A stretch of 64,000 nt of DNA from sequence record PP236086.1. One strand, 5' to 3'. How positions within the stretch are numbered: position 1 is the stretch's first letter; each line of letters opens with the position of its first letter. Source of the stretch: Enterobacter phage ZX14. A program made the translations under genes and the position numbers. Positions 1-64,000 of the stretch are shown piece by piece. The notes under the pieces are model-generated. The model made no database searches and was not told the DNA's origin. It saw nothing but the letters and a program-made list of their open reading frames with translations.

Positions 1-323
1 TGTTTGAAAGAAATGACACGGAAGTTATTTGTCAGTTCTTTCATGAATGAACGTTGGCCTTGAGCAATTTCAATCAGACCCCAATCTTCAAGCAGCCATG
101 TAATAGAGTCACGACGAGTTTCATCTTCTTCAGTGAATTCAACTTGTCGACCATCCATCTTTAACATTTCTTTAAAATGAACAATGTAATATTTTTCTTG
201 TTTATGAAGAATATGACAACTCTGATAAAGAACTTTATCTTTATTGTTCGCAATACCCATACGAGTCAGAGTTTCTTTGACCTTCAAGAAGTCTTCTGGA
301 TTTTTCAGTTTAATTTCAATCAT
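1..323 (-). CDS. regA: Translational repressor RegA, N-terminal part (C-terminus lies beyond the window start)
   Basis: Reverse translation from ATG at 323-321 gives MIEIKLKNPEDFLKVKETLTRMGIANNKDKVLYQSCHILHK..., as T4 RegA. The position next to gene 62 matches T4. Confidence 0.85.
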   Translation of the reverse strand, partial: MIEIKLKNPEDFLKVKETLTRMGIANNKDKVLYQSCHILHKQEKYYIVHFKEMLKMDGRQVEFTEEDETRRDSITWLLEDWGLIEIAQGQRSFMKELTNNFRVISFK

Positions 324-324
324 G

Positions 325-897
325 TTACCATTCCAATGCTTTCTTTTTCAAATCTTTTTGTTCTTTAACATTCTTGGTCACATCTTTTAAGAATTCGTCT
401 GTGACAAGCCCTTTCATCTTCTTCAACATTGCAGGAAGATGTCCTTTAGCTTTATATGTAGTGAGATACATACGAGCATCGTCATTGTTGATATTGTGAT
501 ACTTCATAAGAAGTTTAAGTAAGAATACTTCATTCACTTCATCATCGTGGGCCTTAGCCCACTTACCAAATCTTTTACCTTTAGGAACAGAATGAAGCAA
601 ATAGTTAAAATGACTTTGGTCATCAAGTTTCAAACAGTTAGCCATTGCTGCCTGCATAATACAATCAACATGCTGACTTAAACTATTATTCACCCAGAAC
701 TGATTATAGTTCTCAGAGGCGTTCAGGTTACGTTGTTTCTTACCGAATGTGATATCGTTCATGATAGCGAACAATTCATTCTCAGCTTTCTCTTTGAATG
801 AATCAGCTAGCTCACGAATCTTATCTTCGTCACGAGACTTCCAAGCAATCTCGTGTTCGTTCAGTTCAACATCATCATCAAAAAGACTTACAGCCAT
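325..897 (-). CDS. 62: Clamp loader small subunit gp62
   Basis: The 190 aa ORF resembles T4 gp62 (187 aa; ...NEHEIAW..., ...GLVTDEFLKDVTKNVKEQK...). Its start overlaps the 3' end of gene 44 as in T4. Confidence 0.85.
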   Translation of the reverse strand: MAVSLFDDDVELNEHEIAWKSRDEDKIRELADSFKEKAENELFAIMNDITFGKKQRNLNASENYNQFWVNNSLSQHVDCIMQAAMANCLKLDDQSHFNYLLHSVPKGKRFGKWAKAHDDEVNEVFLLKLLMKYHNINNDDARMYLTTYKAKGHLPAMLKKMKGLVTDEFLKDVTKNVKEQKDLKKKALEW

Positions 898-1847
898 TGG
901 AGCTCCAGAGCAAGTTGGATGAACAAATAGGTCATGTGAATTTCAGGGTTAGCAGCGATACCATGATACTGATTATTTTCACCGACAATTTCATACATTC
1001 TAACAATGCTTGGTCCAGGCAATTTAGTATAAACGTCATTTGCCAGAGCTTGTACAAAGTTTGCATAATCGTTTACGTGTCGTGGAGCTAATGAACGAAG
1101 AGTTTTAAAGTCTTTAGCTTTCAATGCATCAACAACATCATCAATAGGAGTACGAGTATTCATCACAATGCTCAGAATACCTGCATCAATCTTACCTGAC
1201 TGACTATATTGGTCGAGAAGATTAACAACCTTGCGGAAGTCTGGGAAGTTGTGCTTAACCAGGGCACCAATGACCTTAAGGTCTTCAACTTCAACTTCTT
1301 CGTTTTTACAGATTTCAACAGAACGACGAATCATTTCTTTCATCATCGAATTCTGGTCTGCAGGAGTTGCTTCACCAAACGTAATAACACGACAACGCGA
1401 TTGCAGTGGAGTAATGATGCCGTCAATGCTATTAGCTGTAATAACTACTGAACAGTTAGAAGAATATGCATCAATAAATGAACGCATATAACGCTGGGAT
1501 TCTGCTACACCTTGTGAATCATATTCGTCAATAACAATTACTTTACGTCGACCTTCAATTGATTTAGAAGATGCAAAACGAGTCAGTTCATTACGGACAA
1601 AATCAATACGGCAGTCAGAACCTTTAACAAAGAACATTTCTGAATTCGTATCATTACATAATGCACGTGCAACAGTTGTTTTACCTGTACCAGGACTTGC
1701 TGAAACTAAAATAAGGTTCGGTACAAGCCCTTTAGCCACGATACCTTCAAAGATTTTCTTATCTTCAGCAGGAAGAATACATTCAGAAATAGTTCCTGGA
1801 CGATACTTCAATTCCCACATGAATTCTTTATTGTTTACTGTCAACAT
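888..1847 (-). CDS. 44: Clamp loader large subunit gp44 (AAA+ ATPase)
   Basis: Starting at the internal ATG 1847 (GAGG SD upstream) gives 319 aa, the T4 gp44 length. It carries Walker A SPGTGKTT, a DEYD box, and ends MYEIVGENNQYHGIAAN... Confidence 0.9.
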   Translation of the reverse strand: MLTVNNKEFMWELKYRPGTISECILPAEDKKIFEGIVAKGLVPNLILVSASPGTGKTTVARALCNDTNSEMFFVKGSDCRIDFVRNELTRFASSKSIEGRRKVIVIDEYDSQGVAESQRYMRSFIDAYSSNCSVVITANSIDGIITPLQSRCRVITFGEATPADQNSMMKEMIRRSVEICKNEEVEVEDLKVIGALVKHNFPDFRKVVNLLDQYSQSGKIDAGILSIVMNTRTPIDDVVDALKAKDFKTLRSLAPRHVNDYANFVQALANDVYTKLPGPSIVRMYEIVGENNQYHGIAANPEIHMTYLFIQLALELQWL

Positions 1848-1905
1848 ATCATTTTCCTCAGTTAGTTTCACTTAATACTCCAAGGAGACCGAAGTCTCCT
1901 TTATT

Positions 1906-2592
1906 TTAAAACGAATGGCTAGAGCCTTCTTCCATTGCAATAACATAGGAAGCTTGTGAACCTTCAAACTTAGCAGCGAACTTTTTATCAGCAGCCCACA
2001 GATGGACACGATAATCAGCAGGAATCATTTTCAGGTTCGTTTTGTTAATGATGAATTTAAAATCAGGACCATCATGGTCGCCAACAACCAGAGAGTACAG
2101 TTGGCGGTTCAGGTCTTTGTCTTCAAGTTGGTTATGTCCATCAATAACGATTTTACCATCTTTAGCACGAATAACCAGTGTATCAATTTTCAGACCGTTC
2201 GAAGCACGCAGCAACTGTTGCAGGTCTTCGCCTTTAAGATCGAAAATAACCTTAGCCACTGGGAAAGGAATTTTCTTGGCTGGGAATACAATAGTGCTTG
2301 GGTCGGCCACTGGCCAGAAGATTGTAGAACGTTGGTCACGAATAACCAGATTAGTTTCATCTTCACTTACAGAAACTTCAGCAGAATCAGAAACCAGGCC
2401 AAGAATAGACAGGAACCCGTTCAGGTCATAGATTGCTGCTTCGAAATCAATTTCATCATTGATTTCTGCTTCACCATAACTTGCGCCTGATACAGAACGA
2501 GTCAGAATTGTATTACCTGGACGGAGCATGATACCAGAGTAAATGGAAGAGAAGTTTTTCAGTACGGAGATAGTATCTTTAGAGAATTTCAT
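1906..2592 (-). CDS. 45: Sliding clamp gp45
   Basis: 228 aa, identical in length to T4 gp45; starts MKFSKDTISVLKNFSSI. Confidence 0.9.
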   Translation of the reverse strand: MKFSKDTISVLKNFSSIYSGIMLRPGNTILTRSVSGASYGEAEINDEIDFEAAIYDLNGFLSILGLVSDSAEVSVSEDETNLVIRDQRSTIFWPVADPSTIVFPAKKIPFPVAKVIFDLKGEDLQQLLRASNGLKIDTLVIRAKDGKIVIDGHNQLEDKDLNRQLYSLVVGDHDGPDFKFIINKTNLKMIPADYRVHLWAADKKFAAKFEGSQASYVIAMEEGSSHSF

Positions 2593-2620
2593 TTAATTAC
2601 CTTTTATTCAAGTCAGTTAA

Positions 2621-3052
2621 TTATACAACAGCTTCGATTACAGCCATTTGTTTCTTAATTGCAGCTGGCAGAGATTCGATGAATTCTGGAATACTCGCAG
2701 CAATAATTTCAGCAGCCTGAATAAGTTGTTCATCTGCATCAACACAATATTCATCTTCAAGACGATCAGCGCCAACAGAATCCATTACGAACTTAGCACC
2801 AGCAGCTACACTGTCGGCAATATGCTTACGCATGATTTCGAGCCATTTGTCATTTACTTCATCATCAATAGCTTCATAAAGCATGAATTTAGTTTCTTGT
2901 GGCAGTGATTGCAGTCGAGTAGCAGAATCAGCATCACAATGCAGAACCCATGCACGACGAATTTTGTTTTGGTTGTTAGGGTTAGAATCGGTACGGACGT
3001 TTTTAGGTTGGATATCACGAGCGGTAATGCCGATTGCAGAAGCGTATGTCAT
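2621..3052 (-). CDS. rpbA: RNA polymerase-binding protein RpbA-like
   Basis: A 143 aa ORF in the T4 rpbA position between 45 and 45.2; assignment is by synteny. Confidence 0.55.
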   Translation of the reverse strand: MTYASAIGITARDIQPKNVRTDSNPNNQNKIRRAWVLHCDADSATRLQSLPQETKFMLYEAIDDEVNDKWLEIMRKHIADSVAAGAKFVMDSVGADRLEDEYCVDADEQLIQAAEIIAASIPEFIESLPAAIKKQMAVIEAVV

Positions 3053-3151
3053 ATTATTTCTCTCTAATCAAGTTATTCATTTAACGTGGTAATTTTAACA
3101 TAAGTAATTGAAAGCATTCGGATTAAGCTATTCAATTACTTATTCACTTAC

Positions 3152-3346
3152 TTATTCAAAATACTCATAGACGAACCATGATGTATTTCTTCCAGACATT
3201 ATCTTATCACACTCGTCAAGAAAAGCATCTCTCAACATTTTTTCAGTAACAAGATGATAAGTCTCGTTGATATTGTTTACTAACACATATCGTTTTAAAT
3301 CAGGGGCGGCCAGCAAGTGCTGGCCTGTTGTAAATTCAATTGCCAT
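3152..3346 (-). CDS. 45.2: Gene 45.2-like small protein
   Basis: A 64 aa ORF immediately upstream of gene 46, as T4 45.2 (62 aa). Confidence 0.55.
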   Translation of the reverse strand: MAIEFTTGQHLLAAPDLKRYVLVNNINETYHLVTEKMLRDAFLDECDKIMSGRNTSWFVYEYFE

Positions 3347-5028
3347 TATTCCATCACCGTGAAACGACCTACTTTCTTCATTTGAAGATGTTGGCCATAT
3401 GCCTGTGGGTCATGGTCTCTGTGACTGATAATGAAAATGTTCGTATCTTTAAGACTATTAAGAATCATACCAATAGTTTTAACACCGTCGGTATCAGTAG
3501 CCGAATCGAATACCTCATCAAGAATCAACGTGGATATATTAACACCACTTACCTGAGAAGCAATATCACGCCATGTAAACAACAGAGCGATATCGATACG
3601 AGCCTTTTCACCTTGGCTAAAGCTGAAATAGCTAAAGTCTTCACGACCACGAGATTTAATCGTTTCGTTAAATTCTTCATCTAAAGTGAATACATAATCG
3701 GCTTCCATGATTTTCAAGTAGTGGTTAATCTTCTTGTTAAACATTGGAATGTACTTCTTAATGATTGCACCTTTGATGCCAGAATCTTTCAACATCTCTG
3801 TCAAAATACCACGATGGTATTTTTCCATTACGAGCGTTGTTTTTTCTTTAACTAATTTATCAAGTTCTACTTGAAGCTTAGCAATCTCATCAGCATGGCT
3901 AATGAATTCTGCAGCAGCCTGGTCAATAAGAACTTTAACTTTCTTGGCCTTTTCTACAGCAGTGATTGCAGTAGATTTATGAGCCTGAATTTGGTTCTTG
4001 ATTTCACGAGCTTTACCTTGTTGAGCATGAACTTCATCTTGAATCAATTTCAGCTCACGATATTGTTCGTTTATTTTATCTAAAGATTTTTGAAGCTCAA
4101 AGTTTTTGTCTTTAATTTTAGTCAAGACATTACCATGTTCTTCAAGCCCCTGCATACATGTAGGACAATGCCCACCTGTCTCATAAAGCTTAACGACTTT
4201 ATCAAATGTCGCAATTTGATTCTTGATACTGAATCCTTCATTGCTCAGGTCACTCAGGCGAGCGCTAGGGTCATCATCGATGATAACGGCAAGTAAATCA
4301 TCAGTTAACTTTTCGATGTTCGCCTTGGCCGCCCTGGCTTCGCTTACTAAGTCATCGTACATTGTCTGCAGACGAGCAGCATTCTCACCAGATAATTTCT
4401 TCTGACGTTCTTCGTTGTCATTATAGATTTTAATCTGTTGAGTGATACCATCTTGCTTAACATCAATAACTTGGATTTGGCTATTAGTTTCACGAATCAA
4501 AGATTTGTTCAACTTATCCATTTCGGCCAGAATACTTACTTCGAGCAGATCCTCGACAAGTTTTCTTCGAGCGGGAGTTGACAATCCCATGAAAGGAGTA
4601 TATCCAGCCGTTCCGAGTACGACAACCTGTTTGAAGCTTGAATAAGACATTCCAATGAGCTGCTCAAACTGTTCTTGAAAGTCTTTGGCGGAGGCAGATT
4701 CGTCGAGAGGTTTACCGTTAACACTGATTTCGAAGACATTTGGTTTTTGTCCACGTTTGATGTAATATTCTTTTCCATCAAATTCCATCCAGAGTTCGAC
4801 CAAAAGGTCTTTCTTGTTAGAACTGTTTACGAGCTGGCCTTTCTTGACATCACGGAATGGTTTACCGAATAAAGCAAATGTAATTGCTTCAAGGAATGTT
4901 GACTTACCTGCGCCATTCTTACCAGTTACAAGAGTCTTTTGGACCTTATCAAGTTCAATAGTGATGGGCGCTGCGCCCACCGACATAATATTTTTATAGA
5001 TGACTTTCTTTAGCTTAAACGTTTTCAT
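3346..5028 (-). CDS. 46: Recombination endonuclease subunit gp46 (SbcC/Rad50-like ATPase)
   Basis: 560 aa, the T4 gp46 length. Has Walker A GKNGAGKST, a coiled-coil with CPTC zinc hook, and the C-terminal ...LILDEVFDS... D-loop. Confidence 0.92.
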   Translation of the reverse strand: MKTFKLKKVIYKNIMSVGAAPITIELDKVQKTLVTGKNGAGKSTFLEAITFALFGKPFRDVKKGQLVNSSNKKDLLVELWMEFDGKEYYIKRGQKPNVFEISVNGKPLDESASAKDFQEQFEQLIGMSYSSFKQVVVLGTAGYTPFMGLSTPARRKLVEDLLEVSILAEMDKLNKSLIRETNSQIQVIDVKQDGITQQIKIYNDNEERQKKLSGENAARLQTMYDDLVSEARAAKANIEKLTDDLLAVIIDDDPSARLSDLSNEGFSIKNQIATFDKVVKLYETGGHCPTCMQGLEEHGNVLTKIKDKNFELQKSLDKINEQYRELKLIQDEVHAQQGKAREIKNQIQAHKSTAITAVEKAKKVKVLIDQAAAEFISHADEIAKLQVELDKLVKEKTTLVMEKYHRGILTEMLKDSGIKGAIIKKYIPMFNKKINHYLKIMEADYVFTLDEEFNETIKSRGREDFSYFSFSQGEKARIDIALLFTWRDIASQVSGVNISTLILDEVFDSATDTDGVKTIGMILNSLKDTNIFIISHRDHDPQAYGQHLQMKKVGRFTVME

Positions 5029-5249
5029 GTATTGTTCCTTCGAATCTCTTGTTCAGCATATTCTAGCATTTCTTCGGAAGAATCAAATACACCGTCGAGT
5101 TCCATAGCCCATGAAACACCTTCAGAATATTCGGAGGTAACGTACATAGTTCCTGTATACCAAGAACCATCTACGTCCCATTCAATGTTACCAAACCAGC
5201 CATCACCAATATGGAAATCATGTTTATACATTTTCACTATACCATTCAT
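5025..5249 (-). CDS. Hypothetical protein (46.1 position)
   Basis: A 74 aa ORF between 46 and 47, matching the T4 46.1/46.2 arrangement. Confidence 0.5.
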   Translation of the reverse strand: MNGIVKMYKHDFHIGDGWFGNIEWDVDGSWYTGTMYVTSEYSEGVSWAMELDGVFDSSEEMLEYAEQEIRRNNT

Positions 5250-5481
5250 CCTTAATAAGAGTTTCGGCTAATTCTAATACGTAAGTAGGAGTATCATCCG
5301 GATATGCATTAAAACTAAACTCTACACCCATATCTGTAGTAACATGATAACCTTCGGCATTTAAATCATCATCGAATTTAGCACTGATATTATATTTGAT
5401 GTAAAAAGTACAGTCAAGATGTTCCACATAACAGACATGCTCTTCATGCATATAAGAGCCCATGAATACATCATATTTCAT
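5224..5481 (-). CDS. Hypothetical protein (46.2 position)
   Basis: An 85 aa ORF abutting the gene 47 stop. Confidence 0.5.
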   Translation of the reverse strand: MKYDVFMGSYMHEEHVCYVEHLDCTFYIKYNISAKFDDDLNAEGYHVTTDMGVEFSFNAYPDDTPTYVLELAETLIKDEWYSENV

Positions 5482-6497
5482 TTACTCACCTCAATATAAA
5501 GTTGTTTAGCTAATGACTTCAATGATTTACGGTCTTCATCAGAATGACCATCCGGAAGAGCGTCAATATAGTCTTCCATCAAATCAAGCAATGACTTGAT
5601 GTCGACTTCTTCATCACTATCATTATCTACACTGTCATCAACCTTCGAAACAATCCTAAGTGAATGAACTACTTTTTCGAGTTCACTTTCAAACTTAGGT
5701 AGTCCTTTATCAACTTGCTCAACAATGACACGAACTGCCAGATTTTTAAATTCGTCGTAATTGATTGTTTCGTTGGGATAACTAATCTTACGGTGCCATG
5801 TTGTAGAATTTGGGACGAAGTCAAACGTCGCTTTTTGAGTGTCCTGAACCCAGAATCCTCGAGGATCGTTTTCGTCGCCTGCTGTAAGCGTCCATGGTGT
5901 GCCGATGTATTTGACATTAGCTGCGCTAGAGATTGTGTGGAAATGGCCTGACCACACTTGTTTGTATTTTTTGAGGAAGTCTGGTTCGAGCCCATGAGAT
6001 TTCATTCCTTTATAGAAATAGAAGCCGTTAAGTTCCCAATGCCCAATACAATATTCAGCAGAACTTGTTTTGATATGTTCCATGATTTCAGTTGTGTTTT
6101 CGTCACACATCCATGGAATCAAATCAATCAACGTACCATCGAAATCCATTGAAACAGGTTTTTCGATAACGGTTACGTTCGAATATTTTCCAAGAACTTC
6201 TTGAGCCGCGTTAGGAGTCAATGTGTTCTTGTAGTGCATGTCGTGGTTACCAACAATGGTAATCAGATGAATACCTGCTTCAGCCAGCTCTTCAATAATC
6301 TGACGAGCGAATTCCATACACTTGTGTGTAATCGCTTTACGTACGTCGAAGATATCACCGTACTGAATAATAGTTTTGATATTGTGCTTTTTGGCATAAG
6401 CAATATGTTCACGAATACCCTTTAATTGAATTTCTTGAACCCAAGGGTCATCTGCTTTTACACCTAAGTGCCAATCACCGGAATGGATAATTTTCAT
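5478..6497 (-). CDS. 47: Recombination nuclease subunit gp47 (SbcD/Mre11-like)
   Basis: 339 aa, the T4 gp47 length. Carries phosphoesterase motifs GDWHLG, GDIFD, GNHD and GHFH. Confidence 0.92.
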   Translation of the reverse strand: MKIIHSGDWHLGVKADDPWVQEIQLKGIREHIAYAKKHNIKTIIQYGDIFDVRKAITHKCMEFARQIIEELAEAGIHLITIVGNHDMHYKNTLTPNAAQEVLGKYSNVTVIEKPVSMDFDGTLIDLIPWMCDENTTEIMEHIKTSSAEYCIGHWELNGFYFYKGMKSHGLEPDFLKKYKQVWSGHFHTISSAANVKYIGTPWTLTAGDENDPRGFWVQDTQKATFDFVPNSTTWHRKISYPNETINYDEFKNLAVRVIVEQVDKGLPKFESELEKVVHSLRIVSKVDDSVDNDSDEEVDIKSLLDLMEDYIDALPDGHSDEDRKSLKSLAKQLYIEVSK

Positions 6498-6540
6498 TTG
6501 TTCACCTCTGTAGTCATTATATCTCCCGATTTGATAGCAA

Positions 6541-6560
6541 AAAAGGGCCGAAGCCCTTTA
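6541..6560 (-). terminator. Bidirectional intrinsic terminator hairpin (GGGC-UUCG-GCCC + U-run)
   Basis: aaaagggccgaagcccttt flanked by A/T runs on both sides. Confidence 0.6.
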
Positions 6561-6740
6561 AATTTTCTTGTATGTGATTGTGCCTTCGGCTTTAGCTTTT
6601 TCTAACGATTCTTTAAATCGTCTCATTGCTTCAACCTTACCGGCACGAACCTTTTCGTAATCAGGTTTAGATGAGTTCTGTACTGATGAAGACATCTACA
6701 TCCTCTGCATTAACAAAGAATTCCGAGCAATCAGGTTCTC

Positions 6741-6986
6741 TTACCATTGATACCACCTTTTAACCATTATTGTATCTACCCAAACAACTTCTTTAGGATT
6801 AGCCTTAATAGCTGGGCCTGTGTCGCCCAGGACACGATAGTGGGTTTCGGATAACTTAACAGCCATAACACCATCAGCTACAGACAAAGTGAACCCTGCG
6901 TTAACCTTGAGACGCTTAAACGGTTTTTGTACCAGCATTGATAATATTCCAGATTTGTTGACGAGTAGTTTCCCACATCGTGGCAA
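6741..6986 (-). CDS. Hypothetical small protein
   Basis: An 81 aa ORF that overlaps the next ORF; it may start at an internal Met. Confidence 0.3.
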   Translation of the reverse strand: MPRCGKLLVNKSGILSMLVQKPFKRLKVNAGFTLSVADGVMAVKLSETHYRVLGDTGPAIKANPKEVVWVDTIMVKRWYQW

Positions 6987-7230
6987 TCATGTCGTCGGTG
7001 TAAGGTTGACGATAGATTTTACGCAACTTTTTAATTGCATATTCATACGCCGGATAATTATTTTCTAATACAGCACCTTGAGCGTGCAGGTTCAAACGTT
7101 GGATTTCACGTTTGTTCTTTTTAAGAATTGCATCCGCCTGAGCTGTAGCTTCTTTAGCATTTGCTTCTTCTAGACGCTTCTGGGCTTCTTCAATTTGTTC
7201 ATCAGTCAATTGAGATAGGCTGTCAATCAT
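6916..7230 (-). CDS. Hypothetical protein
   Basis: A 104 aa ORF between 47 and 55; no alpha-glucosyltransferase is present here. Confidence 0.45.
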   Translation of the reverse strand: MIDSLSQLTDEQIEEAQKRLEEANAKEATAQADAILKKNKREIQRLNLHAQGAVLENNYPAYEYAIKKLRKIYRQPYTDDMIATMWETTRQQIWNIINAGTKTV

Positions 7231-7232
7231 TG

Positions 7233-7484
7233 TTATTCCTTAGGAGTCAATTCAATATCGAGATAGAACAAATCATCAATTAAATGATAAGAATATTCTA
7301 CCTCATTTTCTTCACTGGTCAATTCAACGCGACCAGGATTTAATGGGTCAATTGAAATCGGTAAATTTTCAACGTCTCGTAAATACATCTTAAGCAAATA
7401 CGGTAATGCTGACACATCGTCACCGATTTCATCTAGAAACCCAGTGAGGTTAATTTGAAGCCTCATATAAAAAATCCAATTCAC
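7233..7484 (-). CDS. Hypothetical protein
   Basis: An 83 aa acidic ORF directly downstream of gene 55. Confidence 0.45.
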
Positions 7485-8025
7485 CTTCTTTAGGTTCGTC
7501 GCTCTTATCAGACCCTGGCGTCTTAATTAAAGAAGTTTCATACTGCGTCATTTTATCGTAGATATCTTGAATGAATGTTTCATCTGCCATGCCTACGATA
7601 TCATCGTCACCTGCGTCATAGACGTTGTGGACGAAGTAGCTGTATTTCTTTGCCATTTCTTTACGTTCTTTTTTGATACGCTGAACGAAGGCATTAAAAC
7701 AAGCCATTGTGATATACGCATGTGGGTTATCATATTTCGTTTCATCGAAGTTATGGAGACCTTTAATCGCCGCTTCGATGCCATCTGCTATCATTTCTTC
7801 TTTCCAGGATTGGGTATATCCTGAGAAGTTGAAGCGTTTTGACAGACCTTGTGCAATGAGCATAATTGCCAAACCAATAACATCATTCTGGCGAACGATT
7901 TTGTTCGGGTCTTTATTAGCTCGGAGCTTTTCTTTCCATTCGGAAATAGCTTTTAAAAGCTCCTTATTATTTACATAATTGTTTTTGGTCAGACGTGGTT
8001 GTTCCATATAAGCCTCTTTACTCAA
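7450..8025 (-). CDS. 55: Late-transcription sigma factor gp55
   Basis: ...[18 protein letters not shown]...[39 protein letters not shown]... is near-identical to T4 gp55. The true start is probably the internal Met, giving about 185 aa. Confidence 0.9.
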
Positions 8026-8072
8026 TTCATAGGTCCATTATATCATAGGTTGAGGGACCTGAATTTAAAGCA

Positions 8073-8345
8073 TCAAAAGGCGTTAGGACATGTCTCGTTC
8101 CAATGCTGTCGAACAATACCAGCAAAACGGTTAAATTCAATCGGATTCAACATAGGACGGTTATTAACCTTTGTTGCATGATGAATAGCACCTAAAAACA
8201 TCGACTGGTTAATAACCAAGTCGCGAAGATGGCTTTCAAAAAGTTCACCAGCAGAGTCATCAATATAATGAATAGTATTATCTTTGCTTAGGATAAGCAT
8301 ACCATCTAAAGTAAGAAAACGATAAGGTATTTTAAGATTAATCAT
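8073..8345 (-). CDS. Hypothetical protein
   Basis: 90 aa ORF. Confidence 0.4.
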   Translation of the reverse strand: MINLKIPYRFLTLDGMLILSKDNTIHYIDDSAGELFESHLRDLVINQSMFLGAIHHATKVNNRPMLNPIEFNRFAGIVRQHWNETCPNAF

Positions 8346-8611
8346 GGCAATTTCCTCAGAATCTGGTACATCTCAAACAGTCGTTCAGCAATAGATAAGA
8401 AATACTTATGTTGAATAGGGTCCATGCCGATATCAGCTAGATAAGCATTCAACTCACGATTCAGACGCTCATAATGGCTATGGTTCAGTTCAGAGATATG
8501 GAACTGATAACTATCATCGCATTCTTCAAACGGGATAAAATAAACTCCCATATGGCTATCAACGACCCATTGGCTGGTACCAACGTCAAGTGTTAAACGG
8601 TTATAAGCCAT
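8342..8611 (-). CDS. Hypothetical protein
   Basis: 89 aa ORF with ATGA overlap to neighbours. Confidence 0.4.
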   Translation of the reverse strand: MAYNRLTLDVGTSQWVVDSHMGVYFIPFEECDDSYQFHISELNHSHYERLNRELNAYLADIGMDPIQHKYFLSIAERLFEMYQILRKLP

Positions 8612-8829
8612 TACATTACTTCCTTAGCATAATCGACAGCCTGGAACACCGTAGGGAATTCGTCACGATATTCATAATGGTTTTCTTTAGTTTCATAAAG
8701 GAACCAACGTCCGAAGTCTTCTTCGATAATAAAGTTATCACCTTCGACCGTAGTTTGCCCTTCATCATTTTTAACCAGATATCCTAAGAGACGAAGATTA
8801 GCGATATCATCAGGAGTTAATTCAGTCAT
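8611..8829 (-). CDS. Hypothetical protein
   Basis: 72 aa acidic ORF. Confidence 0.4.
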   Translation of the reverse strand: MTELTPDDIANLRLLGYLVKNDEGQTTVEGDNFIIEEDFGRWFLYETKENHYEYRDEFPTVFQAVDYAKEVM

Positions 8830-9082
8830 TCAAATATTCCTTAAACTCTTCTAAATTCATAGCTTCATTCCACGCCAAAACAAGAGTTGCTTCAATGAAG
8901 AGTGAAGGCCTTTTAGTGCTAACCGGGTATATTCTACACTCACGTTTAGAGGCATTCAATAATCTGTAGCCGTTAACAATAGCTTCATACTTTGTAAATC
9001 TGGCGCTAGCTTTACGTAATTTAGGACCATCTTTATAAATGAGATAAACGCCTACATCTTCAGGAAGCTTATTCATAATCAA
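8822..9082 (-). CDS. Hypothetical protein
   Basis: 86 aa ORF. Confidence 0.4.
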   Translation of the reverse strand: MIMNKLPEDVGVYLIYKDGPKLRKASARFTKYEAIVNGYRLLNASKRECRIYPVSTKRPSLFIEATLVLAWNEAMNLEEFKEYLND

Positions 9083-9356
9083 AATATTCCTGTAGTTCTG
9101 AAACGGTTAAGCTTTCCATCCACATTTCGCCAATAGATGGTTCAAGCCAACCATATTTTTGTTCGGTGCCACCCATAGGGCGCGGGTAAATACGAAGGTT
9201 ATGAAGCTTACCTTCTACAAATAACTGGTTAAGTTCAATAGGGCCGATATAACCATGGACCTTTGAAACTTTAGAGTGCCAGAAATTAATCTTTTCTACT
9301 TTAAGTACTACGAATCTAGTACCGACCGGACATCCGGCTAAATTTAAGGCTGTCAT
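9069..9356 (-). CDS. Hypothetical protein
   Basis: 95 aa ORF. Confidence 0.4.
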   Translation of the reverse strand: MTALNLAGCPVGTRFVVLKVEKINFWHSKVSKVHGYIGPIELNQLFVEGKLHNLRIYPRPMGGTEQKYGWLEPSIGEMWMESLTVSELQEYFDYE

Positions 9357-9733
9357 TAGCTTGCTTCCTTAACAATTTTGAGGTCACGGAAGCCTTTCTT
9401 ACGCTGAGACTTCATACGCTTTATAGTCTTTTCAGAAATCTTGCCTGCATCAGGGTTATAAGTGCCTACACCGAAAGCAGGGGTGCTGAATTCAGACAGA
9501 ATATAAGCTACAACCAGTTCACGAATACGTGCCTTACCGATCTTCTGGTCGTTTTCTTTCATGGTACCGTGCAGATCATTTTCCCACTGATCGAGGATTT
9601 CAGGCGTAACGTATCCACCAGATTTCATGATGCTAACAACTTTGTCATAAGCGAAAGAGTTCAGAACGTTTTTGATAGCTTGAGACATAGCAAATTCCTC
9701 AGTAGTTAATATTTTGTTATCCAAGGAGGACAT
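9356..9733 (-). CDS. Hypothetical protein
   Basis: A 125 aa basic ORF preceded by an early-promoter cassette. Confidence 0.45.
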   Translation of the reverse strand: MSSLDNKILTTEEFAMSQAIKNVLNSFAYDKVVSIMKSGGYVTPEILDQWENDLHGTMKENDQKIGKARIRELVVAYILSEFSTPAFGVGTYNPDAGKISEKTIKRMKSQRKKGFRDLKIVKEAS

Positions 9734-9760
9734 TATACCCTGTCCTCATGGGTTTGTAAA

Positions 9761-10060
9761 TTATGAGATTCGCATTGCATCACGAATCAGATTAATAACC
9801 ATATCGGCTATATAGAAATCGATTTTAATACCGATATCGCTAAAGCGTTTACGAATGTCCATACGATCTGTAATAGACTCATTGCGTCGAATCAATGACA
9901 CACGAGGACCGTTAGCAAACTCTGCCACATAACTTGTTTCGGTTTCATCAACAGGCCATAATGTAATGAAAACAACTTGCTTTTCATTGTAAATGAAGCG
10001 AAGAATTGTTTTAGCATTTTTCAATTCTAATTTTGGTGTAGTACTGTCGAGTCTCATCAA
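9761..10060 (-). CDS. Hypothetical protein
   Basis: 99 aa ORF. Confidence 0.4.
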   Translation of the reverse strand: MMRLDSTTPKLELKNAKTILRFIYNEKQVVFITLWPVDETETSYVAEFANGPRVSLIRRNESITDRMDIRKRFSDIGIKIDFYIADMVINLIRDAMRIS

Positions 10061-10362
10061 TTCAGCTCCAGTAAAATAGCACGAACGACTTGTTCAACTT
10101 CAGCGTTTAATGTATCTGAAGCTAAAGCAAAAATGCAGTTAGCAATACGCTGTGGGTTCAGTTTGGCTTGTTCTACGTAACATTCGGTGCGGCAGCTTAG
10201 TGCACGGAAGATAATTTCTTTGTTACCAATTTCAACAACAAGATTGTAATGACCGTGACGGTTTGCTACACGGAATTCCATACGGACTGATTTAGTTTTA
10301 GAAGTAAGAGTAGCCATTTTGTATCTCCATTTGTTGGTGTAGGAACATACTAACACGAACAA
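10057..10362 (-). CDS. Hypothetical protein
   Basis: A 101 aa ORF with a PeSL promoter upstream. Confidence 0.45.
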   Translation of the reverse strand: MFVLVCSYTNKWRYKMATLTSKTKSVRMEFRVANRHGHYNLVVEIGNKEIIFRALSCRTECYVEQAKLNPQRIANCIFALASDTLNAEVEQVVRAILLELN

Positions 10363-10375
10363 ATGGAGTTGTAAA
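10326..10375 (-). promoter_or_regulatory. Early promoter with stem-loop (PeSL-like): -35 GTTTACA; -10 region inside inverted repeat ccatttgtt/aacaaatgg
   Basis: tgtaaac at 10369-10375; inverted repeat flanking atactaacacg. Confidence 0.55.
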
Positions 10376-10378
10376 CAC

Positions 10379-10783
10379 CTAATCTTCTATGATGTCAGGG
10401 TCAAAGCCCTTTTCGAGGAGGAGTTGTTTGAAGAAACGGATATTGTGAACGAGTTTATCGTCTACAAATATCACAGGATAGCGTATATTGAGAGTAGGGA
10501 ACCCTGCACGCTTAGCTAATGAAACTATAAGAGGTCTGTCGTAAGTGAACCCTACGCCATTCTCTGATGGCGAGAGCACATCATAAAACGAAAATGGAAG
10601 ACCTAAGCCTTCCAAAATCTTACGAACATGAATACAACCAGGACAACGACTTACTGTCTCTGGAATTCCGTAGACCTCAATCTTTAGTGATTGGTTTTCC
10701 ACGTGTAATACCACCTTCATATGACCAGCTATGAATATCCATATATTCACCTTCAGCATTTTCTTTCCAGAGACTAATTTCAA
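10379..10783 (-). CDS. Glutaredoxin/NrdH-like redoxin (CPGC active site)
   Basis: Has a CPGC motif followed by a Grx-like ...PVIFVDDKLV... region. It probably starts at the internal Met (~108 aa) and overlaps the adjacent ORF. Confidence 0.45.
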   Translation of the reverse strand: MKLVSGKKMLKVNIWIFIAGHMKVVLHVENQSLKIEVYGIPETVSRCPGCIHVRKILEGLGLPFSFYDVLSPSENGVGFTYDRPLIVSLAKRAGFPTLNIRYPVIFVDDKLVHNIRFFKQLLLEKGFDPDIIED

Positions 10784-10985
10784 TCAAGAAACCAGTATCA
10801 GCAAATTGGAAATAAACTGAAGGTAGAACACCATGAAGCTCTTGAAGAACATGAATAGATTTCAAATCTTCTTCAGCCCCAACGAAGAAATCTGGGTTCA
10901 GTGTACAACCACCAAACTGGTAGCCGTCACCAAGATCGTCCCACTCTTTCCAATCGATTACTACAAATTCTTCAAAACGTTTCAT
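10677..10985 (-). CDS. Hypothetical protein
   Basis: A 102 aa acidic ORF. Confidence 0.4.
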   Translation of the reverse strand: MKRFEEFVVIDWKEWDDLGDGYQFGGCTLNPDFFVGAEEDLKSIHVLQELHGVLPSVYFQFADTGFLIEISLWKENAEGEYMDIHSWSYEGGITRGKPITKD

Positions 10986-11197
10986 TTGTCAGCCTTTTTC
11001 ATGGCTTCTGCTTTAGCTTCAACCTTAGCGATAGCTTTATCGATAGAAGCTTTGAAGTCAAATTTTTCGCCATCGATTTTAGGGTCAATATAATGAATCA
11101 GTGCGGCAACAATAACAACAGGAATCATAGCAACCATTGCGTATGCCATCAGAATAACAAACAGAATTACAACCAGATATTTACGGAACTGAGTCAT
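10982..11197 (-). CDS. Small membrane protein
   Basis: A 71 aa ORF with one strong TM helix (LVVILFVILMAYAMVAMIPVVIVAALI). Confidence 0.45.
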   Translation of the reverse strand: MTQFRKYLVVILFVILMAYAMVAMIPVVIVAALIHYIDPKIDGEKFDFKASIDKAIAKVEAKAEAMKKADK

Positions 11198-11312
11198 TAG
11201 CCCACCATTTTAGTTAGAGAATCAATAAGAAGCATTGTGTGTAATGCAGGGAATTCTTCACCCATTTTCATAATGAGTTCATACGCATCACAGAGTTGAG
11301 TATTAAGCCAAT

Positions 11313-11786
11313 TCATTTTAACGATTTCCTCAGTTGTTTTTTGAACGAAGCGACCATCTTAGTTTTTGTATCGCTTTCGATATAAGTAAAACCATGTTGT
11401 TTGAACATAGCTATCATATCATCTTTATTACCACGAGCAAATTCTTTTGCTTTATCGGTAACAAAATTAGGATGAATATTGTTTTCGCTATAATCAGTTT
11501 TCAGATAGACGAGCAAATTCTCAAGCCATTCGAGGTAGTCGACATTTTGACCTTTAAGACCAGAGCGGTTGAACTTATGCTTCATTTGTCCTTCTGCAGC
11601 GTTACACAAATTACATAGCAACCCACGAACCTTACCAGCTTTTGGTCCGTTTAGGTCGTGGTCGTGGTCAAGATGATTAGCTTGAACATCAGAGTCTAAA
11701 TCTCTCTTACAGATTAAACACTTGCCATGTTGTGCATCATAAAATTTTTGTTTTTGTTCTTTGTATAGTTTTCCAGTCAAAAGCAT
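11313..11786 (-). CDS. 49: Endonuclease VII (Holliday junction resolvase) gp49
   Basis: 157 aa, the T4 gp49 length. MLLTGKLYKEQKQKFYDAQHGKCLICKR...HLDHDH...GLLCNLCNAAEGQMKHKF is near-identical to T4. Confidence 0.92.
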   Translation of the reverse strand: MLLTGKLYKEQKQKFYDAQHGKCLICKRDLDSDVQANHLDHDHDLNGPKAGKVRGLLCNLCNAAEGQMKHKFNRSGLKGQNVDYLEWLENLLVYLKTDYSENNIHPNFVTDKAKEFARGNKDDMIAMFKQHGFTYIESDTKTKMVASFKKQLRKSLK

Positions 11787-11821
11787 AAGTTCACCCCATA
11801 AGTAGATGAACTTATTTATGC

Positions 11822-12268
11822 TTAGAAAGCCCTGTCAGAAAACTCAAGTTGTTTTTCAAGCTGCTGGATATAATCGGCTGCGGCCTGCATAAGATTGGCT
11901 TCATAACCGTTTACACGGGATTTAGCTTCTTCAAGGCGTACAGTAATTTCCATACCATCGAATTGATTCATAGGAGCTTCTGGGAAAAAGTCAGAAGCAA
12001 GCTCTTCAATTTCTTTCAACTGGTCCATTGTATCTTCACAATAGAAACACCAGAACCAAGAATCACGCCCGTTCACATGAAGATAAGGACCATTCTTGAT
12101 TTTGACTGAAGTAATACCGTCTTCATAGTCACGGTCACGTTCAGCAACAGTAACAACCTTGAACACAACACCTTTCTTCAGTTCCGGAAATTGCATCTGC
12201 AGTTCTTCATCATCAGAAATGATTTCAAAAACTTTATTCACAAGGTTCATAACCAAACTCCATATCAA
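11822..12268 (-). CDS. Hypothetical protein (pin/49.x region)
   Basis: A 148 aa ORF downstream of 49. Confidence 0.4.
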   Translation of the reverse strand: MIWSLVMNLVNKVFEIISDDEELQMQFPELKKGVVFKVVTVAERDRDYEDGITSVKIKNGPYLHVNGRDSWFWCFYCEDTMDQLKEIEELASDFFPEAPMNQFDGMEITVRLEEAKSRVNGYEANLMQAAADYIQQLEKQLEFSDRAF

Positions 12269-12366
12269 TTAACTCATTTAAGGAAGGTTCATCATAACAC
12301 TCTTCCTTCTCTGTGTAAACAGGTTCTTCAGGCTCGACGGTTTCCCATCGAGCTGCATACCATGGC

Positions 12367-12684
12367 TTACTGGTCACGCCAATAGCTTGAGACTTCGAAA
12401 TCGGGAGCATCATCATATTCCCAGAACCATTCACCTACCGGGATATAATCGGTTTGTCCTGTTTCTTTATTCTGGACCGGCTCATAGTCGGTATTTTCGA
12501 GACCAACGAACTGCCATTGGACTTCATAGGCTACACCACCGATGACAACAGTGTTCTCACCCCAAGCATTCTCTACGGCCCATTCGATGCCTTCAGACTT
12601 CGCAAGTGCAACCATATATTCATACAGTTTCCACTCGAGGTCATCTTGAACGCCATCACCCAAATTAATAATTTGACCTTTCAT
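12367..12684 (-). CDS. Hypothetical protein
   Basis: A 105 aa acidic ORF. Confidence 0.4.
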   Translation of the reverse strand: MKGQIINLGDGVQDDLEWKLYEYMVALAKSEGIEWAVENAWGENTVVIGGVAYEVQWQFVGLENTDYEPVQNKETGQTDYIPVGEWFWEYDDAPDFEVSSYWRDQ

Positions 12685-12837
12685 TTTTCAGTTGTTCCAA
12701 TTCTAGTAGATTAAACCACTCAGAGAAAACATCATGTTCCTGTTCTCTGAGTTCCCAGAACATCTTCTCAATTTTCTTTAGACGTTCTAGCTCTTCTATT
12801 GGGATTTGAGTCCATCCCCAAGGAGACGAATGAAGGC

Positions 12838-13107
12838 TCATTTCAGTTGTCCTGCTACAGCACGGAAATCATCGAAACCACCAAGATGGTTATCATTCCA
12901 GAAAATCTGAGGCATGGTGATACCTACCTTACTTTCACGACCAAGACGTTTCAGAAGGTCGGCGATAACAGCGTCATCGAATACTTCTTTCTGAGGCATC
13001 ACATTAACAAACTCAAATGGAATACCTTTCATCGTCGCCAGGCGTTTAGCATTATCACAATACTGGCATTTATGGATTGTGCTGTCGTAGCCAAAAATCG
13101 TTAACAT
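12838..13107 (-). CDS. nrdC: Thioredoxin/glutaredoxin NrdC
   Basis: The 89 aa ORF MLTIFGYDSTIHKCQYCDNAKRL...GITMPQIF... matches T4 NrdC (CxYC active site). Confidence 0.85.
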   Translation of the reverse strand: MLTIFGYDSTIHKCQYCDNAKRLATMKGIPFEFVNVMPQKEVFDDAVIADLLKRLGRESKVGITMPQIFWNDNHLGGFDDFRAVAGQLK

Positions 13108-13384
13108 CTTCGTCTATTTCCTTAAAAATTTGTTCGAGTACATCATTAAAATCAGGATGCGTATGGAGTGGATGACTCCAATTGGAATAACCTTGAACGC
13201 CAAGACGTTTACGTGCTTCGTGGTAAATCGCATTAGAGGCAAAGTTCTTGGCTTTTGTCATAGCTGATTTTATCACAGAATCACTTGGAGCAGAATTATT
13301 CTCTTTGTGATACATCATGAATAAACGCAGAGCACAACGCTCTGCTTCTTCCATATATTCTTTACGTTGTTTAGCCAATTTCAA
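13070..13384 (-). CDS. Hypothetical protein
   Basis: 104 aa ORF. Confidence 0.4.
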   Translation of the reverse strand: MKLAKQRKEYMEEAERCALRLFMMYHKENNSAPSDSVIKSAMTKAKNFASNAIYHEARKRLGVQGYSNWSHPLHTHPDFNDVLEQIFKEIDEDVNDFWLRQHNP

Positions 13385-13715
13385 TCACCTTTTTATATGC
13401 TTCATGACCAGCAATAGCAATACGTTCAGACATCGGCAGTGATGTCTCTGGTTGCTGGGCTAACTGAGTTGCTGCATTGATTTTAAACATGATAATATCA
13501 AAATCTGTTGCAGCATGAATAGAACGATGAACGTGGTCCATATTCAAGGCTTCGCCTTTTTCTTCAGCGTATTGGAGACAAATTTTAGCCGTAACACCAC
13601 GAAGTTCTTTAAACAGAGCTTTCATTTCAGGGGTATTAGAAATTTTTTCTTTATTGTCAAATGGATTCATTTTATACCCCAGGGAAAATGGTTTTAACAC
13701 GTTCAGCAATGGCAC
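13371..13715 (-). CDS. Hypothetical protein
   Basis: 114 aa ORF. Confidence 0.4.
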   Translation of the reverse strand: MPLLNVLKPFSLGYKMNPFDNKEKISNTPEMKALFKELRGVTAKICLQYAEEKGEALNMDHVHRSIHAATDFDIIMFKINAATQLAQQPETSLPMSERIAIAGHEAYKKVIEIG

Positions 13716-14172
13716 GGTCTAGAACTTCAGTGAACTTCTTGTTCAGACGATCAACAATAAGTTGTTCCATACGGGCTTCAGACATATTCAGAGCATTTTC
13801 AATACGTCCTTCAAGGTCTTTAATAGCCTTTTCAACCTGGTCGCTTACTGCACCCATCACTTGAGAATAGGCAACACGATTTGCTTCTTCTTTCATGACA
13901 CGTTCTAATTCAAAAGTACCTTCAACTTTATTCCAGCCTTTAGAGACAAAGAACTTATTCATCTGTTCTTTAACCATAGGAGTTACGTCCGGCAGGCGGG
14001 CGCCTACGAGGCTAATTTCTTTCTGGATAGTTTCTTGTACTTTGTTCTTACTATTCTTCAGGACAAGTTCTTGCACAACGTTATTGATGACAGATTGCTG
14101 CAGTTCAACACGTGACTCTTCATCACTAAACAGTTTCAGTACAGCATTTGTATCAAGTTTCAAACTAATCAT
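13672..14172 (-). CDS. Hypothetical coiled-coil protein
   Basis: 166 aa ORF. Confidence 0.4.
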   Translation of the reverse strand: MISLKLDTNAVLKLFSDEESRVELQQSVINNVVQELVLKNSKNKVQETIQKEISLVGARLPDVTPMVKEQMNKFFVSKGWNKVEGTFELERVMKEEANRVAYSQVMGAVSDQVEKAIKDLEGRIENALNMSEARMEQLIVDRLNKKFTEVLDRAIAERVKTIFPGV

Positions 14173-14337
14173 TACGAGGCTCCTTAGGAGTAATCACAAG
14201 TGTTTTATCGCCAATAGCATTAATTACATCGGAGATAATATTATTAGGCATTGGTTGGACTTCGCAAATGCTTTTAGCAAATGCCTCAATATCTAAAGCC
14301 GTTCGAGCTTTTACTTCTTTTAATTTTTCCAAATCAA

Positions 14338-14646
14338 TCATTTTGCCTTTCTCTCAAATCGATGTTTACATGAACGGCATTTATATGCTAGAGTTGGGGT
14401 ACACCAACTCACCAATTGAACCTGTACTGTACCACATTTTTCACATACTGGCATATCTTTTGCTGCGGCTTCACGCCGATCTGCCATTTCTAGAACACGA
14501 GCCCATTGAACTGCTTTATGTACTTCGCCGATAGCGTCTTCATCGGTGATAACAAGTTCTTCTAATGAAGGACCTTTTTCAAGGTCCACTTCAGTCCAGC
14601 CTTCAGGTAAGGATAAATCTAAATCTTCGGCTAATTGGTTTTTCAT
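14338..14646 (-). CDS. Hypothetical zinc-ribbon protein
   Basis: A 102 aa ORF ending CEKCG...CRSCKHRF (C4 ribbon). Confidence 0.45.
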   Translation of the reverse strand: MKNQLAEDLDLSLPEGWTEVDLEKGPSLEELVITDEDAIGEVHKAVQWARVLEMADRREAAAKDMPVCEKCGTVQVQLVSWCTPTLAYKCRSCKHRFERKAK

Positions 14647-15659
14647 TTACGCAATTCCTGCATTGCATGAAGTAGTTTAGCACGTTGTACACGAATCTTA
14701 TCTGCTTTACCAGTGAGCTCATCAATCTGACGGTCGTAATCGTCTACAATCAGAGTCATTTCATTCACAGACTTTTCCATTTCTTTATAGAAATGTTCTT
14801 CGACTGGGACCGATTCAGGCTTGTAGATTTTAAGGAAATTCGCTTTAGAAGTATCTACAGACAGTTCGCCTTTAATAACTTCTTTTGGCTCATCAAAATC
14901 AGGAGCTTTAACTTGCGGTGCACGAACAGTTATTGCGAATACAACTGTCGAGCCTAAACGTCGGAACGTATAATGGAACAATTCCGGGTTAGTCGCATTC
15001 ATAAAAGCACGAAGTTGTGCAAACGTCTTTTCTTCAGGGGCATGATTGACAATTGTGACAGTGAATTTATTATCACAGCCCGAGATCATTTTAGCATCAA
15101 GATAAGGCAGTGGTTCGCGGCCGGTTTTAAATTCGAGCTCTCGACTACTTCCTACACACAAGCGAGAACCGAGAGCCAGAATCATACGCCAGTTGTAGTT
15201 AAACTCTGAACAGAAGCTTTGAGTATAAGCTTTCATTGTCGGAGAACACGCCGAAGTGAAATGACCACGAGCGTTCTTACGAGTGAACTTCATACCTTCT
15301 TTACGCTCGCCAAACTGAGAGATACGTTTCAGTGCTCGTTCGACAGCAAAATATTTACTATCACGGAGAGCTTTATAGAAGTCGTATACGCACAGATAAT
15401 TAAATGTTGGCGACAGAGGAGGTAGACGATTCATGATTTCTTGAATACCAATATGTTTAATCGCATTGATATCAAGAGACAGCGCCATCTGACGAATAAA
15501 AGGTCCAATATCATCAGGATGGTTCTTTATCACAGTAGATGAATCGGTGAAATCATTTTTATAATGATTGGACGGATGACGGAAATGGTTTGCCGCTACA
15601 CGGCACGCTTCGCGTACTACAATTCTGTTATTCATTTTCAATTCTTTTGCTACTGACAT
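14643..15659 (-). CDS. Hypothetical protein (nrdC.x region)
   Basis: A 338 aa ORF with a coiled-coil C-terminus; no motif recognised. Confidence 0.5.
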   Translation of the reverse strand: MSVAKELKMNNRIVVREACRVAANHFRHPSNHYKNDFTDSSTVIKNHPDDIGPFIRQMALSLDINAIKHIGIQEIMNRLPPLSPTFNYLCVYDFYKALRDSKYFAVERALKRISQFGERKEGMKFTRKNARGHFTSACSPTMKAYTQSFCSEFNYNWRMILALGSRLCVGSSRELEFKTGREPLPYLDAKMISGCDNKFTVTIVNHAPEEKTFAQLRAFMNATNPELFHYTFRRLGSTVVFAITVRAPQVKAPDFDEPKEVIKGELSVDTSKANFLKIYKPESVPVEEHFYKEMEKSVNEMTLIVDDYDRQIDELTGKADKIRVQRAKLLHAMQELRK

Positions 15660-15747
15660 AATATTTTCCTCTATCTTTCTTGGCTGATAAATAATCCCGT
15701 TTTGAAAGGACCATGATTCATTATACCATAGCCCTTTCTAAAGCGTT

Positions 15748-15957
15748 TTAGTCGAAAATCATTTCACAAATCCAAACGAATGGGCTGATCAATACTTTAA
15801 GGATATAAAATACCCAGAACACAGGCCACATCACAACGACCATTGCTGCGGTGTTTCCATCAAAGTCATCTAAGAACCAATCCCCAACCCAGCGGAAATA
15901 AAAGGCTGATGCAAAGCCTACAATAATGTAAGCTACTGCGAATAAAATAACTTCCAT
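15748..15957 (-). CDS. Small membrane protein
   Basis: A 69 aa ORF with two TM helices. Confidence 0.45.
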   Translation of the reverse strand: MEVILFAVAYIIVGFASAFYFRWVGDWFLDDFDGNTAAMVVVMWPVFWVFYILKVLISPFVWICEMIFD

Positions 15958-16379
15958 TAGGGCCTCGAATCAATAATTCGTAATTGAGCTTGTTTGTAGG
16001 TATAAATTGCTTCTTTAAGCTGCGAGTTGCTCACTTTAAGATTAGTGTTATACCATTTATTCAGGTCTTGATGCTTTTTGTAAACTTCTTGAAGCTTATT
16101 ATTGGCTTCAATTAAAGCATCTTGGAGTTTTGCGAACTGAGCTTCCATGACTTCGCGTTTAACGCTTCCATCATAGTTCAGAGCACAAAGAACATTAGTA
16201 TGGCGCCAGAGCTCTCTGAGTTCGCCTAGAACGTTTTTATCTTTACCCCAATTAAACTTATACAGTTCTTCACAAACGGCTTCAGCCTGCTTCTCAGCTT
16301 TACCTTTAGCCATCCCAGCATAGATGTGAGCAGGTGGATAAAGGGCCGTGTTATCGACCCAGTTTGAAAGAATAAACAT
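15957..16379 (-). CDS. Hypothetical protein
   Basis: 140 aa ORF. Confidence 0.45.
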   Translation of the reverse strand: MFILSNWVDNTALYPPAHIYAGMAKGKAEKQAEAVCEELYKFNWGKDKNVLGELRELWRHTNVLCALNYDGSVKREVMEAQFAKLQDALIEANNKLQEVYKKHQDLNKWYNTNLKVSNSQLKEAIYTYKQAQLRIIDSRP

Positions 16380-17149
16380 TAAATCACCACTGATGAAGGA
16401 CGTTTAAAGAAAGAATGAGTAATGTCATTCACTGCTTGCGTAAACGTAGCTTTAAATTCAATATCACCACGGTAGTCATTTGGTACACATTTAGGAAGTG
16501 AACCATAAACCGTAGCACCATTTTCTAGTCGAACAGTCATCTTAGCGACCGGGCCATAAATATCCATCCACTCTTTGACTGAAACAACCTTACCTTTTAC
16601 TGTCTGTTTGCCCACAGGAGCTTCGCCTTTGGACTTATTCAGCTCAGCATAATAATTACTATACCAAGCTTCAGAATACGCCTGAATCGCTTCCAGGATG
16701 GTTTTATGTGCACGTACTTTACACATACCAGCCTTATGACCGCCTTCCAAATCCCATACTTTGTACGGAGTCTGGATTTCTACTTTATCTAAAGCTTTGA
16801 TTTCTTTGTACATGTCATAAGTCAAACGCAGTTTCCACCAACCGTGGTCACCGGTATACTCAGGTTTGTCAAAGTTATCAAGCTCGGTGACATATGGAAG
16901 GTAACTACCAGCGTGATACGCTTCCACTTCACCTAATTCATTTTCCCACAAGTAACCATCAAATGGTGCATGTGGACGGTCATCAACACCCCAGGTAGGA
17001 GCTACGACTTTATCGAATGATTCACGTCCGTAGAGGGACTTGCTCCAACCTGAGTTCAACTCCTCGGCGCGTTTTTCAACTTTCGCTCGGTGCTCACGGT
17101 GGGCTTTACGATTTTCTTCAAAAAGGTCATTGATGATTTTAGTTAACAT
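16379..17149 (-). CDS. Hypothetical protein
   Basis: A 256 aa ORF with a PeSL promoter just upstream. Confidence 0.5.
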   Translation of the reverse strand: MLTKIINDLFEENRKAHREHRAKVEKRAEELNSGWSKSLYGRESFDKVVAPTWGVDDRPHAPFDGYLWENELGEVEAYHAGSYLPYVTELDNFDKPEYTGDHGWWKLRLTYDMYKEIKALDKVEIQTPYKVWDLEGGHKAGMCKVRAHKTILEAIQAYSEAWYSNYYAELNKSKGEAPVGKQTVKGKVVSVKEWMDIYGPVAKMTVRLENGATVYGSLPKCVPNDYRGDIEFKATFTQAVNDITHSFFKRPSSVVI

Positions 17150-17165
17150 TTTATATCTCCATGTT

Positions 17166-17205
17166 GGTGTAGGAACATACTAACACGCTCCTACACCGTT
17201 GTAAA
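17166..17205 (-). promoter_or_regulatory. PeSL-like early promoter (ggtgtagga...ctcctacacc + GTTTACA)
   Basis: tgtaaac at 17199-17205. Confidence 0.55.
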
Positions 17206-17394
17206 CTACTTCTTATAAATGACGTAGATTACCCATACCGGCCAGAAGAAAATGATAAAAAGATTCTTCGGGAGCCGTTTCATTGCTGTTTTGCCTTTAA
17301 CATATCCTGACGACATTGCAGCTATCAGTAGGCCAGAAATTAACCAAGTCATAGGAGCAACAACAAAAGCCAAAGCCATTGCTAGAGGAGTCAT
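17206..17394 (-). CDS. Small membrane protein
   Basis: A 62 aa ORF with two TM helices. Confidence 0.4.
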   Translation of the reverse strand: MTPLAMALAFVVAPMTWLISGLLIAAMSSGYVKGKTAMKRLPKNLFIIFFWPVWVIYVIYKK

Positions 17395-17566
17395 TAGTCT
17401 TCCTTATTCACACAATAGAAAATCCATACAGGCCACGCCAAGATGCAACACAAGGTCTTGAACATGTTGCTTCTGCGAAGCTTAATGCCTGTGATAGAGA
17501 TGCACCCGGCACCAACAGCAAACCATGATACAACACCAATGATGTTGGCCAAAAGTACAGGTTCCA

Positions 17567-17905
17567 TCAGTAATAGGTCCTTTCATCATATTCACCACCG
17601 AACCAAGCACTCACAGGCGCTTTAGGTTGAGTAGCTTTTTTGTAATCGAGATGAGCCAGGTTTTTAGCAATCTGGTAACCACGAGTTGCATTAATCTGCT
17701 CACGGTCCATAGTAACCAAGGACTTCGTTTTCGCAATCAGCGTCACACGTCTACGTAAGTGAGGCAGCGTAATAGGATACATTCGCATCTGATGGAAAGC
17801 TACGTTCATGAACTGGATATGCTTAGCTACGGCACGTTCCATAGCTTTCTTGAAGTCTTGAGAGGCGTTAAACAGCGCCCATTCTAAACGATTAATCGGA
17901 GTCAT
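17567..17905 (-). CDS. Hypothetical protein
   Basis: 112 aa ORF. Confidence 0.4.
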   Translation of the reverse strand: MTPINRLEWALFNASQDFKKAMERAVAKHIQFMNVAFHQMRMYPITLPHLRRRVTLIAKTKSLVTMDREQINATRGYQIAKNLAHLDYKKATQPKAPVSAWFGGEYDERTYY

Positions 17906-18097
17906 TTAATCACCCATTAAGTCATTAATGTCAGAACGATAGATGTTTGCTTCAGCAACTTCTTCGCCATCAAGAGAGGCTTTAATAGAAAGCGTACCAA
18001 ACAAATCATCATAGTTAACACTCAGCTCGAGTTCTTCACGAATAACACGTTTCACTTCAAGCCGAATCATTTCTTTAATTTGTTCTGAAGTTATCAT
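17906..18097 (-). CDS. Hypothetical protein
   Basis: 63 aa acidic ORF. Confidence 0.35.
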   Translation of the reverse strand: MITSEQIKEMIRLEVKRVIREELELSVNYDDLFGTLSIKASLDGEEVAEANIYRSDINDLMGD

Positions 18098-18597
18098 TGG
18101 TCTTCACCATTGTAGATTTCTTCTTCAGTATAGACCTTATGTTTACGTTCCATTACATAGCAGTATGGGTCGTCGATATCCATACGCTGCCAGAAGCAAC
18201 CAAGTTGGATATTTTTAGGGTTATTAGTATGGCTGCCGGTACAACGTCCGCGGTCACGACGAGAGTAACGATGAACACCGTTTTCATCCATAATGGTTTC
18301 ATAACCGGTGCGAGTTCTACTAACACCTTCAAGGTCTTTGAACTTGACCATCTTGACGTTATCGCCACTTAAGGTTTCATAAGTCCAACCTTCTTCAAAG
18401 TACTTTGCTTGACCGCCGTTGACCATAACGATGATATCTTCGATATTTTCCGCCGGATAAGCAATACCAACATTAACACCATGCTGATAAACTGCCTGGA
18501 ATTCGTTTTCGGCTGAAATAGTAGCTTTACGGAATTTACCATCCCAAACACCATCAACAAAACGTTTGAATTTGATTTCATAAGTCCAGAGTTTCAT
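18094..18597 (-). CDS. Hypothetical protein
   Basis: 167 aa ORF. Confidence 0.45.
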   Translation of the reverse strand: MKLWTYEIKFKRFVDGVWDGKFRKATISAENEFQAVYQHGVNVGIAYPAENIEDIIVMVNGGQAKYFEEGWTYETLSGDNVKMVKFKDLEGVSRTRTGYETIMDENGVHRYSRRDRGRCTGSHTNNPKNIQLGCFWQRMDIDDPYCYVMERKHKVYTEEEIYNGEDQ

Positions 18598-18809
18598 TAT
18601 GCCACCTGCAGTTTAGAGTTGATTTTAGAACCGATGAATAGCGCACCAGCAATAGCTACTCCACATACAAGACCACCAACAAACAGGTCTGTAATAGCTT
18701 GTTGCTTGTCAAGAACCCAGGTCATTTTAGCAATCATTTCATGACGAAGAGCCAGTTCAGAATTACCGATCAGTGCATAGAACAGTGAAGCAATATAGTT
18801 AGTGAACAT
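18597..18809 (-). CDS. Small membrane protein
   Basis: 70 aa ORF with a TM helix. Confidence 0.4.
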   Translation of the reverse strand: MFTNYIASLFYALIGNSELALRHEMIAKMTWVLDKQQAITDLFVGGLVCGVAIAGALFIGSKINSKLQVA

Positions 18810-18819
18810 TTTATTTTCC

Positions 18820-18981
18820 TCAAATCAGATGAACAGTATTATCACGTTTGTAGATGTCAATAAGCATTTGGCTAGGTTCTTCATAAGTGAAGTGGTTATA
18901 TGCTTTGACCGCCGTTACAGCAACTAATGCCATTACTACAACTTTCATAGTTTCAGAGAATACTGCTTTTAAAAATTTCAT
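18820..18981 (-). CDS. Unlisted small membrane peptide (53 aa)
   Basis: ATG at 18981-18979 with a strong SD (GGAGAACGAA ATG on the minus strand), then MKFLKAVFSETMKVVVMALVAVTAVKAYNH.... A PeSL promoter lies just upstream. Confidence 0.45.
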   Translation of the reverse strand: MKFLKAVFSETMKVVVMALVAVTAVKAYNHFTYEEPSQMLIDIYKRDNTVHLI

Positions 18982-18994
18982 TTCGTTCTCCATG

Positions 18995-19034
18995 TTGGTA
19001 GGAAGACTATACCATGTCCTCCTACCATTGTAAA
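18995..19034 (-). promoter_or_regulatory. PeSL-like early promoter (ggtaggaag...cctcctacc + GTTTACA)
   Basis: tgtaaac at 19028-19034. Confidence 0.5.
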
Positions 19035-19037
19035 CAC

Positions 19038-20018
19038 TTACTTCAGAAGAGTAACTTCAGCAATCTCTTCCCAACCATTTGGGTCGGTGGCGACGAAGTC
19101 AGCCAGATAAAGCGCTGTACGTAAGGATACGTTACGGAGCTTAGTTACATTAGCCTTCATCCAGTTGAGCGCCATGGACGTCTGAGCGTCGCTTAAACCA
19201 CGTTTCTGCATCATGTTGGTGTTCAGAATTACATCTTCAACACGAACCATGATTTCTTCGTTTGAGTGAACACCCAGGTCCAGATAAACTGAACGTGATA
19301 CAAGAGCATGAAGATGTGGAGCAAGTTTAGAACCACGTTCTAATTCTTTATCGATATCAACGTTAGTGATGAACACGATAGTGCCTTCGAACTCGAATTC
19401 TTTATCGATGTTTTTGTCATCGAGATAAGCAGAAGCAGTGCTCCAGCAAACTTTACGAGTTTCACCTGTATCAAGTGCTGCTTTCAGGAGGTTAAGCATA
19501 TCCATATCAGAGAATACGTCAACATCATCAATAAGCAGAACGCTATTTGCATCACGGTTGTTCCAAAGTTGCTCATAAAGACCGATACCAGAGATTTTAC
19601 CGTTGATGCTTTTATAAACAATTTCACCATATTCATGAGCAGTTTTCAGAGCTTTATCCAGGCTATAAGTCTTACCAATACCTGCAGCACCAGAGATGAT
19701 TAATGAACGAATGTTGCCAGTGATAATGCCTTTGGTCATCATGTTCATTACTGTAAAGCGTTTGTTGATACGCTGTTTCATTTCCTCAACTGACTCAACA
19801 GTAGCCAGTGGAGAAACCTCCATACCTTCCATTTCGATGTCGGATTTGAACACCCATACACCACGTTCTTTACCATCAACTTGGATGAAGACTTTACCAT
19901 CGCCAAGATGTGCTTCATGAGCAGGTACTGCATCTGGGAACCAAGTCTTGGTAGCAACAAACTTACCAGAGATATCGTTACCGCGGAAAGTACCTTTGTT
20001 GATTTGAACGTTGAACAT
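19038..20018 (-). CDS. P-loop NTPase (AAA-like)
   Basis: A 326 aa ORF with Walker A GAAGIGKT and Walker B VLLIDDVDV. Confidence 0.6.
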   Translation of the reverse strand: MFNVQINKGTFRGNDISGKFVATKTWFPDAVPAHEAHLGDGKVFIQVDGKERGVWVFKSDIEMEGMEVSPLATVESVEEMKQRINKRFTVMNMMTKGIITGNIRSLIISGAAGIGKTYSLDKALKTAHEYGEIVYKSINGKISGIGLYEQLWNNRDANSVLLIDDVDVFSDMDMLNLLKAALDTGETRKVCWSTASAYLDDKNIDKEFEFEGTIVFITNVDIDKELERGSKLAPHLHALVSRSVYLDLGVHSNEEIMVRVEDVILNTNMMQKRGLSDAQTSMALNWMKANVTKLRNVSLRTALYLADFVATDPNGWEEIAEVTLLK

Positions 20019-20104
20019 TTTATTACTCCGTGAATTTCAGTATTTGTTTCGATGCAGCTATAATAACATGTTCGCTGTAGATGTAAACACTTTTGTGAAA
20101 AAGA

Positions 20105-20130
20105 TGCCCGAAAGGGCCCGAAGGCCCTTA
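20105..20130 (-). terminator. Intrinsic terminator (GGGCC-UUCG-GGCCC-UUUCGGG)
   Basis: gcccgaaagggcccgaaggccc; UUCG tetraloop on the minus strand. Confidence 0.6.
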
Positions 20131-20132
20131 AC

Positions 20133-20384
20133 TTATTGTTTATTAATCTGATTTTCTGCAAATCGTTTTGGGAATTTAACAAGCCATGCTGTAGCAGACC
20201 ACAATCCACCAACACAGAATGCAGGCAACCAAAGAACAAACCAGAACCACCAATCAGCCGCTGAATGGATATGTTCATTTTTAATGAAGGCCTTGGTAAT
20301 CAAGAACCCGATAGTGAAATACACTGCTATAATAAAGATAGGCATAATCCACCATAATTGTGCTAATAGTAAAGACGTAACCAT
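20133..20384 (-). CDS. Small membrane protein
   Basis: An 83 aa ORF with two TM helices, followed by a UUCG terminator. Confidence 0.45.
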   Translation of the reverse strand: MVTSLLLAQLWWIMPIFIIAVYFTIGFLITKAFIKNEHIHSAADWWFWFVLWLPAFCVGGLWSATAWLVKFPKRFAENQINKQ

Positions 20385-20387
20385 TTA

Positions 20388-21398
20388 TCACCTGTAATAA
20401 GAATTGTGGTTTGCAAGATAAACCTCTTCAAGGAATTTGTTCCAGAAGCTCATGTCAACTTCTTTACGCATACCATTCTTTTCTGCATTCACTGCCAGAA
20501 ATTCGACATGGTCAACGGTATCTTCCAGAAGTTCTTGGACATACTTGAACTTGAACATACCAGCTTTAATCATTCGAATCGTTTCAGCTTCACGCAGTGG
20601 GAATACCAAATCACCTGTTTGATAAATTTCACGTAACTGAATACCAGCGCGATAAGCATGACTCAGAGCTTTCCAGTCAACGCCTTCATTAGCTTCTGCC
20701 TTACGAGCACGTTCGCCATATTCTGCTTCAAGCTTAGTCAAACTGTACTTGATTTCAGCGATAGTGATTGTGTCTTGGAATTTACGTCCCAGCACGTTAT
20801 AGAAGTTCTGCTTGCCCATCTTAGAATCAACGAATTCAGTCCAGAACAAGAACTCGCTTGTCGGCAGAAGATGGGCAATTTCGCCAAGCTTCCAACGTTG
20901 GTTATGAGCCTTATCTTTAGGACGATCTTCATACTTCCATTCAGGATAATCGTTCAGAATATTCAGAATGATTTTCAGATCAGCCAGACGAGAACCCTTG
21001 ACACCATATTTCGCTGCTTGCTTACGGACATAACCCAGATAAGATTTCATATCTGTGGTATAGAAGCGTTCACGGTTATCTTGGATAAACTTCCAGACAT
21101 CCGGTAGGTCGGATTTAACAATCAGATTAGCAGGAGTATGAAGCATATCAAGAGCAACAGTTTCTCCTGACTGAGCGAGTTCCAACCAATATTTGAGAGA
21201 ATAGAGTTCATGATCAACATCCTCATGGCCATTCTTAGAGGCAGTATTATTGGTGTTCATATTAGTATGATTCATTGCACGACCCATAAGAATATCTTTA
21301 GGGTGTGGAACGAAGATTTCTTTGAAATCTGTGTCACTTTCAGGCGTTGACGTGCCATATAAATGGCTACCGAAGTAGCCTTTCATAATTGTCTTCAT
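20388..21398 (-). CDS. Pol-beta-superfamily nucleotidyltransferase-like protein
   Basis: A 336 aa ORF with the N-terminal NTase signature GS-x10-DTD (GYFGSHLYGTSTPESDTDFKEIF). Confidence 0.5.
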   Translation of the reverse strand: MKTIMKGYFGSHLYGTSTPESDTDFKEIFVPHPKDILMGRAMNHTNMNTNNTASKNGHEDVDHELYSLKYWLELAQSGETVALDMLHTPANLIVKSDLPDVWKFIQDNRERFYTTDMKSYLGYVRKQAAKYGVKGSRLADLKIILNILNDYPEWKYEDRPKDKAHNQRWKLGEIAHLLPTSEFLFWTEFVDSKMGKQNFYNVLGRKFQDTITIAEIKYSLTKLEAEYGERARKAEANEGVDWKALSHAYRAGIQLREIYQTGDLVFPLREAETIRMIKAGMFKFKYVQELLEDTVDHVEFLAVNAEKNGMRKEVDMSFWNKFLEEVYLANHNSYYR

Positions 21399-21928
21399 CG
21401 TGTAGGATTACCCCATTCAAATCCAGAGAATGCATCGATAAGAGATTTATCGTTCAGGTTAACCATTACGGCTTTACCATGGTCACTTTCAAGGAACATA
21501 TTACCACCATCTTTAGTGATAGCAAGAACTTTAAACAAATGACCTGCTTTACCAAATATATCGCCAACTACGACCGGGACCATAACTTTAGATTTTTCAC
21601 TGTGATAATGAGTAATCTTATCACCGGCGAAAGAAACTTGTTCTTGAACGCCTTGAGACATCACAGTAACTTTACTTACTTTATAAGCTCTGATTGAACC
21701 TTTAGCATACTCAACCAGCTCAATCAGAGTACGGTTTGAATATACCTTCAACAGCAGCCTGGTATCACGACCACCATCAATAAAGATCGTTGCTGCACCC
21801 TGGAATTCAGAGATAAAGTCAACAATACCATCAATACGTTGACCGTTATCCAGATGGATTTCTAAAGAACGGCCTGTTTCCAGGCATTTCTGGCGACGTC
21901 CTTCAACAACACTCTGTTTAACGAACAT
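21395..21928 (-). CDS. Hypothetical protein
   Basis: A 177 aa ORF translationally coupled to the NTase ORF. Confidence 0.45.
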   Translation of the reverse strand: MFVKQSVVEGRRQKCLETGRSLEIHLDNGQRIDGIVDFISEFQGAATIFIDGGRDTRLLLKVYSNRTLIELVEYAKGSIRAYKVSKVTVMSQGVQEQVSFAGDKITHYHSEKSKVMVPVVVGDIFGKAGHLFKVLAITKDGGNMFLESDHGKAVMVNLNDKSLIDAFSGFEWGNPTR

Positions 21929-21931
21929 GGC

Positions 21932-22423
21932 TTATTCCTTATCTTCTGGTTTGGTGAAGTTCAGAGTAGGGCAGAATTTATCATGCTTGGCTTTAACGAA
22001 AGCGAATACAATATTAGGCTGTTTTGGCTCAATGCCTTGTTCTTTCAGGCGTTCACGTTCTAATTCTTTGTCATACTTACGGTCTTCCCGCCAGTCTTGG
22101 ACACGTTGATACGCCCATACACCGCCAAATACAATAGCACAAGCACCGCCAAGAATAACAGCCAACATAACAATAGAAGCAAAGAAGCTTGCCACATAAG
22201 CCCAGATACCTGCAATACCTAATCCAATCATAGGGTCAACAAGCATATTAGAAAGCATCAATGTCAGACCTGTACCAATGGCACTCAGGAACAGAATACG
22301 GTAGATTACCCCACGGACATAAGGACAAAGAGAACGCGGAACACCTTTAGAAGTAGTGAAGGTATTAGAAACAAGTTTGTAGTGCCAAGAATTAGTATTG
22401 ATATTCATTATATTTCCTTTCAA
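21932..22423 (-). CDS. Membrane protein
   Basis: A 163 aa ORF with 3 TM helices and a charged C-terminal tail. Confidence 0.45.
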   Translation of the reverse strand: MKGNIMNINTNSWHYKLVSNTFTTSKGVPRSLCPYVRGVIYRILFLSAIGTGLTLMLSNMLVDPMIGLGIAGIWAYVASFFASIVMLAVILGGACAIVFGGVWAYQRVQDWREDRKYDKELERERLKEQGIEPKQPNIVFAFVKAKHDKFCPTLNFTKPEDKE

Positions 22424-22430
22424 ATTAAGA

Positions 22431-22637
22431 TTAGAGAATTGGTGTAATTTGTACTAAGTAATCACGCAGAGCAATAATATCACTTTTGTATAAAGCAATA
22501 ACATCACGACCTTGTGTAATTGTCATTACGGTGTTTTCACAAATAGAACGAGCTTTGATTTCAATATCATCGTCGCCATCTTCATTATGGATAGTAGCAC
22601 CGAAGCCACGCCCTTCGTAATTCAGTCCAATTTTCAT
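22431..22637 (-). CDS. Hypothetical protein
   Basis: 68 aa ORF. Confidence 0.35.
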   Translation of the reverse strand: MKIGLNYEGRGFGATIHNEDGDDDIEIKARSICENTVMTITQGRDVIALYKSDIIALRDYLVQITPIL

Positions 22638-22912
22638 TTCAATTTACCTTTAGCTTTTGCATCATGGATTGCAGCAAGAATACCTGCATAGTTCTCTTGG
22701 TCACTTTTACGTACGATAGTCATACTATAAGGCATGCTATCACTATCTTTAATAAAACGTTCCAACTGACAAGTCAGAAGAATTTCAGGGTGGAACAGAG
22801 TATACATCAGATTGCCTGTAGCGCCACGGTATTGGCAAATTTCTACTGACTTGCCACCTTCCCACTGATTAGTTAGGACTAAATCGCCTACTTCAAGCTT
22901 TGGAAAACCCAT
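22634..22912 (-). CDS. Hypothetical protein
   Basis: A 92 aa ORF with a PeSL upstream. Confidence 0.45.
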   Translation of the reverse strand: MGFPKLEVGDLVLTNQWEGGKSVEICQYRGATGNLMYTLFHPEILLTCQLERFIKDSDSMPYSMTIVRKSDQENYAGILAAIHDAKAKGKLK

Positions 22913-22928
22913 TTCAATTTCCTCATGT

Positions 22929-22970
22929 TGTCTGTAGGAGTATCATAACACGTCCTACAGACGTTGTAAA
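22929..22970 (-). promoter_or_regulatory. PeSL-like early promoter (gtctgtagga...tcctacagac + GTTTACA; -10 TATGAT in loop)
   Basis: tgtaaac at 22964-22970. Confidence 0.6.
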
Positions 22971-22973
22971 CAC

Positions 22974-23183
22974 TTAGCGGTTGTGCTTTAAAATCGAGTA
23001 CAAATTTTCGACCTGTGACGCATCTAGAACAATGCGATCGGGTCCTTGAGAAATAAGAATTGCCCCGGGCATAGATTTAAATGATTCAACAGTAGCATCC
23101 ATTGCTTTAGAAGCTTTAGGGTCTTCACGTATTAGATCAATTACACCATCGTCGGAACTACCAATTGGATCGTACAAACTCAT
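22974..23183 (-). CDS. Hypothetical protein
   Basis: 69 aa ORF. Confidence 0.35.
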   Translation of the reverse strand: MSLYDPIGSSDDGVIDLIREDPKASKAMDATVESFKSMPGAILISQGPDRIVLDASQVENLYSILKHNR

Positions 23184-23437
23184 CGCATGCTCCTATGCCA
23201 ACAATTACGTGGCTCACGTTTAAAAATGCTATCATTCATAGTTTGACATTTGATGCAATACATACATCCTTTTACTGCCAGACGACGAGCTTCAGGAATT
23301 TCCTCATCACACTCGTAACAGAACTCTAATGACTCACGATGATCATTAATCTGACTTCTTGCATGAACTACTGCAGCCTGTACGACCGCAGCAATTTCAT
23401 CTTGTTCAGCACCATCTTTAGCAAATCCGACGGCCAT
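23180..23437 (-). CDS. DksA/TraR-type C4 zinc-finger protein
   Basis: An 85 aa ORF with a CxxC-x17-CxxC motif (CYECDEE...CMYCIKC). Confidence 0.45.
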   Translation of the reverse strand: MAVGFAKDGAEQDEIAAVVQAAVVHARSQINDHRESLEFCYECDEEIPEARRLAVKGCMYCIKCQTMNDSIFKREPRNCWHRSMR

Positions 23438-23670
23438 CAGAGCTCCGGGAAACTGTTCAAAAGATGTTTAAAGCGACGAAGTTCTTCAAGTTTCATTTCG
23501 CCGCCACCGAAAGAAGACATACCACTGAACTTAAAGGAAGCACCGATAGCACGTCCATTAAAAATGTCCATGGTAATTAAGGTATTGTCATGACCATTGT
23601 TGTACTCGATAGAACGAGTTACGCCGATATGCCCACCACCATGATTTACAATACGTTCAATAATTTCCAT
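23437..23670 (-). CDS. Hypothetical protein
   Basis: 77 aa ORF. Confidence 0.4.
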   Translation of the reverse strand: MEIIERIVNHGGGHIGVTRSIEYNNGHDNTLITMDIFNGRAIGASFKFSGMSSFGGGEMKLEELRRFKHLLNSFPEL

Positions 23671-23744
23671 CAGAACTTCTCCAGTTCGTTAGTGTAAGAA
23701 CATCTTAACATGTTCGAAAGAGTTTGTAAACACCTTCTTTAAAT

Positions 23745-23770
23745 ACCCGAAAGGGACCCGAAGGTCCCTT
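23745..23770 (-). terminator. Intrinsic terminator (GGGACC-UUCG-GGUCCC-UUUCGGG)
   Basis: acccgaaagggacccgaaggtccc. Confidence 0.6.
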
Positions 23771-24152
23771 ATTTCAATGAAAGCAAATACTTGGTTTGGT
23801 AGCAAACTCCGACTATATCGTCAAGAACACTATGAAGTGCTCTAGGAGTTTTATCGTAAATAGGCTCTGCGCATTTAATCATTTCGTCCATGAACTTAAT
23901 AGTATCTTTAGGCATTTGTGATGCACTCGGTAAAGAAGCAACATATGGTTTACCGGAGAAGCCTAAATATTGTTCACTGAATTTATCGATTAGGGGTTGT
24001 ATTTCAGCATAATAGAAATCGTAAGCTTTATGCCTGGCATAACTATCTGTTTCGAGATGTGCCGATTTAACATAAGCAGTAGAAGCCAATAACCAACCTA
24101 TGAATTGGTCTACCTCAGTTCCTTTTCCTTTTACGAAATCATTGAATTTCAT
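23769..24152 (-). CDS. Hypothetical protein
   Basis: A 127 aa ORF followed by a UUCG terminator. Confidence 0.45.
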   Translation of the reverse strand: MKFNDFVKGKGTEVDQFIGWLLASTAYVKSAHLETDSYARHKAYDFYYAEIQPLIDKFSEQYLGFSGKPYVASLPSASQMPKDTIKFMDEMIKCAEPIYDKTPRALHSVLDDIVGVCYQTKYLLSLK

Positions 24153-24441
24153 TGTCTAGTTTAACCTTATGCGTATATGCATACGCTTTTGCTGCAGAGC
24201 GTCCGTCGATTTCGCAAACTCCTGATAAACAAACTTCATTATTAGCTTTCCATCGGGAATTAACAAAGCTCAAGAATTTATTAGATTCTTTTACACTGGG
24301 TTCCTTAAATTGCTTATAGACACTTAAAGCTCCCTCGACGAATTTTGTATATTCGGCTTCATTTGATGCTGCAGAAGCGACTGGGGCCATAAAGACCCCG
24401 ATTAGTGTGAGTGGAAAACAAATCTTTTTAAGGTGGTCCAT
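24139..24441 (-). CDS. Secreted/periplasmic small protein (rI-like architecture)
   Basis: A 100 aa ORF with an N-terminal signal or anchor (FPLTLIGVFMAPVASAAS). The position downstream of tk matches rI in T4, but sequence similarity is not established. Confidence 0.35.
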   Translation of the reverse strand: MDHLKKICFPLTLIGVFMAPVASAASNEAEYTKFVEGALSVYKQFKEPSVKESNKFLSFVNSRWKANNEVCLSGVCEIDGRSAAKAYAYTHKVKLDNEIQ

Positions 24442-24451
24442 AAGTGGACTC

Positions 24452-24670
24452 CTATCGATTTAAAATATTTTTCTTTGCTGTCAGAACAGCCTTAACTTGT
24501 TTGAGGTATTTTTCCAGTAAACGTTGGTGAGTATAATCAGCTTTGAACCCGTTTTCTTTGAAATCTTGTTTAGAGGCCCCAATCATAGTACCTAGTTCAC
24601 GACGGATTTCATCTAAAGATTCAATAGACAGATTACGTAATTGCTTTTCAGACAAATACTGCATATACAC
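24452..24670 (-). CDS. Hypothetical protein
   Basis: 72 aa ORF. Confidence 0.4.
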   Translation of the reverse strand: MYMQYLSEKQLRNLSIESLDEIRRELGTMIGASKQDFKENGFKADYTHQRLLEKYLKQVKAVLTAKKNILNR

Positions 24671-24726
24671 CTCTTTAGTTAGTTATATGTATTTATTAAA
24701 GTACAACATGTACCCTAAATTTTACT

Positions 24727-25095
24727 TTAGTCCCACAACATCAGGCAAAGACCTTTCTCGTATTTGCGAGCAGCCTTTTCGTCCCAGTTGTAATCAGTAT
24801 CGCTTCTCAGCGAGTGTTTGATTTCCATCTTGTGAAACACACGAGGAATTGGTGATGCATATTTACGCCAGCGAAGAGTTTTCCAGAACGAGTCACGATG
24901 ACGCTCAGCCATCAGTTTAGACAAGCGTTTTGGCTCTTCCATGTTTTCAGCAATATCGCGTTCGATATAAGCTTCGTTACGCGCTTTATTATCGCTTTGG
25001 TGTTTCTTTACATAAGCAAATGGATTGTTCTTTTGAGCGTGCCATTTAGCTGAAGTGGTTACGTGCCAACCCGCACGACGGATAGTTCTTGACAT
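24727..25095 (-). CDS. Hypothetical basic protein
   Basis: 122 aa ORF. Confidence 0.4.
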   Translation of the reverse strand: MSRTIRRAGWHVTTSAKWHAQKNNPFAYVKKHQSDNKARNEAYIERDIAENMEEPKRLSKLMAERHRDSFWKTLRWRKYASPIPRVFHKMEIKHSLRSDTDYNWDEKAARKYEKGLCLMLWD

Positions 25096-25283
25096 AATTA
25101 CCTCGAATAGTAGTTAAACTGCATATTCGATAGTAAAAACCAGATTTAAAGAATTTCATCCTAAAGTCACCTTACATTTGCATTTTGGACATTCGGCTTC
25201 TTTAACACGAAGCCGTTTAGTTTTGGTCTTTGGTGCAGTGTCATGATCGTAAACATGAAGACACCGATAACAAATTACTTGTT

Positions 25284-25862
25284 TCATACACCCACCAGTT
25301 CACACCAATGTTTTCTACACAGTGAGATATAACGGTCCTCACCACCCAATTCAACCTGAGCACCTTCAGTTACAGCAGAACCATCTTCTCTGACTCGTGC
25401 TACCATTGTAGCTTTACGTCCACAATGGCATACACCTTTGAGTTCGACTAATTTATCGGCTGCTGCAAGTAATGCTTTAGAACCTTCAAATAACTCACCA
25501 CGGAAATCAGTACGAAGCCCATAACACATTACAGGACAATTATACAAATCTACGATTTTGCATAACTGGAAAACCTGTTCAGATTCAAGGAACTGTGCTT
25601 CATCGACCATTACACAATGAATGTCACGTTGGACATGAGCCCATTTAAAGAACTCAAGCAAATCCATACCCGGGGTAATAATATTTGCTTCTTGTTTAAG
25701 GCCAATACGAGATACAATTTCAGTAGATGAATCTCTTGAATCAATCGAAGGTTTCATCACTAAAGTACCCATACCGCGTTCTTTATAGTTATTAGCATGT
25801 GAAAGCAAAGCCAGTGATTTACCGGCATTCATACTTGCATAATGAAAATAAAGTTGAGCCAT
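25284..25862 (-). CDS. tk: Thymidine kinase
   Basis: 192 aa: ...YASMNAGKS (P-loop)...VDEAQF...CHCGRKA...SLCRKHW, matching T4 Tk. Confidence 0.9.
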   Translation of the reverse strand: MAQLYFHYASMNAGKSLALLSHANNYKERGMGTLVMKPSIDSRDSSTEIVSRIGLKQEANIITPGMDLLEFFKWAHVQRDIHCVMVDEAQFLESEQVFQLCKIVDLYNCPVMCYGLRTDFRGELFEGSKALLAAADKLVELKGVCHCGRKATMVARVREDGSAVTEGAQVELGGEDRYISLCRKHWCELVGV

Positions 25863-25871
25863 TATAAATCC

Positions 25872-26057
25872 TTAAGCCATAATGCTTTCTAAATATTGTT
25901 CAAGTTGTTCACGAAGATTATCGACTTCTTGTTCATCTTCTTCTTTACTTGAACGAGATGCAGACCAATTGGATTCAGACCATGTTGCTGCGGCCTGAGC
26001 AATACGCATCTCATCGGCTAACCAGAAAATGTGTTCTTTCTGTTCTTTAGTAATCAT
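25872..26057 (-). CDS. Hypothetical protein
   Basis: 61 aa ORF. Confidence 0.35.
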   Translation of the reverse strand: MITKEQKEHIFWLADEMRIAQAAATWSESNWSASRSSKEEDEQEVDNLREQLEQYLESIMA

Positions 26058-26232
26058 ATTCTATACCATCCATAGCAAGAATGTGTTTACGTTGCTTTTC
26101 AAGAGCAGCTTCAGCTTCTTCAAAAAGTTTCTGAGGGCCTTCTAAGCGTTGGTACATTACTTCTTGAGCTAAGTTAATAAGCTTATCAATTTGCTCTACA
26201 ATATAGCACTGTTCTTCATCAGATATGGTCAT
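26047..26232 (-). CDS. Hypothetical protein
   Basis: 61 aa ORF. Confidence 0.35.
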   Translation of the reverse strand: MTISDEEQCYIVEQIDKLINLAQEVMYQRLEGPQKLFEEAEAALEKQRKHILAMDGIEYDY

Positions 26233-26438
26233 TTTGGTTCTCCTGGTTCTACCCAGTCTGGAGTGAATTGGAAGAATCCTTCACCGCCATGATTCTTACA
26301 AGTTTTATTAGAACAATATAACCACCAGTCCCACATTTTGTATGGTAGTGTATTCATCAACTCGTCATTGCACAATGAGAACACAATTGGCCATTTACAA
26401 TCCTTACAACGAGATTTTTCTTTAATATGTGTCTGCAT
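26229..26438 (-). CDS. Small Cys-rich protein
   Basis: A 69 aa ORF with CKDCKW...CSNKTCKNH. Confidence 0.4.
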   Translation of the reverse strand: MQTHIKEKSRCKDCKWPIVFSLCNDELMNTLPYKMWDWWLYCSNKTCKNHGGEGFFQFTPDWVEPGEPK

Positions 26439-26908
26439 CAGTTACCGTCCCAATCTACAATAATGATATTCAGATTAGGAGTGAACATATCGATTAAGAC
26501 CGATACCTTTTCCCAATCACCACCGGCTATACCACAACCAATACGTGGCATATAAACTAATGGAGGAACAATTTTATTAGAACCCCATTCATTTAATTCT
26601 ATCATACAGTTTACTAAAGCACCATAATCAAGATTTGGACCCGGCTCGTATTGTGTATAAAGGTTAAAGCAATATACTTCGTTATCACCTGGCCCATGAA
26701 TCTTAGTTGCCTTAGTATAAGTACCAAGCTTATAAGAGTCGCCAAGCAAAGTATCTGCTTTGTCGATGGCCAGAATAGGAGGATAATATTTTGCTAGTTG
26801 CCCTGCTACTCCAGCACCCATAGAATGGAAACAGTTACAGCCATGAGCAACGTTATGCCCAGACTTGAACAATTCCACGATATTACCGGTGATGTATTTG
26901 GTAATCAT
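26438..26908 (-). CDS. Macro domain protein, TARG1/OARD1 family (ADP-ribosyl hydrolase-like)
   Basis: 156 aa. GNIVELFKSGHNVAHGCNCFHSMGAGVA aligns with human OARD1 [27 protein letters not shown], and MPRIGCGIAGGDWEKVSVLIDMF with OARD1 [24 protein letters not shown]. Confidence 0.75.
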   Translation of the reverse strand: MITKYITGNIVELFKSGHNVAHGCNCFHSMGAGVAGQLAKYYPPILAIDKADTLLGDSYKLGTYTKATKIHGPGDNEVYCFNLYTQYEPGPNLDYGALVNCMIELNEWGSNKIVPPLVYMPRIGCGIAGGDWEKVSVLIDMFTPNLNIIIVDWDGN

Positions 26909-27273
26909 TTAGCGTTTAAACCTCTGTTATAAGCGTCGACTAATCGGTCGACCATAGACGTACACACGTCTTTAAATTGTGCATCGGATGGAATGCATTC
27001 TGTAGTCATTAATCGGTTTTCATATCTTTCAGACAAAGATTTCTCTCTGTATCGAGAACGGGCATCCATTTGCCCGTCTTTATATGAGCTCATAACCTGA
27101 TTACTGAATTCTAAAATACAATCCACATTTGATGGAGAACAATAATCTTTAGCTGTACGCTTTGCATAGTCCAATATATCTGTCATATTGGATTTAGTTA
27201 TTTCAATTTCAGAATTTGCTGATACTCCCACACTTAGTGTTAAACATACTGCCAAAGCTATTTGTTTTAACAT
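26905..27273 (-). CDS. Secreted protein
   Basis: A 122 aa ORF with a cleavable signal peptide (MLKQIALAVCLTLSVGVSANS). Confidence 0.5.
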   Translation of the reverse strand: MLKQIALAVCLTLSVGVSANSEIEITKSNMTDILDYAKRTAKDYCSPSNVDCILEFSNQVMSSYKDGQMDARSRYREKSLSERYENRLMTTECIPSDAQFKDVCTSMVDRLVDAYNRGLNAK

Positions 27274-27825
27274 TTAATCCACCGTTTGATGTAGCATCCT
27301 TTTGGATTTAAGGTAATTTGCCTTAGCAAGAACCTGCGATGCATACTTATTCCCAGCTTTTACATTATTGCCTGCATTGTAAGAAGCAATGGCTTTCCTC
27401 ATATCACCATTATGCCGTTCTAGCCAATAAGATAATTCAATATAAGCCCAGGACGCACTATTTTTGCGATCCTTAACCATTTTGATTATCTCTTTATCTG
27501 ACATCTTCCAACCCACCTGCGCCATCCTATTACGTAGAGTAGGCAAGTAATTTTGGAACATGCCGTAAGCATGATGCTTATGCTTTTCTTCACCTGTATT
27601 TAAGCCTGCAGAACTTTCCTGCCAAGCCAAACCAGCCATTATGTAACCTAAACCGTTATTATCATAACGCTTCGATGGTTCTTTGAACTTACCCGACTTT
27701 TGGAACTGTTCACCGAACGCGTAAGCGTACTGCAAATTGTCAAGTTGTTCATTACTGAAAGTAGGCTCTACGCTATGGGCAGACATACTAACTGTCAATA
27801 GTAAAGTTGCTAATACTTTTTTCAT
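27274..27825 (-). CDS. Secreted lytic transglycosylase (SLT family 1)-like
   Basis: A 183 aa ORF with signal peptide MKKVLATLLLTVSMSAHS and SLT motifs QESS...AYGMFQ...SYNAGNNV. Confidence 0.65.
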   Translation of the reverse strand: MKKVLATLLLTVSMSAHSVEPTFSNEQLDNLQYAYAFGEQFQKSGKFKEPSKRYDNNGLGYIMAGLAWQESSAGLNTGEEKHKHHAYGMFQNYLPTLRNRMAQVGWKMSDKEIIKMVKDRKNSASWAYIELSYWLERHNGDMRKAIASYNAGNNVKAGNKYASQVLAKANYLKSKRMLHQTVD

Positions 27826-27835
27826 GAATTCTCTC

Positions 27836-28294
27836 TTAGATTAAATCAATAACTTTTGTGCTAGTTTTTCCTTCAAGACGACGATTGTTGATGAAAGCCA
27901 TACGACAGCACAGAGATGGCATTTTGCCTGGCTGAGGACGGTCTACGGTCATACCTAACCACAGATTGCGGTCAGTGATTTCAAGACGAAGAGGGCGATA
28001 ATTGATACCAGGTTCTTTGTCTTCTTCAACATCAGGTAATGCCGGCATGTTAAGAAATTCTACAACTTCTTTAACATGATTATGAAGACGTTTGAATAGT
28101 GCAAAGACGTACTGCTCGTCAATTTCACGTTGAATAGCACGGTCCAAGAGGTGAGGGCTGTACTTAACGAAGAAGCGTTTTACGCCGGCTTCAGTACAGG
28201 ACGAGGCAATAGATTTGTTGATTTCGGCGAACTCAGTTTCGAAGATACGACGAAGTTTGTTGCGGCGAATGTAAACGCTTGAATCAATAGACAT
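27836..28294 (-). CDS. regB: Endoribonuclease RegB
   Basis: 152 aa (T4 RegB is 153 aa); ...VYIRRNKLRR...LLDRAIQREIDEQYVF... The genomic position matches; identity is recalled from memory. Confidence 0.6.
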   Translation of the reverse strand: MSIDSSVYIRRNKLRRIFETEFAEINKSIASSCTEAGVKRFFVKYSPHLLDRAIQREIDEQYVFALFKRLHNHVKEVVEFLNMPALPDVEEDKEPGINYRPLRLEITDRNLWLGMTVDRPQPGKMPSLCCRMAFINNRRLEGKTSTKVIDLI

Positions 28295-28300
28295 TTTGAT

Positions 28301-28351
28301 CTCCTTTTAGTGTGTAAGATGATAATAACACAACTAAAAGGAGATGTAAAC
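28301..28351 (-). promoter_or_regulatory. PeSL-like early promoter upstream of regB (ctccttttag...ctaaaaggag + GTTTACA)
   Basis: tgtaaac at 28345-28351. Confidence 0.55.
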
Positions 28352-28354
28352 TGC

Positions 28355-28564
28355 TTACTCTTGGAATGGAGTGAGCTTACCTGCGATTGAACAAATTTCA
28401 ACCAATGCAGGATAGAACTCTTTGACTTGTTCTAAACGTTGCTGAGCGTAAGCCATTTGACCTTCTTCGATACACGCTTCTTGGTCTTTCAGCAGATACT
28501 GATGATATGCTGTACAAGCATCTGAAATGGCGCTCTGGAAATCACGTAAACTTTCAATTTGCAT
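28355..28564 (-). CDS. Hypothetical protein
   Basis: 69 aa ORF. Confidence 0.35.
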   Translation of the reverse strand: MQIESLRDFQSAISDACTAYHQYLLKDQEACIEEGQMAYAQQRLEQVKEFYPALVEICSIAGKLTPFQE

Positions 28565-28827
28565 TAGTATTTCTCTTCAGGTCGGAAAACGGCGCGGCAT
28601 GCCCACATACTTGCTTCTTTAAGACGTTCTTTAGCAATATTCAATTGAGCTGCAGCAATAAGATCTTCATTGATTTGTCCATGGGTCTGGTCAACTTTAG
28701 TTGCAAGTGCTTCATCAAGCAAGGCATCGAGAATTAACCCAAGACGGACTTCGGCGTCTTTGATAGCGTTTACTTTACCGATTTTGTCTTCAGTATGTGG
28801 CTTATAGCCTTTGATATCTTCAATCAT
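28564..28827 (-). CDS. Hypothetical protein
   Basis: 87 aa ORF. Confidence 0.4.
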   Translation of the reverse strand: MIEDIKGYKPHTEDKIGKVNAIKDAEVRLGLILDALLDEALATKVDQTHGQINEDLIAAAQLNIAKERLKEASMWACRAVFRPEEKY

Positions 28828-29132
28828 GATTCAGCCTTTTTCAAATTAAAGGTTTGTCCGGTATTAGGAACCAAGAGCTGCATGGCTGAAAGCTGTTCAC
28901 CGTCAAAAACTTCTTTATCGGTTTCTTTGTCGTATTCGACTAGCTCAATAGGCTCATTAATTCCATAGCCACGAGTACCAATGTAAGTATTTACATCATC
29001 ATATTTGCATTCTTTGGCATTCCACCCAGAATCTGCCCAGGCTTCCATAAAGCCTTGTTCGCCACTATTGCTGAACCATGAACAAAATTCTTCAATAGCC
29101 TTTTTAGAGCCCTTGATTATAACTTGCGCCAT
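28824..29132 (-). CDS. Hypothetical protein
   Basis: 102 aa ORF. Confidence 0.4.
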   Translation of the reverse strand: MAQVIIKGSKKAIEEFCSWFSNSGEQGFMEAWADSGWNAKECKYDDVNTYIGTRGYGINEPIELVEYDKETDKEVFDGEQLSAMQLLVPNTGQTFNLKKAES

Positions 29133-29373
29133 TATAGCCGCCTTCTTTTACATAACGAACAGAGATGTCTAATTTGATTGGGTCCTTGAATACAGGAACA
29201 GCACGAATCAATTTACGGTCATAACAAATTAGACTGCGAGATACCAGGCCATAAAGCGGCCCAGCAACAAAAATAATTGGAATATCTGGTTTTGAATTCA
29301 GTTCTTCAAGAGTTGCTTCGGTTTCAATAACAGATTTCTTGAAAGGACCGTCCATAAACATATAACGCATCAT
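29104..29373 (-). CDS. Hypothetical protein
   Basis: 89 aa ORF. Confidence 0.4.
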   Translation of the reverse strand: MMRYMFMDGPFKKSVIETEATLEELNSKPDIPIIFVAGPLYGLVSRSLICYDRKLIRAVPVFKDPIKLDISVRYVKEGGYNGASYNQGL

Positions 29374-29897
29374 TGTATTCCTATCACAAAGAAAAGAGGC
29401 AGAGGTTTATTACCCTGACACATATAACGATTTACTAAATCTTGATATGCATTGTAGAACTTAGACATATCAGGAACTTTCATCGGCTCATCAATTATAA
29501 TCAAAAGGCGTGTAATTGATAATCCACGATATTTAGTAAAACCATCGTCAGACAAGAAACTTCGGATTGTATCACCAATAACAAAACCTTTATGGTCTCT
29601 ATCGATACAATGATTTGAATTGCACTTACGCTTGATTAAATCAACAAGTTCTCTGCTTTGAGATGAATTTGTACTTAATACAATTACATCATTACCGGCG
29701 TCACGCCATCGAGAAGCAAAATCGGCAGCTGCCGTTGATTTGCCTGTTTGACGACCGCCGTCAATACGAAGAGTTCCGAACTCTTGCATTTTGCCGACTG
29801 GGTCAACATAGTCCCAATCAGGACTATCTAAACGTTCTAATGCACGGTCTGTGAAAGCGTACATCATGGTTAGATAAACGGGTGTTAAATGTTTCAT
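29370..29897 (-). CDS. P-loop protein
   Basis: Has Walker A GGRQTGKST and a hydrophobic ...LLIIIDEP Walker B. The start is placed at the internal Met MKHLTP, because the upstream in-frame stretch looks non-coding. Confidence 0.45.
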   Translation of the reverse strand: MKHLTPVYLTMMYAFTDRALERLDSPDWDYVDPVGKMQEFGTLRIDGGRQTGKSTAAADFASRWRDAGNDVIVLSTNSSQSRELVDLIKRKCNSNHCIDRDHKGFVIGDTIRSFLSDDGFTKYRGLSITRLLIIIDEPMKVPDMSKFYNAYQDLVNRYMCQGNKPLPLFFVIGIQ

Positions 29898-30068
29898 TTT
29901 ATTTCTCGGATTAGTGGGGCCATTCCTTGGCACATAATTCATCCGTGTTACACTATGTAAACCCCTTACCGCACTTGGGCTCGACCTTATTACAGGTAGG
30001 AAAAGGCCCATCACTCAGAGGACACGATGTTCATGAGGAGAGGGTGTGTCTGCCTTTATTAGGAAGGC

Positions 30069-30635
30069 TTAACGCGCCTTATTTGCTACTGCAAATGCGT
30101 ATTCTACGTTAGGGTCTTTGAACACACCTTTAGTAGTGTCCATATCAACCTTAAATCCACCGCGAGCCATTACACCACTGAATTCTTTACGGAAGTCGAA
30201 AGTGTCAAGACCAGCCCATTGGGATTTATGTTTAGCAAATTCCTGTCCAGCAAAGTTTGCTGCTTTAGCCAGTTTATTATCAATGACCCACTTGCCATTT
30301 TTAGGAACAAATGCAGGCCCTTTCTGTTTGGAGAAAAGCTTCAGATGTTCGCGACGGAGAGCCGTATCTGCTTTAACGAATGCTGGGTCTAGGTTACCAG
30401 CGACGATATCTTCGATGTCATTGAACTTAAGACCATCAACAGTGATATTCAAGTCATTACGCCAGCGAAGTCCTTCCCAAGCAAAAGCTTTGAAGTCTGA
30501 ACCTTTAGTAGCCAGATAACGTTCAATAGGAGCGGTTTTGGAATCGAAGCCATTTCCACCATAAGTCCATTCATCTTTATTGATGCCTTTAACACCAATA
30601 GTAGCTTCAGCAATAAACTCTTGATAAGTTTTCAT
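30069..30635 (-). CDS. ipIII: Internal head protein IPIII-like, with capsid-targeting sequence
   Basis: A 188 aa ORF starting MKTYQEFIAEA (the T4 IP CTS); size and position resemble IPIII. Confidence 0.7.
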   Translation of the reverse strand: MKTYQEFIAEATIGVKGINKDEWTYGGNGFDSKTAPIERYLATKGSDFKAFAWEGLRWRNDLNITVDGLKFNDIEDIVAGNLDPAFVKADTALRREHLKLFSKQKGPAFVPKNGKWVIDNKLAKAANFAGQEFAKHKSQWAGLDTFDFRKEFSGVMARGGFKVDMDTTKGVFKDPNVEYAFAVANKAR

Positions 30636-30643
30636 TTCAATCC

Positions 30644-30937
30644 TTATGCAAACGGGTCGTGAAGCTTATTACCAACTTTACGGAAGACTTTAGCAGCAAA
30701 TTTGTTGGTTGGGTTATCAACCATAATTTTACGCATTTGGCTTGTAGCTGCAGTACGAGCGGCTTTATAACCAGCGATATTATCTTTGATGGTTACACGT
30801 TTGCCACCAGGGCCGTCAACAGTTACTTTATAGACGCCTTCATCTTCACCTGGTTTGATTTCTTCAATCCAGATATAGCCACCCTGGACACGTTGAGCCT
30901 GGGCTGTTTCAGTGAGAAACTCTTGATAAGTTTTCAT
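30644..30937 (-). CDS. ipII: Internal head protein IPII-like, with capsid-targeting sequence
   Basis: A 97 aa ORF starting MKTYQEFLTE. Confidence 0.65.
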   Translation of the reverse strand: MKTYQEFLTETAQAQRVQGGYIWIEEIKPGEDEGVYKVTVDGPGGKRVTIKDNIAGYKAARTAATSQMRKIMVDNPTNKFAAKVFRKVGNKLHDPFA

Positions 30938-30954
30938 TTTTAATCCTTAATTTA

Positions 30955-31371
30955 TTAGTTGTAGATAGCCTTACCATAATGTTTATACCACTGAGGCCTT
31001 TGAGCAATTTTTTCATCCAGACGCGCTTGAGAAATTTTAAGAGCGTCTGGAGTTGGAACATAATCATTGCGGAATTCGACCGGAATGTCGCTAATATCCT
31101 GAACAGTAATGTCCTGGATTTTAAAACCACGTTTTAAGCATTCCGCGATTAAGTCGATTTGACGTTTACGCAAGAACTCGAGCTTGTCATAAAAGAATGT
31201 TACATGACCTGTACCTAAAATGAAAACTGAAGAGATTTTAAAATCCTTGAGCTTTTTACCATTTTGAACGTGCTTACGAACAGCACCGAATACACGAGGT
31301 AATTCACGGTACTCTGCCATCAGGTGTTGGTCAGCCAGTTCAGATACTAAAGTTAAGTTAATGCGTGTCAT
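30955..31371 (-). CDS. denV: Endonuclease V (pyrimidine-dimer DNA glycosylase)
   Basis: 138 aa: [34 protein letters not shown]... matches T4 DenV. Confidence 0.92.
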
Positions 31372-31376
31372 TTTTA

Positions 31377-31432
31377 ATCTCCGTTTGTTTGGTATGAGAG
31401 TATCATAACACGGCCAAACGGAGTTGTAAACT
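31377..31432 (-). promoter_or_regulatory. PeSL-like early promoter upstream of denV (ctccgtttg...caaacggag + GTTTACA)
   Basis: tgtaaac at 31426-31432. Confidence 0.55.
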
Positions 31433-31706
31433 ACTTCTTAGAATAATCTGCCATTAGTGCAGCAATATCACTAAGTTTTTTACCAAACAGATATTCGACT
31501 TCATTACCTTTCTTATCTACGATCTGCCATTGGCCTGAACCTTTGTTGCCAAAGGTATAATCACCAACTTTATAAGAGAAGCCACCTACTTTTTTAATAG
31601 GAGTAAAAGTGAAACCACCTTTCTTAGCCAAGAATTCCATCCGACGCAGATCGTCAGCATCTTCATTCAAAGCCTGTTCAGCAATAAATTCATTATAGGT
31701 TTTCAT
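31431..31706 (-). CDS. Novel internal-protein-like gene with capsid-targeting sequence
   Basis: Starts at the internal Met [11 protein letters not shown] and overlaps the 3' end of e by 14 nt. 91 aa. Confidence 0.55.
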
Positions 31707-32190
31707 ATGCTTTCCAAGTACCAGTTTTAAAAGTTGCAATCACGCGTTTAGCACGATTAGGGGTTTGAGATTTGTACCAGCGAGAATCAGCTAACTCGAT
31801 TGCGGCTTTGTCCCACTGTTTCGCTTTTAACAGACGCATACCTTTAGGGAAACCTGCTGTACCGGCAACACCCATCTGGAACACCATGTTAATTAATGCA
31901 CAGCGACGAACTTCATCTAGCACATCGTAAACAGGTTTTAGAGTAGCATTAGCCAAGATACCTTTACGAGCTTTTTCTACAGAAGAATTGAAAAGATTTT
32001 CTGCTTCCTGTTGTGTGATACGACCATTACAAACCCGACCCATTAATCGATCAAGCTCATCACGTGCTACATTGTATGAAGGGTTTTTAGTAATCAATTG
32101 TCCTATGCCAATAGTCCAAAAACCTTCAGTGTCTTTGTATAATTCTAATTTACAGCCTTCGTCAATACGAAGCATACCAAAAATGTCCAT
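31693..32190 (-). CDS. e: Endolysin (T4 lysozyme)
   Basis: 165 aa: [35 protein letters not shown]...[12 protein letters not shown]...[14 protein letters not shown], as T4 E. Confidence 0.92.
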
Positions 32191-32222
32191 AGGACCTCCT
32201 ATCTAATTGATAGAAGTATTTA

Positions 32223-32717
32223 TCAACCTACAGACTTGCTTTCTTTTGGGAACAGGCGTTGCATTACATTGAACAGACTTGGTCCCATGACATAATTCCA
32301 TTGAGATGGTTTAATCAATGCAAATGCGTCAATTTCAGGGAACCGTTCACCAGTTTCACGGTCTTCATGGTATGCCGTACAGACACAATCCTTGAACTGC
32401 TCGTGGCGGACAGGGAGCGGATAAATGAACAGATGCAAATCTTTATTACTTGCGTACTTCTGTCGTCCTAGGTCTACCAGGAGCGCAGGATTGTAGTCAA
32501 TAAAACCGGTTTCTTCGCGGCACTCACGTACTGCGGCTTCAAGAGCAGATTCGCCCTCTTCAATATGTCCTTTAGGGATATCCCAACGAGAAGGCATTCC
32601 AGGAGCAAGGCTTGAATTAGTCACACGGCCCATGAATAGTTCTTTATCTTCGGTGAAGAATAAAATCCCAGCCGATACTTCTTTTTTAATTATGGCCATT
32701 ACGGCATCCTTTAACAA
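32223..32717 (-). CDS. nudE: Nudix hydrolase (e.1/NudE-like)
   Basis: A 164 aa ORF with Nudix box GHIEEGESALEAAVRECREETG. Confidence 0.8.
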   Translation of the reverse strand: MLKDAVMAIIKKEVSAGILFFTEDKELFMGRVTNSSLAPGMPSRWDIPKGHIEEGESALEAAVRECREETGFIDYNPALLVDLGRQKYASNKDLHLFIYPLPVRHEQFKDCVCTAYHEDRETGERFPEIDAFALIKPSQWNYVMGPSLFNVMQRLFPKESKSVG

Positions 32718-33006
32718 AATCGGTTAATTGCACATTTTGTAAATTCTTTTCTTGTCTTTTTGCTTTAATCTTATCATTTATATGAATATGAATAGCACCA
32801 CAAATGCCACCTATAATAATAGCACCTCCATAAGAAATAAATGCTAAAGCGAGCATTGCTACAAAATGGAATGGGTGGAATGGTGTAAAGCCAAACAGCC
32901 AAATTGCACTCCCGACCAAGAAGACCCAATACCATGCGGCCATCCACTTATCACAATAATAATCATATTCATTTCGTGGGATTCTGTTTCTAACTTCTAC
33001 GCCCAT
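32686..33006 (-). CDS. Membrane protein, paralog A (C-terminal ...KGCRNG)
   Basis: Starts at the internal Met MGVEV... Has 2-3 TM helices and a C-terminus shared with the next ORF. Confidence 0.4.
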   Translation of the reverse strand: MGVEVRNRIPRNEYDYYCDKWMAAWYWVFLVGSAIWLFGFTPFHPFHFVAMLALAFISYGGAIIIGGICGAIHIHINDKIKAKRQEKNLQNVQLTDFVKGCRNGHN

Positions 33007-33502
33007 TACGGCATCCTTTAATGAATTTATCGAATTCTTTTTGCTTAGCTTCTGTTTTCTCACGGCGTCTAAGGAATGGATAGTGAATCCCATAAGCCAC
33101 AATACCGGTAAGAAGAGCTAAAGCACCACCAACCAAAACAGAGAAAATAACCCAAGGAACAATACAGACCAATGAAATAAAAATAGCACCGGCGATAGGG
33201 AGTCCTTTAGCCATTAAGATTGGCCATAAGAAGAAATATACCGTCAATGGATACCCAAGCCAACCTAATGAGTGCATCCCTACATCAACATTACGGTCAA
33301 CGTTATCATACCAGTATTCTTTTTCAACTTCAGTTTTCTTTTCTGGATAAGATATATTAGGTTGATATCCACGGCTCATATTATAATCCTCAATTAAAAT
33401 TAATTTTACTTCAATTGGACATCCTGTCCAATCTACCCAATCTACTGGAATGCCATAAAACGGATCGTCCAGATTACGCCAATGAATTTGATGAATAGCC
33501 AT
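32990..33502 (-). CDS. Membrane protein, paralog B (C-terminal ...KGCRNG)
   Basis: A 170 aa ORF with TM helices; the C-terminal ...FIKGCRNGRRS parallels ...FVKGCRNGHN of the neighbouring ORF. Confidence 0.45.
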   Translation of the reverse strand: MAIHQIHWRNLDDPFYGIPVDWVDWTGCPIEVKLILIEDYNMSRGYQPNISYPEKKTEVEKEYWYDNVDRNVDVGMHSLGWLGYPLTVYFFLWPILMAKGLPIAGAIFISLVCIVPWVIFSVLVGGALALLTGIVAYGIHYPFLRRREKTEAKQKEFDKFIKGCRNGRRS

Positions 33503-34215
33503 TACCAGCCTTCCATAGGGAACTCAAGATAAACCTGAGCGTTCACTCTGATTTCGTTGGTAATCTTTTTGACTCGGTCTGTGTTACGGGAGACTCGACC
33601 GAACCAGCGCCACCCATTTTTAACAGCCTTAGAACCAGTGTGCCAGGTAGCATGGTTGAATTGAAGTAATGTACGGTCTGGAGCTTCCCATTGCTTAAGG
33701 TTACCGTCTTCGATGTGACGTAAGACTTCTGGATGCCAGTGCTTGTAAATAGTTTTGCCTTCAGGAACTTCAGAAAACGTAGCACGTCCTGTCGCAAAAT
33801 GAGTAGGACACACATCAGCGTTAACGAGCCCAATAATATGTTCAGAAAGGTAACGAGGGTTATCATAATCAGGTTGACCTGCAGTTAAGAAATGCTGACC
33901 TGCTGGAATATCAGGACGTGGAACGTCATCATGGTGGTAGCCAGGGATAGCAGGATACCAGCCAGGCATCAGCATATGAATACGAGTATCAATTACAACT
34001 TGGTCGTTATTCCAATCATCAGGCAGATTCATGATGAAGCTACGAGTGATAGGACCGCCATTATCAAAAGCGAAAGCTAAATCACAGTTGAAGAACATTG
34101 TTTCGTTCTTGATTTTGTCATTAGAAATACGACCAGCAAAACTACCTACAGCACGAGCTTGAGAATCAAAAGTTTTTGGACCATTCATAATATTTTCCTC
34201 ATTAAAGGAGGACAT
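33502..34215 (-). CDS. Hypothetical protein
   Basis: A 237 aa His/Trp-rich ORF with a PeSL upstream. Confidence 0.5.
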   Translation of the reverse strand: MSSFNEENIMNGPKTFDSQARAVGSFAGRISNDKIKNETMFFNCDLAFAFDNGGPITRSFIMNLPDDWNNDQVVIDTRIHMLMPGWYPAIPGYHHDDVPRPDIPAGQHFLTAGQPDYDNPRYLSEHIIGLVNADVCPTHFATGRATFSEVPEGKTIYKHWHPEVLRHIEDGNLKQWEAPDRTLLQFNHATWHTGSKAVKNGWRWFGRVSRNTDRVKKITNEIRVNAQVYLEFPMEGW

Positions 34216-34243
34216 CTTATCATGTCCTCACTCTGTTGTAAAC
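34209..34243 (-). promoter_or_regulatory. PeSL-like early promoter (aggaggacat...atgtcctc + GTTTACA)
   Basis: tgtaaac at 34237-34243. Confidence 0.5.
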
Positions 34244-34674
34244 TATGGAAGTAAATTGCCGCCGGTTACTTTCTTGATTTCACCTGCAAAACCTAATGCA
34301 ATTTCACGTTCACGGTTCTTAGCGTTCAACAGATTTTCTTTGGCGTACTTACGGGTATTCCACCATTTTTTGATAAAACCGTTTGTAGATATTTCACCTG
34401 TACGAGTGCTCATACGGTTTGTTCGTACGAGATGGATATAACGTGAATAACGGGTCCAAAAATATATTTGTTGAACAAAAGCTGTAATCCAAGTAAAGAA
34501 CCAGACTTGCGTACTTCCTTGGAACCAAGGCCCGAAGATAGAAAGTCCCCAATAAGTAAATGCACCCATGATACCAGCGCAGGCAAAACTGATTAAAATA
34601 ATAGCAAAGAACTTTTCTGTTTTCCAAAGCCAATCAGAATTAGTATGCCATAAGTACAGTTGTTTGATAATCAT
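34243..34674 (-). CDS. Membrane protein
   Basis: A 143 aa ORF with about 3 TM helices. Confidence 0.45.
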   Translation of the reverse strand: MIIKQLYLWHTNSDWLWKTEKFFAIILISFACAGIMGAFTYWGLSIFGPWFQGSTQVWFFTWITAFVQQIYFWTRYSRYIHLVRTNRMSTRTGEISTNGFIKKWWNTRKYAKENLLNAKNREREIALGFAGEIKKVTGGNLLP

Positions 34675-34676
34675 TT

Positions 34677-35606
34677 TCAGTCCTTCTTAAATGGCAGAAT
34701 CATGTGCTGGTTTTTCTTGAAGCGTTCGATGTAATCATTTACGCCAAGCGTTTTATACATATGGACTACTTTATGGTAGTTTTCCCATGCATATTCACGG
34801 AACCAACCACTCGTAATTGACGTACAGACCTTCTCTAGGGCCATCATGAACGAATGTTCTGAAGATACATTCTTGAAGTCATTAGGGACCTGAGAACGTT
34901 CCAGGGCTAACACACAAGTCTCTTCATAGACACCTGCCAGTTTAATAGCTTCAGGTAATGCTTCGAACTTTTCACGACTTGTCATTACTTCAGAACCGTC
35001 TTTCATATAGAAAGTATATGCAGGACGATCCGCCAGAGCTACGGCACGATGGATGCTATCATGGTCCAAAGTGTAAATCGTATCATTAAAGAAAGTATTT
35101 TTGTTTACATCCAGTTTAGGATGATTGTAGTTCAAAGTTTCCTTTTCACGTTCTTTGACGATCAGCTCGAGCTGAGCAGTTAATTTAACGCCTTTATTAC
35201 GAAGGAAACGAATATGTTGCATTGTCTTACGGAAGAATGGGTTGTTCTTCTTATAGCGATGAGAAAGCTTAATAGCCAAGCACATCTCTGGAGTAGCCCA
35301 ATGGAAACCTGAAAGATTATCTTTTTTCAAAAATGTTTGGGCGTATTCAGCCAGCATAATATTAGAACCAGATTTATCAGTCCAGTCGAAAAGATATGCT
35401 TCAAAATATGTTTCGCGGCCATTATGGTGGCATTTAAAAGCACGAACGTTAGGAGTATTAACTTCTACTTCAGCACCCATCATACGGCATTTGAAATCTT
35501 GCCATGCATTAGTTGAGGCAATGAAGTCCCAGTCAGAATTTTTGATATCGTCAGAGCCAATCAAACCATGGTGCTCAAGAGCACGCGAACCGATAACTAA
35601 TAACAT
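34677..35606 (-). CDS. Hypothetical protein (weak NTase-like N-terminus)
   Basis: 309 aa; LVIGSRALEHHGLIGSDDIKNSDWDF is a possible GS...DxD NTase motif (weak). Confidence 0.45.
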   Translation of the reverse strand: MLLVIGSRALEHHGLIGSDDIKNSDWDFIASTNAWQDFKCRMMGAEVEVNTPNVRAFKCHHNGRETYFEAYLFDWTDKSGSNIMLAEYAQTFLKKDNLSGFHWATPEMCLAIKLSHRYKKNNPFFRKTMQHIRFLRNKGVKLTAQLELIVKEREKETLNYNHPKLDVNKNTFFNDTIYTLDHDSIHRAVALADRPAYTFYMKDGSEVMTSREKFEALPEAIKLAGVYEETCVLALERSQVPNDFKNVSSEHSFMMALEKVCTSITSGWFREYAWENYHKVVHMYKTLGVNDYIERFKKNQHMILPFKKD

Positions 35607-35633
35607 AATATTTTCCTCTTAAGGTTATCCCAG

Positions 35634-35670
35634 TAGGGTCACTATAACATGACCCTAGATGTTTGTAAAC
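35634..35670 (-). promoter_or_regulatory. PeSL-like early promoter (tagggtcat...atgaccctag + GTTTACA)
   Basis: tgtaaac at 35664-35670. Confidence 0.55.
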
Positions 35671-35672
35671 TG

Positions 35673-35945
35673 CTAGATTTCGTAACAATACGTATTGTGC
35701 GTTTCGATGTAATCTTCAAGAGAAGAGCATACTAACGGGTCTGTAGTACCACAGACATCTTCATTATATGGGTCAATGCCACAGTGGGCATCTTCAAATC
35801 GAACACCATAGTCAGACTTTTTATAACTGACACCGAAGATTTGTTTAAACTTCTTACGAGAGATTTTGTGGCACTCTCCATCACCATTAGGATGATACAT
35901 CATAACGTTTACCTCAACAAGAATAGGATGATGACTGCCAACCAT
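35673..35945 (-). CDS. Cys-rich hypothetical protein
   Basis: 90 aa ORF. Confidence 0.4.
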   Translation of the reverse strand: MVGSHHPILVEVNVMMYHPNGDGECHKISRKKFKQIFGVSYKKSDYGVRFEDAHCGIDPYNEDVCGTTDPLVCSSLEDYIETHNTYCYEI

Positions 35946-36111
35946 TGATAATCATGGAGTTGCCATCAACTTGAATAGCTTCACCAAGGTCTAACCCAGA
36001 ACGATCATCAAAATAGATATGGACCATTTCGCGCTCATCAGAGGCAACTTGGAACAGGTTTTCAAGGGCTGCTTTAGCCGTACGTACTGCACAATCTAAT
36101 TCACGAGACAT
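35914..36111 (-). CDS. WxSSSxxC-family small protein (member 1)
   Basis: A 65 aa ORF ending GWQSSSYSC, with the N-terminal helix TAKAALENLF. Confidence 0.5.
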   Translation of the reverse strand: MSRELDCAVRTAKAALENLFQVASDEREMVHIYFDDRSGLDLGEAIQVDGNSMIINGWQSSSYSC

Positions 36112-36379
36112 TTTGATTTCCTCTACACATTTGAATGAAGGACTCGAGGCTAATCTCGTCCTTGTTTACTTCTGTAAACGGCTCCCATAACACTTTAATA
36201 GGGTTCCAGACCATATCAGGCCAAGTGAATGGGTCTGGTTGTTGACGATGATATACGGCTACTGCACGTCTGATATATTCAGTAACATAAATCGAATGTT
36301 CTACATATGACAAAGAAATGCATGTAGTGCTGTCAGTGCCATCGATTTCAAGGTAACCATCTACTATACGAAGTTTCAT
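36101..36379 (-). CDS. Hypothetical protein
   Basis: A 92 aa ORF with a PeSL upstream. Confidence 0.45.
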   Translation of the reverse strand: MKLRIVDGYLEIDGTDSTTCISLSYVEHSIYVTEYIRRAVAVYHRQQPDPFTWPDMVWNPIKVLWEPFTEVNKDEISLESFIQMCRGNQNVS

Positions 36380-36401
36380 ATTTCCTCCTTTATAAACAAG
36401 T

Positions 36402-36436
36402 ACGGGTATCTTATCACTAAGACACCCGTTTGTAAA
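36402..36436 (-). promoter_or_regulatory. PeSL-like early promoter (acgggtatc...gacacccgt + GTTTACA)
   Basis: tgtaaac at 36430-36436. Confidence 0.5.
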
Positions 36437-36439
36437 CTG

Positions 36440-36673
36440 CTAGCAATTCTGCATAGAAGAACTATACCAGAAGCCTTGGTCGTGTGGCAGATAGTTTTCT
36501 TCACGAATCCATTTGTATTCGTCCCACTCATCAGAAGATGCTGGGATGTACTGCTCGTTACCGGCCCAGAAGTGTTCACCTGTTGCTTCGGCGATTTCTT
36601 CACCTTTAGAAATCAGAGCAGAAATGCCTTTAGCAATATCATCAACAGTGTTTACGTCAAATTCAAATTTCAT
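36440..36673 (-). CDS. WxSSSxxC-family small protein (member 2)
   Basis: A 77 aa acidic ORF ending FWYSSSMQNC. Confidence 0.5.
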   Translation of the reverse strand: MKFEFDVNTVDDIAKGISALISKGEEIAEATGEHFWAGNEQYIPASSDEWDEYKWIREENYLPHDQGFWYSSSMQNC

Positions 36674-36682
36674 TTTATTTCC

Positions 36683-36913
36683 TTAACAAGAAGAAGGTTG
36701 CCAGATAGAGCCATCAGCTTCTACATGGAATTCGCGGCCAACTTCTTCGCCGTAGCAAGAAGAATTATTCCAGTCATCAAAACGCATACTACCATCATAG
36801 GTATTGAATTCAAAACCGAAAGAATCGGCAGAAGCCAGTTCGCTTACTTTGTTGAACAGAATGGCAAGTTCTTTAGCTGCTTGTTCGAGTTCAATATTAC
36901 CAGATATAGACAT
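36683..36913 (-). CDS. WxSSSxxC-family small protein (member 3)
   Basis: A 76 aa ORF ending SIWQPSSC, with helix AAKELAILFNKVSELA. Confidence 0.5.
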   Translation of the reverse strand: MSISGNIELEQAAKELAILFNKVSELASADSFGFEFNTYDGSMRFDDWNNSSCYGEEVGREFHVEADGSIWQPSSC

Positions 36914-36922
36914 AATGTTTCC

Positions 36923-37207
36923 TTAGCATTCCATAGAAGATGATACCCAACCACCTGATTCGAGGCTGGTATAATATGAGTGTTGGTTGACGGTGGCCCA
37001 ATTTGGCTTGCCTTGTTCGGTATAATGCTCAAGTTCCTTTTTCAAGAATCCAGGAGAATAATACGTTCCGCCCATACCATAAGCAGGGGCGATTTCAAAA
37101 CTCAGGTCGTATTTGTCAGCGACTTTCTTTGCTTGATTAATAGCTTCAGAAATGGCCGCTTCAGCAGCAGCCATCGCAAGTTCAGGTTTGTGTTTAGACA
37201 TTAGCAC
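36923..37207 (-). CDS. WxSSSxxC-family small protein (member 4)
   Basis: A 94 aa ORF ending GGWVSSSMEC; contains YYSPG. Confidence 0.5.
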   Translation of the reverse strand: MLMSKHKPELAMAAAEAAISEAINQAKKVADKYDLSFEIAPAYGMGGTYYSPGFLKKELEHYTEQGKPNWATVNQHSYYTSLESGGWVSSSMEC

Positions 37208-37518
37208 ATCTCACTTGAAGAAATCCAGGTACCTTCAACCAGATTACCGTTTTCATCAAGTTCGTAATCGTATTGACGGCATGCGTATTCAATATAGTTA
37301 TCTTCGGCATTAGTGCCTTTAGGATAATAGGTCTCACCATTGCCATAATCGCCACGGCTCATAGAAATACCATATTGGTCCATCAGTTGTTCTGCACGAG
37401 CTTCATCTACAGGTTCTAGAAGAGCTTCAATTGCTTTGCGAGCAGAGGCCGCATCGGTAATCAGAGGGATACGAGTTTCAACAACTTCAAAGGCCTGGTT
37501 TTTCAGTTTCTTACTCAT
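37201..37518 (-). CDS. WxSSSxxC-family small protein (member 5)
   Basis: A 105 aa ORF ending GTWISSSEMC; contains YYPKG. Confidence 0.5.
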   Translation of the reverse strand: MSKKLKNQAFEVVETRIPLITDAASARKAIEALLEPVDEARAEQLMDQYGISMSRGDYGNGETYYPKGTNAEDNYIEYACRQYDYELDENGNLVEGTWISSSEMC

Positions 37519-37910
37519 TTTCTTCTCACATTTTTAATAAAAAGTTCAGTTGATTTACGCTCATTAACTAAATCATGAGCAGCTCTTTCTGCCATATATT
37601 CTTTGTTATGTTTCTTCCATGGAAGATATTCTTTAAAGAAATAACTTACACGTTCACTTTGATAGGTCAAATACCAAGATAATGGAAACCCACAAATCAA
37701 ATATTTTGTTGTTTCAACTACCCAAGGCGCAACTTTATCTTTCATGCCTTTATCAAAAATAAGCATATCGGCAAAACAAAAAGCAAGAGCTAATACAGCA
37801 GAAAGAAAAGCCGCTATTAAAAATGAACCAAACCAATCTAAGTTACGACGAAATGTAGGCTTCATTCTATAGTACATCATAGGCTCCTTTACGGGCTTTA
37901 ATATTAGCAC
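37515..37910 (-). CDS. Membrane protein
   Basis: A 131 aa ORF with 2 TM helices. Confidence 0.45.
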   Translation of the reverse strand: MLILKPVKEPMMYYRMKPTFRRNLDWFGSFLIAAFLSAVLALAFCFADMLIFDKGMKDKVAPWVVETTKYLICGFPLSWYLTYQSERVSYFFKEYLPWKKHNKEYMAERAAHDLVNERKSTELFIKNVRRK

Positions 37911-38571
37911 GACATTGGTCTACGAAATCTAAGACAATAATAGAACGGTCCTGATTTCGACCTTTAGCCTTATGGAAATATTCGTCGATTTTAGGGAACC
38001 AATATTCTTTCAAGGATTTAATCTTATCACTGGTATAAGAAAGCTTACCAATGACCGTATCACCCGTAGTAATAATAACACCGAACTTAGTTTTGTTGAA
38101 TTCAAGAGCAATGTAGTATGTATTATCACTACGATTATTAAAAGCAGAAACAGACTTTTTCAATGATTGCCAATTCCGCTCATCATTATTAAAGGCAAAA
38201 ATTGAATATTCTAACGAGTAGATATCAATGATTTTAAGCTGCCCGTGTCCATCTACTTCTTTAAAGAACTTAATGATGTTATTCATATCATTAAGAACAA
38301 ATGCTGGTGCCAACCCCGCTTTAAAATCATTAGAACCAATAGAAGACCTTGATGGAGCCCAGTCACTATTCGTTATTTTTGAACTAGGGTACTTTGCTGC
38401 AATTTTAATAATATCCATTGGTAAACGAGTATTAACAGCAAAACTCTGAATCATATCTCGTTGATTGTGTTTTAAATGACGAGTTACAGCAATCAATTCA
38501 TCCGTGTATTCAGCGCTATTGACACCTGATTTAGGCGAAATATCAGGCCCACAACCTTCGTAAAAACTCAT
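37867..38571 (-). CDS. Hypothetical protein
   Basis: 234 aa ORF. Confidence 0.45.
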   Translation of the reverse strand: MSFYEGCGPDISPKSGVNSAEYTDELIAVTRHLKHNQRDMIQSFAVNTRLPMDIIKIAAKYPSSKITNSDWAPSRSSIGSNDFKAGLAPAFVLNDMNNIIKFFKEVDGHGQLKIIDIYSLEYSIFAFNNDERNWQSLKKSVSAFNNRSDNTYYIALEFNKTKFGVIITTGDTVIGKLSYTSDKIKSLKEYWFPKIDEYFHKAKGRNQDRSIIVLDFVDQCRANIKARKGAYDVL

Positions 38572-38608
38572 AATATTTTCCTCAAGATGTTAATCTTAAT
38601 TATCCCAG

Positions 38609-38630
38609 TAAGAGGGCCGAAGCCCTCTTC
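38609..38630 (-). terminator. Terminator-like UUCG hairpin after the PspA-like gene
   Basis: agagggccgaagccctct. Confidence 0.5.
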
Positions 38631-38633
38631 ATA

Positions 38634-39227
38634 TTATTTCAGACTTGCCAGATATTCTTCAACATCAGCTTCAGTCGTTACAGTGCCAGGTTCAGCAGTG
38701 TGGAAGGTGTCAACTTTCATCAGAGTATCATCGACGGCAACTTTGGCCAGTGCAGCGATTTCAGTTACATCTTCGGCAGTTGCAACACCAAGAGCAGCAG
38801 CGCTACGAGTTTCACGGATGAATTCGAGCTTAACAGCCAGGTCTTGACGAGCATCGTCCAGCTCAACTACTTTCTGTTCGATTTCTTGACGCATGCCTAC
38901 ATATTCGTCTGCTTTCTTAATCAAAGCTTCAGCAGTACGACGATACAGAAGACCAAGCTTAGCATGAGTGCCTACAGGCTGACCATTTGCCAGGAGACGC
39001 TTGATTTCTTTTTCTTTACTTTCGGCCAGAGTAGTTTTTTCTGCGGCCAGAGCACGGATGCGTTTTTCTTCGTTGATGGATTTCACATGGCTGGTACGCA
39101 GCATAGTGATTTTATCAATCAGAAGGTTAGCAGCTTCAGTGTACTGGTCTTCTACAGTAGTGTTACGAGCAACAAAAGAACCCAGTTTAGCACGGATGAA
39201 TTCAACCAGTTTTTTCAGAATAGCCAT
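38634..39227 (-). CDS. PspA/IM30-family-like coiled-coil protein
   Basis: 197 aa. [15 protein letters not shown]...[28 protein letters not shown] parallels E. coli PspA MGIFSRFADIV...[21 protein letters not shown]. Helical throughout. Confidence 0.5.
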
Positions 39228-39272
39228 TTTATTTTCCTTTCATGTGATTAAGAATTAAATTATATCCCGGTA

Positions 39273-39312
39273 GTGTAGAAGCATACTAACACAACTCCTA
39301 CACGTTGTAAAC
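39273..39312 (-). promoter_or_regulatory. PeSL-like early promoter upstream of PspA-like gene
   Basis: gtgtag...ctacac; tgtaaac at 39306-39312. Confidence 0.5.
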
Positions 39313-39542
39313 TACTTATAAGTTTCGATAATTTCTTCCATGAAATCAAGTACAAGATTATCAATCACAGAGTGTTCGTCTTCGCCGTGAGTTTGCATAG
39401 CAGACAGAATAATATTTTCCATTGCACGTAAAGCAGACAAGCGTTCTTCACCAGATGGGAAGTTAGGCGTCTGTCCGAACAGACGTCCAAAAGAACTGAA
39501 ATAGGCTTGTGCTGCAGCTTTAGCTTTATCAGGATAATGCAT
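39312..39542 (-). CDS. Hypothetical protein
   Basis: A 76 aa ORF with a PeSL upstream. Confidence 0.4.
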   Translation of the reverse strand: MHYPDKAKAAAQAYFSSFGRLFGQTPNFPSGEERLSALRAMENIILSAMQTHGEDEHSVIDNLVLDFMEEIIETYK

Positions 39543-39559
39543 GTTATTTTCCTCATATT

Positions 39560-39602
39560 GTCTGTAGGAACATCATAACACGTCCTACAGACATTGTAAA
39601 CA
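39560..39602 (-). promoter_or_regulatory. PeSL-like early promoter (gtctgtagga...tcctacagac + GTTTACA)
   Basis: Near-duplicate of the 22929 element; tgtaaac at 39596-39602. Confidence 0.6.
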
Positions 39603-39604
39603 CT

Positions 39605-39952
39605 TTATTTGTACCATTCTTCTTTCATGGCTTTAAGGACTTCAATATCTGTTTCTCTGCTGTAACGATACTCTTTCATGCGACGCAATAAGGCGATATC
39701 ACTACCAAAGTTAGAAGAAATTTCTTCAAGCACATGGTCGAACGAGTAGTAGAATCGCCCTGATGGTTTGTTGTTAGCCCTGAATTTAACAAATTTGTAA
39801 AATCCAGTATCAGGGTCTTTATAGAAGCAAAACGTACAGAAACGTAAAGCTTCAGGGCTTACAGCCCGCACAAGAAAATCTTGTTCAGAGAAAGAAATAC
39901 CTTTAGAAGGCTTAGCAAAGAACATTAAAGAGCCAGCACCAAAATAAATCAT
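39605..39952 (-). CDS. Hypothetical protein
   Basis: The internal Met start is chosen to avoid overlap. Confidence 0.35.
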   Translation of the reverse strand: MIYFGAGSLMFFAKPSKGISFSEQDFLVRAVSPEALRFCTFCFYKDPDTGFYKFVKFRANNKPSGRFYYSFDHVLEEISSNFGSDIALLRRMKEYRYSRETDIEVLKAMKEEWYK

Positions 39953-39959
39953 TGTTTCC

Positions 39960-40568
39960 TCACTTAGTTTTCTGGCGGCAAATACGACGAGCTTCATCTT
40001 CGGCCAAGTCAATGATGCTACGCAGAACAGGAACACGTTGATAAGTAGAATGAATATCTAAAACGATATATTTCGTCTTGCCATCGTCATGCCAGCCCCA
40101 GGACTTTTCACCATGAGAGCCTTTGATTACCGCTGATACTTCTACTGAGCGACCACCATCAGCAATCTTAGTTTCTACTTTCCATTCATTACGCTCAATT
40201 GCTTCAGCCTTTTTTCGGTTATCTTCTGCTGCAGCAGCAGCCCAATCAAACTTACCAAAAGCATGCATAGCTGCACTTTGGAATTCATTAGCAACATATT
40301 TCTGCATAATAGTCATAACATCTGAAGGGTCTACCTCTTCACTATTTTCCATAGACAAAGGTTCGGACAGACCCATGAGTTCATCTACGGTCAGGCATTC
40401 AGTGTCATCAGTGATAGCAAAACGTTTTTGGTACCAAGGATAATCCAGGCAGTTATGAGTCTGGGCCGTCAGCGGACTGATGCGAATCAATTGCTGACCA
40501 TTGTGCATTACAAAGCTTTCACCTACAGCAACATCTTTAAAAAGTTTCATATTAGTGTCCTTTGCCAA
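39960..40568 (-). CDS. Hypothetical protein
   Basis: 202 aa ORF. Confidence 0.45.
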   Translation of the reverse strand: MAKDTNMKLFKDVAVGESFVMHNGQQLIRISPLTAQTHNCLDYPWYQKRFAITDDTECLTVDELMGLSEPLSMENSEEVDPSDVMTIMQKYVANEFQSAAMHAFGKFDWAAAAAEDNRKKAEAIERNEWKVETKIADGGRSVEVSAVIKGSHGEKSWGWHDDGKTKYIVLDIHSTYQRVPVLRSIIDLAEDEARRICRQKTK

Positions 40569-40857
40569 AGAAATAATCAGTCAGAGCCATTTCAACCGAT
40601 TCGTCGAGAAATACAAGTTCATCATCGGCATCAAGCATATCTGGGGTGTCTTCAAGAGCAGCTTCACCGTCACGAAGACCTTGAAGTGCTGCAGCCCAGG
40701 CACCTTCGAAATCACCGTCAGCCTGACGAGCAATTAGATTTGCATGAGTCATAATCCAAGAGGCTTGCCAGTGCATAGTTTTATCATCGAAGATTTTGAA
40801 CGATGGGCATTCAAACATCTCGGCAGGATATTCCATTGAAATCAGATTACGTCGCAT
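40552..40857 (-). CDS. Hypothetical acidic protein
   Basis: A 101 aa ORF with a PeSL upstream. Confidence 0.45.
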   Translation of the reverse strand: MRRNLISMEYPAEMFECPSFKIFDDKTMHWQASWIMTHANLIARQADGDFEGAWAAALQGLRDGEAALEDTPDMLDADDELVFLDESVEMALTDYFFGKGH

Positions 40858-40874
40858 TTTTGTATCTCCAGTTC

Positions 40875-40918
40875 GTTAGTGTAGGAACATACTAACACGC
40901 CTTTTTATGGATGTAAAC
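40875..40918 (-). promoter_or_regulatory. PeSL-like early promoter at end of tRNA region
   Basis: gttagt...actaac; tgtaaac at 40912-40918. Confidence 0.45.
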
Positions 40919-41336
40919 ACCCGCCCTAGATACCCGAAAGGGCTCCCATTTCTGAGAACCCTTTCGAATCGGCGCTGTACGTAGTCGCACCTAGAGGTAC
41001 CATTCGCCTTACGGTTTCATTTGCGATATCCACCGTCGTTCGTTTAAGTTGATTTGTCATAGGGCTCGAACCTACACGCTTAGGTCTGTCGCACCGGTTT
41101 CCGCCTTACTCACCTGGGTACCAACCAGGGTTTCAAACAAGCTATTCCAGTCGTGTCTACCAAATTTCACCACACAAATCATAAATTATACGGAACGCCG
41201 GGGCATGCACCCGGTTATAAAGCAGTTGACGCTACTCTATATTTTTAAGAGGCGAGCATCTCGACCATATCCGAACGTTTCGTCAAAAACGCTACTCGGC
41301 TTACGGCAAAGATGGGTCCTCGAACCGTTTGTTTAG

Positions 41337-41410
41337 AGGCGGGTGATGGACTCGAACCATCGCATATCGGGATATGAACCCGACCTTCTACCAACTGAAT
41401 GTAACCCGCA
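41337..41410 (-). tRNA. tRNA with anticodon CAU (Met or lysidine-Ile)
   Basis: The reverse complement gives GCGGGTTACATTCAGTTGGTAG...TCGGG-TTCATAT-CCCGA...GATGG-TTCGAGT-CCATC-ACCCGC. Cloverleaf with T-loop TTCGAGT; anticodon loop TTCATAT. Confidence 0.7.
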
Positions 41411-41674
41411 TTTGTCCGGGTCCAGAGAGTACTAATAAGTAGGCTGTAGTAGAACCCATTGACTAGAATCAATGAGGGAACATGAACCTTTAGCCCCGGC
41501 ATTATCTTATGGACTTCAAACTCTTCTCTCTAGACTGCCTCGTATTATTGCGCCCATCTTGCTGTGGCATTAGACCATGAAGCATTACCGAAATCGCCTG
41601 ATTACGTTAATGTCTGGGTGCTATCCAGGGAACAGAGCTTGGACGGCTTTCCATATCGTCATATGGATTTCTGT

Positions 41675-41750
41675 TGGGGTGACCTGTGGGACTTGAACCC
41701 ACGACTACAAGAATCACAATCTTGAATTCTACCAACTGAATTAAGGCCAC
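41675..41750 (-). tRNA. tRNA-His (GUG)
   Basis: The reverse complement is GTGGCCTTAATTCAGTTGGTAGAATTCAAGATTGTGATTCTTGTAGTCGTGGGTTCAAGTCCCACAGGTCACCCCA. Anticodon loop TTGTGAT; CCA encoded. Confidence 0.8.
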
Positions 41751-41781
41751 ATCAATATTCACTCGTAAATGAATATTAATT

Positions 41782-41857
41782 TGGCTAGGGTATCAGGACT
41801 CGAACCTGAGCATAATGGGATCAAAACCCACTGCCTTACCAACTTGGCTATACCCTA
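41782..41857 (-). tRNA. tRNA-Gln (UUG)
   Basis: The reverse complement is TAGGGTATAGCCAAGTTGGTAAGGCAGTGGGTTTTGATCCCATTATGCTCAGGTTCGAGTCCTGATACCCTAGCCA. Anticodon loop TTTTGAT. Confidence 0.8.
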
Positions 41858-41953
41858 TTTAACTGGCGGTTAGTGCAGGTATCGATACCTGCCTTGTCCT
41901 AAGACACGGATTAACAGTCCGTCGCTTCCCCTCTCAGCCAACTAACCGGAATT

Positions 41954-42032
41954 TGGTGGTTGTGCCTGGAATCGAACCAGGGTTCCTAAATTTAACTAAA
42001 GGGCGCTTATGCCTGCTTGGCGCGACACAACC
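41954..42032 (-). tRNA. tRNA-like gene, anticodon ambiguous (possibly UAA); non-canonical D-loop and variable-loop lengths
   Basis: The reverse complement is GGTTGTGTCGCGCCAAGCAGGCATAAGCGCCCTTTAGTTAAATTTAGGAACCCTGGTTCGATTCCAGGCACAACCACCA. The acceptor and T-arm are clean, but the anticodon stem (CTTTA/TTAGG) has a mismatch. Confidence 0.55.
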
Positions 42033-42038
42033 TGAATT

Positions 42039-42114
42039 TGGTGGGTCTGGATGGACTCGAACCATCGACACCCGCATTAAAAGTGCGGTGCTCTACCAAC
42101 TAAGCTACAAACCC
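42039..42114 (-). tRNA. tRNA-Lys (UUU)
   Basis: The reverse complement is GGGTTTGTAGCTTAGTTGGTAGAGCACCGCACTTTTAATGCGGGTGTCGATGGTTCGAGTCCATCCAGACCCACCA. Anticodon loop CTTTTAA. Confidence 0.8.
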
Positions 42115-42196
42115 ATATTACTGTTCTTTAGTCGAGCCGACTTGTCCGTATTCTTTCAACGGTGAGCTGATAGCTGTAACAGTAATACTCTAAATT

Positions 42197-42284
42197 TGGT
42201 GGGGAGTGATGGAGTCGAACCACCCGAGTCGCAATGACAACAGATTTACAGTCTGCACCGCTACCTCTACGGAATTAACTCCCC
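42197..42284 (-). tRNA. tRNA-Tyr (GUA), type II
   Basis: The reverse complement is GGGGAGTTAATTCCGTAGAGGTAGCGGTGCAGACTGTAAATCTGTTGTCATTGCGACTCGGGTGGTTCGACTCCATCACTCCCCACCA. Anticodon loop CTGTAAA; long variable arm. Confidence 0.75.
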
Positions 42285-42297
42285 GTGATACTTTTAT

Positions 42298-42540
42298 TTA
42301 TTCAGTATATCTCTTGAACTGTAAAGCAAAATCTTCATCAACCTTAGTCAAGAAGTGTCCTGCCTTAAATCGTTTAGAGCTACCTTCAACTTCTACACCG
42401 TAACCGTTCTTACCAAGGACTCGACCAACTCGCATTTCACCAGGGTCACCCATTGAATTACAACGAACACCATATAGAACAAAATCATTTTCGAACACCG
42501 GAGTTTGTTTCCGATCTTTAATTAATTCTATCATATTCAC
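42298..42540 (-). CDS. Hypothetical protein embedded in tRNA cluster
   Basis: 80 aa ORF. Confidence 0.4.
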   Translation of the reverse strand: MNMIELIKDRKQTPVFENDFVLYGVRCNSMGDPGEMRVGRVLGKNGYGVEVEGSSKRFKAGHFLTKVDEDFALQFKRYTE

Positions 42541-42541
42541 C

Positions 42542-42997
42542 TTAAAGCATATTACGTTTTAAGTTTTCACGAACTCGATAAAGGTTTGAACAGAATTCCT
42601 GTTCGGTTAGAACGGTTTCATTCTTTTTCGACTTGCCCATCGAGTGAGTTAATGTAGAGTTCTGTGTAGCCAGAAGTGCTCTCTTGAACCCTTCATTACG
42701 TCCTAATTCATTATATGCACGTTCAATAAGAAGTCTGTAGGCGTCACTCTGACGTTGCATAGGCACACCTTTCCAGTACAGGGTTTGAGTACGCCACCAC
42801 TTCTTTTTCTTACCTTTGAACTTAGCTGCTTTACCAACTAGAGTACAAACATGTTCTTGCATTTCGACTGAACTAAATTTCAGTGATTGCAAAAATCCTT
42901 CCATCGAAGCACATTCTACACCATCAATTGTAAAAGCATGAGGTGCAAAATTACTTAATGCAGATGAAGGATAACCTGAACCTGAACCAATATCCAT
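42542..42997 (-). CDS. Hypothetical basic protein embedded in tRNA cluster
   Basis: 151 aa. The N-terminal DIGSGSGY resembles SAM-binding motif I. A Lys-rich patch (KFKGKKKKWWR) suggests nucleic-acid binding. Confidence 0.45.
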   Translation of the reverse strand: MDIGSGSGYPSSALSNFAPHAFTIDGVECASMEGFLQSLKFSSVEMQEHVCTLVGKAAKFKGKKKKWWRTQTLYWKGVPMQRQSDAYRLLIERAYNELGRNEGFKRALLATQNSTLTHSMGKSKKNETVLTEQEFCSNLYRVRENLKRNML

Positions 42998-43254
42998 TAT
43001 TCATTTTCCTTTTCAAGAAGGAACATATACATATCGTCATGGTCTTGCATAACGTTTTCAAATTGTGATTCGTATTCAGCCAATGGTGCAGAACCAAGCC
43101 AGTTAGCACATTGAATACGTAAGTCGCCATTAGCGCCTTGATAAATCAAAGCTTCAGAATATCCACCTGAAGCCCATTCGATAATTGCATGTCCTAAACG
43201 ATATTTCATTATATTTTCCTCAGTGTCTGGTGTCCCCTGATGGATTCGAACCAT
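42997..43254 (-). CDS. Hypothetical protein embedded in tRNA cluster
   Basis: 85 aa ORF. Confidence 0.4.
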   Translation of the reverse strand: MVRIHQGTPDTEENIMKYRLGHAIIEWASGGYSEALIYQGANGDLRIQCANWLGSAPLAEYESQFENVMQDHDDMYMFLLEKENE

Positions 43255-43304
43255 CGACCCACAGCTTAGAAGGCTGTTGCTCTATCCGGCTGAGCTAAGA
43301 GGAC
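43228..43304 (-). tRNA. tRNA-Arg (UCU)
   Basis: The reverse complement is GTCCTCTTAGCTCAGCCGGATAGAGCAACAGCCTTCTAAGCTGTGGGTCGATGGTTCGAATCCATCAGGGGACACCA. Anticodon loop CTTCTAA. Confidence 0.8.
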
Positions 43305-43307
43305 GAA

Positions 43308-43385
43308 ATGGTGGCCCTTCTGGGAGTCTAACCCAGCTTACACCGGTTATGAGCCGGGTACTTTCACGCGACAGTACAAAGGGCC
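43308..43385 (-). tRNA. tRNA with anticodon CAU (second Met/Ile-type), unusual T-loop TTAGACT
   Basis: The reverse complement is GGCCCTTTGTACTGTCGCGTGAAAGTACCCGGCTCATAACCGGTGTAAGCTGGGTTAGACTCCCAGAAGGGCCACCA. Confidence 0.65.
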
Positions 43386-43394
43386 TGAATAATT

Positions 43395-43480
43395 TGGTGC
43401 ACCGAGTGGGACTTGAACCCACAATCCATAAGGCGTATCATTTTAAGTGATATATGTATACCAATTCCATCATCGGTGCG
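43395..43480 (-). tRNA. tRNA-Leu (UAA), type II
   Basis: The reverse complement is GCACCGATGATGGAATTGGTATACATATATCACTTAAAATGATACGCCTTATGGATTGTGGGTTCAAGTCCCACTCGGTGCACCA. Anticodon loop CTTAAAA. Confidence 0.75.
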
Positions 43481-43704
43481 TTCTATTTCGAAAGCTCTCT
43501 TGATGCACTAGAAGCCGTTAGGTATATTCTAATGTCTAACACGTTGTCACGAATAAACAGAAACCCTGCGCAAAGTACCGTCCAAATCGTCTAGAGAACT
43601 TTCTGAATAGAGGCCTCAATTTTTAGAGAGGGTATAGGATTAGTTTTGACTATCCTTGAGGCCAAATTGGAGTCATAACTCCAGGTAGTAATAATAACAC
43701 TTTA

Positions 43705-44004
43705 TTATAAAAGCATATTAATGTAAGTATTTTGAATCTGTGGGAGATTAAGTTCATCTTTAAAGATGTCATATTCTTTAATGCTCTTACCATCTTCAGA
43801 AACAAAGAAGGAAAGATTCACACTATTGAATTCCCAGCGCATATCAACTAGCCGTACCGCAGTAGAGCTTCGGCCTATGGCCACTACATCTACTTCATAA
43901 AGAAAATCAGGGCCCCAGGTTTCGATATGTTCTTCACACATTTCTTGATCAGCTTTATAGCCGTTCTGTGGCTTAGTAATCTGAGCAAACAATTTCATCA
44001 GCAA
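43705..44004 (-). CDS. Hypothetical protein
   Basis: 99 aa ORF. Confidence 0.4.
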   Translation of the reverse strand: MLMKLFAQITKPQNGYKADQEMCEEHIETWGPDFLYEVDVVAIGRSSTAVRLVDMRWEFNSVNLSFFVSEDGKSIKEYDIFKDELNLPQIQNTYINMLL

Positions 44005-44390
44005 TTACCTTCTGCAACAATCACATGAGTTTTGGCATTAACAATCTGCCACCATTGGAAACGACCACTGCCATAAAGAGGCTTGTTTTCGTTGGCTGCA
44101 ATAATATCACGCAGTTCATCTTCGGTCGCTGCTTTTGCTATAAGGTCTTCATAACCACCGCGTGGATAGTAGTTCTCACCGGCAAACAGCAAGAAGTTAG
44201 GCACGATAGCCTTGAACTCTTCCAGGGTAATTACAGTTCCACCTGGCTGCATAATTTCAACATAACTATAAGGGCAATTCTGAGCTACGTCTACAGCTTG
44301 CAGAAGTGTATCGTGTGCAAAGCAGATTTGATTATCTTTATCCTTAGAAGGATTTGCTGAATAGTCACCAAATACTTTATACATCTTCAA
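43998..44390 (-). CDS. Hypothetical protein with YYPRGG motif
   Basis: A 130 aa ORF containing ...ENYYPRGGYEDLI... Confidence 0.45.
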   Translation of the reverse strand: MKMYKVFGDYSANPSKDKDNQICFAHDTLLQAVDVAQNCPYSYVEIMQPGGTVITLEEFKAIVPNFLLFAGENYYPRGGYEDLIAKAATEDELRDIIAANENKPLYGSGRFQWWQIVNAKTHVIVAEGNC

Positions 44391-44625
44391 CCACCTTCAT
44401 TGTACGTTTGCAGACAACATAGTCTTCACGGTTCAACCCTTCAAAGTCAAGTTCTTTCAAAGCATCTTCAACAGTGTCAAAACCTAATGCTTCAGTCAGA
44501 CCAGTTAGATACCAGCCACCATATTCAAAATCGCTATTATACGCACAGAAAGAACCAAACTCTTTATTTCGAATTACATAATCAAAAGTTTCCATATTTT
44601 CCTCACAGATCGTCACAATCACCAC
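44377..44625 (-). CDS. Hypothetical protein
   Basis: 82 aa acidic ORF. Confidence 0.4.
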   Translation of the reverse strand: MVIVTICEENMETFDYVIRNKEFGSFCAYNSDFEYGGWYLTGLTEALGFDTVEDALKELDFEGLNREDYVVCKRTMKVVEDV

Positions 44626-44794
44626 TATAAATGGTCGTAAAAGATGAATCCATTACTTCATAACGGTCATAACAACCAGAAGTACCATTTTCTCTGGCAT
44701 ACTCTAAAGCTTGTTCTGGTGAGCTAAAGGTATCGATAAGGTCTCGAGACCCACCGCCAGGATAATAACGAGACCACATAAACAGTGCGTACAT
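44603..44794 (-). CDS. Hypothetical protein with YYPGGG motif
   Basis: A 63 aa ORF whose ...RYYPGGGSRDLI... parallels the 43998 ORF. Confidence 0.4.
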   Translation of the reverse strand: MYALFMWSRYYPGGGSRDLIDTFSSPEQALEYARENGTSGCYDRYEVMDSSFTTIYSGDCDDL

Positions 44795-44800
44795 ATTTCC

Positions 44801-44995
44801 TCACTTAGCGATGTTGTGCATCAGGAATGCAATACCACCAATAACTGCGGTTACGGCCAGTGAAACCATATTCTCAGTTGTCGTCAACAGGCCAGTCAAG
44901 AATCCAGCAAACATAGAGAAGCTGAAAGTTGTTACTGCGACGAGGGCTGCTACATTACGGATTGCTTCGGCACGTTTCATTTTATTCTCCATCAC
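44801..44995 (-). CDS. Small membrane protein
   Basis: A 64 aa ORF with two TM helices. Confidence 0.4.
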   Translation of the reverse strand: MMENKMKRAEAIRNVAALVAVTTFSFSMFAGFLTGLLTTTENMVSLAVTAVIGGIAFLMHNIAK

Positions 44996-45048
44996 TTCAT
45001 TTGTTTTGATAGGACCATCTTATCATGCCCTATTCAGCTTGTAAACAC

Positions 45049-45315
45049 TTATTTTAAATGTTTTTTGATATCACTAATTTTAACTGGCTTACCATCGATG
45101 CGAAATTCTTTAGCACCCCAACCTTTGATGTGGTTCAGAAGAGTATCAAGGTCTTTTGCTTCACCAAGGTCAACCATTGCGTTCTCATGCGAACCTTTAA
45201 TATGTACAGCACGGAACAACTTGTGAGTACCATATTGGGAATCGGTAATACTCAGTTCGACATGATTGAAAGCATCGCCTTTAGCTTCATTGATAAATTC
45301 TTGATAAGTTTTCAT
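45049..45315 (-). CDS. Novel internal-protein-like gene with capsid-targeting sequence
   Basis: Starts MKTYQEFINEAKG at the internal ATG 45315. 88 aa. Confidence 0.55.
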   Translation of the reverse strand: MKTYQEFINEAKGDAFNHVELSITDSQYGTHKLFRAVHIKGSHENAMVDLGEAKDLDTLLNHIKGWGAKEFRIDGKPVKISDIKKHLK

Positions 45316-45337
45316 TTTTGTTTCCTTAAGTTGGTAT

Positions 45338-45373
45338 GAGAGTATAGTAACACGGGTATTTATGGATGTAAAC
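45338..45373 (-). promoter_or_regulatory. Early promoter upstream of IP-like gene 45049..45315
   Basis: tgtaaac at 45367-45373 with ...agtatagtaacacg... as the -10 region. Confidence 0.45.
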
Positions 45374-45381
45374 ACTTAAAT

Positions 45382-45407
45382 GCAAAAAAGGAACCCGAAG
45401 GTTCCTT
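45382..45407 (-). terminator. Intrinsic terminator (GGAACC-UUCG-GGUUCC-UUUUUU)
   Basis: aaaaaaggaacccgaaggttcc. Confidence 0.7.
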
Positions 45408-45411
45408 AACA

Positions 45412-46355
<944 letters not shown>

Positions 46356-46372
<17 letters not shown>

Positions 46373-47081
46373 TTAAAACCTCGTTAAATTTTTTGAATAG
46401 TTCATCAGTTGTGCCATCGTTTTCAATAACAATGTCACGGTCAATAATAGGGAGACCAGCTTCTGTAATATGCTGATCAGATGAATCGACTGTATCAGGA
46501 CGAACCACATGAATAATTGTGACACCCATCGCCCGGAGAGCTTCGATTTCGTGTGTTTGTCTTACATCCGGAACAACGAAATAATCGAAATCTGAATAAA
46601 ATTTATCATAATACTTTTCAGCAAATAATTTCATCCAGAACATGCGGTCAATACCATCTACGACAATGTCAGTTCCAAGGGTCTGCATGAAACGTCGAAT
46701 AGTCCATGGTACATTGTTATTTATTGTAAGTTTTTCAATTAGATCGCCAATCGAATTACCGCCATCGAATTTGAAATAATCCAGACGATGGCGTCTTGAA
46801 AGCCAATCAAGAGATTCTTGGAAAAGGTCTTTAGCTTCGTAATTATTCATTACAAATGGGCGTTCACGGTCCCACTCGCCAATACCTTCCCAATCTTCCC
46901 ATTGAAGTTTAGGGTGAGCACTTTCATGATTGAACCGACGTTTCCAAGCCTGAGACAAAGTCTCTTTAATAGGCTCGGCAAGTTGATATTTGAACCCATT
47001 ACATTCATTTACTACATATTCGGCCAGCGTATCTTTACCAGATCGCTTTTTACCGACAATAGCAATTAATTTCATTTTCAC
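46356..47081 (-). CDS. 1: Deoxynucleoside monophosphate kinase gp1
   Basis: 241 aa, the T4 gp1 length. Has P-loop GKKRSGKDT and ...RRFMQTLGTDIVV... Confidence 0.9.
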
Positions 47082-47689
47082 CTCATAGAAGGATGCATAG
47101 CCATTTTACGCCCTTCGAGTCTGCCTTGACCGGCATCATCAATTTGTGGACGACCTAGTACTATATTACCATCTATTTCTACTGCAAAACTCTTGAAGTT
47201 AAATGTAGCCATGCAAGGCACAGCAGGGTCAGAATCTTCACGATAGTTGAACTCAATTTCAGAAAGGTCTGAAGGCCAAGCACCGTAATAATGAATAGAC
47301 ATAACAATATTCTGTTTTGAGTTATCAAGGATATGAACAGTCACAGCAGAAGGCTGTCCAGAAGCGTGCCAGGCTTCGCTCTCGTGTGTCATATAGTTGT
47401 TTAATGATAACATCCATTTATAGATTTCGAGCCAACCTGAGAGCTCCCTGTCCACCAGGAAGTTAACCATAAGAGGGTCGAATTCTATAGTGCTTCCTGG
47501 AAGTTTAGCTCGAGAAATACCTTGTGTTCCACCCGGTAAATCGCCTACTGGGATATGAATCCCAGGCAAAGTTGCTGCTTGACAGTTCAACTTAAATGAT
47601 TCAGTGAGGCCATTATCAGAGACCTCAAGGATAAAGTTAGTTACGTTAGTCTGGTTAAACAGACCGCCATTTTGACCACTCATATTCAC
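47078..47689 (-). CDS. 3: Tail completion / sheath stabiliser gp3-like
   Basis: A 203 aa ORF between genes 1 and 2, as T4 gene 3. Confidence 0.6.
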   Translation of the reverse strand: MNMSGQNGGLFNQTNVTNFILEVSDNGLTESFKLNCQAATLPGIHIPVGDLPGGTQGISRAKLPGSTIEFDPLMVNFLVDRELSGWLEIYKWMLSLNNYMTHESEAWHASGQPSAVTVHILDNSKQNIVMSIHYYGAWPSDLSEIEFNYREDSDPAVPCMATFNFKSFAVEIDGNIVLGRPQIDDAGQGRLEGRKMAMHPSMR

Positions 47690-47769
47690 ACCTTATACGC
47701 TTAATTCCCGGGCAGTGTATAATGGTCTTAGGTCTGTTCCATTCAATAACTGGCCGGGATAATAGATTA

Positions 47770-48603
47770 TTATTTACTGTTAGCCCATACTTTCTGAGCA
47801 GAGAAACGCTTACCTTTAGACATGAACTGTTGTAATGGCATCATGACAACATTAGCCCAATCGGCTGGTTTTATTTCAACTAAAGGTCCTTTAATATTTC
47901 CAGGGATATAAGCTTTAATCATCTGGTCAGCACCTTGGAATCCTTTCACTTTAGTCCAATCAATCTTCAGTTTAGTAGAATTCGTGATAGTAGGCGTGCT
48001 CGCATATTGCTTCAGCAATTCTTCTAAAAACTGTTGTCTAGCTTTAGGCGGAATGTAGTGTAAGTTCAAGCCATACATCAAATTATGCTTACCTAACCCA
48101 AGATATATCACAAGTGGATATTTGTCCCAGTATGGTAATGTGTCTTTATGTTTAGCGTCATAGATGTAAGCATAAATCTTGCCAGGTTGTGGCTTAGAAA
48201 CCTGATGTCCTCTGATACCTTTCTTTAATGTCTCTGTAAACCAACGAGCTGATTTGTTGTTTACTGCAGCGCCTTCATTAGCAATTTTATCTCTTATGCT
48301 TTTACGAAAGCTATTAATCATTATAAGCTGACGTTCGGCTTTGGTCAATTTATTGCCAGGTTTCTTTTCAAGCTTTTGGACTTGATGCGCCAGCTTGATA
48401 CGCGAAGCGTATCGTGACATTGCTTTAGTGAACGTAGCATAATTCAATCCACGTTCATCAGCGAAAGCTTTACCAGATTGGCCTTTAGCCTTTGCGTTAT
48501 ACCAATCAACACCTATTGCTACCCACTGTTGTTCATTTTTAGTAGGTTTAGCTGTTCGTTCTGTTGATTCGTTGATGAAAGAAATAATGCTCATCCTTTC
48601 CAT
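47770..48603 (-). CDS. 2: DNA end protector protein gp2
   Basis: 277 aa (T4 gp2 is 274 aa); position is conserved, overlapping gene 4. Confidence 0.7.
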
Positions 48604-49040
48604 CCTAATTTCTTGAGTGAATTCTCTGTAATCAATCTAAAATTGATACCCATCTTATTTGCTGTAGCCTGAGCAGCAGTCCATTTATCTTTGTTCACAC
48701 ACCATGTGTAGTATTCATTCATAAATCGCTTTTTAGAAGCTGCAGTCATATTAGCAGGTTGTTTTGGTGGCTGGGTTTCTTTAGAAGGTTTTACTTCAAA
48801 GAAGAATTGTTTACCATCATCAAACTTAGCCCAGAAATCCATAAAGTAACGACGTTTTTTGCCGTCAGCATTGCTAAAATAAGGGATAACAACTTCTTCA
48901 CTGTTCCATTGTACAACATTTGGATGGTTGTCAAGCCATCTCATGAAGTATTGTTCCCATGACGACCGATAGGTTATTTTCTTCCAATCGCCTTTATATT
49001 TCTGTTTGTTAGTTGGAATAAATTTTCCCGAGTAGGCCAT
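48591..49040 (-). CDS. 4: Head completion protein gp4
   Basis: Starts MAYSGKFIP (GGAGG SD) and ends ...LKKLGWKG. Divergent late promoters lie upstream. Confidence 0.8.
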
Positions 49041-49051
49041 AGGGACCTCCA

Positions 49052-49059
49052 TATAAATA
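49052..49059 (+). promoter_or_regulatory. T4-type late promoter TATAAATA for gene 53
   Basis: Exact TATAAATA 31 bp upstream of the gene 53 ATG. Confidence 0.7.
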
Positions 49060-49069
49060 TTGATATACT

Positions 49070-49077
49070 TATTTATA
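49070..49077 (-). promoter_or_regulatory. T4-type late promoter (TATAAATA on minus strand) for genes 4/2
   Basis: tatttata on the plus strand, divergent from the gene 53 promoter. Confidence 0.6.
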
Positions 49078-49089
49078 AATGGAGGCTTT

Positions 49090-49692
49090 ATGCTCTTTTC
49101 ATTTTTCGATCCTATAAATTATGAAGCCAAAACTATTAAGAAAAATGCGGCCTCATTAACAAAATTAGATGTTCAGCCTATTCCAATGGCAGACATTTTC
49201 CGTGACTATATGTCATATTTCAAAAAAGTTGCAGCTAACTATAAGCTTAAAACTTATTATATCAGTGGTGCTCCTCGCCCAGAAGAACTTGCATATCAGA
49301 TTTATGGCAACAGCCAACTATATTGGGTTCTTTTGATGTGTAATACCACTTACGACCCATTCTGGGGTTGGATTACAGGGCAAGAGGCTGCATATCAAGC
49401 ATCTATTCAAAAATATAAAGATGTAGGTGGAAATAAAATTCTTTATCATGTAAACGAAAATGGTGAGAAGTTCTGGAACTTAGTTAGTTATCCTGATGCA
49501 CCACAGACTTGGTACGACAAAGGCGATAGAAATAGAATGTATCCACAATACCAAGGCCCACTTGCAGCCGTAGATACTTATGAAGATGCTATTCTTAAAA
49601 ATGAAGCTAAGCGTGAAATAAAGATTATTGACCCTTATGATATTGAATCTTTTATTTCTAATCTTATCCGTGAAATGGAAAAAGCCGTATGA
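49090..49692 (+). CDS. 53: Baseplate wedge protein gp53
   Basis: MLFSFFDPINYEAKTIKKNA... is near-identical to the T4 gp53 N-terminus. GGAGG SD at 49081; late promoter at 49052. Confidence 0.9.
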   Translation: MLFSFFDPINYEAKTIKKNAASLTKLDVQPIPMADIFRDYMSYFKKVAANYKLKTYYISGAPRPEELAYQIYGNSQLYWVLLMCNTTYDPFWGWITGQEAAYQASIQKYKDVGGNKILYHVNENGEKFWNLVSYPDAPQTWYDKGDRNRMYPQYQGPLAAVDTYEDAILKNEAKREIKIIDPYDIESFISNLIREMEKAV

Positions 49693-51431
49693 TTAATATC
49701 AGTGATTCAGTTTCATGGTTCGTCGGTGTTGTTGAAGACCGAATGGACCCTTTAGAACAAGGTCGTGTACGCGTACGTGTGTGGGGTCTTCACCCTTATG
49801 AGAAAACTCAAGGTCCTGTAAAGGGGATTAAAACTGAAGACCTTCCATGGATGTCTGTACTCCAGCCAACATCATCAGCATCTGTTTCTGGTATTCAGCA
49901 AGCTATTACTGGAATGGTTCCGGGCACGCATGTATATGGTCATTTCTTAGACAAGTGGAAACTTAATGGACTTGTGTTAGGAACTTATTCCTCTAACTCA
50001 ATGGTTAAAGCTAATCCTAATGAAGGTTTTGCTGACCCAACAGGACAATATCCACTTTATCTTGGCAATGACACGAACCCATTAAACCGTGGTGGTATTC
50101 CTGGTGATGATTCTACAGCGAATATTATTCAGGACGCTAACCTTGATGTTGGTATTAACCCAGATGGAAAACCTCTGTCCGAAATACCAGAAGACAATAA
50201 CCCTGATTATACTATCCAAGCAATGGTTCAACGTGATGAAGGTCTTCGTCTTAAAATATATTGGGATGTGCGTGGATATACCGTAGGTATAGGACATTTC
50301 ATTGGGGAATTTGCCCAAGGTGATATGGCTGGTGCTAATAAAGCATTAAGTGAACAAATAGGAAGAAAGGTAACTGGAAATCCTGGTTCTATCTCAATGG
50401 ATGAGGCCAGTGAATTATTTAAAAAAGATTTAGAAAATGTCCAACGCGATATTAAAATAAATGGAACTATTGGGCCTGTTTATGCTAGGATGAACCGTTC
50501 TCGTCAGATGGCACTCGAGAATATGGCTTTCCAATTAGGAATAGGTGGTCTGGCAAAATTCACTAATATGTTGGCGGCTATGTTTATTGGTGATTGGGTC
50601 ACCGCGTATAAAGAAGCTAGAGACTCTCTTTGGTTTAATCAGACTAAAGGTCGAGCTTCTCGTGTGTCCATGATTATTCTTACTGGTAATATGGAATCAT
50701 ATGGTATTCCGGTTAACCCTAATCAGAATCCAAACGGAAGAATGGCTAGTTTTGCAATGCTTGCTGCGACAGCAGCGCCAGCAAGTGACCCGGCGGACCC
50801 ATGGGTCCCAGAAGACACTAGAATATTGTTTAAAGAACCTCCTTCAAGCTATAAAGGACAATATCCTTATGTCCAGACTATGGCTACCGAAGGTGGGCAT
50901 ATTCAAGAATTTGACAATACTCCCGGACAAGAACGTTATCGCTTAATTCATCCTACTGGAAGCTATGATGAAACTGCTCCTGATGGCCGTCGTACTATTA
51001 AATCAGTAGCTGATGCTTATTATATGACCCAAGCCGATTGTTCTACAATGATTGGTGGTGATAATAAAGTCAACGTTGGTGGGAATGAAGTCAAATATAA
51101 TATGGCTGATGTTAGGCGTCAAACTGATGGTAATGAAACTATTTTCATCCGTGGTAATGACACTAAAACAGTAGAAGGCGATGGGACTCTTCATGTTAAA
51201 GGCAATATTAAAATTATTGTTGAAGGTGATGCAGATATCGAAGTTCAAGGTAATGCAAAATCTCATGTTGTCGGAAACCATGAGTACACCGTCGATGGTA
51301 ACTTAACTTGGAAAATTGCCGGGACAGTAGATATTGATGTTGGTGGTTCTTGGACTGAGAAATTTGCTTCTATGAACTCTGTCGCATCGGGTCAGTATAC
51401 TATTGATGGTAGCAGGATTGATATTGGCTAA
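49689..51431 (+). CDS. 5: Baseplate hub / cell-puncturing protein gp5 with lysozyme domain
   Basis: 580 aa (T4 gp5 is 575 aa). Has an OB-fold N-terminus, an internal T4-lysozyme-like domain (YWDVRGYTVGIGHF...) and C-terminal beta-helix VxGxxxxx repeats. Confidence 0.92.
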   Translation: MINISDSVSWFVGVVEDRMDPLEQGRVRVRVWGLHPYEKTQGPVKGIKTEDLPWMSVLQPTSSASVSGIQQAITGMVPGTHVYGHFLDKWKLNGLVLGTYSSNSMVKANPNEGFADPTGQYPLYLGNDTNPLNRGGIPGDDSTANIIQDANLDVGINPDGKPLSEIPEDNNPDYTIQAMVQRDEGLRLKIYWDVRGYTVGIGHFIGEFAQGDMAGANKALSEQIGRKVTGNPGSISMDEASELFKKDLENVQRDIKINGTIGPVYARMNRSRQMALENMAFQLGIGGLAKFTNMLAAMFIGDWVTAYKEARDSLWFNQTKGRASRVSMIILTGNMESYGIPVNPNQNPNGRMASFAMLAATAAPASDPADPWVPEDTRILFKEPPSSYKGQYPYVQTMATEGGHIQEFDNTPGQERYRLIHPTGSYDETAPDGRRTIKSVADAYYMTQADCSTMIGGDNKVNVGGNEVKYNMADVRRQTDGNETIFIRGNDTKTVEGDGTLHVKGNIKIIVEGDADIEVQGNAKSHVVGNHEYTVDGNLTWKIAGTVDIDVGGSWTEKFASMNSVASGQYTIDGSRIDIG

Positions 51432-51943
51432 TGGCTGAAATACTTCCTATGAGCACAGACCTTTCCGAAGATATGGAAGGGTCTTCTATCGACGTCACGT
51501 TCACTGCTCAATTTTTAGAAGGCGAGACGTTAGAGTCAATAAATATAATAGATTATGAAGCCACACCAGGCGTTAATGTTGTAGGCAACCAATTATTTGG
51601 TACTTATCGAGATGTTTTTGCACTTGGTGGTGATGCTTTAAAATATAGAACAATTCAAGGTCAACTTCTTTCTGCTGATTCTTGGGACTCACTTCCTGGT
51701 TCACTAGATGCACAACTTTATTACTTTAAAGCCCCTAAGGCGCTCACTAAGACATTTAATTATGTTGTAGAGTTAATCTATTGGTACCAAGCCCCTAGTA
51801 CAGGAGGGAGCGCCCCTGACGACCCTGTCGTTACTCCCCCAGCAGAGAAAAGAACTATCAGAAAAACTTATTTCAAAACTATCGTAGGTAATTGGTCTAG
51901 ATGGGCAAATCAATTACGTTCGTACGTTTATGCGAGGCCATAA
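51431..51943 (+). CDS. 5.1: gp5.1-like protein
   Basis: 170 aa ORF. Confidence 0.6.
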
Positions 51944-51945
51944 AA

Positions 51946-52239
51946 ATGCCAGCTTTAAGTTTTAATAATTGTATGACAACAGGCCACCAAGCGTGGCCAC
52001 CAACAGAAGTTTTAGCATCTCAAGGCAAGGTATTTACTGGTGGTATAGCGGTTGTTATAGCCGGGGATAAAATAGTACCTCATACTGAAATTAAAAAGCC
52101 TTATGAGACACACGGTGGTTCTGTTGAACCAAGGACGAGTAAAGTCTTTGTTACCGGTAAGAAAGCAGCCGCAATGGCAGACCCTATTTCTTGTGGTGAT
52201 ACCATCGCACAGGGTTCACCAAAAGTATTCATTCACTAG
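51946..52239 (+). CDS. 5.4: PAAR-repeat spike tip protein gp5.4
   Basis: 97 aa: [14 protein letters not shown]...[18 protein letters not shown] (PAAR motifs). Confidence 0.85.
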
Positions 52240-52248
52240 GAAAATATA

Positions 52249-54192
52249 ATGGCAGACCAACCTACTAATTTTCAGTTAACTAGACAAGTTAACGCAATCC
52301 CAAAAGTATTTGTGGGAGCAACATTTGAAGAAATTAAAAAGAACATAATTGATTGGCTGTCGGGTCAAGATGAATTTAAGGATTACGATTTTGCTGGTTC
52401 TAGAATGAACGTCCTTATTGACATGCTAGCGTATAATACTCTTTATATGCAGCAGTTCTCTAATACGGCAATTTACGAATCATTTATTGGGACAGCGAAC
52501 CAACGTTCTTCTGTTGTTCAGGCCGCACAGGATAAAGGATATCTTCCTTCTTCTAAGTCTGCAGCAAAAACAAGTGTTCTTTTAACTGTCGAGAATGCTC
52601 GCCCTGATTACAGTATTAAAATACCTCGTGGGACTAAATTCCTTGCTTATGCACGGGAATCACGAGTTGATCCGTATCCGTTCGTAGTAACTGAAGACGT
52701 TATTGCAATCAGAGATAATGCCGGACAATATCGACCTATTATTAATCTGGCCCAAGGTAGAATTATTCGTACAGAGCTTTTGTTCGACCCAACACAGCCT
52801 ATTATTATCCAAGACCCAGATATAGACCGTAAAGAAGTTAAATTGAAAGTAAACGGAATTGAATGGACTGATTGGACTAATAAATCTATGGTTCATGCAG
52901 GTTCTACTTCTACAATTTTCTATATGCGTGAAACCGTAGATGGCTTTACTGAATTCTTCTTTGGTGAAGGTGAAAGTTCCCCATCGGTAGCAGGCGGTGT
53001 AATGGAAGCTAACTATATCGGTGGGTTAAAACCAACTAAAGAATCTTCAATCGTTATTGAATATCTTCGTACAGACGGTGAAGCTGCTAATGGTGCAACA
53101 GATTTCAGCTATGCTGATACATTAACTAACCTTACTGTTGTTGCTATTACCGAAAACTATGATAATAGTCCTGATTATGTTGGTGCGGACGGCGGCGGTG
53201 ACCCTGAAGACATTGAACGTATTCGTGAACTTGCTGTCGTTAAACGTGAAGCACAGATGCGCTGTGTGACCGGTACAGACTATGACACGTTTATTTCAGA
53301 ACGGTTTGGTTCTATTGTCCAGGCCGTCCAGACATTTACAGACCCAGGTAAACCGGGCTATGCATTTATTGCGGTTAAACCTAAATCAGGATTGTATTTG
53401 ACGGCAGTTCAGCGCGAAGATATGCAAAATTATTTGAATGGATTTAATGTTTCAACTATTACACCAAGTGTAATTAGCCCTAACTACATGTTCTTGAAAC
53501 ATAATATTCGTGTAACTTACGCCCTTAATAAGCTTCAAGAATCTGAACAGTGGTTGAAAGCGCAGGTCATTGACCAGATTGATAGATATTATATAGATGA
53601 AGTTGAAATCTTTAACCGTGGATTTGCAAAATCTAAAATGCTTACTTATGTAGATAATGCAGATCATAGTATTTTAGGTTCTTCTGCGACAGTTAGCATG
53701 GTTCGTGAAGTATTAAACTTCTTTAAAACACCAGCAGCTGGTATTAAATACTACAATCAATATACAAACCGTTCTGTAGAATCATCTGTCTTTAAATTCA
53801 TTCCTACCACAGGAACAAAATACGATGTTAGAATCGTAGCAACAGATAGAAACGCTACAACAGGTAAAGGTAAAATGGTTATTGGACCGTTCCGTAATGG
53901 AGATGTTACAGTTGGAACTCTTTATACGGGAAGTGATTTCAATAAGATGTCTGCTCCTGCGGACCAATCACGTTATTATGTGATTGGCGATATCGATTAC
54001 TATAGCGATTTCATTTATTGGGATATTGCTGCTATAGGATTAACTTCTAATAAATTTGAAGTCCAATCTATCGAACTCTATGCAGGTCCTTCACAAGATA
54101 ATATCTTTACTAAAGACGGTTCATTAATTGTGTTTGAGAATGACCTTCGTCCTCAGTACACTACAATAACAATGGAGCCAATTGCACAATGA
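52249..54192 (+). CDS. 6: Baseplate wedge protein gp6
   Basis: 647 aa (T4 gp6 is 660 aa); order is conserved. Confidence 0.85.
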   Translation: MADQPTNFQLTRQVNAIPKVFVGATFEEIKKNIIDWLSGQDEFKDYDFAGSRMNVLIDMLAYNTLYMQQFSNTAIYESFIGTANQRSSVVQAAQDKGYLPSSKSAAKTSVLLTVENARPDYSIKIPRGTKFLAYARESRVDPYPFVVTEDVIAIRDNAGQYRPIINLAQGRIIRTELLFDPTQPIIIQDPDIDRKEVKLKVNGIEWTDWTNKSMVHAGSTSTIFYMRETVDGFTEFFFGEGESSPSVAGGVMEANYIGGLKPTKESSIVIEYLRTDGEAANGATDFSYADTLTNLTVVAITENYDNSPDYVGADGGGDPEDIERIRELAVVKREAQMRCVTGTDYDTFISERFGSIVQAVQTFTDPGKPGYAFIAVKPKSGLYLTAVQREDMQNYLNGFNVSTITPSVISPNYMFLKHNIRVTYALNKLQESEQWLKAQVIDQIDRYYIDEVEIFNRGFAKSKMLTYVDNADHSILGSSATVSMVREVLNFFKTPAAGIKYYNQYTNRSVESSVFKFIPTTGTKYDVRIVATDRNATTGKGKMVIGPFRNGDVTVGTLYTGSDFNKMSAPADQSRYYVIGDIDYYSDFIYWDIAAIGLTSNKFEVQSIELYAGPSQDNIFTKDGSLIVFENDLRPQYTTITMEPIAQ

Positions 54193-57100
54193 CTGTAAAA
54201 GCACCTGACGTAACTAGTTTACGAATTGACAAACTTTCTGCCAATCAGGTCAGCATTCGTTGGGATAACGTCGGTGCAAACTTCTATTATTTCGTAGAAG
54301 CATGCCAAACTCGCGATAATGGGGTCCCTTTAGACCCCTCTAGATATCGTTGGAGAAACTTAGGTTATACCGCAGAGAATGACTGGTTTGAAGATACATT
54401 CGTATCACCGAATCGCTACTATAAAATGAGGGTGGCCGTAGCTGCTAAAGGATTTGAACAATCTAATTGGGTTGAAACTGAAGAATTCCAAATGTTTTCT
54501 CAAAATGCTTATACTTTTGAGACAATGAGAGAGTTCACATTAAGTACAAAATTTATTAACGAAAAATTTGTTTTCAATCGTCCTTATATTGACTTCAACC
54601 GTGATTCTATAGTTGCGTCTTTAATGGCAGAGAATTTTCAATATTCTCCAGCATTTAATGATGTTAGTTCCATTAAAAACTTTATTCTAAATTCAGACCA
54701 GTTCCATGAAATACAAGGTCCTATCGAAAAGGTGTGTATTGATGTAGAACGAACTATGCTGGCTGAAATCGGCGACGTTCTTTACTTATTCGAGCGCTTC
54801 CAGCCATTAGTAAAAGTTTCTAACGATAAAGGACAAAACTGGCAATATGTAAAATTATTTACAGACCGTGTTGGTAATCCTGTTTCAAGAATTCCTTATT
54901 ACCAATCTAATACCACAACTTATGTTTTAGGTTATGACCGTGTGTTTTATGGGCGCCAATCTAACGATATAAGATGGTCTTCTGACATTGTTAAATTTAG
55001 TTCTCAGGATGTGACATTTGCCAAAATAGGCGACCAGCTTAAATTAGGCTTTGATGTAGAAATCTTTGGTGATTATGCAAGACTGCCACTGGCCATCTCT
55101 AAGATAGCAGAGGCGATTACTGTCTCTGATGACTATATCTATGTGGTCGGGCGTGATAAAGTCTTTAAGGCCAAAACTACCAACGCTCCTGTTGATACAG
55201 ACCCTAACTCACCAACATTCGGTGAGAAGATGTTTGAAACCGGATTTTCTAATATCACCGGCAACCCTAAAGCTGTATGCTTTAAAATGGATTCTGTTGA
55301 TGGTAGAGTACTGGCGCTAATCACAGGTGAAGTTAAAACTCTAGGAATGGACCCTACTGTCCCTGCTAATGTTATTGATTCTGAATCTAAAGGCGTTTAT
55401 TGGCTTGACGTTGAAACTGATACATGGACTCGCGTATTTGGTAATACTGAAGAAGAACGCCGTCGTATTGAGCATGGCTGGACTTCATTAGGCACAGACG
55501 GTAAAGAAATATTCTTCTCTAGTAGCAACTTTAAATTTGAAGTAGAAGCTGATTCTGAAATTTCTGCAAAATATCCTGATTTAGTTAATTCTGGTGTTAG
55601 GTATGCGTATGCAGACGAAAAAATCCATGATAAGCATTACTTAATGATGAGCTTTAGATCATCAGCAGATTCAGATTTTAAAGAGTTTAAGCCTGGTCGA
55701 ATGACCTATTATGCCGAGCCTTTCTTTGGTTGGTGCAGAAGAGATAGTGTTCGTTCTTGGATAACTAACAGCAATAGAGCAATGGTTGTTTATTCAGACC
55801 AGCTTTATCAAAAGACTATCGACCCGTATGGCTCAGGTTCTCCGGACAGGATTGTTCATGAATACTGGGAAAAGGGTCATGTGACTGTAACTGCTCCTAA
55901 TATAGAATTCAAAGGATTCAAAAAATACGCATCGGGTATTCTTCTTCATAAAAATACCGGCGAGATAATTGGCTACTTCGAATTTGACTATCGTGTTAGA
56001 GACGAAGCCTTGATTTTCTGGAAGCCAACTGAAATAATGTTTACGGCTGAACTGCAAAACCAAGAACGTGAAATACCATGGACTCCTAAAGTAACGAATT
56101 CTGAACGAGACCCAGACCTCAGACCACTTCTTACTAAAATGGTTCCTGATAGCTATTTGCTTCAAGATACTAATTTTGAGAAGTTCTGTGAATACTATCT
56201 CCAGTTTATATCCGACGGTTCAGGTACCCAGTATAACAACCTATTGAATCTTATTCGTAACAAATATCCAAGAGAAGAGGATGCTTGGGAATATCTGTGG
56301 TCTGAGATTTACAAACGAAATATTTACTTGTCAAAAGATAAACGTGACGAAGTTGTTCGCTTCTTTGAAGCACGTCAATCCGATTTATGGATGACAAAAG
56401 GTACAGAAGCTTCTTATAAGTTCTTGTTTAAACTTCTTTATAATGAAGATGTTGAAATTGACATTGAGTCAAAAAATACTACTGAATACGATATTATCGT
56501 AGAGTCTGATAACATCAATGAAGATGTCGTAGGAACAAGCATTTATACTCCTACCGGACGTAGTAATGTAACTTATATTGAGCGTGAATATAAAGATGGT
56601 AAGCTTAGATGGCGTGTCACTATTCACAACCTTTTAGGTAGATACTTAGTTGGTCAAGAAATCAAATCCGACATAACTGGATTCAAAGGAATGATTATCC
56701 AAGGTGTTCGTGGTAAAGATTTAATGACTAACAGCATTGATTATATCGACCGTAACAGAAGTTATTATGTTATGACGATTAAATCTAATCTGCCTACTTC
56801 TAGATATCGTAATGACGTCTTAAGATTTGTTCATCCGGTAGGATTTGGCTTCATTGGTATTACGCTCTTAACAATGTTTGTTAATACTGGTTTGACATTA
56901 AAACATGTTGAAACTATATTAAATAAACTTAAAAACTATCGTTGGTCCGATGGAATTCCATCAGAATGGTATGACCGAGTTGCATCTTTAAATAGCGCTG
57001 GTGATGTTAACCGAGACCCTGTTACAGGTGAAGTTATTTACTTGATTGCTCCTAATGCAGGTTTGCCATTCCCATTACCTTCAGATTATGACTCGGAAAA

Positions 57101-57281
57101 TGATAATTCTATTTTCCAAGGTCAGACTCCTTCTGAAAGGCGCAAAAAACTAAGTGCTCTGTTAGACCAAAGCGGAATAACATTCTGCCAATGGCGTGAA
57201 CTTGTTGATAAACGTCTTAAAGATGATATAGGTAATCCTAGAGACCCACGTAATCCAACACAGGTAAAAGTAGATGAATAA
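54189..57281 (+). CDS. 7: Baseplate wedge initiator gp7
   Basis: 1030 aa (T4 gp7 is 1032 aa). Confidence 0.88.
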   Translation: MTVKAPDVTSLRIDKLSANQVSIRWDNVGANFYYFVEACQTRDNGVPLDPSRYRWRNLGYTAENDWFEDTFVSPNRYYKMRVAVAAKGFEQSNWVETEEFQMFSQNAYTFETMREFTLSTKFINEKFVFNRPYIDFNRDSIVASLMAENFQYSPAFNDVSSIKNFILNSDQFHEIQGPIEKVCIDVERTMLAEIGDVLYLFERFQPLVKVSNDKGQNWQYVKLFTDRVGNPVSRIPYYQSNTTTYVLGYDRVFYGRQSNDIRWSSDIVKFSSQDVTFAKIGDQLKLGFDVEIFGDYARLPLAISKIAEAITVSDDYIYVVGRDKVFKAKTTNAPVDTDPNSPTFGEKMFETGFSNITGNPKAVCFKMDSVDGRVLALITGEVKTLGMDPTVPANVIDSESKGVYWLDVETDTWTRVFGNTEEERRRIEHGWTSLGTDGKEIFFSSSNFKFEVEADSEISAKYPDLVNSGVRYAYADEKIHDKHYLMMSFRSSADSDFKEFKPGRMTYYAEPFFGWCRRDSVRSWITNSNRAMVVYSDQLYQKTIDPYGSGSPDRIVHEYWEKGHVTVTAPNIEFKGFKKYASGILLHKNTGEIIGYFEFDYRVRDEALIFWKPTEIMFTAELQNQEREIPWTPKVTNSERDPDLRPLLTKMVPDSYLLQDTNFEKFCEYYLQFISDGSGTQYNNLLNLIRNKYPREEDAWEYLWSEIYKRNIYLSKDKRDEVVRFFEARQSDLWMTKGTEASYKFLFKLLYNEDVEIDIESKNTTEYDIIVESDNINEDVVGTSIYTPTGRSNVTYIEREYKDGKLRWRVTIHNLLGRYLVGQEIKSDITGFKGMIIQGVRGKDLMTNSIDYIDRNRSYYVMTIKSNLPTSRYRNDVLRFVHPVGFGFIGITLLTMFVNTGLTLKHVETILNKLKNYRWSDGIPSEWYDRVASLNSAGDVNRDPVTGEVIYLIAPNAGLPFPLPSDYDSENDNSIFQGQTPSERRKKLSALLDQSGITFCQWRELVDKRLKDDIGNPRDPRNPTQVKVDE

Positions 57282-58284
57282 TAGTTCTGTAGTCTATCGT
57301 TCGATTGTTACTTCAAAATTTCGAACTGAAAAGATGTTGAACTTCTATCAATCTATTGGTGATGGTGCAAATCAAAACACGATGTATGTTACTTTCGGAC
57401 GCTCAGAACCCTGGGCGTCAAACGAAAATGACCCAGGTTTTGCTCCTCCTTACCCAGTAGATGATGTTGAAGGAATTGAAGATATGTGGACCCATATGAT
57501 GGGTTCTGTTAAAGTATACAAGTCAATGCTTGATGCTATTACTCCACGTAAAGATTGGGGTGATATCAGATATCCAAACCCACGTAACTTCCAAGTCGGT
57601 GAAATAGTAGTTTCTAACAGCGCTCCATATAACCGAACGGATGCTGGCGCTGGTTGGATGGTTTATCGTTGTGTTGACATTCCAGACACCGGTACATGCT
57701 CAATTTATGAACTCACTAATAAAGAAGAGTGTATGAAATTAGGCGGTAAATGGACATCTAGTATAGATTCTATGATACCGCCATCTGGGACTCGTGATAC
57801 CGAAGGTGGTGAAATAATCAACTTAGGCGATGGTTATCTTTGGGAATATCTTTATGAGATTCCACCTGATGTAAGTATTAACCGTTGTACTAATGAATAT
57901 ATCGTGGTTCCTTGGCCTGATGAAGTTAAGGAAGACCCTGAACGTTGGGGTTATCAAAATAACTTATCATGGCAAACTGGCGATTATGGTGTTGTGTTTA
58001 GAGTTAAGGCGAATACCATAAGATTTAAAGCCTTCTTGGATTCGGTTTATTTCCCTAAATTTAGTTTACCTGGTAACAATGGTTTCCGTCAGATTTCTAT
58101 TATTAGTAATCCATTAGAAAAACGTGTTATTCCAAGCGACCCTAATGTCAAAGCTATCAAAGAATATTACGATGCTGTTGATTTAGATCGCCATTCCGGT
58201 GAAATGATATACATGGAAAATAGACCTCCTGTAATAAGAGCTATGGACCAGACAGAAGAAATTAACATCATCTTCGAATTCTAA
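57274..58284 (+). CDS. 8: Baseplate wedge protein gp8
   Basis: 336 aa (T4 gp8 is 334 aa); overlaps the gp7 end. Confidence 0.85.
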   Translation: MNNSSVVYRSIVTSKFRTEKMLNFYQSIGDGANQNTMYVTFGRSEPWASNENDPGFAPPYPVDDVEGIEDMWTHMMGSVKVYKSMLDAITPRKDWGDIRYPNPRNFQVGEIVVSNSAPYNRTDAGAGWMVYRCVDIPDTGTCSIYELTNKEECMKLGGKWTSSIDSMIPPSGTRDTEGGEIINLGDGYLWEYLYEIPPDVSINRCTNEYIVVPWPDEVKEDPERWGYQNNLSWQTGDYGVVFRVKANTIRFKAFLDSVYFPKFSLPGNNGFRQISIISNPLEKRVIPSDPNVKAIKEYYDAVDLDRHSGEMIYMENRPPVIRAMDQTEEINIIFEF

Positions 58285-58285
58285 T

Positions 58286-58309
58286 AAGGGCCTTCGGGCC
58301 CTTTCGGGG
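58286..58309 (+). terminator. Intrinsic terminator after gene 8 (GGGCC-UUCG-GGCCC-UUUCGGGG)
   Basis: aagggccttcgggccctttcgggg, directly followed by the late promoter. Confidence 0.7.
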
Positions 58310-58310
58310 C

Positions 58311-58318
58311 TATAAATA
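58311..58318 (+). promoter_or_regulatory. T4-type late promoter TATAAATA for gene 9
   Basis: Exact TATAAATA 27 bp upstream of the gene 9 ATG. Confidence 0.7.
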
Positions 58319-58344
58319 TTGATATACAATAAAGAGGCTAAATT

Positions 58345-59205
58345 ATGATTCCACAAGTAAATGGCAAACTTTTAATCGACGTTGGAGAGATTGGTAACGC
58401 CTCTACCGGCGATATTCTCTACGACGGTGGTGTTAAACTCAACACAGATTTAAACAACATCTATAATACATTCGGTGACCAACGTCTAGCCGATGTATAT
58501 GATTCACAGAAATTACATGCGACCGGATATTATCAAAAGGTTACTAAGACTTCGGATTTCGGACCTGGTGTAGACCCTGGCACTCAGGCTGACGTAGATA
58601 CTTCAGCTGGCAATATAATTTGTGCTGTTCGAAATGGTAAAGTAGGCGAAGGCGTAGTCTTTATCAATAGCACAGGTAGTTTTAGCACAGAAAACTTTTT
58701 TGAGATTCAAGTAGTAGATAGTTTTGTTTCTATTCCTTCTGGGAACCTTCGTGTTACTACGCCTTTTAGTAGAATTACTGTTTGGTGTGTTAGTGTAGAA
58801 GGCGGCGTAGTTAAATGGGATTATAGCATCGAAAGTATGTTCGGTGATAAGTCAATTCCTTTAAACAAAACGTTCCAACTTTCTAATGTTAAACGTGATA
58901 TTCAGCTTTTCCCTAAAGGACAATATCAAACAGCTAAAATATTAGCAACCGCTTCTACTACAGACGGAACTAAATATAAAGTATCTGAAATCCTTTTATA
59001 CGTTGATAGCGTTGCTAATAAAGTATATTCGACTGAATATGCGGTTATAAGAGGTGGAGCCACAGACGACGAAGATGAATTATATGATTTGACGTTTAGC
59101 TCTCCTGTAGGCGATTATATAATTGCTACAGTAAATAGCCCGAGCCCAACAATGCGCTTGGCTCTTAAAATAGTAGAAACGCAATCATTTGGGGTTACTA
59201 TCTAA
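58345..59205 (+). CDS. 9: Baseplate wedge tail-fibre connector gp9
   Basis: 286 aa (T4 gp9 is 288 aa). Terminator plus late promoter upstream. Confidence 0.85.
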   Translation: MIPQVNGKLLIDVGEIGNASTGDILYDGGVKLNTDLNNIYNTFGDQRLADVYDSQKLHATGYYQKVTKTSDFGPGVDPGTQADVDTSAGNIICAVRNGKVGEGVVFINSTGSFSTENFFEIQVVDSFVSIPSGNLRVTTPFSRITVWCVSVEGGVVKWDYSIESMFGDKSIPLNKTFQLSNVKRDIQLFPKGQYQTAKILATASTTDGTKYKVSEILLYVDSVANKVYSTEYAVIRGGATDDEDELYDLTFSSPVGDYIIATVNSPSPTMRLALKIVETQSFGVTI

Positions 59206-61022
59206 TGAAACAAAATCTTAATGTAGGTAACGTTGTAGACGACGGTACCGGTGATTACCTGAGAAAAGGTGGTCTTAAGCTTAATAATAACTTTGATGAG
59301 TTATATTATCAATTAGGCGATGGCTCATTCCCGCACGCTGCAGGTGCATGGAAAACATATTCCGCTACACAGGGTGCTGTATTAACGGCTAACTTTGGTA
59401 AATCATATGCTTTGAATACTACTAGCGGGCGTATTACCGTAAATCTACCTAAAGGGACTATTGATAACTATAACTATGTTATTCGTCTGAGAGATGTATT
59501 CGGTACATGGCAACGCAACCCAGTTAGAATAGTTCCTGCTGCTGGTGATACCATTAAGGGTTCTCCTAACGCAGTAGAAATTAACAGAAACTTTGCCGAC
59601 CTAGAATTAGTTTATTGCTCACCTGGTCGTTGGGAATATATCAAGAACAAATCAATCGACCGTATTGATAACAATGATATCGCCACAGTAGCAACTCAAG
59701 AATTTATTGCTACACAAGGACAAAGGGATTTCATGAACATCTTTTCTGCTCATGATTACAACCCTACGAACTTGAAAGTTTTCCATCGTGGTAACTTATT
59801 GTTCTACGGTAAAGATAATGTTTTTGATCCTGTTAACGCTGAAGTAGGTTCTCCTGTTCCAGGTAATTCGACTGCACTTCAGGCATATGATGGCAAAAAT
59901 ATAAGACTTCGTAACGCATGTAATGAAGGCGATACTGTTATTGTTGTGTCTTATATGGATGGTTTAGGCCAATGGCGATCTTCATATAACCGTAGACAAG
60001 TCCGTGTTCTTGATTCTAAGTATACAAATAAAACTACTATAAATGGTAGTGTTATTGTTGACGATTTAGAAAATAAAAAAGTTTTTACCATGGCTGAACT
60101 GGGTGTTACTCCAGACCAACCTGTGAACCCTAATGCGGTTGAATTGTCTATAAACTCTGTCCTTCAATACCAGGCAGGTACAGCTGGTTTACCTGTATTC
60201 CGATGTGAAGGTGCCGATACTGAAGACGCAGACGACTGTTATGCTTTAGGTGGCCAATGGGTTGAATCCGCTACTGATTTCCTTTTTGATTCGGGACCGG
60301 ACGGTATTATTGTTGAAGAAGTTAGATTTGATAAACCTTTAGAACACGGTGATATTATCACTTTAGTTTGGTATAACAATAATATCGGAACCACACTAGA
60401 ATTAGAAGAAATTTTATTAGAGACTGATTCTAGATATGTTTCTGGTATGGACACTGTTAACATCACAGGTGATGTTCGTATCACGGATGTTAATAATCCG
60501 TTCTGGCCTAACGTTGAACCAGCTGCTCCTACAGAATTCCAACCAAGTACGGTACCGGCTATTTTCGATTTAGTCTATCCTATTGGAAGTGTTTATGAAA
60601 ATACTGTGAACCCTAATAACCCTTCTACTTATATGGGCTTTGGCCTTTGGAAAAGATTGGAAGGAACTGTTTTAGTAGGTTGGTCTTCATCTCCTGGTAC
60701 TAGGTTTAACCTGAATAATAACCACTTAGATACTACAGGAAAACAGCAAAGTACAGCAGGTGGCACAGGCGGTAATGATGATTTGACTCTTAAAGCAGGT
60801 CAAATTCCTATGCTTAGAACCGACGACAAAGTTCTAGTCGTAGACCCTAATGGTCCTATTGTGGTTGGTGGATGTCAATTTGACCCGGATGCATCAGGTC
60901 CTGCTTATACAAAATATCGTGAAGCTCAAGCTACAATCAATAAAGAAAATATTATTGACCCTGCTAGTATTGATATCATGAACCCATATATAACCGTTTA
61001 TCGTTGGATGAGGGTTGCTTAA
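59205..61022 (+). CDS. 10: Baseplate wedge protein gp10
   Basis: 605 aa (T4 gp10 is 602 aa). Confidence 0.85.
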   Translation: MKQNLNVGNVVDDGTGDYLRKGGLKLNNNFDELYYQLGDGSFPHAAGAWKTYSATQGAVLTANFGKSYALNTTSGRITVNLPKGTIDNYNYVIRLRDVFGTWQRNPVRIVPAAGDTIKGSPNAVEINRNFADLELVYCSPGRWEYIKNKSIDRIDNNDIATVATQEFIATQGQRDFMNIFSAHDYNPTNLKVFHRGNLLFYGKDNVFDPVNAEVGSPVPGNSTALQAYDGKNIRLRNACNEGDTVIVVSYMDGLGQWRSSYNRRQVRVLDSKYTNKTTINGSVIVDDLENKKVFTMAELGVTPDQPVNPNAVELSINSVLQYQAGTAGLPVFRCEGADTEDADDCYALGGQWVESATDFLFDSGPDGIIVEEVRFDKPLEHGDIITLVWYNNNIGTTLELEEILLETDSRYVSGMDTVNITGDVRITDVNNPFWPNVEPAAPTEFQPSTVPAIFDLVYPIGSVYENTVNPNNPSTYMGFGLWKRLEGTVLVGWSSSPGTRFNLNNNHLDTTGKQQSTAGGTGGNDDLTLKAGQIPMLRTDDKVLVVDPNGPIVVGGCQFDPDASGPAYTKYREAQATINKENIIDPASIDIMNPYITVYRWMRVA

Positions 61023-61684
61023 TGTTTAGTTTATCACGTTCTAAGGCGGGAGTAATATCTCGCCTTGCCGATTATCTTCAATTTCGGCTAAATCCTAATA
61101 AAACAGATTTTGTAGCAGGACAAAGGGCTGTAGGTGGCCCTTCAGCCTCTCAAACGCAATTAGGTATTTTTTATCCTACTGTCCAGGGTGCAATTGATGA
61201 TTTGGTAGGTCGTTGTGATTTACCTGTAAATACTGTAGTAATTAACACAGACGGACTTCCGCCTGGCTTTACTAATCAAACAGACCAACTTAAATTTAGT
61301 GGTATTGTTCAAGGCCCGACCGGTTCAGAACAAATGATTTATGTTTTAGGCTTCCCAGTTAAAGTCGCTGAAGGTGATACTGATATATCAGTAGCAGCTA
61401 AAGCACATGCTGTCTTAACCGATGCTGTTGTTAATTCTATTGCGATTTCATCTGTAGAAATAGATAGTACTGACTCTACAGTATTAAATATTACATATAA
61501 TGATTATCAGACACATATTTACCAGCCAGTGCCTCAATACGGTATTTCAATAACTCAAACTATTGTAGTAGAAGGTAAAGCCGGATACGGTAACTGGGCT
61601 AGAATGGGTACTGTGGACCAAACTTTGACCGGTGGCGAAGTTGATGGTAATATTACTTTGTATTATTTTAGAAGAGAATCATAA
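61022..61684 (+). CDS. 11: Baseplate wedge / short tail-fibre attachment protein gp11
   Basis: Starts MFSLSRSKAGVISRLADYL (T4 gp11 ...KAGVISRLADFL). 220 aa; TAATG overlap with gene 10. Confidence 0.88.
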   Translation: MFSLSRSKAGVISRLADYLQFRLNPNKTDFVAGQRAVGGPSASQTQLGIFYPTVQGAIDDLVGRCDLPVNTVVINTDGLPPGFTNQTDQLKFSGIVQGPTGSEQMIYVLGFPVKVAEGDTDISVAAKAHAVLTDAVVNSIAISSVEIDSTDSTVLNITYNDYQTHIYQPVPQYGISITQTIVVEGKAGYGNWARMGTVDQTLTGGEVDGNITLYYFRRES

Positions 61685-63258
61685 TGACTACTAATACAAT
61701 ACGTCACGTCAGTGACGAATCAGTATACAAAATTTTTAAACCCGCAGGAACCGCATTTCCTTCTAATATCACAAACGTTCAGGCTGCCTTAGCAGCCTTG
61801 AACCCTATTGCGATTAATGGCATCCCTAATGCAACACAAACTGTTGTAGGGATAAGTCGATTTGCGTCTCAGGCGGAGGTAGATAGCGGCACTCTTAACA
61901 ACGTTAGTGTTTCTCCAGCAACATTAAAGTCCGCCATCCTGCGTCCACCTGCAACGACTACAGTAGCGGGTCTTACTAGATATGCTACTACTTCGGAAGC
62001 CTTAGCAGGAACAGTAGGTGATGCTGCGGTGGTTCCTACAGGACTTAAAGCTTCTGTTGATGCAGCAAAAACACAAATTCTTTCTACCCAAGCCACTGAA
62101 CTAGTTATGGGTCTGGCTAAAATATCTACACAAGCTGCTGCTTTAGCAGGTGCAGATGATTTAACTATAATGACCCCTAAAAAAGTTGCGCTAGCTATTG
62201 GTAAAGCTATTGCGACCGTTCCGTCATATTCTAACGCGTCTGAAACAAATTATGGCTTAGTTAGAATGGCTACTGCCGGTGAAGTTCAGGCAGGTAACGT
62301 TGGTAACGCGGTTGCAATATCCCCAGCAAATTTAAAAACTTTAATTTCTACTACTTCGAGAAATGGTTTAATTTCTATTGCTTCTGGTGCTGAAGTCGCT
62401 GCTGGTACTAATAATACCAAAGCTATTACTCCAGCTGCATTATTATCTAGAACAGGTAATGAAAGTAGAACAGGTCTTCTTAAAACAACTCGAACTGTTG
62501 GTTCAGGTGATGGAAGCACTGCATTAGCGTATAATGCGAATGTTATTTCAACCCAAGGCAACCAATCTATTAATGGTGGATTGACTCTTACGGGTCTTCA
62601 GATTAATGGGCAGGCTAATATAACATCAAATACGACAATTGGCGGTAATTTAACTGTATCAGGCGGGATTACTTCTAGAGGACAACAAGTTGTTACTATC
62701 GATATGATAGGTGACGACGTTCCTGTAGGTGTTATTGTTATGTGGATTGGTGCTGCAAATAAGGTCCCAGCCAAATGGCGTATTTGTGATGGTGGATATA
62801 CTTATTCTGCATCTTCAAACCCGGCTCTGTGGAATGTTTTACCTACCGGGCGTGTTCCTGATATGAGGGGTTTATTTGTTCGTGGTGCTGGTGTTGGCGC
62901 TGATATTCTTAATGCCCGATCGCCTGATAGTAAAGGTAAACCAGGTCTTGGTGTAGGTTGTGGTGCTGGTGCGGTTGGTACAGTTCAAGCTCAAGCTGTT
63001 AAGAAACACAAACACAACAGTGGATGGGGTGAACATAATAGAAAATCCGACGCATATTTCGGTTCTACTATGATAAACGGTAAACGTGGTAGTAATAGAA
63101 CAGATAGTGATAACTGGCTGTATTTCACTAATGACGGCGAAGAGACTGAACCGGAAAATATCCGAGATTCATTCGGAACAATGAACCCTAAAGACCTTAT
63201 GCAAGACGAAAACCGTCCTTGGAACATCGCAGTATATTATATCATCAAAATCCAATAA
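61684..63258 (+). CDS. 12: Short tail fibre protein gp12
   Basis: 524 aa (T4 gp12 is 527 aa), with an Ala/Thr/Gly-rich repetitive shaft. Confidence 0.88.
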   Translation: MTTNTIRHVSDESVYKIFKPAGTAFPSNITNVQAALAALNPIAINGIPNATQTVVGISRFASQAEVDSGTLNNVSVSPATLKSAILRPPATTTVAGLTRYATTSEALAGTVGDAAVVPTGLKASVDAAKTQILSTQATELVMGLAKISTQAAALAGADDLTIMTPKKVALAIGKAIATVPSYSNASETNYGLVRMATAGEVQAGNVGNAVAISPANLKTLISTTSRNGLISIASGAEVAAGTNNTKAITPAALLSRTGNESRTGLLKTTRTVGSGDGSTALAYNANVISTQGNQSINGGLTLTGLQINGQANITSNTTIGGNLTVSGGITSRGQQVVTIDMIGDDVPVGVIVMWIGAANKVPAKWRICDGGYTYSASSNPALWNVLPTGRVPDMRGLFVRGAGVGADILNARSPDSKGKPGLGVGCGAGAVGTVQAQAVKKHKHNSGWGEHNRKSDAYFGSTMINGKRGSNRTDSDNWLYFTNDGEETEPENIRDSFGTMNPKDLMQDENRPWNIAVYYIIKIQ

Positions 63259-63267
63259 GGAATTAAA

Positions 63268-64000
63268 ATGATCGAACATTTGGAATTAAAAAATCTTCCA
63301 TATGTCGATGGCTATCCTGAAGCAGACCAGAAGCGCATCCCATGGGTGCGCAATGGCGAATGTTTAGACGGTGCTACGACAAAATATGGTAATGATGGCA
63401 CATTGAATGGCGCGCCGTTAGGAATTCAGCGAAACGTTGAAAGGCTTGAAGAAAACTCTGAACTTACTAAAGATGCTTTAAATGTAGTTATTGACAATGT
63501 TAATAACATTAATGAAGCCTTAGAAGCGGGTTCTGATGTAAGTATCATCCAACAGGTTTCTAAAAACAAAGAAAATATAGAAATTCTTCAGGTCCATATG
63601 CAATTTGCTGAAGATAATATTGGAGACCTTTATACCGACACCGAATTCCTTAAAGAAGATTTAGGTGTTTATGACCCAGCGCTTGACGGATATTATCGTC
63701 CTGTTCGTGACGATATTGTATTCCTGAAAAAAGAAATTGGTCAATACCCAGACCAGGATATAAACGGTCAGTCTAAACCAGGTGCAGAAGCAACTGGTAT
63801 GAAGCGTCGCATTATTAACAATAGCTCGGCTATTGTTTCTCATGCTATCAGAATTAAAACTTTAGAGGATAATTACACCGATTCTGACGTAGGTTCATTA
63901 AGTATTAAAATTAATGAGCTGCGCTCTGAATTAGGCCCTAGAGCAAGTTCTATCGGTAAGCCTGACGTTTATACTCGCCTTGATTCTTTAGATTCCATTA
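63268..64000 (+). CDS. wac: Fibritin (whisker) Wac, N-terminal part; continues past the window end
   Basis: MIEHLELKNLPYVDGYPEAD...RNVERLEEN... parallels the T4 Wac N-terminus and heptad segments. Confidence 0.85.
   Translation, partial: MIEHLELKNLPYVDGYPEADQKRIPWVRNGECLDGATTKYGNDGTLNGAPLGIQRNVERLEENSELTKDALNVVIDNVNNINEALEAGSDVSIIQQVSKNKENIEILQVHMQFAEDNIGDLYTDTEFLKEDLGVYDPALDGYYRPVRDDIVFLKKEIGQYPDQDINGQSKPGAEATGMKRRIINNSSAIVSHAIRIKTLEDNYTDSDVGSLSIKINELRSELGPRASSIGKPDVYTRLDSLDSI

Follow-up and report, generated by a model that had tools for sequence, protein, structure and literature searches.

An ortholog of the T4 Tk.4/AdfM macrodomain in an Enterobacter phage: a probable Lys-independent counter-defence against DarTG2

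The closest described system is tk.4 of bacteriophage T4, whose function has been approached by genetics. In the HIDEN-SEQ preprint, propagation of a T4 transposon library on a DarTG2-expressing host yielded just one significant hit, tk.4, in which insertions were depleted; a clean T4 tk.4 knockout was sensitised specifically on the DarTG2 host, and T4 does not need the gene on plain E. coli K-12 (bioRxiv 10.1101/2025.11.20.689424). The gene was renamed adfM, and enzymatic removal of ADP-ribose from DNA by its product is the inference of those authors (bioRxiv 10.1101/2025.11.20.689424). The anti-DarTG2 factor AdfM complements the anti-DarT1 factor AdfN (T4 30.3), a NADAR enzyme that reverses the guanine modification introduced by DarT1 (PMC11825919). 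A second phage-encoded macrodomain, PhiKZ gp104 AdfM, removes ADP-ribose from oligonucleotides carrying ADP-ribosylated thymidine (T-ADPr) in vitro and protects against DarTG2, and its N23A variant has reduced activity (PMC13309987). On the cellular side, SCO6735 from Streptomyces coelicolor lacks the Lys/Asp pair of related enzymes, yet was the most efficient of three enzymes towards thymidine-ADPr DNA and rescued DarT toxicity (PMC9411070). Hydrolysis of thymidine-ADPr DNA was lost in its Q85A, Q85E and N27S variants, and the proposed mechanism is water-mediated, with Gln85 positioning the distal ribose (PMC9411070).

We analysed a 64,000-nucleotide window of Enterobacter phage ZX14 (PP236086.1), in which a sequence-only reading had proposed a TARG1/OARD1-type macro domain, encoded between tk and regB, as a possible anti-DarT factor. 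The open reading frame fills positions 26438..26908 of the minus strand exactly, with 156 codons from the ATG, while the plus-strand frame across the same interval is full of stops. The proposed location in the tk-regB interval of a phage holds: all of the neighbouring genes considered here lie on the minus strand, and Pfam identifies both flanks, the RegB endoribonuclease (27836..28294; REGB_T4, E 1e-72) and thymidine kinase (25284..25862; TK, E 2.9e-54), with which the block ends downstream. Immediately upstream of the macrodomain gene is a vs homolog of 122 aa (26905..27273) that matches PHROG 1256/38498 'valyl tRNA synthetase modifier' and is 41% identical to T4 Vs. Next to it lies a vs.1 homolog (27274..27825), whose 183-aa product has an SLT domain (22.0 bits against a Pfam SLT cutoff of 21.3 bits) and a signal-like N-terminus and is 62% identical to T4 Vs.1. 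On the other side, 26229..26438 encodes a tk.3-like phage zinc-binding protein of 69 aa (Pfam PF23895, E 5e-35).

Both ends of the macrodomain gene overlap its neighbours, the sequence reading ATGA where the vs-homolog stop codon meets the adfM start and TGATG where the adfM stop meets the start of the tk.3-like gene, so that adfM is embedded in a tightly packed co-directional block. Upstream of regB, with which the likely transcription unit begins, a consensus scan located a sigma-70-like candidate (28322..28350, minus strand; TTTACA-17-TATTAT with an extended TG, 10/12 matches), which could possibly serve as an early promoter for regB-vs.1-vs-adfM-...-tk. Since shuffled sequence contains at least as many promoter-like sites as this region, the site is a candidate only, and it is the gene overlaps from which we infer an operon structure. 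Between regB and adfM the minus strand has just one terminator-like site, which is weak and lies inside regB (28186..28174). The promoter candidate, the terminator scan and the overlapping stop/start codons together suggest co-transcription from regB through tk. The secreted SLT-like enzyme and the secreted 122-aa protein of the earlier claim correspond to the vs.1 and vs homologs; both have signal-like N-termini, a feature also kept in their T4 counterparts.

The gene is the Kanagawavirus (T-even-like) ortholog of T4 tk.4/adfM. T4 Tk.4, or AdfM (anti-DarT factor Macrodomain; NP_049723), is nearly equal in size, at 155 aa versus 156 aa, and the two proteins share 55% identity over 154 residues (E 2e-67). 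Membership in the family is further indicated by a match to PHROG 335 (E 6e-59), by similarity over the full length and by the conserved position between tk and regB. The T4 gene order is tk, tk.1, tk.2, tk.3, tk.4, vs, vs.1, regB, and adfM likewise lies here between the tk.3-like gene and vs. The invariant H-G-C-N-C and N-x-Y-T-Q motifs are common to both proteins, whereas in loop 2 T4 Tk.4 reads GAGIGKGNW and the phage protein keeps the family consensus GCGIAGGDW. The hosts also differ, being Enterobacter/Kosakonia for the Kanagawavirus and E. coli for the Tequatrovirus T4, and the genetic evidence belongs to T4 Tk.4, the present ortholog being known from its sequence. At 55% identity, substrate preference could differ between the two.

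The family is widespread and variously named. The segment analysed is 98% nucleotide-identical to Enterobacter phage vB_EclM_Q7622, and a protein 100% identical to ours is encoded by Kosakonia phage 305 (Kanagawavirus, Tevenvirinae; GenBank MZ348423), where it is annotated as "protein with Macro domain, T4-like". The T4 RefSeq label of tk.4 is "phosphatase; contains A1pp phosphatase motif". The family is thus already annotated, and its anti-DarTG2 role is already published. Using tblastn, we found homologs in 2,714 of 50,697 phage records, spanning many host genera, under names that include phosphatase, macro domain protein, Poa1p-like and O-acetyl-ADP-ribose deacetylase.

Profile and structure comparisons both confirmed the proposed macro domain. 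Pfam Macro (PF01661) matches over profile positions 2-115 of 118 with 23.1 bits, which exceeds the gathering cutoff of 22 bits by a margin that is narrow for this single sequence. A profile built from a 47-sequence family alignment and searched against PDB sequences retrieved BT1257 (3.7e-20), SCO6735 (8.9e-17), TARG1 (5e-16), Poa1p (8.7e-14) and DarG (2.4e-11). Both peptide segments on which the sequence-only reading had relied are present in the protein, and the profile-to-PDB alignment pairs them with human OARD1/TARG1 as described there. An AlphaFold2 model computed on the same 47-sequence alignment (pLDDT 94.4, pTM 0.90) has the three-layer alpha/beta/alpha macro fold with its ADP-ribose cleft loops, namely a GxG loop 1 and a glycine-rich loop 2. 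The top Foldseek matches were TARG1 (4j5r_B, E 6e-10, TM 0.76/0.84) and Poa1p, and BT1257, DarG, Poa1p and TARG1 were all among the fold matches. In structure and sequence the protein is nearer to TARG1, DarG, Poa1p, BT1257 and SCO6735 than to MacroD, PARG or macroH2A, which places it in the ALC1-like/TARG1-like class, and its nearest structural relatives are all hydrolases.

Active-site residues were mapped with hmmalign to a family HMM, together with TARG1, two DarG macrodomains (PDB-verified sequences), SCO6735, BT1257 and T4 Tk.4; the alignment numbering reproduces the published residues, and columns were tallied over 120 database homologs. Loop 1 of the ADP-ribose pocket (residues 21-35, AHGCNCFHSMGAGVA; 26804..26848, minus strand) contains invariant H22, G23, N25 and C26 as well as the GxG motif. 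Both N25 and H22 are found in 118/118 aligned homologs; the former aligns with DarG N22, SCO6735 N27, TARG1 S35 and PhiKZ AdfM N23, and the latter with TARG1 H32 and Poa1p H23. In the invariant N-x-Y-T-Q motif (residues 82-90, NLYTQYEPG; 26639..26665, minus strand), Gln86 stands where TARG1 (K84) and DarG (K80) have their catalytic Lys. This Gln is present in every one of 119 aligned homologs, with Lys never found at position 86, and it aligns with SCO6735 Q85 and the corresponding Gln of BT1257. Loop 2, which is glycine-rich and diphosphate-binding (residues 121-132, PRIGCGIAGGDW; 26513..26548, minus strand), has Ala128 at the position of TARG1 D125 and Poa1p F152. Of the 120 homologs, 113 have Ala at position 128 and 5 have Gly, and Asp never occurs there.

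Equivalents of TARG1 K84 and D125 had been named as the residues to look for, and their places are taken by Gln86 and Ala128 both here and throughout the family. With no Lys at 86 and no Asp at 128, neither the Lys-Schiff-base chemistry of TARG1 nor the Lys80-dependent chemistry of DarG can apply, and TARG1-type catalysis was rejected from the alignment and the 120-homolog column tally. The site is of the Gln type seen in SCO6735 and BT1257, with Q86 and N25 matching SCO6735 Gln85 and Asn27, so that the protein is TARG1-like in class but not in mechanism. Because the DarG/TARG1 Lys is absent and the Asn/Gln pair required in SCO6735 is present, the chemistry of the T-even AdfM family is probably Lys-independent. 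The strongest case at present for regarding the phage protein as an active, Lys-independent hydrolase is likewise the invariance of N25 and Q86.

Overall, we consider it likely that the protein is a single-domain macrodomain ADP-ribosylglycohydrolase, orthologous to T4 Tk.4/AdfM, that serves as an orphan-antitoxin-like counter-defence against DarTG2. The anti-DarT role put forward by the sequence-only reading thereby gains support from the genetics of the T4 ortholog on a DarTG2 host (bioRxiv 10.1101/2025.11.20.689424). As we picture it, host DarT2 would ADP-ribosylate thymidines in single-stranded phage DNA and so block replication. The macrodomain, whose expression from the regB-tk transcription unit is probably early, would bind the ADP-ribose moiety in a cleft that loop 1 (H22-G-C-N25-C...G31-A-G33) forms together with loop 2 (G124-C-G-I-A-G-G130), and hydrolysis of the thymine-ribose bond would release ADP-ribose and restore replicable DNA. 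Catalysis is likely Lys-independent and SCO6735-like: Asn25 would hold Gln86, which in turn would position the transition state as well as the distal ribose, while the chemistry itself would be left to an activated water. Since the macrodomain stands alone, without a DarT-binding C-terminal domain, enzymatic reversal is more plausible than sequestration of the toxin. With a pI of 5.19 the protein is acidic, as is its family (median 5.8), but we dropped net charge as an argument against a DNA substrate because the PhiKZ-type AdfM, which is proven on ssDNA, is equally acidic (pI 5.05).

The breadth of the family invites a wider interpretation, which we regard as unlikely. The T-even Tk.4/AdfM family would here be a mechanistically distinct, Lys-independent hydrolase that perhaps erases further nucleic-acid or protein ADP-ribosyl marks. 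If true, it would be a broad-spectrum eraser and not a single-system antidote, directed at the marks of unrecognised defence or competitor toxins, and this would explain the near-universal retention of the gene across phages of many host genera.

We think it improbable that the enzyme removes ADP-ribose from proteins or RNA, instead of or besides DNA, whether the targets were marks set by other ADP-ribosyltransferases of host defence, RNAylation, or the modifications made by the phage's Alt, ModA and ModB. In favour of this view, TARG1 acts on substrates of both types, ADP-ribosyltransferases are indeed encoded by T-even phages, and a distribution over about 2,700 phage records from many host genera is wider than one might expect for counter-defence against a single system. 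The Alt and Mod enzymes modify arginine, and Arg-ADPr cleavage is not known for macrodomains of the ALC1/TARG1 class, so erasure of the phage's own marks is unlikely; the earlier suggestion that the protein regulates this endogenous ADP-ribosylation found no support. SCO6735, whose active site has the same Gln and Asn, removes ADP-ribose from proteins as well but is inactive on RNA ADP-ribosylated at the 2'-OH, and for 5'-phosphate-ADPr RNA/DNA the source is inconsistent, with inactivity given in its Results and activity on RNA phosphate ends in its Discussion (PMC9411070). T-even phages remain robustly sensitive to CmdTAC, an mRNA ADP-ribosyltransferase system (PMC11618068), so the macrodomain does not neutralise it. 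The dispensability of T4 tk.4 on plain E. coli K-12 likewise speaks against protein or RNA targets.

Many of the database names imply a housekeeping enzyme for small-molecule NAD metabolites, that is, a Poa1p-like ADP-ribose-1''-phosphate phosphatase or O-acetyl-ADP-ribose deacetylase, and we judge this very unlikely. These phosphatase/deacetylase (A1pp) labels are carried over from domain-level homology to Poa1p, and of the Poa1p residues probed by mutants in the PDB (H23, S30 and F152), alignment mapping shows only H23 conserved, as H22, with S30 falling at a variable position and F152 at Ala128. T4-type tRNA repair (Pnkp and Rnl1) is not known to include a 2'-phosphotransferase step that would generate Appr>p, which also counts against such a role, as does the fact that the sole known phenotype of the T4 ortholog is DarTG2-specific; even so, the protein may have some side activity towards small molecules. 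Non-catalytic binding, whether as a sponge for ADP-ribose-derived immune signals or by binding and occluding DarT, is highly unlikely: the invariant N25 and Q86 correspond to residues needed for catalysis in Lys-less SCO6735 (PMC9411070), the protein has no further domain that could match the one with which DarG binds DarT, and hydrolases alone make up its closest structural relatives.

An anti-defence function predicted from the sequence reading alone thus matches the 2025 transposon screen of T4 tk.4. Labels such as 'phosphatase' and 'O-acetyl-ADP-ribose deacetylase', which about 2,700 phage genes carry, probably mislead, and with this number of records the Tk.4 type is by far the commonest phage macrodomain. 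Two macrodomain subfamilies, one typified by PhiKZ and the other by T4, now go by the name AdfM.

Comparison with the characterised proteins separates the phage enzyme from the cognate antitoxin. The DarG macrodomain of DarTG2 (PDB 5m3i, 5m31/5m3e, 7omu) has Lys80 in an F-P-T-K motif where the phage protein has Gln86 in Y-T-Q, and the C-terminal DarT-binding domain of DarG is absent from the phage protein, whose 156 aa comprise the macrodomain only. The NCBIfam DarG equivalog NF048014, which has a cutoff of 250, gives 15.3 bits, and the PADLOC DarG model gives E 1.2e-3 over profile positions 4-138 of 329; the DarG models cover the phage protein only at profile positions of about 1-146 out of 329-338. 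With the curated models far below threshold and the C-terminal domain absent, DarG identity was rejected. No darT lies beside adfM, the neighbours being vs, vs.1, regB, the tk.3-like gene and tk, and a scan of seven proteins revealed no ADP-ribosyltransferase.

The DarG2-like AdfM of PhiKZ gp104 type, from a chimallivirus, resembles the phage protein in being a phage-encoded, stand-alone macrodomain that counters DarTG2, and the two have GAG, not GKG, in loop 1. In contrast, the PhiKZ type keeps the Lys of the F-P-T-K motif (K78) and is imported into the phage nucleus. Between the PhiKZ-type protein and the phage protein BLASTP gave no significant full-length match, and hhalign (probability 96%) aligned them at about 19% identity. 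Given this low identity and the Lys of the PhiKZ type, we rejected placement in the same subfamily. About 290 phage records, the majority from jumbo phages, encode Lys-type macrodomains resembling DarG, or roughly one-tenth as many as the Tk.4 type.

The phage protein falls strictly within none of the characterised subfamilies. Relative to human TARG1/OARD1 (PDB 4j5r, 2lgr; about 21% identity), the K84/D125 dyad is replaced by Q86/A128 and S35 by N25, while yeast Poa1p, an ADP-ribose-1''-phosphate phosphatase (PDB 6lfq-6lfu), is about 20 residues longer and has insertions. The Gln-type, 'TARG1-like' macrodomains of the ALC1 class, SCO6735 (PDB 5e3b) and Bacteroides BT1257 (PDB 2fg1/2afc), share the active-site residues at an identity of only about 24-26%. 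SCO6735 has Val25 (Val/Ile25, described as specific to SCO6735) where Gly23 is invariant in the phage family, its DNA-contacting Lys34 corresponds to Ala32, and its extended mobile loop with Lys89, another residue that contacts DNA, is an insertion absent from the phage protein. SCO6735 is also strongly basic (pI 9.69 versus 5.19), with an electropositive surface. Finally, SCO6735 and BT1257 are cellular proteins, whereas the Tk.4-type protein is encoded by phages.

Within the tk-regB interval of the window, the Vs homolog ('valyl-tRNA synthetase modifier'; 26905..27273, (-) strand) is the counterpart of T4 Vs, which is encoded at 5387..5734 (-) of the T4 tk-regB locus. Its N-terminus is hydrophobic and signal-peptide-like, and four invariant cysteines (C45, C52, C93 and C104) are common to the T4 protein. 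Both traits are typical of proteins that are exported and held together by disulfide bonds, and are thus unexpected in a factor reputed to bind a cytoplasmic aminoacyl-tRNA synthetase. In the T4 transposon screen HIDEN-SEQ (bioRxiv 10.1101/2025.11.20.689424), vs was the top conditionally essential gene in minimal medium. The Vs.1 homolog (27274..27825 (-)) narrowly exceeded the Pfam cutoff for an SLT (lytic transglycosylase) domain, scoring 22.0 bits versus 21.3, and is 62% identical to T4 Vs.1, whose sole label in the T4 record is hypothetical. A signal-like N-terminus is present in the Vs.1 homolog of the window as well.

Between the macrodomain gene and tk, three small ORFs occupy the tk.1, tk.2 and tk.3 positions (25872..26438 (-)), one of which encodes a PF23895 zinc-binding protein. 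In contrast, Kosakonia phage 305 lacks all three, and its identical macrodomain gene directly adjoins tk. Elsewhere in the window, ARAGORN identified seven tRNAs (Met, His, Gln, Lys, Arg, Met and Leu). Rfam additionally called an eighth of 81 nt (41867..41947 (-), 42.4 bits), for which ARAGORN reported no tRNA; this call falls within the tRNA cluster at 41.3-43.5 kb.

A few database homologs of the macrodomain protein (P0076, P0096 and P0116) extend to ~246 aa, or ~90 residues beyond the usual length. Precomputed Pfam matches on P0076 to PF22327 and PF00293 (NUDIX) suggest that the macrodomain may occasionally be fused to an ADP-ribose pyrophosphatase-type domain. Across the family, the diphosphate-binding loop 2 follows the consensus GCGIAGGDW, which is kept in the window protein (26513..26548 (-)) and in ~95% of homologs, whereas T4 Tk.4 (4923..5390 (-) of the T4 locus) deviates with GAGIGKGNW. 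T4 Tk.4, with this deviant loop, is also the only family member to have undergone genetic testing.

The name AdfM in the literature now covers two distinct macrodomain subfamilies, the PhiKZ gp104 type and the T4 Tk.4 type. The former, represented here by the protein of the PhiKZ-like Pseudomonas phage vB_PA32_GUMS (589..1080 (+) of its locus, L003), carries a DarG-like F-P-T-K motif and is found in ~290 phage records. The T4 Tk.4 type instead possesses a Y-T-Q motif and accounts for ~2,700 phage records, and identity between the two types is only ~19%.

Follow-up and report, generated by a model that had tools for sequence, protein, structure and literature searches.

Five small genes of this Enterobacter phage begin with the same short tag, and we think it likely, with some confidence, that they encode internal head proteins (Ips) of the T4 type, injected with the DNA, each of them probably blocking one host nuclease. 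They are real genes, ordinary members of a long-known and fast-swapping class of phage counter-defence functions. The original prediction had seen in them T4-type internal proteins that formed an expanded repertoire with novel bodies. It is partly supported: the T4-type reading stands, and the claim of novelty was overstated. The DNA analysed here, a stretch of 64 kb that we call the window, belongs to a Kanagawavirus, with 93-98% identity to Enterobacter phage vB_EclM_Q7622 (Q7622 in what follows).

A tag shared by five genes

The open reading frames that begin with MKTY[Q/N/K]EF were recovered exactly where they had been placed: gene A (30069-30635; 188 aa, of which 178 would remain in the mature protein, pI 9.4), gene B (30644-30937; 97 aa, mature 87 aa, pI 9.8), gene C (31431-31706; 91 aa, mature 81 aa, pI 9.2), gene D (45049-45315; 88 aa, mature 78 aa, pI 9.0) and gene E (45412-45678; 88 aa, mature 73 aa, pI 9.6). 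All five lie on the minus strand, a point on which the prediction was silent. A six-frame scan of the 64 kb with the pattern MK[TS][YF].[ED]F returned A-E and no further match, and every copy of MKTY.EF in the window stands at the start of an ORF. Against the five occurrences observed, the six-frame residue frequencies give a chance expectation of 4.9e-4 occurrences of MKTYxEF, and none was seen in 200 mononucleotide shuffles.

The tags of A, B and D read MKTYQEFIAE, MKTYQEFLTE and MKTYQEFINE, with cleavage predicted before ATIG, TAQA and AKGD, respectively; that of C, also of ten residues, would be cut before QALN, while E has a longer propeptide, of 15 residues, with cleavage predicted before GAIT. 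The gp21-type [L/I]-x-E site that had been anticipated is indeed there: IAE, LTE, IAE and INE occupy residues 8-10 in A, B, C and D, and ITE occupies residues 13-15 in E, parallel to the ITE at residues 17-19 of T4 IPI. Aromatic residues are present at positions 4 and 7 of MKT[Y/F]xEF in all five ORFs. In IPIII, Tyr4 and Phe7 matter for targeting, and [L/I]8 and Glu10 for processing (PMC9026906); A-D have this set complete. The predicted mature proteins are lysine-rich without exception and small (7.8-9.6 kDa, with A at 19.8 kDa), and their pI of 9.0-9.8 may be compared with the 9.0-9.65 of the T4 Ips.

Behind the tag, the bodies are unrelated to one another, as had been claimed: in an all-against-all BLASTP comparison, alignment at meaningful identity goes no further than the first 7-13 residues. 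When the families of C, D and E were compared profile against profile, confident alignment was restricted to 10-12 columns of the tag, the one longer alignment (E with C, 41 columns) having a probability of only 12%. The tag alone aligns with T4 IPII in BLAST comparisons of all five with the body of that protein, and only A has full-length homology to T4 IPIII. Scans of A-E against Pfam and NCBIfam gave nothing above threshold, PDB sequence searches with B-E gave nothing meaningful, and between B-E and the Ip1-3 inhibitors neither a sequence link nor a fold link was found.

Mutual unrelatedness is not novelty. Each of the five is near-identical to proteins of sequenced relatives or matches an existing PHROG family: A is IPIII, B is of the Ip10 family and C falls in a labelled PHROG, which leaves D and E, annotated only as hypothetical. 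The repertoire is likewise expanded with respect to T4 (five genes against three) and only marginally so with respect to close relatives, which have four each. With at least five tag-bearing genes in another T4-like genome, five Ip genes per genome are not exceptional.

Genes A, B and C around denV

Genes A, B and C flank denV downstream of gene e, at the locus that holds ipII and ipIII in T4 (e-denV). Gene e (31693-32190, minus strand), recognized from its ORF translation and annotated as lysozyme in Q7622 and phage CIP9, encodes a T4-type lysozyme and lies upstream of C; denV (30955-31371, minus strand), encoding endonuclease V and recognized from its ORF translation and the annotation of relatives, lies between C and B. 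The order is e-C-denV-B-A here, against e-ipIII-ipII-denV in T4. The overlap first noticed between C and the end of e is genuine: it begins at the ATG of C (31706), spans 14 nt, and is likewise annotated in Q7622 and CIP9. At gene e, GATAAATA sits where the T4 e late promoter does. An exact copy of the late promoter TATAAATA was not found upstream of A-E; as there is none within 110 nt of T4 ipI-III either, its absence argues neither way.

Gene A is an orthologue of T4 ipIII. Its product aligns with T4 IPIII at 76.8% identity over 190 aa (E 5e-107) and matches phrog_5341 over its full length (E 4e-104), and it resembles IPIII in its tag, in predicted cleavage before Ala11 and in its comparable size and pI. 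It differs in place: A lies downstream of denV, after B, whereas T4 ipIII lies between e and ipII. At the DNA level, A has only about 78-79% identity to any phage record, while its flanks have 84-96% identity to Kanagawaviruses, and this lower similarity suggests that the A cassette was acquired separately from its flanks. T4 IPIII (Ip3) inhibits the GmrSD of ECOR17 type. A GC-richer stretch downstream of A (29900-30068) was considered as an RNA or mobile element; Rfam finds only tRNAs in the window, and the stretch holds an early-type promoter for a vs.8-like gene.

The product of B aligns along its full length with the 'Ip10 internal head protein' of phage PP01 (54% identity over 99 aa, E 4e-40) and also matches phrog_3966. 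It is 100% identical to gp130 of Q7622, its annotation in relatives being 'hypothetical protein' only, and its body, taken by itself, occurs in 191 phage records. With the Ip10 of T-even-type coliphages such as PP01, B has in common the tag and the e-denV/vs.8 locus, and it differs from it as a divergent orthologue would. The product of C is a member of phrog_8765, 'internal virion protein' (E 2e-43), with RefSeq relatives annotated likewise, and its body is found in 42 phage records. An AlphaFold model of C (pLDDT 88) has a long N-terminal helix, five strands and a C-terminal helix; foldseek returned zero matches to it in the PDB at E <= 0.001. Both B and C share with T4 IPII (Ip2), the inhibitor of fused GmrSD/BrxU, the tag and the type of locus but no similarity of body.

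Genes D and E beside 57B

The placing of D and E next to 57B was correct: they lie between 57B and the trna.4 homologue, which is the T4 ipI locus (57B-trna.4), with two genes here against one in T4. Gene 57B (45675-46130, minus strand), identified from the annotation of relatives and the T4 map, is directly upstream of E, the stop codon of the one and the ATG of the other overlapping as ATGA. Gene E thereby holds the position of T4 ipI, and D shares the ipI slot. Both resemble T4 IPI/IPI*, the inhibitor of two-subunit GmrS-GmrD, in this slot and in mature length (73-78 aa against 76 aa), and E resembles IPI also in having a longer propeptide that ends in ITE. Compared with the T4 IPI body by BLAST, D and E align at the N-terminus alone (E 0.001-0.011, in a database of 8-13 sequences).

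Gene E matches phrog_36925; its family comprises five protein clusters in four distinct phages, and the more distant homologues start with MKTFKEH.. or MKSLKEY... It is a rare family, with a long propeptide of the IPI type. Gene D matches phrog_31819, and its body also phrog_3720. It is found in 163 phage records, all annotated 'hypothetical' and nowhere labelled as an Ip, and its near-identical homologues differ mainly in tag and linker. Klebsiella phage KPV15 encodes a tagless homologue (41% identity over 56 aa, E 1e-14), and as the body thus occurs without the tag in Klebsiella phages, the activity of D would need no injection. The model of D (pLDDT 84) is a small alpha/beta fold, beta3-alpha-beta2-alpha, for which foldseek gave zero matches in the PDB at E <= 0.001 and did not retrieve IPI*; its structural matches in BFVD are uncharacterised proteins of T4-like phages only. 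D was also considered as a homologue of T4 trna.2/3/4, e.7/e.8 or vs.7/vs.8, to which similarity is absent. Two large proteins that scored highly in an exhaustive HMMER search with D, P0011 and P0012, are tandem-repeat proteins whose many weak partial matches are artefacts.

Exchange of cassettes between relatives

The Ip genes are exchangeable cassettes: close relatives differ by gain, loss or replacement of whole genes or of the bodies alone. Q7622 is without A, with an exact gene-sized gap (30072-30642), and Kosakonia phage 305 is without E, again with an exact gap (45407-45674). In CIP9 the body of A is swapped for that of a different Ip, of 99 aa, with the junction at about codon 11 of the gene, where homology resumes in the tag-coding repeat of A (codons 1-10; 30606-30635, minus strand). 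The body of D is replaced in the same phage, and the 5' junction (window position 45282) is at the tag-coding repeat of D (codons 1-10; 45286-45315, minus strand).

These junctions draw attention to the DNA that the genes have in common. Across the RBS and the tag, a repeat ATGAAAACTTATCAAGAGTTT... is shared by A-E with 23-35 of 45 positions identical, and the RBS and tag of D (about 45-50 nt) match distant coliphages, JS98 and JS10 for example, at 90-95%. Between E and D lies a PeSL-like element (45344-45407, minus strand), a composite of terminator and early promoter made of the stem-loop AAGGAACC-TTCG-GGTTCCTT, a T run and then TTTACA-17-TACTAT, which fits the PeSL consensus TTTACW-N17-TAYWAT (PMC4122927). 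Promoters of the same early type are found upstream of T4 ipI, ipII and ipIII. The conserved DNA of RBS and tag, together with the flanking promoter and terminator elements, would provide the points of recombination.

Probable packaging, injection and targets

From experiments on T4, we infer that the proteins of A-E are packaged, cleaved and injected. The propeptide, that is the first ten or so residues (15 in E), would bind the newly made protein to the prohead's scaffolding core, composed of gp22; the prohead protease gp21 would then cut after the Glu of [L/I]-x-E, leaving a small basic mature protein with the packaged DNA, and at infection this protein would enter the cell along with the DNA. 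Each body would most likely bind and block one specific host nuclease that attacks hypermodified phage DNA, the best-supported class of targets being the GmrSD-family type IV restriction enzymes. In T4, Ip1, Ip2 and Ip3 are inhibitors of different GmrSD type IV enzymes, one subtype apiece and with no cross-protection (PMC12373910), and for this reason protection from restriction by co-injected proteins is the best guess at function; anti-type-IV targets are assigned to A-E by this analogy only. The authors of that study expect the same of other proteins encoded at the two loci (PMC12373910), T4 infection of ECOR17 needs IPIII (PMC9391042), and DNA containing ara-hmC is a GmrSD substrate too (PMC6024577). 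The gp21 gene and the DNA-modification genes lie outside the window and are seen in the relative Q7622 only. Its head module holds portal gp20, gp67, gp68, protease gp21, scaffold gp22 and major head protein gp23, and its gene-42-like gene adjoins a SIS isomerase gene and a large nucleotidyltransferase gene, resembling the arabinosyl-hmC genes of RB69. In the literature, we found no virion proteomics for Kanagawavirus phages, for phage fHe-Yen9-01 or for homologues of B-E, and the ip genes go unmentioned in an integrated omics paper on T4.

The small size, lysine content and basic nature of all five mature forms would also suit proteins that are packaged for a mainly structural or physical purpose, be it neutralisation of DNA charge, assembly of the prohead core or condensation of DNA. 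A T4 head contains about 1000 Ip molecules, whose lysines touch the phosphates of DNA (PMC3012670), and IPIII mutants are slower in head assembly, with a burst of about 40% of normal (PMC9026906). Yet T4 deprived of all three Ips still grows on laboratory hosts (PMC9026906), and all three of these Ips now have specific GmrSD targets, none protecting against the enzyme of another (PMC12373910). Unrelated folded bodies, family-specific conservation and the rapid turnover of cassettes in close relatives would be left unexplained, and we regard a mainly structural role as unlikely. It is very unlikely that any of the five ORFs (E and D would be the best candidates) keeps a semblance of the tag while no longer being packaged, as a cytoplasmic accessory protein or a gene in decay. 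The propeptide of E does diverge after residue 7 (SQTEVITE), and its more distant homologues have the starts MKTFKEH.. or MKSLKEY..; in Serratia phage X20 the N-terminus of the C homologue is degenerate (..LQTYTQPLTE), and D has an early-type promoter of its own. But all five genes of the window retain Tyr4, Phe7 and the [L/I]xE site, T4 IPI is packaged despite a similarly long and divergent propeptide, early-type promoters also serve the T4 ip genes, and the reading frames are unbroken, with conservation across phages at 61-100% identity.

If injection for counter-defence is retained, some of B-E might still be aimed at defences other than GmrSD-type type IV restriction, a possibility that we hold open with some doubt. 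The candidates are other modification-dependent nucleases, BREX-associated enzymes, abortive-infection sensors and RecBCD-like functions. Bodies unrelated to Ip1-3 would agree with such targets, as would hosts that are Enterobacter and Kosakonia and not E. coli, and modification genes which in Q7622 look to be of arabinosyl rather than glucosyl type; the non-injected body of D would suit a target that acts later than first-contact restriction. On the other hand, every Ip with a known target inhibits an enzyme of the GmrSD family (PMC12373910), the great diversity of GmrSD would account for many specific inhibitors, and there is no direct pointer to any other target. The reading of A-E as T4-type injected proteins, with GmrSD enzymes as the foremost targets, is the one that we keep.

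Consequences, and comparison with known Ip loci

Ips are a first-contact counter-defence, and each of those characterised blocks a specific type IV restriction enzyme. The window supplies five candidates, from a lineage of Enterobacter/Kosakonia phages of interest in phage therapy. Two of the five, D and E, have no annotation as injected proteins anywhere, and the whole set could be used as probes for the Enterobacter restriction systems that limit T4-like phages. We may tentatively go further and suppose that D and E are injected inhibitors of defences not yet tied to Ips, and that the family of D has recently passed from cytoplasmic to injected protein, or the reverse. Conceivable targets are nucleases specific to Enterobacter that recognise hypermodified DNA of the arabinosyl type, or defences that are not nucleases, and the conversion of D would conceivably have come about by gain or loss of the ten-residue tag. 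If this is true, the tag is a portable 'inject-me' module, which phages join to counter-defence genes that existed beforehand. A family that exists with and without it is a natural test of what injection contributes to an anti-defence protein.

Our current picture of how Ip loci work is unchanged by these genes. For T4-like phages, hyperplastic Ip loci and their shuffling through PeSLs were reportedly described by Repoila in 1994, Arbiol in 2010 and Comeau in 2014, and a conserved tag followed by diverse Ip bodies, in loci that undergo shuffling, has been known in the literature since 1994. The loci described here show the same gene-sized insertions and deletions between close relatives, the same replacement of bodies, the same junctions at conserved tag DNA and, next to D, the stem-loop with its TTTACA-N17-TAYWAT promoter; they do not differ in kind from the hyperplastic Ip loci of T4-like phages, of which they are a further example, from phages of Enterobacter and Kosakonia.

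Tagged genes at both internal-protein loci

Exactly five open reading frames of the window begin with the capsid-targeting tag MKTY[Q/N/K]EF, as seen in a six-frame motif scan of its whole length and in a listing of the open reading frames at 28-34 kb and 43.5-47.5 kb. They are A (30069-30635, 188 residues), B (30644-30937, 97), C (31431-31706, 91), D (45049-45315, 88) and E (45412-45678, 88), and all lie on the minus strand, a correction to be made to the original prediction that had brought them together. From six-frame residue frequencies MKTYxEF would be expected 4.9e-4 times in the window, and 200 shuffles of the window did not produce it once. C does overlap the end of the endolysin gene, as had been proposed, sharing 14 nt with lysozyme gene e (31693-32190), and the stop codon of 57B and the ATG of E share ATGA. 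Listing, scan, rarity by chance and overlaps being in agreement, we consider the five genes confirmed.

Read in the direction of transcription, from high to low coordinates, the first locus is ordered nudE - e - C - denV - B - A - vs.8-like and the second 1 - 57A - 57B - E - D - trna.4-like, leading further on to a tRNA cluster. As these orders correspond to e - ipIII - ipII - denV and 57B - ipI - trna.4 in T4, the genes sit in both canonical internal-protein (Ip) loci. Between the two, eight tRNA genes are clustered at 41338-43479 (minus strand), and homologues of T4 trna.2, trna.3 and trna.4 follow the cluster at 43705-44995. Two neighbouring predicted membrane-protein frames at 32686-33502 (minus strand), with a common C-terminal motif F[VI]KGCRNG, appear to be paralogues at the position of T4 e.3/e.4; for the second of these frames, the TTG start as listed probably lies upstream of the real one.

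Mutational work on IPIII has established that the first ten residues are enough for targeting, that residues 4 and 7 are important in targeting and residues 8 and 10 in processing, and that the prohead protease gp21 cuts after the Glu of L/I-x-E (PMC9026906). Tyr4 and Phe7 are present in all five proteins, and the anticipated gp21 motif could be placed in each: [L/I]-x-E at residues 8-10 in A-D, and I-T-E at residues 13-15 in E, in parallel with T4 IPI, where I-T-E at 17-19 ends a 19-residue propeptide. The predicted mature proteins span 73-87 residues (178 for A), with a predicted pI of 9.0-9.8 as against 9.0-9.65 in the T4 Ips.

Identity of the proteins

A is a clear IPIII orthologue, which aligns with the T4 protein at 76.8% identity across 190 aa (E 5e-107) and gives a full-length match to phrog_5341. 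B resembles the product of a coliphage PP01 gene annotated 'Ip10 internal head protein' and located between e and ipIV/vs.8 (54% identity, E 4e-40); by sequence it is classed as an Ip10-family protein, orthologous to Ip10. C is assigned to phrog_8765, 'internal virion protein'; a search with its body matched 42 phage records, which cover Kanagawavirus, Winklervirus and other T4-like phages. D falls into phrog_31819 (163 records, mainly from Klebsiella phages, annotated 'hypothetical' every time) and E into the rare phrog_36925 (four distinct phages, five protein clusters). The novelty first attributed to the whole set is thus lost for A, B and C; D and E are tag-bearing families without annotation.

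That the bodies are mutually unrelated is borne out for B-E: past the first 10-13 residues BLASTP detected no resemblance to T4 IPI, IPII or IPIII or among themselves, and profile-profile comparison of the C, D and E families likewise gave no body similarity. Neither Pfam nor NCBIfam holds a family for A-E, nor the PDB a sequence relative for B-E. The AlphaFold models of C and D, which rest on small alignments, are predicted with confidence and are unlike each other, C having a long N-terminal helix, a five-stranded sheet and a C-terminal helix (pLDDT 88), and D a beta3-alpha-beta2-alpha arrangement (pLDDT 84). No significant structural neighbour of either was found in the PDB; in BFVD, matches of the D model are limited to uncharacterised T4-like phage proteins.

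Number of genes and cassette exchange

Megablast assigns the window to the genus Kanagawavirus (Straboviridae, Tevenvirinae), the nearest phage being Enterobacter phage vB_EclM_Q7622 (93-98% identity), followed by Kosakonia phage 305, vB_EhoM-IME523 and vB_EclM_CIP9. Against three Ip genes in T4, there are four in Q7622 (B, C, D, E) and four in CIP9 (gp230, B, C and an ipI unlike that of the window). A pattern scan of IMG/VR showed at least five different MKTY..EF frames (132, 99, 74, 90 and 205 aa, the last with a proline/alanine/lysine-rich linker) in the 170.5-kb T4-like genome UViG_2974734865_000001; among the matches listed, several genomes have three such frames in one locus. The repertoire is therefore expanded with respect to T4, as claimed, but five is the high end and not exceptional.

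Exact breakpoints were read from alignments of the window with relatives. Q7622 is missing 30072-30642, which spans the interval between the stop codons of B and A and is exactly gene A. At this position CIP9 carries a different 99-aa Ip: homology extends through B into A as far as codon ~11 and picks up at the A stop. In Kosakonia phage 305 the missing stretch, 45407-45674, is exactly gene E; in CIP9 E is missing and the body of D is replaced, homology stopping at D codon ~11. Close D homologues (P0001-P0005, 85-97% identity) vary chiefly in tag and linker (FINEAKGD, FIAEAKGG, FINEST, FIAESKSD, FLNESKD), which suggests that tags of different Ip genes were exchanged or gene-converted, and the DNA of the D ribosome-binding site and tag has matches of 90-95% in distant coliphages, extending for about 45-50 nt. 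From breakpoints, tag variation and these matches, the tag-coding DNA serves as a portable site of recombination at the 5' end; whole cassettes are also gained or lost.

The tag itself looks like a module open to gain or loss, since the D body exists both with and without it. Klebsiella phage KPV15 (Jiaodavirus) encodes a 96-aa protein beginning MSKFNF (1504-1794 of its record), devoid of MKTY and with an in-frame stop 17 codons upstream, which aligns to D residues 16-70 (41% identity over 56 aa, E 1e-14); it represents phrog_3720, placed in Jiaodavirus phages just after the tRNA cluster. A more distant relative (P0013) bears the tag. We found no statement of a body both tagged and tagless in the literature searched. 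In the C homologue of Serratia phage X20 (P0024) the annotated N-terminus is MTLLESYLQTYTQPLTESE in place of the tag; this could be a tag that has degenerated, Pro standing at position 7, or could reflect a TTG start, and it may mark packaging loss in Winklervirus.

Expression signals

The positions of C and E suit translational coupling, with e and 57B respectively, and B and A, which come after denV, have good Shine-Dalgarno sequences. Upstream of D, a terminator hairpin (45407-45388) is followed by a promoter, TTTACA-17-TACTAT (45372-45344, minus strand). T4-like hyperplastic regions contain a composite 'PeSL' architecture with the consensus TTTACW-N17-TAYWAT (PMC4122927), and the E-D interval (45344-45407, minus strand), with hairpin, promoter and Shine-Dalgarno sequence, is PeSL-like. 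Similar gTTTACA early-type promoters also follow D (45017-45045), C (31402-31430) and A (29934-29961), all on the minus strand, and CCGTGTTAYKATACTCTCATACCAA is common to the promoters that precede D and denV. T4 ipI, ipII and ipIII have a gtttaca early-type promoter of like kind. The exact late promoter TATAAATA is missing at the window Ip genes, which is not evidence against their identity, because none occurs within 110 nt of T4 ipI, ipII or ipIII either. Exact TATAAATA is rare in the window, its three copies falling short of the 5.8 that chance would give; GATAAATA precedes gene e at 32217-32224 (minus strand), in the place taken in T4 by the two TATAAATA late promoters of e.

Functional context and known systems

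The five genes are real, correctly recognised and of a well-described class, with an IPIII orthologue, an Ip10 orthologue and a labelled internal virion protein among them. The gain is modest and consists of D and E as tag-bearing families that lack annotation, clean breakpoints documenting tag-mediated cassette exchange in Enterobacter phages, and a body family found tagged and tagless.

The literature on internal proteins cites Repoila et al. (1994), and Comeau et al. recall a 1994 proposal that shuffling of the 'IP palette' changes host range (PMC4122927). T4 needs IPIII to infect ECOR17 (Srikant et al., PMC9391042). One GmrSD subtype is inhibited by each of Ip1, Ip2 and Ip3, without cross-protection; reports so far cover ten or more Ips, and the remaining proteins of both Ip loci are predicted to target further GmrSD variants (Silas et al., PMC12373910). 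The proposal of co-injected anti-restriction proteins thus stands as a reasonable functional guess, in line with the current consensus expectation, and not as a new hypothesis.

Since the relevant genes lie outside the window, the prohead and DNA-modification context of ZX14 is inferred from its closest relative Q7622, which encodes a complete T4-type prohead module including the maturation protease. Upstream of the DNA polymerase gene, at 24668-28859 of its record, Q7622 has a gene-42-like 'thymidylate synthase' gene flanked by genes for an isomerase of the SIS type and for a nucleotidyltransferase of 562 aa. The GmrSD enzymes cut RB69 DNA as well (PMC6024577). As the Q7622 modification genes resemble the candidate arabinosyl-hmC genes of RB69, the lineage may carry arabinosylated, and not glucosylated, hmC.

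Follow-up and report, generated by a model that had tools for sequence, protein, structure and literature searches.

The five small proteins encoded side by side on the minus strand at positions 35914–37518 of the window (the whole stretch of 64,000 nucleotides of Enterobacter phage ZX14 DNA analysed here, PP236086.1) look like one component of a two-part phage system not described before. The other part would be a protein of 309 residues, encoded 0.3 kb downstream (the last of the small genes ends at 35914, the enzyme gene starts at 35606), which was overlooked in the original prediction. The small proteins belong to a large, phage-restricted family, and their linkage to the enzyme gene is near-obligate, same-strand and short-range over very diverse phages.

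A family of small proteins with a shared C-terminal tag

The genes and elements of the locus, in the order of transcription, are as follows.

37201–37518 (minus strand): protein E, 105 aa, ending ...GTWISSSEMC; WISSSEMC at 37204–37227
36923–37201 (minus strand): protein D, 92 aa from the ATG at 37201, with a YGMGGTYY loop, ending ...GGWVSSSMEC; WVSSSMEC at 36926–36949
36683–36913 (minus strand): protein C, 76 aa, ending ...SIWQPSSC; short tail WQPSSC at 36686–36703
36440–36673 (minus strand): protein B, 77 aa, ending ...FWYSSSMQNC; WYSSSMQNC at 36443–36469
36402–36436 (minus strand): promoter-like site in the 60-nt gap after B, TTTACA, 17 nt, TAAGAT; a consensus match only
36101–36379 (minus strand): interposed ORF between B and A, 92 aa; PHROG 32323, E = 4.8e-44
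35914–36111 (minus strand): protein A, 65 aa, the most divergent copy, ending ...GWQSSSYSC; WQSSSYSC at 35917–35940
35673–35903 (minus strand): Cys-rich ORF between A and the enzyme gene, 76 aa; PHROG 3723, E = 3.6e-32
34677–35606 (minus strand): partner enzyme, 309 aa, pI 8.15; DUF7277 and DUF7275

Coordinates and translations of the five small ORFs agree with the original prediction in all respects but one. The start of D is most likely the ATG at 37201, which overlaps the stop codon of E as TAATG, rather than the alternative GTG at 37207, because annotated homologues begin MSKHKP. Sequences resembling a ribosome-binding site (RBS) precede each of the five starts, and the products, of 65–105 aa, are all acidic, as had been noted (pI 4.33 for A, 4.20 for B, 4.07 for C, 5.51 for D and 4.32 for E). 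The pattern W.{1,2}SS.{0,4}C at the end of an ORF picks out exactly these five among the 1,297 ORFs of the window (stop to stop, at least 25 aa), whereas a Cys as last residue occurs in 10 ORFs in total among those of at least 50 aa. W, S, S and C are the only invariant columns among the five tails, so that this much of the motif originally described stands, while the G-x-W said to precede it does not, since C reads S-I-W; C also carries a second, internal copy of the motif, WNNSSC, at 36755–36772. The codons of the tail serines vary from copy to copy (tct, tca, agt, tcc), and conservation therefore acts on the protein rather than on a DNA repeat.

Proteins B, C, D and E match PHROG 899 (E = 3.9e-11, 7.2e-08, 3.7e-18 and 1.2e-16, respectively) and A matches PHROG 4882 (E = 3.5e-30). 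When A-type sequences are left out of the HMM, only the tail of A is recognised (E = 0.18), and hhalign aligns A with the rest of the family over 58 columns with 85.6% probability (E = 5.6e-6). Judged by these profiles, the homology of B to E is solid and A is a divergent member, and the claim that the five ORFs form a genuine paralogous family is borne out. None of the five small proteins has a match in Pfam, NCBIfam, PADLOC or among solved structures. PHROG 899, PHROG 4882 and Pfam DUF7275/DUF7277 already contain the small proteins and the enzyme, all labelled as of unknown function, and our literature search returned no relevant paper that names the DUFs, the motif or, in this context, the RB69 ORFs, or that deals with a phage nucleotidyltransferase accompanied by small proteins.

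Among 1.84 billion proteins, the search for the family gave E-values as low as 1e-25 and 425 clusters at 50% identity. The terminal Cys is present in 148 of 150 representatives, as the last residue in 140 and followed by one further residue in eight, and in 147 of the 148 Cys-bearing tails a Trp lies exactly seven residues before it. In these 147 tails, position W+3 is invariably Ser (147/147) and W+4 is Ser in 139 and Thr in seven, an interchange which points to a hydroxyl function. The resulting tag, W-x-[S/A/P]-S-[S/T]-x-x-C-COOH, has a short form, W-x-x-S-S-C, seen in C of the window; B has one extra residue (eight from W to C). Additional internal copies of the motif were found in 10 of the 150 representatives against 0.2 expected from shuffled sequences, and in some members the tag module stands behind extra N-terminal domains. 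A similarity of the tail to the fibritin foldon (DGEWVLLS compared with EGTWISSS) was considered and discarded, the hhalign probability being 0.5%.

The AlphaFold model of E (pLDDT 82) predicts a helical hairpin, with helices at residues 23–34 and 39–49, and a small sheet, in which W98–S101 forms a β-strand (pLDDT ~95) and only the last four to five residues look looser. This model and the family alignment back the N-terminal helix that had been read from the five sequences. Across the family, the helix is weakly conserved in sequence, whereas the nucleophiles of the tail are invariant; in the homologue alignment, the D-type YGMGGTY stretch is invariant as well.

The five paralogue types recur in PEi20, in JS98-type Dhakavirus loci and in Klebsiella phages, and three of the five in RB69-type loci. 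An A-type copy is present in the module of other Kanagawavirus, Dhakavirus and Mosigvirus loci, and E, the most widespread type, was found by tblastn in 440 phage records. Since the same types recur across genera, the duplications are old and each copy is maintained, which is at odds with the description of these genes as rapidly duplicating. Homology to the T4 e.x genes can be set aside, in line with the original prediction: T4 e.2, e.3 and e.4, which are syntenic (nudE to e.5), are unrelated in sequence and their translations share neither motif nor tail. The family HMM finds nothing in T4 at 1–50 kb and 62–76 kb, and the partner is likewise absent from these two regions. T4 nrdC.3 (308 aa), suggested as the partner by its size, is unrelated.

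The linked nucleotidyltransferase gene

The AlphaFold model of the partner (pLDDT 93) shows a Pol-β-type nucleotidyltransferase α/β core fold in the N-terminal part (DUF7277 and the start of DUF7275), the closest structures being MenT1, MenT3, MenT4 and ANT(2''), followed by a conserved helical domain of ~150 aa without a structural match. Residues G6, S7, D25, D27 and E69 do not vary among 62 homologues, with identities as low as 43%, and supply the hG[GS] motif, the metal-binding [DE]h[DE]h carboxylates and a third carboxylate of the superfamily (motif definition in part from PMC7450476). On this modelled fold, the partner is classed as a Pol-β-superfamily nucleotidyltransferase of the MenT/AbiEii/ANT(2'') structural type with an invariant metal-binding triad. 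The invariant residues of its C-terminal domain are H162, H182, D183, H186, E228, E229, C231 and C261. None of the 62 homologues matches Pfam AbiEii/DUF1814 at E-values up to 10, and we therefore call the enzyme structurally MenT-like rather than a DUF1814 member; its K113-L-S-H116-R117 only loosely resembles motif IV, the C-terminal motif specific to the DUF1814 family. ANT(2'')-Ia and LnuA, with 9%–12% identity, differ in having small-molecule acceptors and no partner proteins, and in being resistance genes rather than phage genes. RlaP (PF10127) is likewise a phage-borne Pol-β nucleotidyltransferase of similar size and adds one or two NMP to RNA 3'-OH ends (bioRxiv 10.64898/2025.12.29.696909; PMC7824862). 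It is linked to RNA ligase genes rather than to tagged small proteins, and the partner was rejected as an RlaP because PF10127 is unmatched in the 62 homologues at E-values up to 10.

The enzyme occurs in 732 phage records. At ~120 loci, one to six family genes lie upstream of the ~300-aa enzyme gene on the same strand, in T4-likes, Phapecoctavirus, Otagovirus, Acinetobacter phages and 370-kb jumbo phages; on the family side, loci were collected with the YGMGGTY-containing subset of the family alignment. Copy number is one in 15 loci, two in 41, three in 18, four in 12, five in 31 and six in one. The nearest family gene lies a median of 308 nt from the enzyme gene, and in 117 of 118 cases the gap does not exceed 1,500 nt. 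In a set of 80 loci collected with the enzyme, 69 have upstream, same-strand genes that the HMM supports as family members, and a further six have tag-terminated ORFs. After dereplication at 70% identity, tagged ORFs accompany 42 of 45 enzyme lineages, 40 of them identified by script and two (L068 and L125) by hand, start-codon overlap having hidden their tail ORFs; in one lineage (L085, L086, L092 and L106), no tagged ORF was found within 5 kb. The 120 best enzyme homologues include no protein in which a small protein is fused to the enzyme, an arrangement that would have proved interaction; the long ORFs apparent in L024, L029 and L030 are a product of calling upstream start codons.

The genomic surroundings of the module differ widely. 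In the window, it occupies an early-type variable region between nudE and the e.5/e.6 homologues, in Aeromonas phage 25 it adjoins nrdD and in Acinetobacter phage Berthold it lies between genes 41 and 61. Synteny of the two components is kept among Straboviridae, Stephanstirmvirinae, Otagovirus and the 370-kb jumbo contigs, neighbourhoods that otherwise share almost nothing, and the family and the enzyme are the only two gene clusters present in all 38 of the 38 loci holding both genes. Without a functional link, it would be difficult to account for the conservation of this pair. The promoter-like site after B overlaps a 12-bp hairpin. The two other ORFs of the locus are less constant: the interposed 92-aa ORF is found in 10 of the 38 loci and is neither a family member nor a universal part of the module. 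The Cys-rich ORF, whose longest reading extends to 35945 and which has no Pfam match, belongs to a BLAST-linked cluster represented in 16 of the 38 loci, a figure which includes 12 ORFs hit by the family HMM and leaves its own count uncertain.

Both the family and the enzyme are essentially phage-only. Among 185,579 species genomes, the enzyme gave five matches, all on contigs of metagenome-assembled genomes, one of them 167 kb long; tagged ORFs are present on all five contigs, which are possibly mis-binned phage. An origin in bacterial toxin–antitoxin pairs or defence islands was rejected on this practical absence from the species genomes.

What the two components might do

In the reading that we favour, at a confidence just short of even, the five genes encode the small proteins of a two-component phage module whose other component is the MenT-like enzyme, and the tag engages the active site and accepts a group. 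Each small protein would combine the helical hairpin and small β-sheet with the C-terminal tag, the latter serving as the means of engaging the active site in a presumed physical interaction. The acceptor would most likely be the Ser, or Ser/Thr, hydroxyls at W+3 and W+4, and the chemistry could be the transfer of a nucleotidyl or phosphoryl group from an NTP onto a tail hydroxyl, with a single enzyme marking one to six different tagged clients early in infection. Several diverged yet individually conserved tagged proteins per enzyme, N-terminal extensions and internal repeats are what would be expected of clients that share a tag. The closest structures to the enzyme move NMP to hydroxyls, MenT to the tRNA 3'-OH and ANT(2'') and Lnu to antibiotic hydroxyls. 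Transfer to a protein partner is also familiar, in that the Pol-β-type MntA of MntA–HepT (MNT-HEPN, type VII) nucleotidylylates the adjacently encoded HepT and GlnD does so to PII, a comparison whose extension to the present module we propose. Autophosphorylation of an active-site Thr or Ser is known as well, in MenT1 and MenT3 (PMC11375011). The near-obligate linkage to a nucleotidyltransferase gene lends indirect support to the earlier suggestion of a tail that is modified or binds a ligand.

Several observations count against the tail as acceptor. In the model of E, W98–S101 lies in a β-strand, so that the Ser at W+3 may be less exposed than it would be in a free tail. The known protein-modifying Pol-β nucleotidyltransferases (GlnD, GlnE, DrrA and MntA) mostly target Tyr rather than Ser, and the nearest structural relatives of the enzyme act on RNA 3' ends, not on proteins. 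Simple O-nucleotidylylation leaves the role of the invariant terminal Cys unexplained, and there is the one enzyme lineage that lacks a nearby tagged ORF. That large virulent phages possess a dedicated protein-tagging system, whose enzyme covalently modifies a portable W-x-x-S-S-x-x-C tag on an array of small proteins, is a tentative proposal that we hold to be possible rather than probable; the modification could be Ser-O-nucleotidylylation or phosphorylation, after which elimination and Ser–Cys cross-linking might follow.

The module could instead resemble a toxin–antitoxin pair, an explanation that is the chief competitor of the favoured one but that we consider rather unlikely. The enzyme would act on RNA (tRNA 3' ends, like MenT, or damaged RNA ends, like RlaP) and the small acidic proteins would inhibit or regulate it, binding through the N-terminal amphipathic helix as MenA1 does on MenT1, with the tail perhaps as a pseudo-substrate plug. 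The precedent is close: MenT1 is neutralised by a helical protein of 68 aa from the gene immediately upstream, and the first helix of MenA1 alone is enough (PMC10435456; PMC11375011). MenT1–MenA1 (Rv0078A/Rv0078B) and the MenAT/AbiE DUF1814 systems resemble the present module in the best structural matches of the enzyme (MenT1, MenT3 and MenT4), in Pol-β motifs I and II (G6, S7 and D25-x-D27 of the partner) and, for MenT1–MenA1, in a small helical acidic protein encoded directly upstream. The gene order, small genes upstream and enzyme downstream, matches; the small proteins are acidic (pI 4.1–5.5) and the enzyme mildly basic, and S7 of the invariant G-S motif could be an autophosphorylation site.

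However, an antitoxin is normally a single gene, whereas here one to six upstream genes are found and as many as six diverged paralogues are kept across genera, and it is the tail nucleophiles that are invariant and the helix that is poorly conserved. MenA antitoxins lack the Ser/Cys C-terminal tag, the family profile retrieves no MenA1 chain from the PDB and no similarity was found between MenA1 (PDB 8AN5) and the small proteins. The enzyme departs from MenAT/AbiE in its extra helical domain of ~150 aa and in the lack of a DUF1814/AbiEii sequence match. Moreover, the module is phage-restricted and missing from bacterial chromosomes, the home of such pairs, and it is hard to see what a virulent phage would gain from a translation toxin.

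It is improbable that the small proteins are independent effectors, that is, stand-alone host-takeover or anti-defence factors, as originally predicted, whose tail binds a metal or a host target, the enzyme being co-inherited in an early-gene cassette. Their small size and acidity, the early-type variable region in which they lie and the differences in copy number among phages all agree with such a role, and PADLOC, whose models are for defence and not anti-defence, gave no match; against it, synteny with the enzyme persists in unlike neighbourhoods and at different genome positions.

A special case of the favoured explanation, less probable still, adds a cross-link of the kind made in ribosomally synthesised and post-translationally modified peptides: the enzyme would activate the tail Ser through phosphorylation or nucleotidylylation, elimination would turn it into dehydroalanine, to which the Cys thiol would add, giving a lanthionine-type ring (S-x-x-x-C, or S-x-C in short tails), perhaps helped by the His/Asp/Glu/Cys-rich C-terminal domain of the enzyme. 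The Ser–Cys spacing fixed within each tail form, the invariant Ser, the W..S..C unit repeated internally in some members and the invariant His, Asp, Glu and Cys residues of that domain are consistent with ring formation, and in lanthipeptide classes II to V Ser is dehydrated via phosphorylation. Yet we know of no nucleotidyltransferase-dependent dehydratase, no LanB, LanM, LanKC, LanL or LanC-like Pfam domain was detected among the neighbours or the enzyme homologues, and the carriers are predicted folded proteins of 65–105 aa, not leader–core peptides; the scheme is pure inference.

Chance similarity or mis-called ORFs, which the small ORF size and nothing else would favour, can be dismissed as a negligible prospect in view of the 425 family clusters, the PHROG matches and homologues, the RBS-like sequences and the synonymous codon variation under a conserved peptide.

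Consequences for phage biology

The module is common and phage-specific, and the hosts of the phages that carry it include Enterobacteria as well as Acinetobacter, Pseudomonas, Aeromonas and Vibrio. Many therapeutic-phage genomes (Klebsiella, Enterobacter, Acinetobacter and E. coli) have it. Through the link to a MenT-like nucleotidyltransferase, five hitherto anonymous ORFs become part of a concrete hypothesis on two proteins. Should the small proteins be inhibitors, virulent phages would carry enzyme–regulator pairs of the MenT/AbiE kind, which would bear on AbiE, a system that ranks with the most abundant abortive-infection defences (PMC11375011). Should the tail be a substrate, phages would be using a protein modification of a new kind early in infection and, if the tagging reading proves true, a new post-translational modification pathway run by an enzyme family so far known from tRNA ends and antibiotics.

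The five genes and their setting

The region shows ~94% identity to Enterobacter phage vB_EclM_Q7622 and related Kanagawavirus (T4-like Straboviridae), and the array of five small minus-strand ORFs, A to E, is flanked by homologues of T4 e/nudE and e.5/e.6.

34677-35606, minus strand: 309-aa partner gene (Pfam DUF7277 + DUF7275)
35914-36111, minus strand: A
36402-36436, minus strand: promoter-like site (TTTACA, 17 nt, TAAGAT), within the 60-nt gap after B
36440-36673, minus strand: B
36683-36913, minus strand: C
36923-37201, minus strand: D
37201-37518, minus strand: E
37515-37910, minus strand: predicted membrane protein, PHROG 31588, upstream of the array
37867-38571 and 38634-39227, minus strand: homologues of phage PEi20 ORFs annotated e.5 and e.6, upstream of the array
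41336-43479, minus strand: seven tRNA genes (Met, His, Gln, Lys, Arg, Met, Leu)

The five ORFs and their translations are as originally predicted, including the acidity of all five products (pI 4.07-5.51), except for the start of D, for which the ATG at 37201, overlapping the stop codon of E as TAATG, is the most probable, because database homologues begin with MSKHKP. The promoter-like site, which resembles a T4 early promoter, coincides in part with a 12-bp hairpin, behind which the sequence is T-rich, and lies just upstream of an unrelated 92-aa ORF (36101-36379); judging from these sequence elements, the array may be split into two transcription units after B. No Pfam domains were found in the products of 37515-37910, 37867-38571 and 38634-39227, the first of which is like T4 e.3/e.4 solely in that it is a predicted membrane protein. 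The five small proteins are not homologues of T4 e.x genes, a possibility raised at the outset: T4 e.2, e.3 and e.4 encode membrane or other proteins that show no relationship to them. The GC content of the window rises to 0.45 at 40-42 kb.

A widespread family with an invariant C-terminal tag

The small proteins form a real family, and the Ser/Ser-Thr/Cys tag at their C-terminus, W-x-[S/A/P]-S-[S/T]-x-x-C, is invariant. In the window, an ending of the form W.{1,2}SS.{0,4}C, which takes in the shorter tail W-x-x-S-S-C found, for example, in C, occurs only in A to E among 1,297 stop-to-stop ORFs. The G-x-W of the original prediction is not universal among the five, the constant columns being W, S, S and the terminal C. 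The Ser codons vary from copy to copy of the tail; therefore, it is the peptide that is conserved, rather than a DNA repeat. Four of the proteins (B to E) match PHROG 899 and the fifth, A, matches PHROG 4882; the two PHROGs are of 'unknown function'. Pfam, NCBIfam and PADLOC searches with the five proteins gave no match. A five-member profile retrieved 98 small phage proteins from a collection of 5.8 billion, and a 77-member profile searched against 1.84 billion proteins matched 425 representatives at 50% identity, nearly always through to the last residue. Among the best 150 of these representatives, the last residue is Cys in 140, and the Cys is followed by a single residue in another 8; Trp lies exactly seven residues ahead of the Cys in 147 of 148 tails, and counting from this Trp, W+3 is Ser in 147/147 tails, W+4 is Ser or Thr (139 and 7 tails, respectively), and W+2 is Ser, Ala or Pro. 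Extra internal W..S..C copies occur in 10/150 representatives (0.2 expected from shuffled sequences), as in C (WNNSSC, residues 48-53).

The N-terminal helix noted earlier is part of a common architecture consisting, in order, of a helical hairpin, an A-D-x-x-G-x-x-F strand, a variable acidic stretch and the tail, with a YGMGGTYY or YGNGETYY loop between strand and acidic stretch in many members. The most divergent member is A: an HMM built without A-type sequences detects its tail alone (E = 0.18), and profile-profile comparison with the rest of the family gives 85.6% probability over 58 columns.

Neither the family nor the partner was found in the scanned regions of T4 (62-76 kb and 1-50 kb). 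Family members occur in JS98-like, RB69-like, Klebsiella, Serratia and Citrobacter T4-like phages, as well as in Aeromonas phages, Phapecoctavirus and 370-kb jumbo-phage contigs. The copies had been regarded as rapidly duplicating; instead, the five types are old, with E-, D-, C-, B- and A-like copies recurring in PEi20 and Klebsiella phages, all five in JS98-type phages, in a different order, and three in RB69-type phages. This recurrence argues for distinct, maintained roles of the five types and against recent expansion. In the RB69 reference (L005, NC_004928, 3995-4301), the E-type gene is split into ORF139c and ORF138c, the latter ending in WVSSPALC, with Pro in place of the conserved Ser at W+4; the RB69-like contigs L015 and L016 carry an intact 101-aa copy ending in WVSSSALC. 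Either the reference contains a sequencing error here or the split gene is a pseudogene.

The same C-terminal module (helix, A[DN]EYxIxF strand, W..SS..C tail) also stands behind an extra N-terminal domain in proteins of 139-172 aa encoded upstream of the partner gene (loci L079, L080, L081, L087, L090, L093-L097, L100, L111 and L128), with ends such as DAVDWDSSSMYC, LDENSDWDSSRC and GSHAWCSSSMIC; one type ends in GWISSSICW, with a Trp beyond the Cys. A 155-aa protein (L120, 4120-4587) contains two tandem helix-strand modules and ends in GWDRSDSSC, which shows that the helix-strand unit can duplicate inside one gene.

Linkage to a nucleotidyltransferase gene

The short-range linkage of the family to a nucleotidyltransferase gene is near-obligate, and the resulting module is restricted to phages. 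In the annotated loci of JS98, RB69, Phapecoctavirus nieznany and Aeromonas phage 25, a gene for a ~300-aa protein lies just downstream of the small genes, and the family and this enzyme are the only two gene clusters common to all 38 loci holding both. Co-occurrence was counted within 5-8 kb flanks. Only three loci fetched with the family lack the enzyme (L015, L022 and L026, at contig ends); conversely, among 80 loci retrieved through the enzyme, 69 have upstream, same-strand family genes supported by the HMM, 6 have ORFs ending in the tag, and 5, from two lineages, have neither. When 127 enzyme genes were pooled and dereplicated into 45 lineages at 70% identity, 42 were accompanied by tagged ORFs (40 by script; L068 and L125 by hand, their tail ORFs being masked by start-codon overlap). 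The exceptions are two actinophage proteins and one lineage (L085, L086, L092, L106) in which the nucleotidyltransferase is full-length, with its gene split in L092, and the 5 kb to each side contain no tagged ORF. Loci carry 1 to 6 tagged copies, and the median distance between the enzyme gene and the nearest family gene is 308 nt (≤1,500 nt in 117/118 cases). The module adjoins nrdD in Aeromonas phage 25 and lies between genes 41 and 61 in Acinetobacter phage Berthold; the neighbourhoods thus differ, and shared flanks do not explain the pairing. The enzyme was found in 732 phage records and over 2,100 clusters of a large protein collection. Among 185,579 species genomes it turned up in only five, each time on a contig of a metagenome-assembled genome, possibly mis-binned phage, that also carries tagged ORFs. 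We infer that the small proteins and the enzyme work together.

Between A and the enzyme gene lies a 76-aa ORF with five Cys (35673-35903, minus strand; PHROG 3723, no Pfam match), a possible accessory component of the T4-like phages' version of the module; its BLAST-linked cluster occurs in 16/38 loci but includes family ORFs, which makes the count for the ORF itself uncertain.

The AlphaFold model of the enzyme is confident (pLDDT 93) and matches MenT1, a nucleotidyltransferase toxin, in Foldseek (E = 3.5e-4, probability 1.0). Residues G6, S7, D25, D27 and E69, invariant in 62 homologues down to 43% identity, fit the G-S and D-x-D motifs of Pol-beta nucleotidyltransferases, and the gene is already labelled 'putative nucleotidyltransferase' in two Acinetobacter phage records. 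There is no Pfam sequence match to DUF1814/AbiEii or RlaP; the protein is therefore classed as MenT-like in fold and outside the DUF1814/AbiEii family. The C-terminal helical half is highly conserved (invariant H162, H182, D183, H186, E228, E229, C231 and C261) and had no convincing structural match; nothing supported its assignment as an HD domain. Streptomyces phage Limpid gp203 and Gordonia phage ClubL gp16 (~250-260 aa) match only the C-terminal DUF7275 part, with no tagged ORFs nearby. The former is encoded three genes downstream of an RNA ligase and the latter ahead of a tRNA cluster, contexts that hint at a possible independent, RNA-related function for this domain.

Possible role of the tail

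We tentatively favour a mechanism in which the tag would deliver each small protein to the active site of the enzyme, where a tail hydroxyl would accept a nucleotidyl or phosphoryl group. This reading is suggested by the nucleophiles, rather than helix positions, being the most conserved residues, by the Ser/Thr interchange at W+4, by the pairing of one enzyme with several diverged, individually conserved paralogues, and by the recurrence of the tag module after different N-terminal domains and in tandem or internally repeated form. Furthermore, the nearest structural relatives move NMP onto hydroxyl groups, and both MenT1 and MenT3 are capable of autophosphorylation on Thr or Ser (PMC11375011).

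An arrangement like that of MenA1 and MenT1 is a second concrete model, somewhat less likely than the first. MenA1, a 68-aa helical protein encoded upstream of MenT1, blocks the toxin and induces its autophosphorylation (PMC11375011, PMC10435456), and the phage module resembles this pair in that its small proteins are acidic and helical and its MenT-like enzyme, which is mildly basic, is encoded downstream of them; however, there are several paralogues instead of one, conservation is weak in the helices but strict in the tail, and bacterial chromosomes lack the module. It is improbable that the small proteins are independent effectors merely syntenic with the enzyme, and more so that the tail undergoes Ser-Cys cross-linking as in lanthipeptides.

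Both halves of the module already have database families, all of unknown function (PHROG 899 and 4882; DUF7275 and DUF7277). We found no published description of the tag, the pairing or the fold assignment in a literature coverage that is incomplete, such that a description elsewhere is possible. The theme of a nucleotidyltransferase plus a small partner protein is common to known systems and the phage module; if the tail is a substrate for modification, the module would be categorically new with respect to these systems.
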